Source of the DNA: Daphnia carinata
Lineage: Eukaryota
DNA length: 64,000 nucleotides
Direction: 5' to 3'
Assembly: GCF_022539665.2 (NCBI RefSeq)
Contig: NC_081331.1
Coordinates: forward strand, 2,108,001 to 2,172,000
Part shown: positions 1-64,000 of the stretch, piece by piece
How positions within the stretch are numbered: position 1 is the first letter of the stretch
Layout: every line of letters starts with the position of its first letter
Made by a program: the position numbers and the translations under genes
Notes under the pieces: model-generated
Seen by the model: only the letters and a program-made list of their open reading frames with translations
Told to the model about the DNA's origin: nothing
Databases searched by the model: none

Positions 1-336
1 GGTGGACATCGTCACTTTCGGGAGGCTACATGATGGATTGCGGCGAAGAAAACAGTTGCACTAAGTATCCCAATGGAAGAATATTTGTCAATGGCGGAGA
101 CGAAACGTCACAGGACACTCGTCATCGTCTAGAGCGCACAGAAGGGGGCCGAATGTTTTTCCCCGAAAAAAAGACGATGACAAATTTCCCTCTGACACAT
201 TTTTTGTTTAAACTTGTTTTTAGGTTTTTGACGGCCGCAACATAGTAATTCACAGGATCTCCTCAGAGTCTCTTTCATTTTGTACTTGGCGTCCATTGAG
301 TAGTAGCGGAGGGATCAAGGGAACAAGGGGAACCTT

Positions 337-2545
<2,209 letters not shown>

Positions 2546-4378
2546 GTCGACAGGAGCAGCAGCAGCACCTACCCCGAAAGACGAGCCGGCCAGACGTAGC
2601 GAAATTTTCAAAATTCGTTAACTCTTTTCGAAGAAAATCCCGCCCCAGCGAATCTGTGTGTTGAAACAAACGATGGTCAACCAACCTGTTAAATCCAAAG
2701 TAAAACTTTCACTTTGAAACAATCTCCAATAATCGTTAAGATCTATTACACTTGAAATATAATGGCTGATACACCACGCGGAAGAAGACGCACACAACGT
2801 TTAGATGAGAGACACACACAGATAATCGAAGAATGGCTGTCGCGTGGAGTCTTTAGCCACACTGCACAGCACTGTGCGTATGCAAGGCATTGGTAGGGGG
2901 TTTGGCGTGTCTACTGGGTATGTGCCGGCGGGATATAGGAAGAAAAAAAAGGGAGGCGGGTTTGTGTTAGTGGGTGGGTTGCAAAAAGTGGCGCCAAGAC
3001 AGCACACAAGTGAAATGGCGTCTCTTTTTTTTTTTAGATGGCTCACCTGTCTACGGTATGATGGTGGTGAAAACTGATGAAAATCCTTTTTGAGTAAGGA
3101 GCAATTCAATCTTCTAGTTTACACAACACGAACGCGCGCGTCTTCTCTGACCGACACAACTAGACAGACCGCGCGCCACCTACTCTCTGGTCGGTCGGAT
3201 CAAATATTTCATCATAAGGAAGAAGGGGAGAAAAAATAGTGGAAGGCTGGGTTGGGGAGGCAGACGCTTCTTCGGTGGGGTGGGTGGGTGGCGAGAAGAG
3301 TCAAAGGAAAATAGTGACGGATAGTTTGGCTACACACACAACAGAGAGCGCACAAGAGAGTTTTTCAGCCGAGGAGGAGGAGGGGGGAGAAAGAGGGAGG
3401 CCAAAGGCAGGACACGTGTGATCACAAAGGAGTCCAGAAACCTCGAACCGTAGATTTCTATTTTGGTGGAGGGTTTTTATTCTCGCTTTTCTTTTTTATT
3501 AAGACAGCAATAAGCTGTGATACACTGCTTTGTAGAGCGTTTTTTCCTCTATCGTAAGAGTTTAAATAAAGTCTGCTAAAAGATTGGCATCCAAGGGTTT
3601 TGCTACAAAATGTTGAAATTTCGCGAGAAGGTAGTCAACCAATCTGCCTCGCTACTCGGCATCGAACCGGTCCTCTGCGTCTTTGTATAGTCCAGTCCCG
3701 TGTCCTTGGATATTCGCCAGAAAAAAAACTTCTTCTTCTTCTTCTTCTTGATAGTTTTATTCTTTCCCCTTCTCCGTCTGACAAGAGAAAAGAGACGATG
3801 ATGGCGGCGGCGGTGGCCGGTCACTTTTATTATTATCATTATTAGTTCTTTTCGCACGGAATGATGTTCCGTGATACGACCGCCCTAAAAAAAACGTTTT
3901 CAAAACCCTCTCCATCATTCTGGCGGGAGAATGGATTTACTCGTAATGGAATTCCAGACGATCGATATAGCATTGAGGAGAGAATAACGAAGTTTGCAGA
4001 TAGACAAGTACAGTAGAGCAAAGTTTGTGAAACTTTGGCTACCGCGCCCAGTGATACAGTTTGATGCGCACTACAAAGTGGCGTAAATTAACCGTAAGCT
4101 TTGATGACTGGTCTCGCAGTTATGATTTTATTTTAACACCAAAACACCCTCCGGCGCACAACGGACGCTTGCGTTGAGATCATAACCGGCTTCCAAAACT
4201 TTTTGGGAGAAAACGCTAGATTACGGGACGTGTCTACATTCGGATCTTTATTTTCGCTCGGACAACGAAATCAAGCGCCAACATTTCTACCCCATCCAAA
4301 AAACTCTGCTCTACGGTGCCGGCTGGTGTATGACGTCGGTCTAGAAAATAAAGCAAAATGGAAAAAATGTATCTGTCA

Positions 4379-4390
4379 CCACTAGATGGC
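4379..4390 (+). promoter_or_regulatory. CTCF-like motif between divergent CtBP and MAEA
   Basis: CCACTAGATGGC matches the CTCF core consensus. Confidence 0.45.
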
Positions 4391-4515
4391 TCTACATATC
4401 GACTCTATTTACTTTTTCCTATCCTCTCTTCTTCTAGCCCCCAAAAGGAAGTTGCACATTTGTCTCTTGTCCATATATATGTTATGCGTTTGACGCTCCA
4501 CAATTTTACTCTGTC

Positions 4516-6094
4516 ATGGCTGATTTGAAGTCTTTAGAGCATCCCACCCTCAAGGTGACCATGAGTTATATTTTGAATTAAATTACTGTAATTTTTATTG
4601 ATTGGAAGGCGAGTTATGTTGATGGTTGTCTTTTGTTCTTACGAGTAGGTTCCATACGAAGTCCTGAATAAGAAATTTCGTGCTGGACAAAAAACCGTCG
4701 ACAGGGAAGTGTCCCATGTTCAAATGTCGATCTCTGAACTAGAAAAGAGCTTATTTCGAACACCTGTTCAAGTGGATCAAATATGCAGTCTTCTTGGAGC
4801 AACTGTTGAGAAACTACAAACAATGAAACGAAAGGTTCCAACTTGATCACAAATCATCCTTATCATATTATGGGTCACTCACAAGTGATGGATGATTCAG
4901 GTTGAAGAAGCCATCAGTGATGAGCTGGAAGCAGCTCAGAACTGTAAACGAAGGGTAGAACACCTTAAATTGGGGGCTGTTGGAATTATTCCAACGACTG
5001 ATTCTTCCATCACATATTCACTCTGGAAAAAAACACGGGTAGAGAGGTATCTGGTTGAACATCTTCTGAGAGCTGGACATTACAACACAGGTAACTAACT
5101 GGTTAAATTTAAAAGAGAAACTCATTAAAAGTTTGAATCTATAGCTCAGAAAATGGTGGAACAAAATCCTGAACTTGCAGAGCTTACTAATTTGGATATC
5201 TTTTTGGTTGCCCGAAATGTTGAATTGACACTGGCCCAGCAGCAGACCCAAGCTGCCTTAGCATGGATCCACGATCACAAGAGCAAACTAAGAAAAATAA
5301 AATCCACTTTGGAATTTCATCTGAGACAACAAGAATTCGTCGAACTCATCAGATCCGATCGTCGAATGGACGCCGTGCGCCATGCCCGAAAGTACTTGAC
5401 CAATATGGATGACGTTCCATTGGAGGAACTGCAACATGCGCTAGCCCTTCTTGCGTTTCCTTCGGACACTCGTAATTCGTTGGCCTATTTATCGATGAAT
5501 TATACCTTGTGCTAATTTTTACCATCTTACGCAGAGTTATCACCCTACAAAGAACTACTCGATACTTCCCGATGGATTGCTTTAACTGAAGAATTCCGTC
5601 AAGATTACTTCCGACTTTATCAGCTGGCTCCTTTGTCCGTCTTGGCAGTCGCGTTGCAAGCTGGACTATCCGCAATGAAAACTCCGTAATTCTTAAGAAA
5701 TCGCTGTAAAAAGATGTTTTGACTCCAAATATTAAATATTGCAGGCAGTGTTATCGTCCCGTGGACCAGAGAAACGCCGAATGTCCTGTTTGCCAAGAAC
5801 CTTTGAATAAGTTGGCTGAACGTTTACCTCACGCCCACTGCTCACAGTCACGATTGATCTGTCGTCTTTCTGGCTTGCCCCTCAACGAACATAATTTGCC
5901 TATGATGCTACCTAATGGTCGCGTTTACGGAGAACAGGTAACTTCATTAATATTATGGATTGATTTTCGGATATAAAGTTTTGTGGGATCAGGCCTTACG
6001 AAATATGGCAATGAGCAACAACGGGATGGTTACCTGTCCACGCACTAAAGAAGTCTTCGCCATCAAGGATGCAGAGAAAGTCTATGTCATGTAG
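4516..6094 (+). CDS. MAEA: Macrophage erythroblast attacher / GID9 (CTLH E3 ligase subunit), multi-exon
   Basis: [24 protein letters not shown] start, LisH/CTLH/CRA segments ([25 protein letters not shown]), RING-like CPVC...[17 protein letters not shown]...[11 protein letters not shown], ends AEKVYVM*. Confidence 0.93.
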
Positions 6095-6286
6095 TTATTT
6101 TGATTCCCCTTTCTAATACAAAATTCTGAAGTATTCATAGGGAACGGACAGTTGTTATTGACCATTAAGTTCTTTGAAACACGTTTTCATTATTGACAAT
6201 TACAATACTACATTACAGAAAATTTAATCTGCCATTCGGCAAATTTTACAGTGCACATACCTTTTCATGATTAGTAAACGCAGAGT

Positions 6287-9170
6287 CTAATCCAGATGTA
6301 GGTGTTCTTGCATTTGGTCTGCCTCGTAACGTGGACCTATGACTTCGCCAACAGAAGGATCCCCGGAGGAAGAATGTAGTTGCGACCATAGAGTTTGGTG
6401 GCACATAGGGCAACGATCTTGCACGTACAACCTGCAGGACAAATAAAACATGGTTTCGACAGCTAAGATAACTTATAATAAATATACCATTTCCGTAGAC
6501 AGACAGCATGAAAGTAATGTCGGCACGGAGTTACTTTAACCATTACCTAATATGACAATGAAAGATATAGAAAGAATCAGAAAAATAAAAAATCATTAAC
6601 TTTACATTATTGGGGCCGTTGGGCTTCAGATCGTGAAAGCAAATCGCACAAACATCGTCCAATTGATCTAATTGATCGACGGTTTCAAGTGTAGCGATTT
6701 TATGAACAGCTGTTCTACGACGAGTGAAAATTTTCCACCCGACTCGTGCTTCGCACCACAAGTTGAAGTAAGCGTGCAGACCCACCAGAACGGCACGAAT
6801 TGCCCCACCACTTTCGAAAATCAATATGAAGGCAGAATTGCAAAGGAGGAACAAACCGACTAGAAACTCTACAACGCGACCAGCAAACCTGAAAGACAAA
6901 AAAAAAGGTAGTTTTAGGACAAGCCTTTGAACTAGCATGGTTGATTAATAACCGATGCCGGTAAGCTAATGGTAATGATATCTCTTTAGGACATGGGCCA
7001 TGTCCTTCTAAATGCCGAACAAAAAAACGGTTGAAAAAAGGCAGTAAAAACTAAGAAACGTGGCAACTTCTTTACTCGTAGGTTAGCACGATTGTCACGG
7101 AATTGGATTAAACCTTCATAAACAACCTTGACATGATTCCTACTGCTATTTCATGAATATAAAAAGGAATAAATCAAACGTGACACTGCGCAATCAAGAA
7201 ATTACGAACTCAATGATTTACTAGGCTACATAACCTATAACTGTAAAACCGTATTTGGTTGGAAGTTGAATGATTTCAATAGTTTAAGTTTCGATTTTCC
7301 CTTAGTAAGTAATTTATACCTGACACGGTAGACGTGATCATCTAGTTTATCCCAGAATTCGCTAAGCTTAGCGTCAGCCAGGAAAAGTCCATAGAGGGCA
7401 AGAGAGGCAAATACTTTGCATATAACTTCCAGGCTGAAACCGCTCACTGCCAATAGCCAAGTACTGATTGAATGAGTCAACCAGAGAAAGTATAGACCGC
7501 AAAATGCGACTACTGTAAGTCCAGCACTAACAGCCAACGCCCGCGCATGACGAGTCACATCGGGATTGGCACTGCAAAGTCAAATTAAAATGATGGAAGC
7601 CATATAATTTGTAAATAAAATAATAAAAACCTGGCAGCAAGGGACATCAAAACTGGATCGACTGCGTTATGTACAAAGTGCAAAAAGCAAGCCAAAAGAA
7701 GTACAATATTACGTCCTAAGCGGACGATACGAGCAGCTGGCTGCAAAGTGCTCAATCCATTTTGAAAGGCTAAGATTATAAATAGTACTGCAGAAACAGG
7801 TCCGACGTGGGAAACTTCGTCATGCGGAATCATTAAAAAGAGCTGACACATGACGTAGAACTGGAAGGCAAAAGATTACGTTTAACATATTATCCGTTAC
7901 ACAATAACGTATGTCTGATACCTTTCCGGCAAACCATGAGAAGATGGATGACATGCCCAAGATGGCAGGTAGGGTTTCACATCCTCGGATAAGCATGACT
8001 TTAAACAATGTTTTTAGGTTATCGCTTTCGGCCCAGACACCAGGCTCTGAGGAAACTACGTATATGTACAAATGAATTCCGACGCGGATCATCCAGAAAG
8101 TGCGGAAAATAAGTGGAACATTCAATCGGAGCCATTCTGCTTCGGCGAGCGCCATAAATCCTTCTGCCCGAATAAACGAAACCACATAAGAGATCCGATC
8201 CTTTATTTCTTTATAGACCTGAAGGAAGATGTCGATGGTTATTTTCACAGCCAAAAAAATTGTTAGAAACATAGTTTGTTTAGTGAAGTACCCTAAAATA
8301 TAGAAAGTATTTTGTACCATGGAAAAGTTGCTCCAAACCACACTTGCGATATGAAGTGAGAGGAGTAGAAAACACCAAAGAGGGAAAGGGTTTTTCTCCA
8401 GAGGAATCATCACAGTCAAACTAGGTACGAGAAAACTTAACGCCAGAAGTCCTTGCAATGCAGGAATTGACGGTCCGAAATTGACCACCAGATATCCAGA
8501 TGCCAACACTGACTGAGTGGCTATGTTACAAATGATAAAAAATAAGCCAGGAATCGCACGGAAAACGGCTTCCAGGTCGAGTCTCCATAGCGATCGAAAA
8601 GATAATGTAGTTGCTGTTGCTACACTAATGGAGGCTTGCTGGTTACAATGATAGCTGGCTGTTACAAGCAGCAACGAGAAAAGAAATTCATAGACTTTAA
8701 CAAGATGTTTTGTCCATAAAGTCAACGTAAACAATGCTGCACATGTTGCTGTAAAACAAACTAAATTAATAAACCTAAACAGAATAATATTTCTAAATAA
8801 GAAATAATTTACCAGAGAGCAAAAGAGCTAGTTGAAGGCTGAAGCCCAGAATTCCTTGACAAATAGAAATGTCGATGTTGAAGAATGTTGATGATGTGCC
8901 ATCAAATTCAATGACATTGATGAGGCTTTGACTCAGATTACCAAAGACTCCTGAATCATAGTTAGCTACTGAATGAAGTGGCCTTGATAATGTATGGTTT
9001 GAATCTCCCACAACATCATCAAAATCTGCCTCCTTGTGCAGAGGTAGAAGCGTGCAAGGATACAAACCAAGATCTGCTAAATTTGACTGGAATATTTCAT
9101 CAAGAATAAACAGGGACGGTACCCTGAGAAGAATATCTAAAAAGTTAAGAATGATTTGTTTGGTATCCAT
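6287..9170 (-). CDS. RNF139: TRC8/RNF139 (RNF145-like) multi-pass ER membrane RING-H2 E3 ligase, multi-exon
   Basis: LDILLRVPSLFILD N-terminus, many TM segments, EWLRLNVP, WDKLDDHVY, RING-H2 DDVCAICF...TPCRHYFHAVCLRKWLYVQDRCPMCH split over introns; TAG at 6287-6289. Confidence 0.9.
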
Positions 9171-10244
9171 CAGGAACTGTTCTATTCAGCAACGATTAGC
9201 TGTGGATGTTCTATTTCCACATGTTTACATACATGTCACACCATGTCTCACTGATATGCCCACTAAAAATCAAGAAAGAGACTGGTCCAACAGTGCTGCA
9301 ACTTGACTGGTATCTTGACTAAAGATGATTGTTGTGATAAGATTATTGTACTTAAGAAAGGATCTGTTGCCTTAAGTTTGGATGCAAAATATTTTTGTTA
9401 TTTGCACAGCCGCTTAAACACTGGAGCTCAAAACACCAAAGTAGCTAAAAGCCTCCAAAAACACTGAAAAACTTTCTGTTTCCATCAAGGCCAGTAATGC
9501 AACAACGGATGACATAGTAACGCTAAGAACGACTTCGTTGCAGCGTCTGAAGGCCAGTGTTCAAAGCCAAATACTTGAATTTTCACTCAACGGCCTCGAT
9601 TACTGTTCCTTTTTTTTTTTTTAGTTCTACTCCCACCTGATAGTCAGCCGCATGGTTAACCAATTGTAAACTAACTTTCTCGAGGCATATAAAACACACT
9701 TCGGTAAGCTTTCCGAGTTACGCTTATGCACATCTTATCTCTTTTAAGCGATTTTCTTTTTGCAATTTCAGCATGACAGAAGAGATTCTTGTTGATATTC
9801 GTCTCTGGGCTGTCTACCCTACCGTCCTCTTTAGGCAGAAACATGAATGAAGTAAGAAAATTATGAATGTTTTGGTTCTTTGCCAAAACGTTCACTCTTT
9901 CCGGTAGTTGCTGGATTAAAATAAATAAAGAACAAGTTGAGGCGGATATGTTCGCAATACCTCCCATTCCGGTCTAACAGTAGTTGTATTTGGAAGTAGT
10001 CATCACTAACTGGCGTTGACAGAAACCAGAATCAAACAACTCCCATTGCACAATAAAATGAAGGAAAAAAATCATAGCGGGAAAGGATTTTCTTGAAACA
10101 GTATATTTTGGGTTGTTGTTGTTGTTGTTATTCTGCTGATGATCTTGCAGTGCATGTGAATTTCTTATTTAATGATAGAGATAGACAGAAGAAAGAAAGA
10201 AAGAAACAACGACTTTTTGAGGGTGGAGGGATAAAGAAAAGATT

Positions 10245-11322
10245 TTAAGCAGCCTCGCCTTCAGTTTCCTCAGCTGGAGAGGAGGTCAGCATCTGGATGA
10301 GTGCGTTGCAGTCGATGCGGTTGTTGTTGTCAATGGTCATTTCAGCAAAGGCGTCATCGACCTCTTTGCTGCTGAATTTCTCGCCCCAGGTCATCAAGGC
10401 GTGTCGCAAGTTCTCACCATCGATGTGGCCAGTACCATCATCGAAAGATTTGAAGGCAGCGATGACAACTTCATCGTCATCAGCACCGCCAGATTGTCTA
10501 TCGGCGAACATGGTCAACAGCATAGTAAAGTTGATGGGTCCGGGAGCATCGTTCAGCATCTCATCGAGTTCCTTTTCGGAGGCGATGCGGCCCAGCTCGT
10601 CGTAGGTGGCACGTAGGTCGTTCTTGCCCAAGATACCGTCCTTGTCACGGTCCATCAACTGGAAGCCTTCCTTGAATTCGGCCACCTGCTTCTGGCTGAA
10701 CATCGAGAAGACATTACTGCCAGAGCGCTTGGCCTCCTTCTTGGAGCCACCGGTTGATCCGGACTTGGTCGAGCTCTGTCAAAATAAAAATGTAGTAGTG
10801 AATGAATGATTATTTGAATAGTTGATGAATAGAATCTTACTGCTGCAGGAGCAGCAGCGGGTGCGGGGGCGGGAGCAGCCTCAGCTGGAGCGGGTTCCTC
10901 TTCCTTCTTCTTCTTCTTCTTCTTCTTCTCTACATCACCCTGTCGAATGAAAGTTAGTTTAGAAAGGGATTTGAAAATGTTTCAGGGAGACGCAATTAAT
11001 AATTGCGGAAGCTAATGTAAAGAACCCAGTCCAAGCTACGAGCTATTTCAGTTGCACACTAGTAAACTGTGCCCGGCGTGAGGCACCCTCGATTCTATTT
11101 TCGGAACCGGAACTGTGTATAGAGCTGTTGACTGTATACGAGGTGCCGATCACGAAGGGTACTTGAGGAACACAATTTTAAAAGAGGGACGATTGATGCA
11201 AAATAGAAATTTCACAGATGATTTTTACACTTTTTCCGGTTACATTCGAACAATTTTGGAAACTTAAAGATCACCACACAGGTGCTAAGAGTTTCGATCG
11301 TAGGTAGAATGGGCCTCACCAT
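10245..11322 (-). CDS. Mlc2: Muscle myosin regulatory light chain 2 with Lys and Pro/Ala-rich N-terminal extension
   Basis: ATG-only first coding exon (11320-11322), exon 2 GDVEK(n)EEEPAPAEAAPAPAP, exon 3 KRSGSNVFSMFSQKQVAEFKEGFQLMDRDKDG EF-hand and GPINFT. Confidence 0.93.
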
Positions 11323-11415
11323 GATGACGAGTTTAGTTCAGAGGATAGAAGGTCGAGTGTGTTCCAGTAGCTCCTTGTGAGAGAGACTGGGCAATGAACA
11401 GTTCGGCGGACGCCC

Positions 11416-11423
11416 TTTTTATA
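11416..11423 (-). promoter_or_regulatory. TATA box of Mlc2
   Basis: TATAAAAA on the minus strand, about 30 nt upstream of an Inr-like CCAGTC (~11385-11390). Confidence 0.6.
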
Positions 11424-12329
11424 CCCCGTCTAACTATAGGTTACATCGTCGACGCCCCGGTTAGTTCTTACATGCCAATCCCGCTATACACGTACGGGAG
11501 CCCACAATCCATAGCGCGCGCGGAAGCAAAAGACGAGTAAACTTAGAAACACCAGTCTCAGCTCGCGTCCATAGCAGCCAATAGCCAATCCGAAACGCTA
11601 CCCAGCTCCATATATAGCTGCCAACGCACATTGATGACATGGATCCTACGTCAATTTTTCTAATTATTCCCTTTTTTTTATTATTTTAACCACTACTTAA
11701 CATTTGAAACATTATTGAAGCGTATTAAAAGGAAAATAGAAACAGGGTGTGTGTGTGTGTCCGGAACCGACAATATGTCTTACGAGTATTTTTGATGAAT
11801 CATAGACTAGATTGAAAAAAGAGAATCTTAAAATAGAAACAACTTTAAGAACTAGGAAAATCATTTGGAACAATCTGAAGATTTTCTTAATACTGTGAGA
11901 TTATTATAACATTATGATTCAAGCAAATGGTACCATTTAGTGCGAAAAATTATTGAAGAACAATGAATTCTCGGGATTTCCAAACACTTGTTTTTCAACA
12001 GAAAACTTATCAATGTCTAAGGTCATGGTTTCACTTAAGTTTCGTATTGCAAGTTCAAGAAACCCCATCAACCCTCTTCATAGAGGCAATACTTGGCGAA
12101 AATTCGCAGGGTGCACGTAGGTCTTCCCAACGGAATTCATTTAAGTTTTATTATCAACCGTTTAAAAGAAACGTTATATAATTAAATATTTTACAACCTT
12201 TACTTTGTGGTTGCAGTTCGAGGTTTCCTGAAAAAACATTACGAAAAATTCCCAGTTTTTAATTAAATCAATAAACCGTCCCCTTTATAATATACGTAAT
12301 ACTTTTACCCTGACGTCGGGAGCTCGCAT

Positions 12330-12339
12330 TTAAAAATAG
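12330..12339. promoter_or_regulatory. MEF2-type site upstream of Mlc2
   Basis: TTAAAAATAG fits YTA(W)4TAR, ~0.9 kb upstream of a muscle gene; AT-rich, so chance is possible. Confidence 0.35.
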
Positions 12340-13304
12340 TTTTCGTTGTTCGGAATCGCTCGGAAAAGGAAATCAGGTCACGTAGAGCTAGAAAAGAGCA
12401 AGCTACCGTCTAGTTTGGCATCGGTTAGCCGTTTTCTCTTCGTCTAATCATTGCAGGGGTGGAATTCTCGTGTTTTTGTTTTCTCTGTTTTGTTCAAACG
12501 ACGTTTCCACAACGTTGACGGTTTATAAGCTTTATTACTTCCGAAAACAGACAAAAATGAATCCATATGCCCTAAAGCGATACACCCTAAAAGGAAGTGT
12601 ATAAAACCCACAGATTTGAGACAAAAATGGCTGGGTGAGGAATTCGTTCCTCAGTTCAATCTGGAAACTGGTAATCGGAGAAGCTCAAGCTTCGTATAAA
12701 CAGCGTCACACTATGAAAGTTTGTAAGACCACACGTTTTAGTCTTATTCTTGAATATGCGGTTACTAACCTTATATTTGATTATTTGTGCATTCCACAGT
12801 CATCAATTCCATTGCGAAAATTCACCAAGTAATGTCGTCTGCATTACCATCTTCGGAGGTGGTGTTTGCGGTCATGATAGCCTCACTAGTGACATTACCG
12901 TCAGCACAGGTCATCGTGATGGTGTGTTTGTTATACGGTTGCTTGCAGTGCATTTCCATTATTGTGGTTCTCGGTGTTTCGCTGTATACAATTCCAATAA
13001 GGCTATGTACTTCTACCTACCGTGACGGCCATTCTAGCAGGCGATATCCACCCATTTTTCTGCCCCTTCGAGCTCGGCATGTTGACCAATTCATGGAGCG
13101 CGACGGCGCCAAACATCGCAATTTTCATTGACATTGACTTGTCAGTATAAAGACTCGCCCTGTGATCTCAACCAGTTTTATCCATCGCTTCCAACTCAAT
13201 ACATCGCACACATGAAGTTTAAGGTTGAAATGAAAATGTATTTCTTTTGCCACCAACCAATACATTGTTAGTATTCAGAACGAATGAATTAAACTTTTTT
13301 TCCA

Positions 13305-15460
13305 TCATTGATCTCTAGGATTTACTTTCTTGCCACCCCAACCCCACAACCCTTTGACGAATCCAGTGATTCCGGCTCCCGTACTCTTCTTGTTCTCCAT
13401 ACTCTCCGCCAACGAAGGGAAGCTTATGTGGTTGAGAGCCAGGTCGAAGAAAAGCGGTTTGCAAGGCACAGGCACCATAGTTGGCGGCAGCTTGATAACA
13501 TTCGGCGTGTTTGTTGTTAAGCTGGCATCTTCCACAAATTCGTCCAATCGCAGAGACAAACTCTACATGTACAATATCAGTTTGTAGACAGCCAGACACC
13601 ATATTTGTAATTCAGGTGCAGCAGCATACCTTTTTGGAACGCACGCTAAGACCACTCATGGCAGCATTGATATCTTCGACACCCAGGATATTCTGGGCGT
13701 GGGCTGCGCATTTGCCCGAGTTTACCAGACTGCGCAGGTGAGCCAAGTCCTGGCCAACGGGAGCGTACTTGGTAAACTCAGAGTCGCCGAGCTTCTTTCC
13801 TTCCGCCTGGTTAATGTAAGTTTCAGCTCGCTGGTACAAGGCCAGCGCTTCAGCCCATTGGCGGTTACCCTGGCATGTCAGCGCCATGTAATAGCAACGG
13901 AAGGCTTTGAAAAACTTTTGTGAGTAATTCCAGGTCGTTTTGGAATTTCTTATCATTCTCCATTCCTTGCAATTGCTGCAATTCGCCAGACAATTGGACC
14001 ATTGCTTCGTAAAGCTTTACTCCTTCTTGCGGTTTGGCTACTTTTTTAGATTCGCCGCTCTAGATATAAGTGGGTTAAAAATGATTCAAGACAAACCTCC
14101 AAACGAAATACCTGGTAGGCGGCGAAATTCTTCTGAAACACATTTACCATCACCAAGTTTCGATCAATTGTCAGCGTTGCTCGCAGAAATGTTAAATAAC
14201 TCAGCAGATATTGTTGGGATCCCAACTGAGATGGTTGAACATCTACCTTGTTTTTAGCGACCGCTGCCAAATCTTCCTTTAGAGATTGAATAGCTTCTTT
14301 ACAGTCCAGCAAAATAGTCTCGTATGCGGACAGTTTGGCATCAAAGTCGTTGGCCTTCCCAATGCTGGAATCTAGACCTTGATAAGCCAAGAGAAAAACA
14401 CGAATTTTCTCCAATCGAACAGGAACCGTACGGCCGCGCCAGGTCACTTCCAGCAAACTTGCTGCCTGCTTTTCACGTGTTTGGGCGATCAAAGCATCCA
14501 ATTCAGATTTACCGCCTTTGCTACGCATGTTCAAGAGATCCTGTTGAGCGCTTGAGTCGCCAATGTTGTAAGCGCAATAACGCAAGTTAGGGTTCAGCTC
14601 TTCGACGCGTTGTTTATACAAAATTTGTTCGTCTTCATTGAGAGCGGATGCCAGTTTCTCATAGATGGTTTGAGATAACACAAGTTTTTCACTGGCCTGT
14701 TTCCATTCTTGTAGCTCAAAAAACAGAGTTCCTTGCATCCATGCCGAGTATGCTTGAGCTTCAAGTTTGGTCCTTGCATCACACAGAGGACTTTGGCAGA
14801 TGTACTCGAGATGAATAGTGTGGGTGACAGCCTTACGCAGCCTAGCAACTAGGTGAAACTTCTTCCTAGGTTCAGTGTTTGACTCTTGTTTAAGCTGCAT
14901 TGCATATCCCCAAGCTCTTTCAGCTTGAATCAATGGAAGATATAAGAACTTTTCATCTTTCAAGTTATCCAACGTCACCTCCTGAAAAATAATTGACTTT
15001 AGAACTTCTTCAGATATTGATAAAAATTATTCTTAGTGTGGATACCCTTTTCTTGAAACCTTTGCGATCTCCTTGAGGGAAATGAAGGACTTTTCTCAAC
15101 CTAAAGTGTGTGTATAAGAAATAAACATTAATGATATATTTTGTCTGTTGATGATAATATAAAACTTTTACCTATGCAAACGACTGGAGCAATATGTTCT
15201 ATATCTTTGATAGTCACCATGTCGAAGGCCATGTTGTTGCTGTGCCTCTTTGATTAACTTCAACAAAGGTACAGTATAAATACTTTCAGGACCTTTGCTT
15301 GAATCTGTGTCAAGAAGAATGGTATTGCAGTATGATCTACTCACAACTGCTGAACATAATATATATAAAATATCAACAAGGAATAACTACCATTTTTTGT
15401 ACCCGACTGTTGTTGGGTAGTAGTGATGGTTTCAGAATCATTCGCTTTTGTTTCTGTCAT
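13305..15460 (-). CDS. SRP68: Signal recognition particle subunit SRP68, multi-exon
   Basis: IKEAQQQHGLRHGDYQRYRTYCSSRL, AERAWGYAMQLKQE, CDARTKLEAQAY, PVPCKPLFFDLALNH, GFVKGLWGWG. Confidence 0.95.
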
Positions 15461-16191
15461 ACTGACATATATTTTCCCGAAGATTTTCTTAAGATTGTTT
15501 AGTAATGAGAAAGTCTGACATGTGCCATCCCCACTGCCAACACAACGTAATCGATTTTTATGTCGATTAGTGAAGTTGGCGATAACGCTCAAAATCGATT
15601 TCGAACAAGGTTGTCGATATTACGATGCCGGAAGTTATGCTATTTGTCTTTTCTCGAATACTGGCTGAGTAAACTTAAGTTTGTTTGCACCAATTTAAAA
15701 TAAATGCATAACTTACTAATAAGTAAAAACATTCTAAGTTTTTATACGGATAGTTCTCATTATTGGAAAACGGGCAGTGTGGCAAATCAGACTATAAAAT
15801 GCTGTTGATCCACGTTGAAAACTTGCATCCTATAAATGAAGGAGCTAGTAACGAAACGAAGCAAATGTTTTATGCAACATGGGCTATTTCCCAATCGCAG
15901 GCGCAGTATGAAGCAACTGGCAGAATTACTATGCTCAGTCAAAGCTCTGTTTTTCTCTAAGCATATCAAACATGTTGGAAAAAAAAGCAAAAAAGAAAGG
16001 TCCCACGTGTATACTTTTAAAGCTGCTGTAGCCTGCAGAGGAATGAAACATCGATTTAGATAATTTCCGCTCTGATCTTTTCTCTTCCCCTTATCTTCTA
16101 TTACCGAGATGTTGTATAAAGCCTGTTTTACTATGAGAAAGATGAACGTAATAGTTTATTAATTTCTTTACGATACAACGCTCATAGCTGT

Positions 16192-16213
16192 CCAATGAGA
16201 TAGTGCCACGTCA
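16192..16213 (+). promoter_or_regulatory. ERSE (CCAAT-N9-CCACG) overlapping a UPRE (TGACGTGG, minus strand)
   Basis: CCAAT gagatagtg CCACG tca. Confidence 0.8.
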
Positions 16214-16452
16214 CAAAGCACGCAAAAAAAATTTGGTATAGCAATCGTAAGTGCAATTCAATGCTTCGGGAATCATCTATAATAAAGCAGAATTAGGTAA
16301 AGTTGTTATTGCATCAGTTAACAGTAAAAACAAGGAGCATTCATGGGCAGCTGTCGTGGCAGTGTTAGATTTGAGAGAAAAAATTGTCTTCTCTTTTCTT
16401 CTGGAATCGTACCGCAATTGGCTAGATGGCCTGCTTGTCATAATGTCGTGGA

Positions 16453-16471
16453 CCAATCACAGTTTACCACG
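16453..16471 (+). promoter_or_regulatory. ERSE (CCAAT-N9-CCACG)
   Basis: CCAAT cacagttta CCACG, proximal to BiP. Confidence 0.85.
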
Positions 16472-16856
16472 AAAGCGAAGCCCCCTAGCGGCCACGAGCA
16501 AGTTTTCTCCCTTAGAACATATATTCCGACCGAGGAAGTATTCACGTCATTACTACGTCAACTTCAAGACCGGCAAAACGAATAATACACACTGTTCTTG
16601 CGAATTTCGATAGTCTTTCTCATCTATAATCGTCTTATTATTTGAGTAAGTTTTGTTCCCATTCGTTTTTCTGTTAATATCAACTAGTTCGGTTTGTTTT
16701 TGCATTGTATTCAAAGAGATTTTATACGTGCACATGCCTTGCCGGTTCACGTTCTGTCACGAGGGTTCATTCACCTGGACATGTTTGATGCTAATGTAGT
16801 TTTTTTTCGTCCAAAACAGGGTTAATTCTTCAATACTGCAGTTTCAAAAACAGAAA

Positions 16857-19143
<2,287 letters not shown>

Positions 19144-19980
19144 ACTAATTCACAAAATTAAATAATTGCTACAAAACACTCTACTGAAAGCTCGAATCGT
19201 TTTTCCAATGCGTGCGAAGTTACGACGCGTCCTGCTTCGCAATTCTCGAGTCTGTTTATAGGATAAAACAATTAACTTATCCCTTTTTTTATTTTGTTAT
19301 TTTCATTTTGCGTGAATGAGATGAAACAAATTTCCGTCTGTTCTTGTGAGGTTTATTTGGAGGGGTAATACATGAGTGAATGTTCTTTACAATTGGATTT
19401 TTGGATGGAAAAAAATGTCATTGCCGCGACGGTGGTTGTTGAACGTTGAAACAATTTTTAATCTGTTATCTCAGCCTAAAATACGGGGATTAAGAGGCAG
19501 ATATCAGTATGAACAGTGTTTATCACTTTCCTTTCTCTTTAATATCTGTTCATTTTCCAAGAAATATTTTTCCTTCTGACTATACTAGATTTTTTGTTTC
19601 TCATGTCTTCACTTTATGAGGTATAAGAACTTAAGGAACAAACGAAGAAATTCAAGAAACAAAGATAAACGTTATAAAGCTACCGCAGTTGACCGAATAC
19701 TTGTGTAGTCGTATTTCATATGTCCGGGATCACGATTGAAGAACCATTTACTCACGTATACGACGCGAGTAGTGTTGTACGTTTGGTTCAGATTAAAGGG
19801 ACCCTCAGCATGCTTTTTACGAAATGAATATTTTATTGTAAATGAAAAACAAATGCAGTTGGTTTGCAAATTCTTGTATTGAACGCTTGTAGCATGCTCT
19901 GCTTTCCTAGTAAAAGCTCGCGAGATAGATCTGAAGAAGCGTGAAAATTTCGGTGTGCAGGAAAACCTGGAGCGTTACCT

Positions 19981-22010
<2,030 letters not shown>

Positions 22011-22909
22011 TTTGATTGTTAAGTTGAAAAAATGGGGTAAATCAGGAATTAAGAAGGTCTTCGGACGCAGAATGGCCTAACAAGGATGCCGTTCCGTGGT
22101 GAAGTGGTGAAATGTACTCAAACAGTAACCAATAAGTAAATTCTGATATTCGGCTGGACGACTATGATTGGTCGAACTACAAAAGTAACACTGTCACTGA
22201 TTGGCTGTTTTTCATCAGTAGTTGTCCTTTTTCCTTTTGAGGAAAAACGTAGCGCGAACCTTTGTTTCAACACCGTGGGTGGAAGAACCTTCACCAGCGT
22301 TAAAATTTTGTAGCGGAAGTGCTTGGCTATGACTGACGGCGATATACGCTGGACGACAAGTGATTTTCATGAAAAAGCTTGAAAAAGCCAAAATAATTTT
22401 CAGGATTTTGAAAATTTTGCCCTAAAACTGATTCTGTTCATTATGATTCAAAGCCAGTAAAATTCAATTAATCAATTCAAATAGATTCAGAGTTGGGCGA
22501 AAAGCACGGACTTTGGGGGATCAATACTTCGATTTGCCAAGCACAGTTTTTGGAACCATGACAAATTGTTCTGAATAAAGTAATTAATTTAATGGCAATG
22601 CAGCTAACTAATTGTTCTGTTCTTTGCCTCTTCTGTCTTGCACATAAACACTATATGCTGTGATATATGCTATGTTTTTTTCCTAATTATGATTAAATAC
22701 GGAGTTTTAAATTATAATTGTCGAAATGGAAATACAATTTCCGAGAAATAAAAACAAAAATCGAAGGCCTGGCAACAGTGCACTAGTTCCCCTGGGTGCG
22801 CTAAGGTATCAGCGTCCTTTTCAATAGAAGGCTGAAAAGGATAAAAGGCCCGGCTAAACGTGCTGATAATTCAATTTGAAATTTCTATTTGAATAGAGAA
22901 GTTCACGAA

Positions 22910-24098
22910 ATGGCACAAGCTGGTAAGTTAATATCTCATTTAAATATCTCTAGCTTGTGTTTTAAACATTTTTGATATTGTGTGCACGATGATGGATTAG
23001 ATTTTTATGGATATGTTTAACTTAGATGTGCAGTTCTGCAAAATGAGGAATGTTTCACGTGTGCATCCGTCATGGAGAACATTGCCTCAAGTTCCCAGCG
23101 TGTTTTGTCAGAAGATGAAGAAAATAAGCTGAAGAAACAGGACCAGACTTTAGTTTCTGAATTTAAGAGTATGAAATTGGAAGCTGAAGCCAAGAGAAAT
23201 TGGGATCTGTTCTACAAGCGGAATGATACAAGATTTTTCCGAGACAGACATTGGACGACTCGGGAGTTCGAACAATTGCTTGGAACTGGTGGCGAGGGAA
23301 AGAAAATTTTATTGGAAGTAGGTTGTGGAGTTGGGAATTTCCTATTTCCATTATTGGAGGAAAATGAAGACCTTTTCGTCTACGGATGCGATTTTTCACC
23401 GCGAGCTGTGGATTTTGTCAGGCGTGACTCGAGGTTCAACGCAGAACGGATGAATGTCTTCGTTAGTGATATAACCAAAGACAGGTAATGCATTTGTTTT
23501 TTCTATTTTGGTCTCCTTTAGCTATTATGATGATAAAATCCTATCTTAATGACTATGCAGAAAATTGGCATTTAGTCTTTCGCCCCTATCTGATAAATTA
23601 TGGATAATGATTTTCTTTGTTAGTTTGCCTCCATACTAAATATCTTCTGCTTTCTAGTTTAAGGGATTTTGTTCCTGAGATGGTTGATGTAGTCAGCCTC
23701 ATCTTTGTCTTATCAGCCATACATCCAGACAAATTCCTCCAGGCACTTTGCTCAGTTGCTTCAGTCCTTCATCCTGGTGGTGCCCTAATATTTCGAGACT
23801 ATGGCCTTTATGATATGGCTCAGCTTCGATTTGGGAGAGGGAATAAAATAAGTGATAACTTCTACGTCAGGCAGGATGGTACCAGGTAATTTATCTCTTG
23901 ATTCATGTCTTACATAGACTATATGTATTTACTTTTTTCAGATCATACTTTTTCTCTGTGGAGTATTTAAAGCAGTTGGTGACTGAGGCTGGATTTGAGG
24001 TTTTCACATGTCATTATGTAAATAGGAGAACCATCAACAAGAAGGAAGGGGTTGATGAGCCCAGGGTCTTCGTTCAGGGGAAGTTCATTAAAAAATGA
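22910..24098 (+). CDS. METTL6: tRNA m3C32 methyltransferase METTL6, 4 coding exons
   Basis: KRNWDLFYKRNDTRFFRDRHWTTREF, LEVGCGVGN, CDFSPRAV, IFVLSAIHP, FRDYGLYDMAQLRF, YVRQDGTRSYFF, RVFVQGKF. ATG 22910 is in frame using the acceptor at 23033; ATG 23072 is an alternative start. Confidence 0.93.
23522..23598 (+). ncRNA. SNORD80: C/D-box snoRNA, U80/snR60-like (28S guide), in METTL6 intron 23485-23657
   Basis: Box C ATGATGA 23527-33; box D CTGA 23590-93 preceded by TTAGTCTTTCGCCCCTAT, an 18-nt complement of conserved LSU rRNA ATAGGGGCGAAAGACTAA; D box 64 nt from the 3' splice site. Confidence 0.88.
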
Positions 24099-24129
24099 GG
24101 TGGGTGGGTATTTTTGCTACAACTATTTC

Positions 24130-24202
24130 TTTTTCTGATGATCCAAAATAATTTTCCCTGACATTCTGTGGAGGAAGCATGTATTAGCTCTAACTGAACA
24201 AT
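24130..24202 (+). ncRNA. SNORD44: C/D-box snoRNA, U44-like (18S guide), in intron 24100-24261 just after the METTL6 stop
   Basis: Box C (C)TGATGA 24135-41; GCATGTATTAGCTCTA 24177-92 complements SSU rRNA TAGAGCTAATACATGC; box D 24194-97; D+5 pairs with an A; 64 nt to the 3' splice site. Confidence 0.9.
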
Positions 24203-24337
24203 ACTGTTCAGTTTATACAACAGTGTTTCTTGCATTCTCTAAATTCTTGTTGTTTTTGTAGGTCTCACCGCGGCAGTGTTTCATTCGATTTTTTGAATTT
24301 TGAGGTAAACATACGCCTGAATTTTTATGAATTAAAA

Positions 24338-24400
24338 GCAAAATGATTATAATCTGCATAGGTCATCTGAATATTAGGAAGATATTTGCGTTCTGATTTC
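24338..24400 (+). ncRNA. Probable C/D-box snoRNA, U77-like with imperfect guide, in intron 24305-24463
   Basis: Box C-like ATGATTA 24343-49; GCATAGGTCA before D' CTGA 24367-70 (one mismatch to the complement of LSU TGAACTATGC); box D 24393-96, 67 nt from the 3' splice site. Confidence 0.55.
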
Positions 24401-24533
24401 ATTCTTGCTAGGGCTTGACTTATAAAGCTGCTTCACTATCTCTAACGATGTCTTTCTTGTTAGGTTCGGCGACTTTGGAGTGGGGGTTCATCTTCTAAGA
24501 GTAAATATTTGCCTGTCTTTCTTGCGTTACGCA

Positions 24534-24608
24534 GTGTTGTTGAATGATGATTATTATAATCATCTGAAAACAAAGGAAGAATATAAATAATTTGCCGATC
24601 TGAGGCAC
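24534..24608 (+). ncRNA. C/D-box snoRNA, family unassigned, in intron 24501-24671
   Basis: Box C ATGATGA 24544-50, D' CTGA 24564-67, box D 24600-03 preceded by TAATTTGCCGA (complement of LSU-type TCGGCAAATTA); GTGTT/GGCAC terminal stem; 68 nt to the 3' splice site. Confidence 0.75.
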
Positions 24609-24741
24609 AGAAAAACTTCCATTGTTTTGGTATATTTTGGATGTTGATGTAACCTCATCGTCTTATTGCAGGCGGTGTCGCAGGGGAGTTTCGTATTGTT
24701 ATAATGCAAGGTAAAACGCTTTTCACTCAGATCTTTTTTAA

Positions 24742-24828
24742 ACTGTAAATGATGGAATCCATATTTGCTACTCTTGACTGTTTGAATGACGACAGACTAG
24801 ACCACCAATCACCTTCTGATGTTGCAGT
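24742..24828 (+). ncRNA. SNORD76: C/D-box snoRNA, U76-like (28S guide), in intron 24711-24885
   Basis: Terminal stem ACTGTAA/TTGCAGT, box C ATGATGG, guide ATATTTGCTACT (complement of LSU AGTAGCAAATAT) before D' TTGA, C' ATGACGA, box D 24816-19, 66 nt to the 3' splice site. Confidence 0.88.
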
Positions 24829-25680
24829 GTTTTAGTTTTTATTGTCGTTGTATTCTTTGACTGACTGTTGACTTATCTTCTACAGGTTTGGCGGAATTGT
24901 ATACTGAATGCTGAAAAACTTTACTTTGGTCAATAAAAGTGTTAAAATGACGATTGATTTGTGTATTTTCATTTTCCGAAAATCTTATTATCAAGCACGT
25001 CTTGTTACACACGCAAAAGACGAAAAACCACAGATGCATTTGAAGAAAGATTAAAGGTTGCAATGAACGCCCACCACGATGTCTTCAATCGAGCGAAGGG
25101 GAATCGACATACTGGAATCTTAAGGCTACAATTTTCCATACTCGTTTTTTTACTAGTAGAAATTTGACACGAATTGTAAACTTCGAATGAAAAATAGTAT
25201 AGAGCCATAGGAAGCAAAATACAATAGCCAAGGTGGAAAACTTAATTTTATGCAGTAACGAATATGTGAATCGGTTAGGTCAGACAATTGTGAGGAGAGC
25301 GACGTCCGAGTGGTTCTCGCGAAAAAAGGAGAAAAAAGAAGTGTCTATATAACTCTGCCACAGTCCGCCAATGCCGTCGTAACGATTCGCATTAATATAA
25401 TGCAGAGAAATATTGACCGTAACACATATGAAGAGACAGAACTCGGTAAGGATTGTTGTATACTTTTCCAAGACGTAGTTACTCGGACGCGGGGGGAGGG
25501 GGTGAGAGAGGGAAAAACAACATACAATTGACGTTCGGTGACAGAAGAGTGTACGAATTGTCAAAATGATCCAACACGGATCAAGTCTGTGAAATTTGGG
25601 AGAAGAAGAAACAAGCAAAACGCAGCACTTCGTTGAAAAACAACCACTTAAATGTCTTTGTTTGTGAACTGCACAAAACG

Positions 25681-28422
25681 TCATTCTTGTTCCTCCAATT
25701 CATGCTGCAGACGAAGTTCGAGCTCCCTCATACCGTTTGCTATTCCCGTATCCTCATCGTCACCGGTGGTAATTGCCAAAGGGTCACTGAAACCGTTAAA
25801 GAATTTAACATCCCAGTCGAGTGTTGCTTTGCCGTGGACTGGCGTCGTCACGTTGCGACGTTTCCTTTGCGTCAATCTCAACTGGCGTTCCTTCTCGCGG
25901 ATGTTCTCTTCGATCAAGTGAAGCTCCCGTGATAATCGTTGGCGGCCTTCTGTCATGCATCCGATCGAAGCTTCGCGTGTCGCCATCTTGAGTTCGTCAA
26001 TCTGTTGCTTGATTAATTCCAGTTCGTATTTCATCCGCTCAGATTCCGCAAGGAAATCGGGCACGGGTTCCACCGCGGGTGGCACCGAGTCGCCTTTAGA
26101 CTCCTGGCCATCACCGTCTTCTTCGTCTTGTCCCTCATTCCAATCATCCAAGTCACGACCGGTGGAAATCAGTGGGGTTCGCTTCATGGGTGTTGACGTG
26201 AGCGAATGGCCAAAGGAGGACGCCGCCTGGATCGGGTTGGACGGTCGTGGGATGATCCTTGAAAGACGCGATATTGGGCCGTATTTGCTACAAATGGGTG
26301 CGCCAAATGGGATGAAATCATCATCAAACAATCCTTCTGCCCTATTATAACCAGTGGCGCCTTGAGCCGAGGCTGCTGCTGCTGCTGCTGCAGGTCGTCC
26401 ATTCCAAATGGAACTATTCTGACTGTTGGTAGTGCCAATCTTTTCCAGTTGGTCTAAAATTTCTTGCTTACGACTCTGCAAGACGACCAAACTTTGGCTG
26501 GCCAGCGATGGAATCAAGCGAGCTGTTTCGATGGGTCGACTGGGATAGTCGGCCATAGGGGCCTGCATTCCGTATTCAGGTTGCGGCGGAAGAGAAGGCG
26601 CTCCGTAGAGATGCGGTCCAGCGCCATAAGTCGGAGGGGGCGGAGTTGGATAGGCACTGGCTCCGTACTGTCCGCGTGAACGGTAAGGAGCGTGAGTGGC
26701 AGTGTAAGGCGGGCCGCTGTAATTGGGACGTCGGCTCAACATGGCTGTGCCGTCCGCTGGAGCTGGGTTATAATAAAAACTGGTTGGGTCCGTCTCGGTA
26801 ATCATGGCGATTCCGGCTGCGTCGACGCCAACTACCAGATTCTCCTGAGAACCGAGACTTCCTTCGCCTGTTCCATTCCTGAGTTTGCCAGAATTCTTCC
26901 GGTGTCGTGACCTGTACCTGTCCAGCTCCTCCTCCGAGTGGGCAAATGTACAGTTGGCTCCGCGAGGGCAGCCGCCGCGAAGTAAATCGCGACACAAGCT
27001 CGTCTTGTACTTGATGCCATGTGATCCGTGGGCAGCTTGCTCCGATTGTCGACCATTGGATCTACTTCCTCCTCCGTGTGACGAAACAAAATCAATGAGA
27101 CCTCGGACGGCCATTCGAGCCGCTTCTAAGGCTCCATCGCATTCTGACCAGCTAGGGAGAGCGGCATCCGGACTGGGGTCGAGGGCAGCAAGTAGTTCCA
27201 GACTAGGTCGCAAATTGGACAGATTGTGCGGATCGCCCGTTCGTTGCAGAGCGATGACAAGCTCTTGCACCGATTGACCGAACGATTGTGGTGTTTGTAG
27301 TTTGTCGATGATACTCTGCATGTGCGATTTGTGGGCCGAATCGCCGTACAACAACGACGACCACTGGTCGGGGGCGATCCTCAGACCGGCCTCGGTAGCT
27401 ATTTGCACAATCTGGGCGTCGTGTTCGCGTCGTAGGGCGTCATAAGTCCTAAATTCATCTTTCAGTTGCATCAATGAAGAATCGCCTTCTCTTTTGGATA
27501 CTGAAAATAAATAAAAGAATTCTTTAAACATTGAACCAAGGTTTCATTTGAAGGTTTACCTTTGAAACATGAGGCACGATAGAGAAGCTGGACGACGTGG
27601 CCAATGCTCGTCTTGGAAGCTTGTGGAAAATGGGGTTCCAGTCGCTGAACAACAAACATGACGAGAACTTTACGTGATAAGGCCGATCCGTCTTCCAAGG
27701 CGAGCAGAACAAGTCGCAGCACCTCCTCTTGCATAGCCGGACCGAGAAACTGACAACCGCGAGCCCGGACAGCTGCCCAAAGGTTGGCAGAGAGTTGTTG
27801 CGGATTCTGGTGTTGAAGTATGAGCTCGGTGACAGTTCGTTCACCTAAAGAGCGAGCTGCCCGGACGGCCCTGGCCCGTCCTTCCGATTCGGCGAGTTGG
27901 CAAGTGACCAAAGTCACCAATTTGCGTTGCATGGGACGCGAGAGGAGAGGCACGCCTCCGCTAATTTTCAGGAAGAGAGCAAGCTCCTCGACGCAGCGTC
28001 GACTGGAACGGTACAACTGCCATTGTTCCTTGTCCAGGGAAGATAACAAAGTCGTCGTTGACTGTAATTCTTCTTCCATAGGCTGATCTTCTTCGTGATT
28101 ATCTTCATGGTGATCGCTGTTGTGGTGGACACTAGAAGGCGAGATCAGTTGTAACAGGGCTGTATTGACGGGCAAGTCTTCAGCTTCGATACTGACACTG
28201 CTTTGGTCAAATGGACATTGTCGACGATGCAGCTTTGCAAGGCATGTCTAGAACAGTGTTCAGGTTAAATATATAATTGCATAAACACATAACTAACAAA
28301 AATACCTTGCAGAGAGTGTGCCCGCATGCGAGGCTGATGGGTTGACGCTGGATGCGGTCAAATTCGTGTCGGCAGATGGGACAAGAAAGGAATTCAGTCC
28401 ACTGAGGAGCTTGAATGGGCAT
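25681..28422 (-). CDS. RC3H1: Roquin (RING, ROQ and CCCH zinc-finger RNA-binding protein), 3 coding exons
   Basis: [24 protein letters not shown] domain ([47 protein letters not shown]); [13 protein letters not shown]...[20 protein letters not shown] motif. Confidence 0.96.
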
Positions 28423-31002
28423 TCTTTAATGTTTGGCCGCGCTGTCTTTGGTTTTTCTTTTTTTTTTTTTGTAACACGATTGAAAAGTTGATGACGGTTC
28501 TATTGTCACTTGTGTTGTCTCAATATGGAAAGGACACTTTAAAAAAAAAAACGGGAACAGGAATCAAAGTCAGAGGGATGAAACTTAAGAAGAAAAAGGG
28601 GAAAAAATGGTATAGGGAAAAAAAGAAAAAAAAGGTAAAAATGTTGATATTTGCAGCAGCTCCTGTGCTGGGGCGGAGAGGGTTTAAGCAGCAGCTGGGC
28701 CTCCCGCCCGGTCCCAACTCACATGCTTCCCATAATGCCCCTAGAAAAAAGAAGAACGAGATTAGTTAAGCTGGCCAAACAACGAGCAACTAAGTGAAGA
28801 ATTGTGAAAACGGGAATAGTAAGAAATTCACGAAATAAACTTATGTCCAAAAAAAAAACAGTTAGTGAAGTCAGAGACTCCTAATAACCAGATCGGACCG
28901 GTTTTTACAAAAAGAACCGAAGAGGGGGTTCAGGGTCTATCCCGTGCAAAAGAAGCCTCGGGAGTCCCTCAATTACACAACGACACCGTCACATTTCATC
29001 AAAAAGCGACAATAAACATTTTTTCTAATTAAACTAATAAACCAAGGTATTTTAAGGGATTAGAACTGGAAAATAAGAATACGTGTTTTACGGATTCCAA
29101 GGGAGGAGATGGTTTAAAAAAAAGAAACCGTCGACAAAATGTCTTTGTTGCCTTGGGCCCGAGCCACATACACAGACACACGACGCAGCAGAGTGGCACT
29201 TTTCTTTTACAAATTTCACAACGAAAATAAGATTTTTACACCACAAATTTCATCTCAAAATAGAGAGGAAAAGTTAGGCGATCGAACAAGATGCTCGAAG
29301 AGTTGAAGAAATGAAGATTTACCAGTGAAAAGGTCAAAAAAGTCCCGGGTCGTGGTTAAATGCCTCTCCTTCCATCGCGAGACTCGCCATACTTTCCCAT
29401 CCCCCTGGCTCTGTTCGCCGTTTCCCCATCCCAGAACTCTTGGCCTTAGCAACGCCCTTCACCGCTAGCGTCGTCTGCTTTTCTTACATCACGGCATTCC
29501 GCTTGGTGAAAACCAAATTATTAGATTTTCTTTAATGTTTTGCCAATATATTGGTTATTTGATGACGTACCCAATGACTGCAATTTTTTAACTGCAAATT
29601 TTAATCAATATTGTTTCTTAAAGTGTAGTACGTTAATAAGGTTGTATTGATCCAGGTCTTTGAAAAAATGGCGTCTATTTTCTGCTTTTTTCCGGAAATT
29701 CTCCATTAAAAAAAGCTCAGTGTCTAAGCAGTGATTCTGAATCCAGAAAATCCATTAATTCGGATCAGATTTTTATCTGGCTTTTATTTTTATTGATGTT
29801 TTTGTTAATGACGCTGCAAGGACCCTCATTTCTGATACAACAAAATGTGTTACGCACTTACCTTTTTTGGTTTTCAAAAGGTCGGGTTGCTATGCCCCCA
29901 TTGTCCTATCAAGGGCAATCAACTGATTAACATCGTTTATTCTTATCGTGTGCTATACACGCGGGAGGGTCGGCTTACGTCATGAGAAAAACAGATAAAT
30001 ACGCCACGTTGTTTCGCAATAATTCAGCAATTTTTCACGATGTTTCGATGCGCCTTTTTTTTTATTTGTTGCAAAATCCCAAGGATTTTGGCGCTTTTCT
30101 ATTTCTCTTTCATTCTTCCGCCATCATCAAGTTGTTAAGGCCGAATGGCGTCAGTGCCTTGTCTTTCCCGATGCCTTTTGAGGCGCAATACCTTGTAGGT
30201 TGCACGTGTACTTGAAAAAATAAATTAAAAGATAGATGAAAACAAAAAAGACTGCGCCTTCGAAAACCGCAAGCGCTTCTGGCATAAATGTTATGAGAGA
30301 GCTAAGAGCTTTTATAAACGACCGTTAGATGGCTACGAATGATAGCATTGTTGTCTCGCAGAAAGAACAGAGAAACAGTTAGGATAAGCTGGGGAGTTGT
30401 GAAGGTAGACAGAAAGGCTGAAAGTTTTGCCAGCAAACAGTCGTGTTTAACGAAACGAGCAGTGACGAAGCTTTGGTCTTTCGATCGGTCGTAGCAAAAG
30501 TAGAAAAAGGAAAGAAAAGAACTGGCGATTACGTGTCGTGTGTGTGATGTTGTTGATCCCAGTATTCTGTATTTAACATTGCACGCCATAGTGACCGATC
30601 GTTGGCGTCTTTTTTCCCCCTTCATTTCACAACCCTAAAAACGTTGTTAGTTCCTTTTTGGTTAGTTGGCTGTGTATTTGCAGCTGTCGTATTTTCCCAC
30701 CTTCAAGACGAAGCCAAAATTCTCTCAACATCCTACGTCTTTTCAGTGGCTGAGAAAGAAAAACTGACTAAATTTATTTTATCCTGCTAAAAAGAAGAAA
30801 AACAAAATGGAAACAAGCCTTTGGGGTTTTGGTTTCAACACTGTTTGTCGTCTGCTGTCGCCTACGGATGCTGTAGCTGCGAGATGCCATCAAACTAGTT
30901 GATTACAGTATTATCAAACATCAGTTAGCAACACACAGTGTTTCTCTCACTTTTTTGGGACAGTTTAACGAGAAATCCCCTCCCTCTAAAGAAAAACTTT
31001 AA

Positions 31003-35803
<4,801 letters not shown>

Positions 35804-38379
35804 TGTGTTTGAACAGCGCAAAGTAAATGAAATCATTGCGTGAGCATTAGGAAAAACAAACTGGTCATATCCACGTACACAAAAAAAAAATGGGGAACGG
35901 TTGTTTTAAAAAAAAGAAAAGAAAGCCATCGAATTCTTTTTAAACTTCCCGATGTTGAATGCCTTGTTAGTTCCAAACAAAAAAAGAAAGGTGATTTTGA
36001 GGATTTTTTTGTTTTCTAATTAATTTCTTATCGCTCTCGTCGTTTGTCGTTTCGTGACGCTGTATTAATTAATCCTAATTGGAGGAAAAAAAAAATATGA
36101 ATAATAATTCAATTGGCGGATGGCAATGTCCGAAAAAAAGAAACTAATTATTTCTCCTAAGTGTTCCGTCTCGCCTCTCGTTATCGCCGATATTTTTGCA
36201 AAAAAGGGAAATCAAATATTTGTTTTTCTTCATTTTATTTTTGCGCAATCCGTTACGTGTCATTTATTTGCCGGCCAACGCCCTTTTTCAATGTCGTCGA
36301 TCACGGGCGCCTCATTGCTTCGATATGTTTTGAAAAATAACAGCGCAAAAGAAAACTAAAATCGGCCACGGTCGTCCATAAGTCGCCATTTGGAATCATT
36401 TCTCTTATCTTTCCGGTCGTTTCGCTCCGCATGCGTGCACAACAATCCGAAGGACAGGCAACAACAAAGTCCCTATATCTCCCCACTTGTTTTTCCAATT
36501 TTCTTTCCTGTTGTTTGTCATCAATTGTTATATATTTAATTATATATATGCTGTGTACTGTACGTCTCGCCTATAAAAGCCCAAATAAAAAAATAAAGAA
36601 AAAGTGTTGACCTCATTTTCTTTCTTTTTTTTTAAATAGTACTATTATTTTATTTCGGTTCAATAGACGTGGACAAGTCGTTCAATCAAGGCGGGTTAGA
36701 AAAGCGGCAAAGAGAAACACTTGAAGTGCGTCTGTGTGTGAAGAGGGATGCGAAGATTGAATTGACACACGTTTGCTGGCCATCAATCAAGTCGGGTACA
36801 ACTATACCCCTGTATTGAAAAAGGAAAACAATTTAAGTTAAATAACATTTTCTATTGACTTGTTACCACGTATAGACGCTGGTGTTGATTACTTACTTTT
36901 ATTTGTTCGTTGATGGTGGTGTAACTGGTCTTTATTTATACCGTTCCAACTGTTACGTACTGTATGAATCGATTGGATCACCATAGCGATAAAAGGTTTT
37001 GAGTTGGCGGTCAGATAAAGGGTGGCAAACACGATCCCTTCGGCTATAGATTTCGTGTTCGCACGAATGCCATCCTCTCTTACTGGTTCTTATCGATATC
37101 GCCTACTATTTCGACCGTTTGTTGCAAATAGAGCGAGACTGGTTTCAATCACCGGCCATTCCTTTTTTTTTTATGCCCTCTTGTTCAATCCGTCTGGTTC
37201 GATAGTCTCTTTCGATCATGATCGTTTTTTTTTTTTTTGCTTCTGTTTTTACAACTTTCTAAACTTTTATTCGCTTACAGCATTGCATCGATAAGTCACG
37301 TTAACTGCTGATGAAATCTTGTTGTCGGATTTGTCTCGCTTTATTTTGTTTTGTGTTGTTCTTCCTTGTTCCGATTTCACCTTGAACATTTCCAGATTCT
37401 CCATGCATTTGAAACTAGGCGGAAAAGCTTCGCATTTCAAACGCGGGTCTCCATATTGGGTGAGGCTCCCGATCTGTCTCTCTCTCTCCGAACCGTCTGT
37501 ATCTGTTTAGTATTTTACCAACATTTCCATAATGCCAACAGCCAAGTTCAAGGAGGACGTGTATCGTCGAGGACTGCGCGCAAATTTTGCAACAATATTA
37601 AAAAAAACAAAAAGAAAAAACAAGAAATCCAATTCCAAAATCAAATTAAATCTTGTTGCACTTCTTGGCTCGTCGCTCACGTTACGCCGCCTACTTGTTT
37701 GATACATCGGGTGCATGCCTGATGTTTTTGTTGCATTTACAGGACAGGTCAGTTCGATAGGGATAAGAAAAATTATATATAAGGCTACTGTATACATTAA
37801 ATCCGCCCTAGAGATATCCGGACATGGATCAGGTCGTGCCTTTCGGCTCAGCAGCCTTGACATCCGTACTTTGATTTTCATTCCTAAACGAAAAAGACAC
37901 ACAAAGCAAAAGGAGATGAAGCGGATATAAGCCTACAGTATGTGTGTAGGGTCTCTCTTGGGCTGGGACACTGTGCGGAAGGAGGCGTGACGACCTGCTG
38001 GCCATGTCACAGCAGGAGCAAGCGCAACAGCGGCTCTTTTTCTCTATTGGAAATCAGGCATACAGCTTCGTGGCATGGAGCGATAGAAAAAGAACTATTG
38101 CAAATGTCTTTTCGAGGTAAAACATAGAAGAACGCTCGGAAATGGACGAAGGCCATGAAGAGACATTGAAAGAAGGATTGAGAGAACAGTCGACTCATAC
38201 CCTGCCTCCTCACTACACCGCTTCCCCTCCTTTTTTTTTTTTTTTTTTTTTTTTTAGTTTCGAATGGTTCGTCTTGTGGTGTCGTTTGAAATTATTGTAG
38301 TGATGGACGTGAAAAAACAAAACAAGAAGAGTGGTGCGCGAATAATGTGAAATGACAACAGGTTTGTGTGTTAGTTGAA

Positions 38380-40690
38380 ATGTCGACTCGGAACACTAGC
38401 GTGAATAGTAGCAGCGAATCCGCCTGTCAACTGATGAACGAACATTTCGATATCACAACGGGTGTCATCGTTTCGTGCAACTTACTCATCTCGTTGTTTG
38501 CCACTTTTGGCAATCTCCTCGTCATTGTGGCTGTGGTTCGTTATTCCATCCTACGGACGCCTACCAATCATTTCGTGGCCGCTCTCGCGCTGGCCGATCT
38601 CTTGGTCGGACTCGTCATTCCGTTCTACGTTTCATTCTATTTCGATCTACCCGATTACGCTTGCAACCCGACCATTTGCCAAATTAAGAACTTTGTAGCC
38701 ATGTGGACGACGTTGTGCTCTTTCATGTTACTCATCGGCGTCGCGCTCGATCGCTATGTGTCCATTATTCATCCGTTGGCGTATCCAAGGCTCGTCAGTC
38801 GACGGATCTCACGATCCATTGTCGCTTTTGTTTGTCTTTATGTCACTGGCTTTGTGAGTTTACCCTACCTTTGGACTGGAGCCCTTAAGGATTTAACAGT
38901 CATGACCGAGTGTGATTTGGTCTACATCTCGGCCGCCAGCTACGCCATTTTGTTCTGCGCCCATTTGGCTCTCTCCCTCACCGTCACCACTTTACTTTAC
39001 GCTCACATTTTCAGGGAGGCTTGGCGCCAGAATCGTCACCATCTGCATCGCGAGGCCAAAACCGCTCTCATGATGGTATGCACATTTTTCAATATCTAAT
39101 TAGTTATTTCCCCGTTTTTTTTATTTTTTTAAACCGTATCACTTTTAAACTTGTATACCATTAGTTTCTGATTGTTATTTCAAGATCTTTAAAACAGGAA
39201 GAATTATAGTTCCGAAAGTAGATATACAAGGCAACAGTTTATGTCGTTAATGACCTTTCACGATTTGCATAAGAATCTTCCAGGTAGTTGATTATTGTGC
39301 GCATCACGTGCACTGACTTTTATTACATTTTTTCACGAAGCATAAGAAAAAAACTAATAACGCAACATTCGTTTATTTTTTTCTATGTCATCCGAATTTC
39401 TACCCACGACAAAAACACAGGTGTTAATCTTCGGAGTGAACATCGTGAGCACTTTACCTTATCTGATCGTGGTCGGCATCCGATACAGACACAACGAACA
39501 AATCGACCAAACGGCACTCAGCCGCGCTAAAAAGGTATTGTAGCAAGTTGAATGTTGACGCAAACAAGGGTGAAACTAAAAGGCCGCACGCACGGCTGAC
39601 GATCAAGAATTAACGAAATTTTACAAGGGGGGAAAGTTTATCCAAACTCGTTTTATTTTTTTAAAGGACAAAATAGCAACTTTCGATCTGCAATAAAACG
39701 ATAATAAATAACTATAGAGAGCTACCTCTGGCTTTGATGTTAAGCACTCTTCGCTTGAAGTCTGTTCGATCCACCGAAAGATTCGAAAAGTTTTCTCTTG
39801 TACTAGCTCCTTGTATAGCCTTGGTGAACTCGTTTACCAAATCCTCCAAACAAAGTAAGATAATCCAACTTTATCAGACCATGTCGGAAATATAAAAACA
39901 AAAACATGATCGATACAGCTACGTGCATCCCGCAAACGTTCTTGATATGAATGGTTTCCGTGTATTTAGAACCCGAAGGGAGGACGTTGATGCAAACCGC
40001 TTTAACGAAAGGAACTTGTTTTTGCGGTATGACTCGAAAACAGTTTTTCAATTATTAAAAACAGCCATTTCAGCTGTTCGTTAGTCCTTCCTTTTCTGAA
40101 ATTTTTGTTTTGGATAGAATCTAATTTCTGCGCAAGATCACGAAGCGAAATCGTGATAACAACAAGCGGTTCAATCTGGACGTGCACGAGTCACTTCATC
40201 AACACTTGCGATAAAATAAATGATAAACATTTTTTAAAAGACGAATTTCATGCGAGTTATTGCTCAACCAAGCAGCAAAGTTCACGTCAATAAAAAAACA
40301 GAAATGGCGTAAACAAATTCTAAGAAAAAAAATTGTTTTTCTCAACGCCCTTTGCAGGTTGTCATGATCTTGTATTTTGGAAAATCAGCCATCAATCCTC
40401 TCATTTACGGCTGGAAAAACCGTGAATTTCGCTTGGCTTTCGCGCGTTTATTACGTTACGTTCCTTGTTCCAAGTGGGCGATGGAACGCTCCTTGAGTTC
40501 AATGGAAGTCGCCGCAGGAATGGGATCCAGGGCTGGATCTATCCAGCAATCCGAGCGGCGGCGATCGAGTAAAATCTATCAACTAGAACTGCCACCTATC
40601 GAGTGGACGATGAACGCAAACGAACTACCCGGTGAATATCTCCAGCAAGCACCATTCGCAGCAGACGAACATCACGTCACGCACTTGTAA
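38380..40690 (+). CDS. Class A (rhodopsin-like) GPCR, adenosine/aminergic-receptor-like; exons 38380-39075, 39421-39534, 40358-40690
   Basis: GNLLVI (TM1), LALADLLVG (TM2), DRY (TM3), TM6 on a 114-nt phase-0 exon whose frame is not shown in the ORF track (VLIFGVNIVSTLPYLIVVGI), NPLIY (TM7), helix 8 EFRLAF. Confidence 0.9.
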
Positions 40691-43600
40691 AATTCCAATT
40701 CAATCGATGACGATGGCTGTGTTTCAAAATTTTTTCGCTCAGTTCTCGGATACGCCAAGGATTGTTCAAGTCAATTCCCTCGACCCTCGGTTTTTATGTT
40801 TATAGACTGCTTGTCCTTACGCTGGTAAAATGTTTAATATGATATCCGATAGACTGTTATTCTAAATAGCAATTGGAATGTGTTCATGTAATGTTTATAA
40901 CCAGGTTTTATGTTATTTGTATTTCCTCGTTACCCGTCTGTAACGCAAGCTAATACTCGTTTCATTGTCAAATCAAACACGTTTCGCAAATAGCACCTAA
41001 CTGGCCGAAATTCCATTTTCTGCCGATTGACGTAATCGCCAAAAAACATGAATCATCTTGTGTGGCACAAATTTTTAAAAATCCTTATTCCACCTTCCAT
41101 TCCATTTATGTACCTATTCTCGTGGCCCTGTAACAGAAGTGTTCAATCTTATATCTGTTTTTCAAAACAGTCGAGTTCGATGTACGCAAGTCTGTTCGTA
41201 CGAATCTTTATTTCATAAACAGACGACAAGTGCAAAGCTTCGATTGTGTACAAACAAAATCATTCTGAGAAAAAAGTATTATAAATGTTCGACAAGAGAG
41301 CTATCGATGATTGCAACGTAAGGTAAAATTTTTGGTAATTTTTGGATGCAAAATTTTCCATCATTTAACTACAAAAAAAAAATCTATGTAAATCTGCTCC
41401 CGACTTAACTCCATATCTCCTTTTTCACATCAATCTAGTGTGGCGTGAAGGCGACTGATTTAGAAACCGTTTATGGAAATTTTCTCGGAGTGCGCACGTC
41501 GCCTGGAATACTCATTCAACATTCTACCCAGCGGCTCTACAAAATGGGCAATATTAGAAATGGCCTTATTTTAATGTTCATGGCGAACCCCAAAGGTGTG
41601 CCGATGGAACAATATTAAATTCAGGCATACTTCAGAATGACGTCAATGAAAGCCAATGGGACTGCTGGTTACATACTGAAGGGAACAGGAAAGTTTAATC
41701 ACGTAAAGTGCATTTGAGATGTTCATCTTCTCAAAGTAGGGGGTCCAAAGGTTAGACGTTTAATTTCTCATTTTATTTACACAGTCGCGTTAAAATGCCG
41801 CAATAAAGCAATCGTTGGCGCAATAATAATACGAAATTCATGAAAACGCAGTATAAATTGCTTAAGGTGCAGTCAGGTGCAGCTGATAGACAAGTTTACT
41901 GTATTTTTATTTCAACTGAAAACTTTCCAACAGTGCAACCGTGATAACAGTCATGCCATGACCTTGGTGAGCTAGTCGCAAAATTTCACGGTAGATGGCT
42001 TGGGAATCTGTCGAGTCGACAAAACAAATTTGTTGTCTACAATCTATAGGCGTGTGCGTCGGCTGCAGAGAACGAAAAAAGTCACAATAGCTTTTAGGTT
42101 GTCGAGTGAGCGATGTTTGGTCAAAGATTATGACATCTCCCGACGGGTAAGTGGATTCTTATCTTCCCTTTTCACGTCTAGATTGACAGTAGTAAACTTC
42201 TTTGTCTTATTTGTCTTCTCATTCGGGTCTCATTTATTGGGATGTCGTTTCCTCGTCTCGGAGGGTGGTTTCATTCTTTCTGGCATTGCTTTGGCTCGTG
42301 CCACACAAACCAATTCATCATCACATGTGTCTTGGTCAGTAGATCATCAAAAAGAAAGCCACAAAGATTCGCATTATACAGCAGTGCTTCGTTCACAGCG
42401 TTTGGTCGATATTTTTGCGTCAGCTGAAAACAAGTTGGAATCGGTTTGTCGCAAAAGGGGTGTGGAGAGAAAAAGGGTTTCAGAGAATGTTAGACGGGCA
42501 CTCACGTCATGTCGCCATCTTCCACCACAAAAGCAGAAAGCAATTTCGATTTCGTTCATCGATTGCAAAACTGGTTTCAACTACACTTCTAAATGCTAAT
42601 GCGTATAAAACACATTTTCGGTCCATTTGCTCTTCGTGACTTGCACTGAGCCCTTAACTTTTGCTTGTCCAGCCAATGCACTAGAGGTTTTGTAACATCT
42701 TTGATGAAAAAGACAATATCAGGAAATAATCGATCCGTTCTTTTTGGCTCCCACACGCTTAAAGACTTCTGACTAAGCCTCCGTATCACCTCGATAACAA
42801 AAGTTGTAATAGGTTTCTGACATTGTATATTCAGAAGCCTTCGGTTTTGAATTAGAACCATACTCCCCTTTGTTAAGAAACCCAAATCTCTACGTGCCTG
42901 TTAAATGAAGTGGAACTCCTTTTCCATATAAATAACTGAAGTTCACCGTAAAGCAGAAAACTGAGCTCGTGTTTCTTGCAGTCAATGAATCACAGATAGC
43001 GGGTTGGCCATGAATATTGAGAGAATTCGAGACACATGGCATAATCAAGTTCTGGAGAAGGGAAAGAAAAAAGAAAGACTATAGGATTACTAATGAATCC
43101 ATTCCTAAAGCTCACTGTCGGAATGTTAAGAAGTCTCAACAGTGATATGCCCTTCTCCCTTGCTACGACTACCAGATCATTAATCAGCCATGCATGCCTC
43201 TCGGTCTCGCTACGCTTAGGCCGCACGCGTAACTTTTTTTTTATTTCTTGTCCTCCAATTCTCCCCAGCCCAACGAGCTAAATAAAATCGTTAAATATTG
43301 GAGAAGAGCTTTTAAGTAACTAAGGTCACTGAATAGGTAGCAAATTGGACTTGTTCTTTTTTCGACAAAAACGAATCTCCTTAATCTAATTTTCAATAAT
43401 CCATTTTGCTGCTAAAAATCATTGACTAGTTAATGAGGAGTTACTAGGAGCAAATCGTTGAATAGAATATCGCAGCAAAATGGGAAAAAAAACAATCATT
43501 AAAATTGCTGTTGGAGTGAGGAAGCCAATTACTGGTTGACGTCGTGGAAATTACGACCCCCAAGTTCGAGCGACAGCCATTAGGATCTTTACGATTTATG

Positions 43601-45089
43601 TCCAGATTTGTGTGTCTTACGGGAGGAACAAAAAAAATACATTGTGGAACTTTTGACCGCTAAGCGGAGCAATATCGTTCATCAGCGCACATCCCCCGCA
43701 GATGCTATATTTCTCTACCCATTCAGCAGACTTTGATGGAGGAGTTGCGCAGGATCAAATCCGCCCCGTTAATATCCGAAAGATAGTCTCTTTCCTTTTA
43801 GTTTTTCATAGTGCATCAAACAGCTGGAAGGGGGGGGGGGGGGGGTAATAGGTACGACAGCGACGACGAAAGAAAAGAGCCTTAGTCGATATGCACTGTG
43901 TATCGTTCTGTATCGGGGCTTAAGACCTACTACACTGGCACTGGCTTGCGCGCACACAAGGGCACAGCCAGTCGGTGCCCGTCTGTCGATAACGTCGCCC
44001 ACATTTCCTTTCGTTCTCGACGGCCATCAGTTGGATAATCCTTTTATTTTGGTGCTAAAATCCAATTAGTATTTTTGACCCGTCTCTTTTGTCTATTTTG
44101 ATTGTGGCATCATGTTTGACCATTGTCGGCCCGCTGTCAACAATTGCGGTATGTTTCCTAGTTCGTTTACTTCACTTTTTTCCTCTGTGTTTTTTGACAC
44201 CTTATTAGTCAAACGTCAATTAGTGGCAATGGATTGTTTGGGTTCGAACGCAATGACACACGAAAAAAGAAAGCGTTCAAAACTTTCACATTTGGTTTGG
44301 ATGTGATTAATTTCATTTCGATCGATCGCTGAGAGAAACGTTCTATGAGTCACAAGAGTTACAAGTTGGTCGGCCATCTTTCCCCGCCGCTGTATTGATC
44401 GGTTGGTTGCGAAGCGACGCCATATACCTCTGGCCCTTGCAGTGAACACACGGGCGCCTACCCCGTTCTTTACTGTCCTTTTTTTCAGTTCTTTTATTTG
44501 AGTTTTTTGTTATTGTACTGCCCGCACGACTCACGCTAAAATTCACTTTCGCTAGTCTGTGACGTCCCTGCGACTTAGATTTTCCTTTCTTTCTTTCTTT
44601 TTATTCTTCTTTGTATATATAAAAAAACTTCTCCGGTTGTCGTCACAAGGCACTGTTCCCTAGCTCAGTTGAGAAAGTGCCACGATGACATAAATTATAT
44701 GAGAAGGCGGAATTTGTTTAGTGAAGACAACATTTTCCATCAGCATTTCTTATGTTGATTCTGGCTGTGTTTTCTCTCTTCCGGTGATCTTGCTTTGTGA
44801 TAGACGCCGTAGGCGTCATTGCGTTCGAACCCTTTCACACGGCCACGATCGATGCAGCCCAAAAATATTTTTCATCTTCTTCCTTTTTTTTCATTGCTGT
44901 TGAATTACGCCCAAAAAAATTCATTGGAGCTATTGGTTGTGTTTTCATTTTGTTGTCGTTATTCTTTTGGATGTATTCGCGGGGGCATGCTCGGAATTAC
45001 AGTATAGCCTGAGCACGCTACGTTCAGACTTTGGTTCAGTATAACCGCTGATCGGTATAGGAGGCGGGGGGCCCTTATCCTTGTTCAAG

Positions 45090-48000
45090 ATGGGCGACCA
45101 GCCGATTTCTGGCCAAGACGAAGACATTTTCCTAGGTACTAACCGCCATGGTTTTCTTTTTTTCTCTTCTTATTATTGTGCGTATTCGTTCTGCCCGATT
45201 ACCGGAACAACGTTATGTTCGTTGGTTTTATTCATTTTTTTTTCTCCCCATCTTCTTCGGTTCTTTTGCGCGAAATTTCATCGTTTGCCTCAGTGAACGT
45301 CGCATTTTTTTGGTGATTTTATTTTATCTTTTTTTTTTTTTTTGGTTCGGTTCGCCTTTATTATGTTATGGATTCTTAATGTAATTCTTTATCTTTCGGC
45401 TGCTTCCTTTACGATTGATATTTTTGGCTCGGATCCCTCATTTCTTTTGTGTCTTGTCCAACTTGCATTTGCAATCTGATCCTTTCCAGTAATCCAATCG
45501 TCGCTGTTTGTCACCTACAGAGAACGGACGATTGAGCTACGAGAATCCAAACTACCAGCTTCACTTGAACGCTGTCCGTCTGGAAGACGCTCTCAATTCG
45601 AACACGGAACACTATAATCTCAACTCTGCCCTGCTCGGCTACAGCATGGACGTCCTCTCTCCACAACTCTCCAACATGGTACGTAAACAATGACATTAAC
45701 TTAAAGCTTTAACTACTTACTAGGCCTATAAACTGTATCAATGTCGCATCTAATGACAGGATCTCGGCATGGAACTCGAATTGGCCCGGACTGGTTCTAG
45801 CACCAGTTTGAGTGGCGGAAATGCCACCCGTCAAAGACGACACTACGCTTCGCTTGATCCCATGTCCATGGGCGTTGACGTCCAAGTGGGTCCGGTGATG
45901 AATCTCGGCAGTCCAGATTTTGACAACAATAGGTGTGTGCCCGCCATATTTTTTAAACACGCACTTTTGGATAGATCGGAATCCCAATACAATGTGTGTG
46001 TGCGTGATTTTATTTCCAGGGGCGTGTTGGACAATTATGGCACTTCTGTCGATATTGAACAGCGCAAGTCTGCAATGGAAAGACAATGCACTGATAGCAG
46101 CAGCGTCGATACGGGCTCTCCGTCTGCGTCGGAGAGTAGCTGCCCTACAGCCACTGGCTGCGATAGTGAGCCAGAAAGAAATGAAGATCAACTGCCACCC
46201 GGCTGGGAAAAACACGAAGGTTAATATTTGTTTGAAGCATTCTCTGACAACGACTCGAGTGCTTTACTTCAAAAGATTTTAATATTTTTTCCTCTTATTG
46301 TACAGATGACGATGGGCCCTATTATTGGCACATCAAAAGCGGAACTATTCAACGTGAACCTCCTGAGAACAAAGATTCATCTAGCCAACCAGCGATGAAT
46401 TTTCAACGCCAAATCGTGCGCGAAGCTGAGGTTTGCCTTTTATTTTTATTACAACAATATTTTAGTATACTCATCTTTTTATTATTTTTAAGGCTATTAG
46501 TGCCAGCTTCACTCCAGTGGTTCCCAGGAGCACCACTAGCTTTACCCTCTCCGACTTGGACAGCATCCGCTCCAAAGAGGATATGGCCTTCAAGTAATTG
46601 TGGATCAAATTTAGAAATTCAATACTCATCTATATTTCAATTCCAGTCTTAATCTTCACGATAGAAGGCGAAGTTTTCCCGTATCGCTCGGCTCCGGTGT
46701 TTCTGCAGAATCGCGGAATTCTGCGCCAAAATCGCCAGCTATTCGATTTTCTGTCCGCTCGTTGGGTTGGGTTGAAATAGCTGAAGAAGATCTCACCCCT
46801 GAGCGCAGTTCGAAAGCCGTCAACCGTTGCATTGTCGATTTGAGCTTGGGCCGTCATGACTTGCTCGATGTGGTCGGCCGTTGGGGAGATGTAAGAAACA
46901 GAATTTTTTCTTTTAATCAACTTTAACAAAAACTATTGATTTTGGAACAGGGCAAGGATTTATTCATGGATCTCGATGAAGGTTCGCTAAAGCTAATTGA
47001 TACGGAGAATTTCGCTGTTCTGAATAGTCAGCCCATACACACTATCCGCGTCTGGGGTGTCGGTCGTGACAACGGACGGTAATTTTTCCCACCAGAAATT
47101 GAAATTGTTTTTTTAGATGTTAGTATCTTCAATTGGTGGAGGTGTTTTAATACTCATTATTCTTTCTTCCCACACTTCAACATCCTTGCGACTTTGCGGG
47201 AAAACAGGGAAAGGTAAAAATGAACAAACCAGCACTGCTCGATTGCACTTGGTTGCGTTTCATCCAATTCTCATTCCCGCAACCCATGCATGCTATGCAC
47301 TTTTTGCAAAAGAAAAAGATGGCACGCTCTCTTCTTTTTTGTTTTTTTGTGTTTTCGTGGCACCAATATCCATGCAAAACATTTGGTGATAATGGATCAC
47401 TCTTTTTTTGATAGGGATTTCGCTTACGTCGCCCGCGACCGCGTGACACGAAGGCACATGTGCCACGTCTTCCGCTGCGACACGCCGGCCCGCACCATTG
47501 CCAACACACTCAGGGACATCTGCAAAAAGATCATGATCGAGCGCAACTTGCAGCACGGATTCGCTAAATCTGCCGACAACGGTAATCGACTCGGTTCTGT
47601 TAGGCATTCTTTTTGCCTTCCTCGTGTTTTTGTTTTTTTTTTCTTTACGTTCTTCATTTGTTTTTTTTTTTTTTTTTTTTTTTTTTAAGGTGCTAACGTG
47701 GTTGCTAACACACTTGGATGTAGCCCTCTTCCTGCATCTCGTAGCCGGCCAAGCAACTTGCCATCAGAACAACGGCGCCATACCAGCAAAATCGGACAGA
47801 TATTGTTGTCGAGTACGTTATTGCGCAACGAGCCCGTTCAAATCGATTCTCATCAATGCTTCATTTGTGTTCAGGCCAGAGTTTCCCTACACCAATGGAA
47901 GAACCGCGTAAGGTGCTAAAAGCGCAGTACATTGGCAGCCTTCAAGTGCGCCGTCCCAGCGGTATGGATACGCTGAACGACGCCATCGATCAAATGGCAA

Positions 48001-48590
48001 GCCAAGTACCAGCCGACCAATGGCGAGACGTCAATGTGGCCGTCGCACCTTCAGTAGTTACCATCACCGATGCAGAGGTGAACATTTTTAAAAGCATTTA
48101 GCACACGTCGTATCGGCTTGCTAAAAAATCTCGTGTTTCGTAACAGGACGACGAAAAGATCATCGTGGAATCGCGTGTCCGATTCCTCTCGTTTCTGGGC
48201 ATCGGCCGCCAGGTGGAGAATTGCGGTTTCATCGTCCATACGGCCAACGATGTCTACATCGCCCACGTTCTCTGCTGCCATCCTTCGTCCGGCGCCATCT
48301 GTAAGACAATAGAAGCCGCTTGCAAGGTATTATTTCATGGAAAGTCATACCTGATATTGAATTTGTATCCGATGTCATTGTCTTTTGGGTATCGCCGTCT
48401 CTTGCAGTTGCGTTATCAGAAATGCCTGGATGCTCACGGTGCCCTTAGGGGACGGATCACCAATTCGTCGTCGACAGCCCAGACGCCGACGGGCCGCAGC
48501 TTGGAATCACTGAGTGCTACTCTCAAGTCTGTCTTCGGTTCCATTAGTCTTGGATCAAAAAAGACGAACAAAACTACCGGCGAATCGTGA
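45090..48590 (+). CDS. APBB: Fe65/APBB family adaptor (WW plus two PTB domains), multi-exon
   Basis: WW LPPGWEKHEDDDGPYYWHIKSGTIQREPP; PTB1 IRFSVRSLGWVEI...IRVWGVGRDNGRDFAYVARD...HMCHVFRCD; PTB2 FPTPMEEPRK...RVRFLSFLGIG...AACKLRYQKCLDA. Confidence 0.93.
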
Positions 48591-51500
48591 ATGTTTTGCC
48601 TCCAGCGCCGATTAAGTCTCCCTTTTTATTATAATTTTTTTTTTCTTTCGTTCAGTGAACAATAACGGTGCGATATGAACAAAAAAAACAGATAGGACTC
48701 GTCTTTCGAGGATCATCAAGAGGGATACTCTAATAAAAGTTAAAGAAAAATGGATTACATTTGCCCTATTCAAAGAAAAGAAGATATATCCGCCCCATGC
48801 ACTTAGTGTATTTACGCTCTTCTCTCGTCTCACAATCCCAAGCATTGTTTCTTCGTCCAATCTTCTTCGCTTTCGTAGAGGTTACCCTCAACTTGAATTC
48901 TTTCTTTACCAGGTTAAAAGTGAAAGCTACCAGAACTTCGGTTTCTGTATGAAGAGTGCATACAGATCTGTTTGATTTTGCGTTCCGCCTGACGCCGAAC
49001 CTCTTTTCAGGTTGAACTGTTCTCTCTCGTTTTTGAAATTATGTGCTGATTTCTTGTCCCAGTTCATTTTTTTTATTGGCATTTCTCTATTGCTGGATGT
49101 CATACATTAAAAAAAATACATTATTTAGTGCCATCGCCGATGCGAACTTCTGCCCTCCTTTTTCTAGCATCTCAACGTCGTGTATTAGGAACCCATCTAG
49201 TTTTGTTAACTATTTTTGCCCGCACCAACTCTGTAATCTCTATACATACAATGTGCGACGCCTCAAGATATCATCGTTAATCCACGAGTGTTTCAAGAGC
49301 TAGACGGTTCGATGAGTTATGTTACCCGGTTCACACACATTACACATAAACACAATATCTTTTACTTGGTATTATAACAAAACGACCGTTACTGATGTCA
49401 CATTAACAATAAACATTTGACGTTAAAATGGAGTGGTCTGCAGTATGTTTTTTTTAACGTCGAATAGTTAGTTACTTTAACTTGTGAGTGAAAGACAGAT
49501 GTAAAGCCAAACATACCCCTTAATGACCCAGCTGTTGCTTTCATCGTCCACGACGTCCTTGAAAGCTATTTGACGGACGCTACATCCTTCTACAGGGCAT
49601 CCATTGAAAGGAAACCTGTTCGAGCAAGCCGAGACACCTGCCGTGCAACCGACGCTTTGTGCAGCTGTCTGCTTATCTGTATGAGTTATGATTGGAAAGC
49701 AGCCTACTTCTACTACAATGTATTAATAAAATGTGAATAGAAAATAGGTAAAATGAGAGTTGCGGGTGCTAAACTAGATCGTAGGTTGTATTCTTGGTTA
49801 AATTACGCATTGGGATGATTGGTTGTACGGGAATCGGGGGAGAACAAAATTGAACGCGGAGCAATAAATTATAAGAGAAAGGCTAGAACGACCCTGCAAG
49901 GATGGCAAATCAAAACAGTAATCTCTTCGATATAATTATCTGTTTAAAAGGAAGGGATAGCTGGCATAGCTTTAAAACGCACTCGATGTAATGCGCCATG
50001 AGTCCTGCCAACGGTTGTAGCTAAGCATGCTCTCAACTTGGCAAAAGCAGTAAAAACCAGCCTTGTCCCTGAATGAGTATTGATTATAGAGTAACTTTTT
50101 TTCTATTTTTTTTTTCTTATATTTTTAATGAACCATTCACATTTTCGCAACCAAGGGCAAATAAATAATCTTTACCTTATACGTAAATTACGTAACGCAA
50201 ATGCCCATAAGCATTCTACGTGGTGGTATCTTTAGACTCCACCTGTTTTATCGCCTCAAGTGATTGTTCTCCATTTTCCCCAACTGTTTTTCTTTTGTTT
50301 TTGTTTTTACCTTTTTTGCTTTGACAAATTGTAGGGGAATCGTCATTGCGCTAGAAGCGAAGGAAGAGTCCGCTTGTTTTTTTCTTTTTCCTCAATGGCA
50401 TTTTTTTCGCCCCCACCCTCTCTCCTCAGCGTCTGCCTTTAAGGGTTTCCTGCAAAATTGGGTAAAAGGACATTTGTCATGACTGAGCAGTTCAACTTCT
50501 TTATCTATCTGTGTCTCCAAACAATCTCGACAGGACATTTAAAACCAAAGTGTTTAATTTTCTCATAGTTTCTCAACCTATAACTGTAGTCATTCCGAGA
50601 ATGTTTGAACACGTGAAAAGGAGACGATTCGAGAAAAAAAAAAAAACTCTCTACAAGTGGCAATTTCCCAACAACCTTCTATCCCCTTCGTCACGGCTGG
50701 TCATGTTCCAAGGAAGCTCGAGCAGGCTAGGAGGACTGGTCAAAGTCGGAAGCAAGGTCAGTGCTGAAATAGAGATGTACATCTGTAACCGTGGTTCACA
50801 ACTTGTTGGGTAACTCTACCGTAAGGTTTTCTACCACGTCTACCAGTAGTGTCATGCTGACGTCAATTTATTACTACAAATGCACATTTGCAACTATGTA
50901 CAGGTAACAGGGTATTTAATGTAACTTACGAACAGTCAACGGTGGAAGCTGCTTTGTGTCAGTGTCGGTTAGGTCTAAGAATCGTCTGTTGAGTTCCCTA
51001 ATCGTAAACACAACCATTCCTGCTACCACAAATGTGCAACCTTACGTCAAAAACGTTGTGTAACACCCAAAGTGAACAAAGTTGAGTGTAATCCTGTTTA
51101 ATATCTTTCGCCACTAGGTAACGGATTTGTTTAGGGCTATTTGTTTTCATCCATACGAAGTTTGTTTCATGTTTTTTTATTGTGAATAGTACGTTTAACG
51201 TTTAACAGACAGTAAAGCGGTGAATAAAGAAAACAAGTTTCAGACTGGAAATGGAACAAAGAAAAGTATCGGTTTTTCAAGAGCTGTTCTAACAAAAGTT
51301 GTTCGGGTAGGGTTTTTCTTTTGAGCAATTGTTTCTGGGGCTGGTCACTGCTATACTTTCACACAGATATATTGTTAACAATATGTCCTAAATGAAAGGT
51401 AGTTCTTAATATACTGCCATTCTTTAAGGACGATTGCGTTCTAAGAAGAATATTATTACATTTCGATAAAAGTTTCATCCATTTTGTTTTGATTTTGTTT

Positions 51501-51919
51501 TTATGGGAAGAAGAGGGAAAACCAGTTTTTCAAATAAAGGTGGCTACTTTCACTAAAGATTTGATTTCAACACAACTTTAATAACAGTTGCCTAAAAGCT
51601 AATTGAATAGATTACCTGAACCATTTTTCGTTAAGCCATCCATACCTGATCCTAAGCCGAGCCATCAAAACAAGATATGTAACAAGTTTGGCAGCATCAT
51701 TAAAGACATTTGAAGATAAAATACGTAACGAGTAGTCGTGAACACGAAATTAAGGAAATTAGAGTATGAAAATGCAGAAAAACAAAATCAATGAAAAGAC
51801 TTCTACGAAGAAAGTTAGAAAGTAAAACAACCTGCTGATTTACCTACCAGTCTTTCGCTAATAATTTAAGCGTTGGTAAAAAAAAAATTGTGGCTTTTGG
51901 TTAATTGCAAGACAGATAT

Positions 51920-54013
51920 TTACACTGACAAAAACTCGGCTAATAGGAAAATGGCAGTTTGCAGACAGATTGCTGGAAGTAGAAATGGCTTAAAAGTACG
52001 CAACAGTACTGTAAAGACACTAAAGAAAAACAGGAGACGTAGAACCATTCGTATCGTGTACAACCTGCAAAATTCATCAATACCATCAGTTTAAATATTA
52101 ATATACTTAAATTTTTGTTTCTAGATACCGGTTGAGGTTGCGTTTTGCAAGTGGCAGAGTGCTGGGATCATCTTTAAGGACGAAACGTCGAGTTCCTAGT
52201 ACGTAAGTTTCAAAGTAACTTTTCCAATCAATTTCGCGGACGTCAAAATAAAATGTTTTCTTGTCTTGATTTGATAACTCTTCCAGTAAACGAATGGGAT
52301 TGTTACTGAGGAATCGCCACTGATGTGTTGTGAAAAATTCCAAAGAAGAAAAGGCAAGAGCTGCTTTAGCGTACATTCGAACCTACGGATTGGTAAGAAA
52401 GAGCGTGAAAAATTTCTTTTGATTTTCTTATTCGTTAAGAAAAATAGCTCATACCCAACGAGTGCGTTTACCGGTCAAGGTGTAAAACATGTCAAACAAA
52501 TGGGCTGGGATAGTGTGAAACAGGGCTTGGTTGGCTTTGAACCAGATATCGTTGATTGTGTAAGAAGCGCTGGGATACCACATCATATCTTTGGTAGGAT
52601 ATTTCAACCAAGAATCTAAAGCAAAACGTCTCAAACCGCCCCAGGTGAGTGGGTTTCGATGGCCAGTGGTACAACTATAGACAGGCACTTCGTTTGGTCT
52701 GATAATAAAGAAATCCATGTTGGTCAGGGTGAATATTACTTGCCTGTTCAGCTTCATCTTTAACACATTGGTTTTTGTACCTACGAATGGCTAAATGCCA
52801 GGCTACAGCAATCATTAAATTGATTGGGTAATCAACGGGGATGATGTCACTAACTAGTTCTGAGTTAATCTTCATGATGCGGAAGAATCCTTTCCCGACG
52901 GCGGCTATTGTCCCTATATCGTAAAGTATCATAACGTTAACAATTATTTAAAATGATGTAATAGTTATATTTTGTTGTACCTGTTGCCCCGTTATAATTG
53001 TCAACCCAACCTGGAATAGGCTCTTTGAGTGCTCCGGTAACAATGGATGGCCTCACGATTGCCAATGGAACGTTCCCACATTGTTCTTCTAGCAGCTGCT
53101 CGGCCAAGGCTTTAGTGTAAGTATAGGTATTGGGGCAATTTCCTATTAGTCTAAAGAATATTATCACAGTGAGATCTACTGATATTCATAGACTGCAAAA
53201 TGTAACATTTCTCTCTTAGGTAAGCCCTTACTCTGGCGCAATCTTTTTTACTACGTTGTCGTCGAGGCAGTCAAGCAATTGAATTAATTTAACAGGATCA
53301 ACTTGCGAACGATAGACCTGTTCTTTCATTTCTTCCCGGTCCAAATTGTTAAAAGCCGTTGATACGTGAACGAAAGCCTGCATAAATTGGTTGGTTATGC
53401 CTCTATTTTAAAATTTGTAATCAAGACTTAAAAAAACCTCGAGACGCTTCATTTGACGGCAAATGTTCAATAGTTGCATAGGTCCTTTCACATTCATCTC
53501 GATGGCGTCCTTGAGCTCTTCATTGAATTTGATAGTTGCCGCAGAATTGAATACAATAGAAACGTTTTCAATTAAGAGATGCATATCAGAGACCGATAGA
53601 CCTAATCCAGGAAGCGTCACGTCGCCCGCCGTAGCCGTAAGTTTTGACATAACATTCAACTGCTGTTTCCTGACCGTATCGAATATCTGCGAGAAAAGGA
53701 ATTGCTATTTGGGCACTACTTTGTTCCTAACTATTTTTGTTTTCTAGAACAGGTATGAGGACGTGTTTTCTTTTTTAAATGCAAAATTTAAAACTCGTAC
53801 CTGGTTGTTGATCAGATCCTGCAAACGACATTCGACACTCTGGCCCTTGGACGGTCGCATTAAAAGGTAAATACGCTCAATTCCGGGACAGGATCGTAAA
53901 AGCTTCTCTACTAGCACTTTACCCATAAAACCCGTCGCACCGGTGATAAAGACGGAACGGCCCTTATAAAACTCAGGTATACTCAGTTGTTCCATGTTTG
54001 TATTTTCTGACAT
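51920..54013 (-). CDS. FAR: Fatty acyl-CoA reductase (NAD_binding_4 plus Sterile domain), multi-exon
   Basis: [81 protein letters not shown], hydrophobic C-terminal tail. Confidence 0.95.
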
Positions 54014-55855
54014 TGAGGTAGTCGGAAAAATACGAACAGTATAACACCAATGCAAGACGTTTTCTCGTGTAACACTATTTGGTGACTTAGTTTCTGACGG
54101 TAGGCTGCCGGAGCTTTTATTTCTTCTTGTCCCACTATGGAGAGACTGAAAGTCGTTGATAGATCCGTAAGGCAACAACTTTCTGGGGCACGGCTACAAA
54201 AAATCAAGTTTAAATGAGAAAGCCAGATTGAAAGTCTTAGCGAAAGTAAACACGTCTATAGATGCTGATCAACATTTCGACGCAATAACTTGACAGGTTG
54301 GTATGTTACGGGTTACGATTTTAGCCATCGGATAAGCACAGAGTCTCATCGACAGCATAACCGGTAACATTTGTCGCTGGGATAGGTTGTTTTCGTTAGG
54401 CTCGCGAGTTTCTCATTTCCTAGATTGTATACAACAACGGGCGCAACTAAAAGTCCTTCAACTTGAGATAAGTTGTCATATAAGTGTAAGCTTTCTGGCT
54501 AACTAGAAGGAATCAAGTTTAGCAGCGAAAGCCACTCGACGACTGAAAGTCTTCGCGAAAGTAAATTTTTCCTGTAGACAAACTTATAGAATTATCCAGA
54601 TTTCCGGCGAAAAATCGAAAGTTTAAAAGATATTCAACGTACGCGCCATTAGCATCACAGCACTAGGTTCCGTGAAATGTTTTGTACCATTCAAACCCGT
54701 GTATGCAAATATAAAAATCCGTGTGTACCATCCACACAAGAAACCTGATTTAGTTTTAGATTTGTCAGGCTGCAAGGTTAATCGCGACAAAGATGAGCTA
54801 CAAATGATTCTAGAGGCAAAGAAAATTTGTATTACACTAATGTTCATCATGCGTATTAGAGTGTTGAAAAGGAAGATGTTGATAAACAAAATAATACTAT
54901 CACAATCCCTTGTGTTTTTTTACCCTAATGTGCGTAAAAATCAAATTATCCGTGAAAGCGACCCCATCTCTGAATTGCCGTTGCGTTTTCTTTTTTCAAG
55001 TACATCATATGAATAAGTAATACACCTCAGATAATTAAAACAACTTTCACTTTTGCTATGACCGACCGGATCTCGATCGACCTAGTTGCTTTGCTTGCCT
55101 TAGTGTATATATACTGTACATAGTAATCCTATGCCAAAAAAAGAACACATTCCTAAGTGCGGAGACATTTAAACTCGTATATAGATGAATCAGGCTCATA
55201 CAGATTCGTCCGGTCGATAACCAAGTTCACAAGCGAATGAACAAAACTGATGCGTACATGCATATCTCAAAGACGACTAAGATGTTATCCATTTTCTTCA
55301 ATTTCCCGAGTGCTTAAAAAAAAATTTCTCAGGCTCGCTTTCATAAACAAAAATTGCCAACTAATAGGCTACTAGGTAAGCTGAAAACAACCTTATGGAA
55401 TGCGTCATCCTTGACTTGGCAGTAACCAGCATGATATGGTTTTTAATGCCATCTTTTTATGTGAAAGAGAAAAAAGAAACGAAATTTTTGAGACGTGATA
55501 AAAAAAAAATTCGATATTAGTTTGGCGATCAAATGATTTACGGTAAAGGAACCAGCAATTAAGGAATGTACGGGAGGCCACAGGACCCACTTTTTTACTG
55601 ACAACCCTTCGTTTCATGTTTACTATTTATTTCGGGAATTTTAAAGAGATCCTGCACTGGCATCACTGACAACGTACCTTCCATTCCAACGCCCCATCAA
55701 CCATTTTGGAAATACACCGACTATTTCTGCTGCATAGCGCTAGCGCTATAGCGTACTGGCGCGCTATCATCAGAAATATTCGGTGCCTTTCAAAACGATT
55801 AACTCAATGAAAAAAATAGCAATTTTCCCAGAATCAGCATTCAATTCTGATTATA

Positions 55856-55939
55856 TCTATGGCAATCCGTTTTACCCCCCCCCCCCCCAAAAAAAAATTG
55901 GCCTTTTTTTTCTTTTTTACAGCTATGGCCATCTAGCGG
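55856..55939 (+). repeat. Copy 1 of a short repeat family (TATGGCAATCCGTTTTACCC...)
   Basis: 22-bp perfect inverted match to 60841-60862 and 20+ bp direct match to 60687; looser similarity over ~85-110 bp. Confidence 0.8.
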
Positions 55940-58344
55940 CCAGATTCCTATTTAATTTTCTGATTCATTCCTTCAGACATGGATTGGATAATATGGTTAC
56001 TTGAACACTGGATTTGCAAATGCAGTACAGCTGACTTATGTTTCACATGGTCAGTTGGAGATTTCCCAGGCAAAATTTCTAGTAACTCAGCATTTGGTAC
56101 CATCTTTACTATAATTTTATACAGTATCCTGCATGTCTCATTAATTAAGATTTAAATCCTTTTATAGATTGTCACATCAGTGAGCAAGGTTCAGTTTAGG
56201 GATTGAGAGCCCTCAGCGACTATAACACCTAGCCCATATTCAAATTGTAGCACTTGATTGCTGCCACTGATTCTTCAAAATGCCTATCTTGTATGGAATG
56301 CTTGACAGCCAAATGGTACTCCGACGTCACATAAATATCAATTGTTTACTTTATTTACATTTATTAAAAATTTTTGAAGGAATGATTTAAACAAATGCCA
56401 AAGGTGAGATATGCTGGAAAAGCTTGATATGAATGTGTAGACGTAGTTTTGGAATTCAGAGGTGCAGCCGGCTGTTGGGTAAAATTTCATTTAAATTTTG
56501 TTTCAATTCAATATGTTTTAGTTACTATTTGTGTGATTACACAAAGGATTGCGCCATCCAGGCAATGTGGATATTCTGCCATGTACATGATAAACCGAGG
56601 ATTCTTCGTCAACATGCAAGATGTTACTCCCTGGTAATGCTTTTCTGCTGAGTTTGTTTAGTTTTCTAATTTTAATTGTCAATGTTGTATTAGTAAACTA
56701 CTGTTGGCGGAAAAGCTGATACATTGGGAAAACGGTTATGGCAAGTGCGATGAATAAATCACCATAGGTCAGTTGTCTTGCCTTCACAATTGCAACGAAG
56801 ATGAATCATGGAGTCAAAAACATTAAAAGGTGGTACTATTTTCAATTTTTTAATTGTTTTAATTGGTGTATCGCTAAGTGCTGATACATGTGTAGAACAT
56901 GCTGGAATTCATGTCATCCTGGAGAGGACTAAAAAAAACGAGCTTTATCCAGGAAGCAGCTCATTAATCATGTCCCAAACGATTGTCTGCGTCAGCCAGC
57001 AATCTTTCAATGGCTAACAAGCATTTAATAGTTTTGAAAATCGCGGTTTGCACTCCCTAAGGCGACATTCCTTAATCCTCACCTGTCAATAGATTTGAGT
57101 GCAACCATTTCTATTCTGAACTGTCGCCTACGAAATTCTTTTTCCATAAAACCAGGTGATATGATGTTATAATGGAAATTGTTGTCAAGACTGCCGATAC
57201 CAGGTACATTGTTTATCTTAACGTTTAGTGATCAAAACAACCAACTTTGTAACCTATCTGTTTTTTATGGTGCATGGAACGTCCAACCGGAAAGCCCATG
57301 GAAGATCTCTGTGTCGAACACGAAGGGTTCTTCCAAACTTTCGTATTCAAGTTTTGGCTATGGTGATCATTTGCAACTGCATAGCCTTTTAGAAGCTCCT
57401 GCCAGGAATCTACAGGAATATGGCAGATGATGAATTTATGTACCATGTAAGCGATATCAATAAGAACGTCTTATGCTTATCTATGTTTTATTTTCTTAAT
57501 TTAGATTAATAGCAATAGTGAACCTGCGAAGGTTTCTGGTTGGGATGTGATGACGAAAAGTTATAATAATTTGAAGTACAGAATTGAATTTCCCTCCATC
57601 AGTCGCCTGTGTATTCCCGCGTATTACGGTATTAATTATTAAAAAATTGAAGTGCATATCTGGGCTCCCTTCCTTTCCGTAGCCCCGTTTCCCCTTGACT
57701 CGTAATAAGCCCGTAGGGGGTCATGCCCCTACTGTACGGTATATATAAAAATAACATATACCGAGGTTTGGAGGGCTCTGGCCGGAAAGGGGACGTGGGG
57801 GTCCGCTTAGTCCGATGATGTGTTCACGGAGGGCGACGTGGCTACCCACAAATCCGAACTAAAGGTTAATCGCTCCAGTAAAAATGTTCCAAATCTTCGG
57901 CTCTTCTTCCGGCTTCTCTTAGCCAATCACCGGGTAATCTCCCCGGTGGGTCAACAAGGCAGTGTCTCCCCCTGCCTGGGTTGACGGCAACTTTTGAAAG
58001 GGCTATTGTGCCTTTTTAAAGTTGCAAAAATAATTCTAATGTGCAGAGAATTGTCAATAAAATTTTTTTTATAAAATATTTTTTCCAAAATTTGTTTCTT
58101 TTGTTGTCTGTTTTCGCTGTGTTCACACAATACGTTTATCAACTTTTTTTTTAGTTGGCGTGCTCATTTCATCGTTTTTGCCACCGTGAGGTATGCATCA
58201 TTCCCATAGGTTTATCGTTTATCTGTAAGTATTTCATTATTATTTATTACACTCTTTGAATTCTTCAACTTAGATTCAAGGAACAACGTGTAATACATGG
58301 ATATTTTCTGAAGTAATTTTATATTTGTATTTTATTTTACTCGT

Positions 58345-58404
58345 ATTGGAACCGATCCCCAGACATTCAGCGTGCAACGCCGATGCTCTAACATTGAGCC
58401 ACGA
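58345..58404 (-). pseudogene. Degenerate tRNA-Ala(TGC)-like sequence
   Basis: Minus strand TGGCTCAATGTTAGAGCA-TCGGC-GTTGCAC-GCTGA-ATGTC-TGGGGATCGGTTCC: D-arm and anticodon arm pair; T-stem and acceptor stem are broken. Confidence 0.55.
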
Positions 58405-58511
58405 GATATATTTAAATTTTTTATTATCGCATATCATAGGTTATCGTCTAGGATGTTTATGCAGTCTTTCACAACTATATGTTTATCTGTCCATTGCTTA
58501 CATAAGGTCCA

Positions 58512-58564
58512 TAGCTCTGTGGTAGAGCCTTTAGCTGCTATATATGTTACCTAGGGTTCAAACC
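58512..58564 (+). pseudogene. tRNA-like Pol III A-box/B-box module
   Basis: A box TAGCTCTGTGG(TAGAGC), B box GGTTCAAACC at tRNA-like spacing; no complete cloverleaf. Confidence 0.5.
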
Positions 58565-58697
58565 TCAGTAGATGTATAAAATGAAGCAGAATAAATGTAG
58601 AAAAGAATGTTGCAGTATTGCACTTCACTTTTATTCTAAGTGTAAATGCAAGTCCGCAAGTGACTAGAAAAAAGCCAACTTGACATCATATAATTCA

Positions 58698-58752
58698 TGG
58701 TTCATTGGTAAAGCATCGGCGCGGTATGCCAAACATCCAGGGTTCGATCCCT
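58698..58752 (+). pseudogene. tRNA-like Pol III A-box/B-box module, diverged mirror of 58345-58404
   Basis: TGGTTCATTGGTAAAGCATCGGCG...AGGGTTCGATCCCT; perfect B box; shares AGCATCGGCG with the minus-strand copy. Confidence 0.55.
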
Positions 58753-60686
58753 AAATAATAATAGAATGCTTACAGATAAACGATAAACCAATGGAAACAT
58801 TGGTTACCATCAAAGGTGGCATAAACAATAAAAGTGAATCGAGCAAGCTAAATGAAAAAAAAATTGAAAAATGTAATGTGTAAACACATCGAAAACAGAC
58901 AACAAAAGAAACAAATTTTGGAAAAAATATTTTATAAAAAAAATTTTATTGACAATTCTCTGCACATTAGAATTATTTTTGCAACTTTAAAAAGGCACAA
59001 TAGCCCTTTCAAAAGTTGCCGTCAACCCAGGCAGGGGGAAACACTGCCTTGTTGACCCACCGGGGAGATTACCCGGTGATTGGCTAAGAGAAGCCGGAAG
59101 AAGAGCCGAAGATTTGGAACATTTTTACTGGAGCGATTAACCTTTAGTTCGGATTTGTGGGTAGCCACGTCGCCCTCCGTGAACACATCATCGGACTAAG
59201 CGGACCCCCACGTCCCCTTTCCGGCCAGAGCCCTCCAAACCTCGGTATATGTTATTTTTATATATACCGTACAGTAGGGGCATGACCCCCTACGGGCTTA
59301 TTACGAGTCAAGGGGAAACGGGGCTACGGAAAGGAAGGGAGCCCAGATATGCACTTCAATTTTTTAAATATAAAATACCGTCTCGGGAATCCGAATGAAG
59401 TATAGAAATGTCATGTTATCCATCCAATCATTACAATTTATTCAGTGTCTTGCCCCAACCAAGAATCTTTTCAGATCCAATGTTACTATTAACCTATACT
59501 GAGAAAAGAAAAACAACACCATTAAGCATCTCAATTGTTGCTCATGTGACTTACATGACTCATAGATTCAACTTCTGGTGGAAGCTTGGGAAAGGACATA
59601 CAAATTGCAGATTAACATCATTGTATAAGGCTCTTGAATGATAAACTAGCACCCGTAGAATGTTGCATTGTTGATAGTTGTGTTCCCAGTATATGAAAAT
59701 CCTTTCCTATTGGATACATTTTTTTTTTTGTAGATTAGACATGGTTGGCAAAAAGGAGGAGAAATGCTTCGTCATAAATTCAAAAATTTTTCAAGAAAAT
59801 TCCTTTCATACCTAAAGAGTCCATGTATGATGTTCATTGCTGCAATGCCAGCGAAGTGAAACATCTTCAGGGCCATTTAACTACCCAGCTTCACCAACAC
59901 TCTGAACGTAAAGGACAAGTTGTTCTTTAGCAAGAGAAGCAGAATTATTTGAGGCTTCTAGCTGTGACAGAACTATAAAGGATTGCTGTTATACAAGATT
60001 CATTTACACAAGATGGTACTTCTCATCAGACAATGTGCATACTCTATTACTTTACCTCATACCTTAATGGTAATGCACTCTCAGTGTTTTTTCAACTGTA
60101 GGCTCACTCTTCCATCCTGTAACACTTCCAGACTTGACTTGGTTCCCCACTAAAATTCTGTGAATGCAAAATAATAGCATTAAAAATACTTTTTCGATAG
60201 ACAAAAAACCGAAAAGTACCTAATCCATGTTTGATGTTGAACTCATGCCATTTCTGGGTTTCCGTACCACACCCATTTTCGGCAGTCTTTATGGTAATAT
60301 TAATCAAAGCCACATGTACCACTATGAAATGGATGTTGAAAAGCAAATAAAAACCTGTTGAGATGGATATCAGGAGAATCAGAATAGATCTCAATCAACT
60401 TCAGTTATTCTTTTCCCTATAGTACTTAGTGACATAGCATAATAGATATACCTGCCTCAATTCAGAACCATAGACCAACGGAAAAGAACACAGAAATGTA
60501 GCTGTGAAAGCAGATCAGTTTAGAACACAGGATCAGGTATAGATCATCTAAGAGTAGACCTAAAATGCAAAGACAAAAATATTGGGCATAATTGCAGTTT
60601 ACCAAACATAGTAGCAAAATAAAATAATTGTCAAAGAAAGACATATGCACACTTGGGTTAGCGAATGGGTAAGTCTGATGCAATGT

Positions 60687-60862
60687 ATGGCAATCCGTTT
60701 TACCCCCGCCCCCCCCCCCTCCCCCAAAAAAAAAATAAAAATAAAAATATCGGCCTTACTTTCTGTTTTACTGCTACCCACCGGTAGATGGCGATAGCAG
60801 TGAAATAGAAAAAAAAGACCGATATTTTTCTTTCTTTTTTGGGTAAAACGGATTGCCATAGA
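60687..60862. mobile_element. MITE-like hairpin (copies 2 and 3 of the short repeat family in inverted orientation)
   Basis: TATGGCAATCCGTTTTACCC ... GGGTAAAACGGATTGCCATA 20-bp terminal inverted repeat with imperfect internal symmetry. Confidence 0.65.
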
Positions 60863-61106
60863 CACACTCACAATTTAACGCTGATTTCGATCAAGTCATT
60901 GGTTTTCTAGTTAAACCAGAGATTTTACCTTTCAAATTACATGGTACCCATACTCACCACACCAGCGCCACTTGGTACCCACGGAGCAATAGCACTTCTT
61001 GCCACTAGAACCCCGTGATTCCACGGGGCAATACATCTTACCGACAAAATATTATAGAACGTAAACATACTAGGCCGTTTCAAAGGATTCTATTTGAAAC
61101 CGCAAA

Positions 61107-62109
61107 ATGTTTTTTAAACGTTCAATAACAGCAATCCGGAATTTCCCCAGAAATTATTGCTCAAAGTCAACGTTAAGTGAAGATGAAATACAAAAGTTCA
61201 GTAAAATGGCAAATGAATGGTGGGATATTAATGGGCCATTTAATGGCTTACATTCGCTGAACCAACTAAGGTAATTTAACGCCGAATATCTTTAAAGTCC
61301 AGCTTTAGACTCAAGTGAAAATTTTAGAGTACCGTTTGTAAGAAAAGGAATATCTTCCTATCAAAAATCAGCTGTGAAAAATGCTACTCCTGCAAGCCTT
61401 TTGGCTGGGTGTTCAATCCTAGATGTTGGATGTGGTGGAGGCATTTTAAGTGAAAGCTTAGGTCGTTTGGGTGCAACCGTTACAGCAATTGATCCCAGTG
61501 AAGAAAATGTTGCAGCTGCCTCTCTTCATGCACAGAAACTTATGCTTAACAATGTGACATATGAAGTCAATTCTGTGGAAAATTTTAAGAACTTGAATCC
61601 GACTACTCATTTTGATGCAATTACTGCATCAGAAGTTATTGAGCATGTCGAAAATCCTGAATTTTTCATCCAAACCTGCACCGATTTGCTAAAGGTACTT
61701 GATATTTGCCAAGTTTACCTTGCTTTTGTAACTGAAATGTTTTTCATAGCCAGGAGGATCTTTATTTATAACAACAATAAATCGAACTGCAGCTTCATGG
61801 GCCCTTGCCATTGGTGCTGCAGAATATGTCCTCACTGTTGTTCCTAAGGGGACCCATGATTGGAATAAGTTTGTCACTCCAGATGAACTCAATTTCTTCA
61901 TTACTAAGAGTATGTTGTTTGTTGGAAAAATTAATAGTTATTCATAACAGGTTTTCTTTATTTATTTTTGTTATTAATTAATTTTAGATAATTGTCAATT
62001 GCGACAGCTTCATGGAATGGCCTACAATCCGTTCACTAACAAATGGCATTGGTCCAAATGCACTAGTGTCAACTATGCTCTTCACGCTACAAAATCAGTT
62101 CACAATTAG
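61107..62109 (+). CDS. COQ3: Ubiquinone biosynthesis O-methyltransferase, 4 exons
   Basis: Mitochondrial-type presequence, EIQKFSKMANEWWDINGPFNGLHSLNQLR, ILDVGCGGGILSESLGRLGA, SEVIEHV, TTINRT, AEYVL..VPKGTHDWNKFVTP, GMAYNP. Confidence 0.95.
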
Positions 62110-62523
62110 CGTCTAACCTTACGAAAGATCTGGATTGTTATTGTTTTTCGAATACTAGGTTACCATTATGAACCTTAACGGTGGTTTGTGTTATATTTTA
62201 TACTTAGTTGAACATCCGGCAATAGCTCATTGTTAATAAAAGAAAAAAATTGTTGAATGGAATACATGAGGTGCGTGGCATTAAAAAAACACTATTGTTT
62301 TTTAGTAAATGGATGCAACTGCTTCAACATATGTTCACTTTGTCGTCTCGCGTTACAAGCGGTCAAATCAGGAAGAGCGCAGGGTTACATGAATTTCATT
62401 TACGATACACTTCAGTTTGTTTAACGTGATGCGATTAAACTTTACCGTACAGCTTGGTGTTAAAAACCCCTTGATTCTTCGAATTTTCGCGCTGCCACGT
62501 CAGCCAAGAGTTCCAGCAAAGAA

Positions 62524-63382
62524 TTAAATATCACGGGCTTTAATCGGTAATGCAGCACCGTAACGTTTTTTTGCCTCTGCTTTGTAAGCACTAACCATTT
62601 CCCTTATAACTAGGTGTGAGAACATCTGTGAAATTTGCGTGTGCAATAACGAACGGAATTCATATGACAAGTAAAAGTCAAGCGTGCAAGTGTTAGGGTT
62701 TCCGTTAAGTCCAGGACTGAATTTCCAGATTGTCACCATGTCTTTGAACAGACCCCCATCCACGCTCACCGACTTTACAAATGTTGGTGAAGCTAGCGTG
62801 AAACTGCATGCACAACTTTCTGCTCCAAAAGGTGGAAATCTAAATGATAAATCGGCTGTCAGATGGTGAGGCGTTTTTTGGGATGTGACTACTGAACTTG
62901 TACAGTACGGAATAAAATCCTTGTAATGCTCAACGTCAGAGACAATATTAAATAGTTGCTCCACAGAATACCTGCAAAAATGTATAATCTTCAATTAATA
63001 AAAAAAAATTGTTGGCCGACAAATTGTCTACCCTAATAATATTTTTTCAGAATAATTCTTTTTTCCGTTTTCCATTTGCAGCCCAACCGGTAGTTTAAAG
63101 CCACGGTTTGGGATAAATAGGTTCGTTGTTTTAAATTCTCTATGAAATAAACGTGAAGGGAAATTTTCCTCCTGCCATTGTCCAGCAGCTTGTGTTGCAA
63201 TGCATTGAGTATGAACGCATTTTCTACAGAAAATAAAAGGTAAAACTTTCAGCCAAGATATCGATTGAATGAAAAATGATTACAATAATTTACCTGGAAA
63301 ACGAAATCACGTTCTTCCTTGTTAGTTGCGTTTTACAACCATGAAAAATGACAGCTAGAGGTGAAGAGTAGCTTTTTAACAT
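62524..63382 (-). CDS. COQ10: Coenzyme Q-binding START-domain protein, 3 exons
   Basis: Presequence MLKSYSS..., NYSEKILLG|YSVEQLFNIVSDVEHYKDFIPYC, FPP, WKFSPG, YEFRSLLH, MVSAYKAEAKKRYG. Confidence 0.9.
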
Positions 63383-64000
63383 TTATTTTTTTTCACTAGC
63401 GATCAAGGCAAAAATATTGTTTTCCTGCAAATCGAGAAGCAATTTTTGGTTATAGAATATATTAACTCACACACTCCAGTTAAAATTCAGGGCTCTAATA
63501 TGACGTAGGCCTATTACATACACAGATAGGTAATGCAAAGCAGTCGAAACTGACACAAACTAGTAGTTTCCACGGTGCTGGTTGAAAAACGACTGACCAA
63601 TGCCTTTTTCCAATCAAGCCACTCAGTTCTCCAGCGTATCGTTTTATAAAAACCTGTACGAGCAGTAAAATGGATCCCACCTGATATGCACTCAGAAAGA
63701 GAACAGCGCTGGACTAAGAATAGAAATACAACAAAAAAGCTAACACGGCGGGTCAGATATCCTCTAGTGATATTCTCTCTTTTTCATGAAAAAATATTTG
63801 GTTGATCCAACAATTATTTTTCAAACTTTTTTAAGCTAGTAAAAAAAGGAACAAAAAAAGTGAACAACCGGTTGCTATCTGGGGCAACCTCGTCGTTCAG
63901 GACAGAACATTCAACTTGTGAACTTTCAGCCGTGTTCCCTTATAATTTTTACGGACAGAACGAATATTTGTTATTTAACTCAAGAGAGTGTTCCACGTGC

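Follow-up and report, generated by a model that had tools for sequence, protein, structure and literature searches.

In Daphnia carinata the METTL6 gene very probably works as the protein-coding host of five box C/D snoRNA units, each of which occupies an intron of its own. The window analysed here is a 64 kb stretch of contig NC_081331.1 (64,000 nucleotides, positions 2,108,001 to 2,172,000 of the forward strand), and all features below are given in window coordinates on its plus strand. METTL6 is encoded exactly in this DNA: exon 2 (23034–23484) is 100% identical to a Daphnia carinata METTL6-like database protein (P0001) and is followed by exon 3 (23658–23885) and the last coding exon (23942–24099). 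The coding part of exon 1 (22910–22922) is predicted; its ATG at 22910 opens a frame of 282 amino acids, and the database protein begins at the second Met, which is located in exon 2. The stop codon (24096–24098) ends 1 nt ahead of the splice donor at 24100, and the same stop-plus-one-base donor is present in L003, the METTL6 locus of a daphniid that is sister to four named Daphnia METTL6 proteins in our tree (a quick version, with support by SH-aLRT only). Sequence comparison, a SAM-dependent methyltransferase domain and the tree all assign the protein to the METTL6 tRNA m3C methyltransferases, so that by orthology the host protein is an enzyme of this type, with that activity predicted.

When the two adjacent genes were examined, the upstream neighbour was found to be a divergent alpha-tubulin gene and the downstream neighbour had no Pfam match. 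A conserved, covered stretch at 22050–22370 was considered as a structured element and rejected, as it folds no better than its shuffles; the 5' part of the tubulin gene accounts for it. A weak candidate for a pyrimidine-rich (TCT or 5'TOP-type) METTL6 start lies at 22816–22822 (+1 at 22817), where the TCT consensus is matched exactly 48 nt beyond an 8-nt element. The METTL6 locus L029 has a TCT-type word with one mismatch at the same 48-nt spacing, and a contig from the relative described below reaches past exon 2 by roughly 100 letters on its upstream side; a second exact match to the consensus at 22628 indicates that such words occur by chance.

The snoRNA-bearing introns (23485–23657, 24100–24261, 24305–24463, 24501–24671 and 24711–24885) are 173, 162, 159, 171 and 175 nt long, and the other two METTL6 introns measure 111 and 56 nt. 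Intronic C/D snoRNAs are processed best when the D box lies about 65–70 nt from the 3' splice site. Each long intron holds a single C...D unit whose D box ends 64, 64, 67, 68 and 66 nt from that site in units 1 to 5, respectively (65–70 nt in L003), and in all five the C and D boxes are 50–100 nt apart with D' and C' boxes between them; units 2, 3 and 5 have a C box that is non-canonical by one base, and the terminal stems of units 1, 2 and 3 are short or absent. Unit 1 is in a coding intron and units 2 to 5 are in 3' UTR introns, which are separated by non-coding exons of 43 nt (24262–24304), 37 nt (24464–24500) and 39 nt (24672–24710). The third of these is predicted from its splice signals and has a similar-sized counterpart in the same place in L003. 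The last exon (24886–24937, with AATAAA at 24932) is also predicted, and a convergent gene overlaps it with its 3' end; the poly(A) site of that opposite-strand gene shows up in one run as a loose end of poly(T) at 24948. Measured from the stop codon, the junctions are at 44, 81 and 120 nt, of which the latter two are predicted. These coordinates bear out the arrangement of introns, boxes, small exons and polyadenylation signal given in a preliminary description of this DNA.

Across the 64 kb, a scan for a C box, a D box and an acceptor 62–71 nt farther on returned exactly these five D boxes from the plus strand and a single one from the minus strand, and 200 local shuffles of the plus strand gave a mean of 0.275 and a maximum of 2; the scan criteria were set after the units were known, which makes this control partly circular. 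Together these features support the prediction that the five introns carry real genes for intronic box C/D snoRNAs.

Targets were predicted by pairing the guides with the rRNAs of eukaryotes other than Daphnia, and sites are numbered according to PMC11014333 Table S4. Unit 1 (23527–23593) is of the U80/snR60 type, and its D guide forms 18 unbroken Watson-Crick pairs at the LSU site equivalent to yeast Gm908 and human Gm1612. Unit 2 (24135–24197) is of the U44 type, with a D guide that makes 16 unbroken pairs at the SSU site of human Am166. Unit 5 (24749–24819) is of the U76 type; its D' guide has 12 unbroken pairs at the LSU adenosine equivalent to yeast Am1449, human Am2350 and fly A1691, and it also contains a conserved 8-nt element complementary to rRNA just upstream of that target. 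These three guides have at least 10 nt of complementarity with the +5 base on the target, and units 1, 2 and 5 are therefore predicted to direct 2'-O-methylation of the U80, U44 and U76 sites, in agreement with both the resemblance and the three perfect 12–18 nt complements that had been pointed out beforehand. The proposed likeness to U77 holds in part for unit 3 (24343–24396): its D' guide, which is kept in L003, aligns to the U77 site (LSU, yeast Am817 and human Am1521), but it has a G at +5 where the rule needs a U, a mismatch to 42 of the 44 rRNA copies compared. When rRNA variants able to pair with this G were sought by motif, 94 loci came up, none of them in an rRNA context, and viral sequence collections yielded nothing but rRNA fragments. 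Unit 4 (24544–24603) is a paralog of unit 3 (z 3.3 to 8.0), and the pair is a tandem duplication in which each member retained one guide. The D guide of unit 4, 13 nt that are identical in L003, is predicted to address the LSU G equivalent to yeast G1906 (register 8/8), with a best pairing of 10 Watson-Crick and 2 GU pairs and good pairing with few of the rRNAs compared; the equivalent site is absent from a six-species methylation map (PMC11014333 Table S4 rows 129–131). A role for unit 4 as a SNORD6 (Gm2411) guide was considered and set aside when the register test pointed to yeast G1906 instead.

None of the SNORD44, SNORD76 and SNORD77 models that the preliminary description expected from Rfam appeared, and the whole 64-kb window contains no match at the gathering score. 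Below that threshold the anticipated snR60-type model (snR60_Z15) did match units 1 (E 5.6e-3) and 3 (E 0.51, the D' half), SNORD24 matched unit 5 (E 5.6e-4) and snR61 matched unit 4 (E 3.6), and unit 2 had no match of any score. In bits, RF00309 reached 34.3 and 25.8 against a gathering cut-off of 41, and RF00069 reached 38.1 at unit 5 against 41. Standard Rfam annotation thus overlooks all five genes.

Splicing was followed in seven runs of one relative (from ten sharing 5–6% of the window's words), presumed to be RNA by the search tool, whose assembled contigs are about 89% identical to the window and come from long-RNA runs and so do not represent single molecules. The unit-1 intron is spliced out in four of four runs. 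In 4/7 runs contigs join the last coding exon and the first non-coding exon, either skipping the intron at 24100–24261 at GT..AG or ending on the coding exon, and in four of seven they continue to the second non-coding exon, whose homolog appears as a loose end behind the first. Single contigs reach from METTL6 exon 2 to the second non-coding exon in runs X1 and X8. Since the end of the coding sequence is linked in these contigs with the first and second non-coding exons (starting at 24262 and 24464), the host is METTL6, and in the relative the shared transcription unit that had been proposed is supported by observation that far; the last two junctions are predicted from the window's splice signals. 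Contigs of these runs neither span those two junctions nor cover the unit-5 intron, which reflects missing coverage and does not count against them. Contigs that retain an intron occur for unit 4 in all seven runs and for units 2 and 3 in three of seven each, so splicing there is incomplete.

We surveyed the best 80 of 423 confirmed METTL6-like loci, and among these the window's guides were found only in L003, L029 and L018; most of the others are intronless, transcript-like or non-animal. L003 keeps all five units at 78–90% identity, compared with 51–64% for intron flanks and 50–51% for the spacer exons (unit 2 has a body 90% identical and a flank of 57%). It has the units in a different order from the window, and one of its coding introns holds an additional unit of the U76 type (two copies in L003, 90% identical). 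Unit 1 is conserved in L029 as well as in L003. L018 lies in the insect part of the tree; its stop codon is followed at 43 nt by a donor, and the locus has a C/D unit at 7677–7753 and, behind the stop codon, a U44-type unit at 8411–8460 with a 7-bp terminal stem, the same guide as unit 2 and a sub-threshold snoZ102_R77 match (36.5 bits against a cut-off of 40, E 9.6e-4). At the insect-clade locus there is no counterpart of the unit-1 intron, and the first C/D unit is a different one; in L018/L014 this unit has no good rRNA complement and an Rfam match only at E 8.2. A sequence model of units 3 and 4 found only its four training copies in 19 sources, with no homolog in 17 other METTL6 loci. It is likely from these sequences that METTL6 has carried a U44-type snoRNA since before the daphniid/insect split, as judged from one insect lineage in which co-transcription at L018 is presumed.

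We propose that METTL6 and the spacer exons are transcribed as one unit and then spliced, and that the excised introns would be processed into stable snoRNAs that are predicted to direct the 2'-O-methylation of rRNA. The small exons beyond the stop codon would act as spacers, providing every snoRNA with an intron to itself and with a D box about 65–70 nt from the 3' splice site. This host model is supported by an anatomy and spacing well above shuffles, from the 18, 16 and 12 nt of rRNA pairing, from the conservation of the unit bodies and from the relative's splicing. It is improbable that the downstream exons instead belong to an independent non-coding host that starts from a promoter of its own and into which METTL6 sometimes reads. 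The predicted status of the last two junctions and the composite nature of the contigs would allow such a gene, but in two genomes the donor follows the stop codon by 1 nt, so that the coding exon itself has neither a 3' UTR nor a poly(A) signal, coding introns hold both unit 1 and the additional copy in L003, and the X1 and X8 contigs cross the supposed boundary. It is very improbable that the units are non-functional, whether as remnants of former snoRNAs or as box motifs arisen by chance: the Rfam scores, the non-canonical C boxes and the +5 mismatch of unit 3 are what such motifs might display, but bodies and spacing are selectively conserved, the rRNA complements are long and the shuffles fall far below the observed count. 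The suggested coupling between rRNA guides and a tRNA-modifying enzyme amounts to shared transcription only. A knockout of METTL6 in Daphnia could also delete rRNA guides. In flies, nonsense-mediated decay is independent of exon junctions. METTL6 is a compact example of a coding mRNA whose four 3' UTR introns serve solely as snoRNA carriers, and it raises the question of how nonsense-mediated decay is escaped or used.

The preliminary description also held that the grouping may be older than the protostome/deuterostome split. U44, U76 and U77/U80 would then have been together in the bilaterian ancestor and have come to reside in GAS5 in vertebrates and METTL6 in daphniids, which we regard as a real possibility at somewhat less than an even chance. 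All three nameable independent families belong to the nine GAS5 families, and the rough chance of this is 0.0005–0.001 for three of three, or 0.017–0.026 when one member is taken as given and the unassigned unit is allowed for; these values use family totals of 80–100 that we estimated and ignore the number of multi-snoRNA hosts per genome. U44, U76 and U80 are also found in a chicken gas5-like host (PMC2653536), and the U44-type unit behind an insect-clade METTL6 agrees with an old association. Against this antiquity, the Drosophila counterparts are dispersed over at least five hosts with none together (Uhg1 and RpL28 for U76, Nop60B for Gm1108, Uhg5 for Am1017, Uhg3 for U74 and Uhg7 for U79), and no guide is listed there for the U44 site (PMC11014333). 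Moreover, six GAS5 families (U47, U74, U75, U78, U79 and U81) are missing at METTL6, the order differs from that of GAS5 as well as between the window and L003, and host switches of snoRNAs are common (PMC2655684). With about an even chance, the cluster was instead built within Pancrustacea by snoRNAs entering a well-expressed host, and widely conserved guides coincide with those of GAS5 by chance. The duplication, the gained copy and the changed order inside the Daphniidae, the Drosophila dispersal, the insect locus with its different first unit and no unit-1 intron, and the restriction of units 3 and 4 are as expected from such assembly, and these guides occur in fungi too (PMC2780460); the low chance estimate, with every nameable family in one vertebrate host, speaks against it. 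It is less likely than not, though a fair possibility, that the full combination holds, namely a bilaterian grouping with METTL6 as its old pancrustacean host, a unit 4 that guides a methylation new to the six model species, and a unit 3 that tracks a Daphnia rRNA base change at a normally invariant methylated adenosine. If true, this would give the GAS5 locus its first trace in an invertebrate. Non-coding hosts defy alignment, which makes the deep history of the otherwise familiar multi-snoRNA hosts difficult to reconstruct; METTL6 is a conserved protein gene, so its cluster can be traced across animals and the age of the GAS5 grouping is testable.

The METTL6 locus resembles GAS5 in having one C/D snoRNA per intron, short and poorly conserved exons, U44, U76 and U77/U80-type guides and possibly a pyrimidine-rich start (the candidate at 22817, with its spacing kept in L029). 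In other features it departs from GAS5: its host encodes an intact, conserved protein whereas GAS5 is non-coding, it has five units and not ten, it matches three to four of the ten by target site and not the full GAS5 set (U74, U75, U76, U77, U44, U78, U79, U80, U47 and U81), one unit has no GAS5 counterpart, and alpha-tubulin lies upstream where the mammalian neighbours of GAS5 are DARS2 and ZBTB37. Spliced GAS5 RNA is a substrate of nonsense-mediated decay. Among individual families, snosnR60_Z15 (RF00309; yeast snR60, vertebrate U80/U77) corresponds to the D guide of unit 1 and in its D' half to unit 3, but its two guides are here on separate RNAs and unit 3 has its G at +5. Unit 5 shares its D' target with SNORD24 (RF00069)/U76 and Drosophila snoRNA:U76:54E, but the U24 D guide is out of register in it and the fly U76 copies are in Uhg1. 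Unit 2 shares its D guide to SSU A166 with SNORD44 (U44) and snoZ102_R77 (RF00359) and, by eye, a 15-nt word with a human U44 primer (PMC10743478), although it lacks an Rfam match. Neither METTL6 as a snoRNA host nor an invertebrate GAS5-like cluster was found in the literature consulted, which was mostly abstracts and included few subscription journals. The snoRNAs of TAF1D are located in 3' UTR introns. The METTL6 locus has in common with human TAF1D and EIF5 (PMC4233243, where intron-retaining isoforms are common in multi-snoRNA hosts) and with Drosophila Nop60B (PMC11014333 Table S6) that the snoRNA carrier is a protein-coding gene, and it differs from them in placing four of its five units in 3' UTR introns between exons of only 37–43 nt.

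The METTL6 coding exons on the + strand (22910–22922, 23034–23484, 23658–23885 and 23942–24099) join into a 282-aa frame in which methyltransferase Pfam domains are detected and whose end is formed by the entire database protein P0001 (Daphnia carinata METTL6-like); the 23036–23482 exon is 100% identical to P0001 and 93, 90 and 77% identical to proteins of D. magna, D. sinensis and D. pulicaria. One base separates the end of the stop codon from a donor at 24100, and three small spacer exons of 43, 37 and 39 nt (24262–24304, 24464–24500 and 24672–24710, + strand) then lie between snoRNA-bearing introns, with an AATAAA at 24932 (+ strand) at the 3′ end of the unit. Introns 2, 4, 5, 6 and 7 are 159–175 nt long and hold one C...D unit apiece (units 1–5, unit 1 in a coding intron), the acceptor lying 64, 64, 67, 68 and 66 nt beyond the respective D-box ends; these coordinates bear out the preliminary description of five long introns, each with one C/D unit whose D box is 64–68 nt from the 3′ splice site.

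A scan of the 64-kb window for this anatomy returned exactly the five unit D boxes on the + strand and one on the − strand, compared with a mean of 0.275 and a maximum of 2 in 200 shuffles, a contrast that is overstated because the criteria were fixed after the units had been seen. A control scan gave a − strand C...D pair at ~12348–12451 (51550–51628 of the reverse complement) in which 13 nt are complementary to one LSU sequence, probably a chance occurrence. In Rfam, four of the five units have sub-threshold C/D matches, but none in the window reaches the gathering score, and the SNORD44, SNORD76 and SNORD77 models expected earlier are not among them. We consider the five-unit observation in METTL6 to be real.

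Transcript evidence comes from a relative that is ~89% identical over exon 2, in the form of contigs, not single molecules, assembled from seven of its runs. Splicing removes introns 2 and 3 in 4/4 runs, the 24097 to 24260 joint (162 nt, GT..AG) is present in runs X1 and X7, and the coding-exon end precedes 24260 in X4, X7 and X8, so that the coding exon is joined to the first spacer exon in four of the seven runs overall (X1, X4, X7 and X8). Beyond 24306, at least four of seven runs (X1, X6, X2 and X8) continue into the homolog of the second spacer exon, and one contig each of X1 and X8, judged from lengths, runs from the coding region through to it. The proposed linkage of METTL6 to the spacer exons is thus seen in this relative for the first two, while the last two junctions remain predicted. 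Contigs retain the unit-4 intron in 7/7 runs and the unit-2 and unit-3 introns in 3/7 each. In human cells, hosts of several snoRNAs typically show such retention (PMC4233243).

METTL6 is very probably the host of the five snoRNAs. In the most likely course, a single Pol II transcript, perhaps with a pyrimidine-rich start at 22817 (a weak assignment), would be spliced through seven introns, and the five that carry units would, once released, undergo debranching and trimming to snoRNAs, the established route for intronic C/D snoRNAs; the spacer exons, lacking conserved sequence, would serve to define introns. Both of the final predicted junctions are >55 nt downstream of the METTL6 stop. Such junctions would trigger decay in mammals; flies are not known to respond to junction marks of this kind. 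If decay acts here, the gene could yield much snoRNA and little enzyme, as has been proposed for human hosts (PMC4233243).

A divergent tubulin gene lies at 21602–22370 (− strand), with a Pfam Tubulin match on its first coding stretch and an ATG followed directly by an intron. We take it to be of alpha type. The 22050–22370 stretch is conserved, contains CCAAT-type words, has contig coverage and folds no better than shuffles, and was therefore taken as the 5′ and promoter region of this gene. A convergent gene (24925–26499, − strand) either adjoins the 3′ end of METTL6 or overlaps with it; one run places its poly(A) near 24948. The long 3′ UTR of this gene shows strong conservation in the daphniid METTL6 locus L003, and its product, which has no Pfam match, presumably resembles a roquin C-terminus.

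Targets were sought in 60 non-Daphnia loci fetched by the unit-1 guide, Rfam finding eukaryotic rRNA in 7/9 checked. As a side observation, a viral-collection contig (L081:1–120) begins with a eukaryotic LSU rRNA fragment and is likely a chimera. Unit 1 pairs over 18 nt in an LSU rRNA context, which is circular given how the loci were obtained, unit 2 pairs with SSU over 16 nt in two loci (15 plus one GU in two others), and the unit 5 D′ guide pairs over 12 nt. Positions A818, G909 and A1451 of the rRNA locus L153 correspond to yeast A817, G908 and A1449, and SSU A162 to human 18S A166, sites assigned to SNORD77/80, SNORD80, SNORD76 and SNORD44, respectively (PMC11014333 Table S4). Units 1, 2 and 5 pair at the equivalents of G908, A166 and A1449, respectively, in agreement with the earlier claim of 12–18 nt guides of U80, U44 and U76 type. 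A conserved 8-nt element of unit 5, complementary to rRNA just upstream of its target, may provide accessory pairing. The suggested U77 likeness of unit 3 is weaker: the guide lines up with the A817 site but carries G at +5, and among 44 rRNA matches whose flanks are intact that site is A in 42 (1 G, 1 U, 0 C). L003 has the G as well, which leaves two readings, a difference in daphniid rRNA or another role for the guide. The 13-nt unit 4 D guide, identical in L003, pairs best (10 WC + 2 GU) at a G mapping to yeast 1906 (8/8 anchor bases), a site absent from the available part of the map for fly, human, yeast, Arabidopsis, Xenopus and Dictyostelium (PMC11014333 Table S4). Cross pairs of units 3 and 4 give z of 3.3, 7.1, 4.9 and 8.0 (other non-orthologous pairs, at most 2.8); judged from sequence, they are paralogs, each having kept a different guide.

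In a quick tree L003 is sister (SH-aLRT 93) to the four named Daphnia proteins. It carries all five units and the stop-plus-one-base donor, with D-to-acceptor distances of 65–70 nt, and there units 3 and 4 have exchanged places. Its identity to the window is 78–90% in unit bodies, 51–64% in 3′ flanks and 50–51% in spacer exons. A second U76-type copy (L003:906–976) lies in its coding intron 3, which in the window is 56 nt and empty; the difference arose recently within Daphniidae, by gain or by loss. L029, a neighbour of D. pulicaria in the tree, has unit 1 and its sequence stops shortly after. L018 and three close relatives are placed among insect proteins (support 85–89, quick tree); in L018 a donor lies 43 nt past the METTL6 stop, and the first post-stop intron holds a C/D unit whose boxes are perfect (L018:7677–7753; L014:7682–7758), with no target among the rRNAs compared. 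Farther along is a U44-type unit (L018:8411–8460; snoZ102_R77 E 9.6e-4) that matches unit 2 at 16/17 bases of guide plus D box. Such a match within the 307,794 bases of 80 loci (the best 80 of 423 confirmed) is unlikely by chance; it represents a single insect lineage, linked to METTL6 by position in DNA.

A search of mainly open-access literature found METTL6 nowhere named as a snoRNA host and no GAS5-like cluster described in an invertebrate. GAS5 carries ten snoRNAs, U44, U76, U77 and U80 among them (PMC10743478, PMC6789762), and in chicken this host bears U44, U76 and U80, the last in two copies (PMC2653536). Since U77 is thought to descend from U80 (PMC2653536), the METTL6/GAS5 overlap amounts to three independent families, not four. 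That this grouping reflects shared ancestry is a tentative reading to which we give slightly less than even weight. The chance of a three-family overlap, roughly 0.0005–0.026 from estimated snoRNA family totals and before correction for hosts per genome, speaks for it, but six GAS5 families are missing from the METTL6 cluster, which is rearranged even inside Daphniidae. Neither Mettl6 nor CG34195, presumably the symbol of the fly gene, is mentioned anywhere in the supplement that lists fly guides, and the Drosophila counterparts are dispersed among Uhg1, RpL28, Nop60B, Uhg5, Uhg3 and Uhg7, with none together (PMC11014333). With its coding host, partial snoRNA set and lack of GAS5 synteny in the two adjacent genes, the METTL6 locus is by these tests not a GAS5 ortholog; it very probably works in a GAS5-like way.
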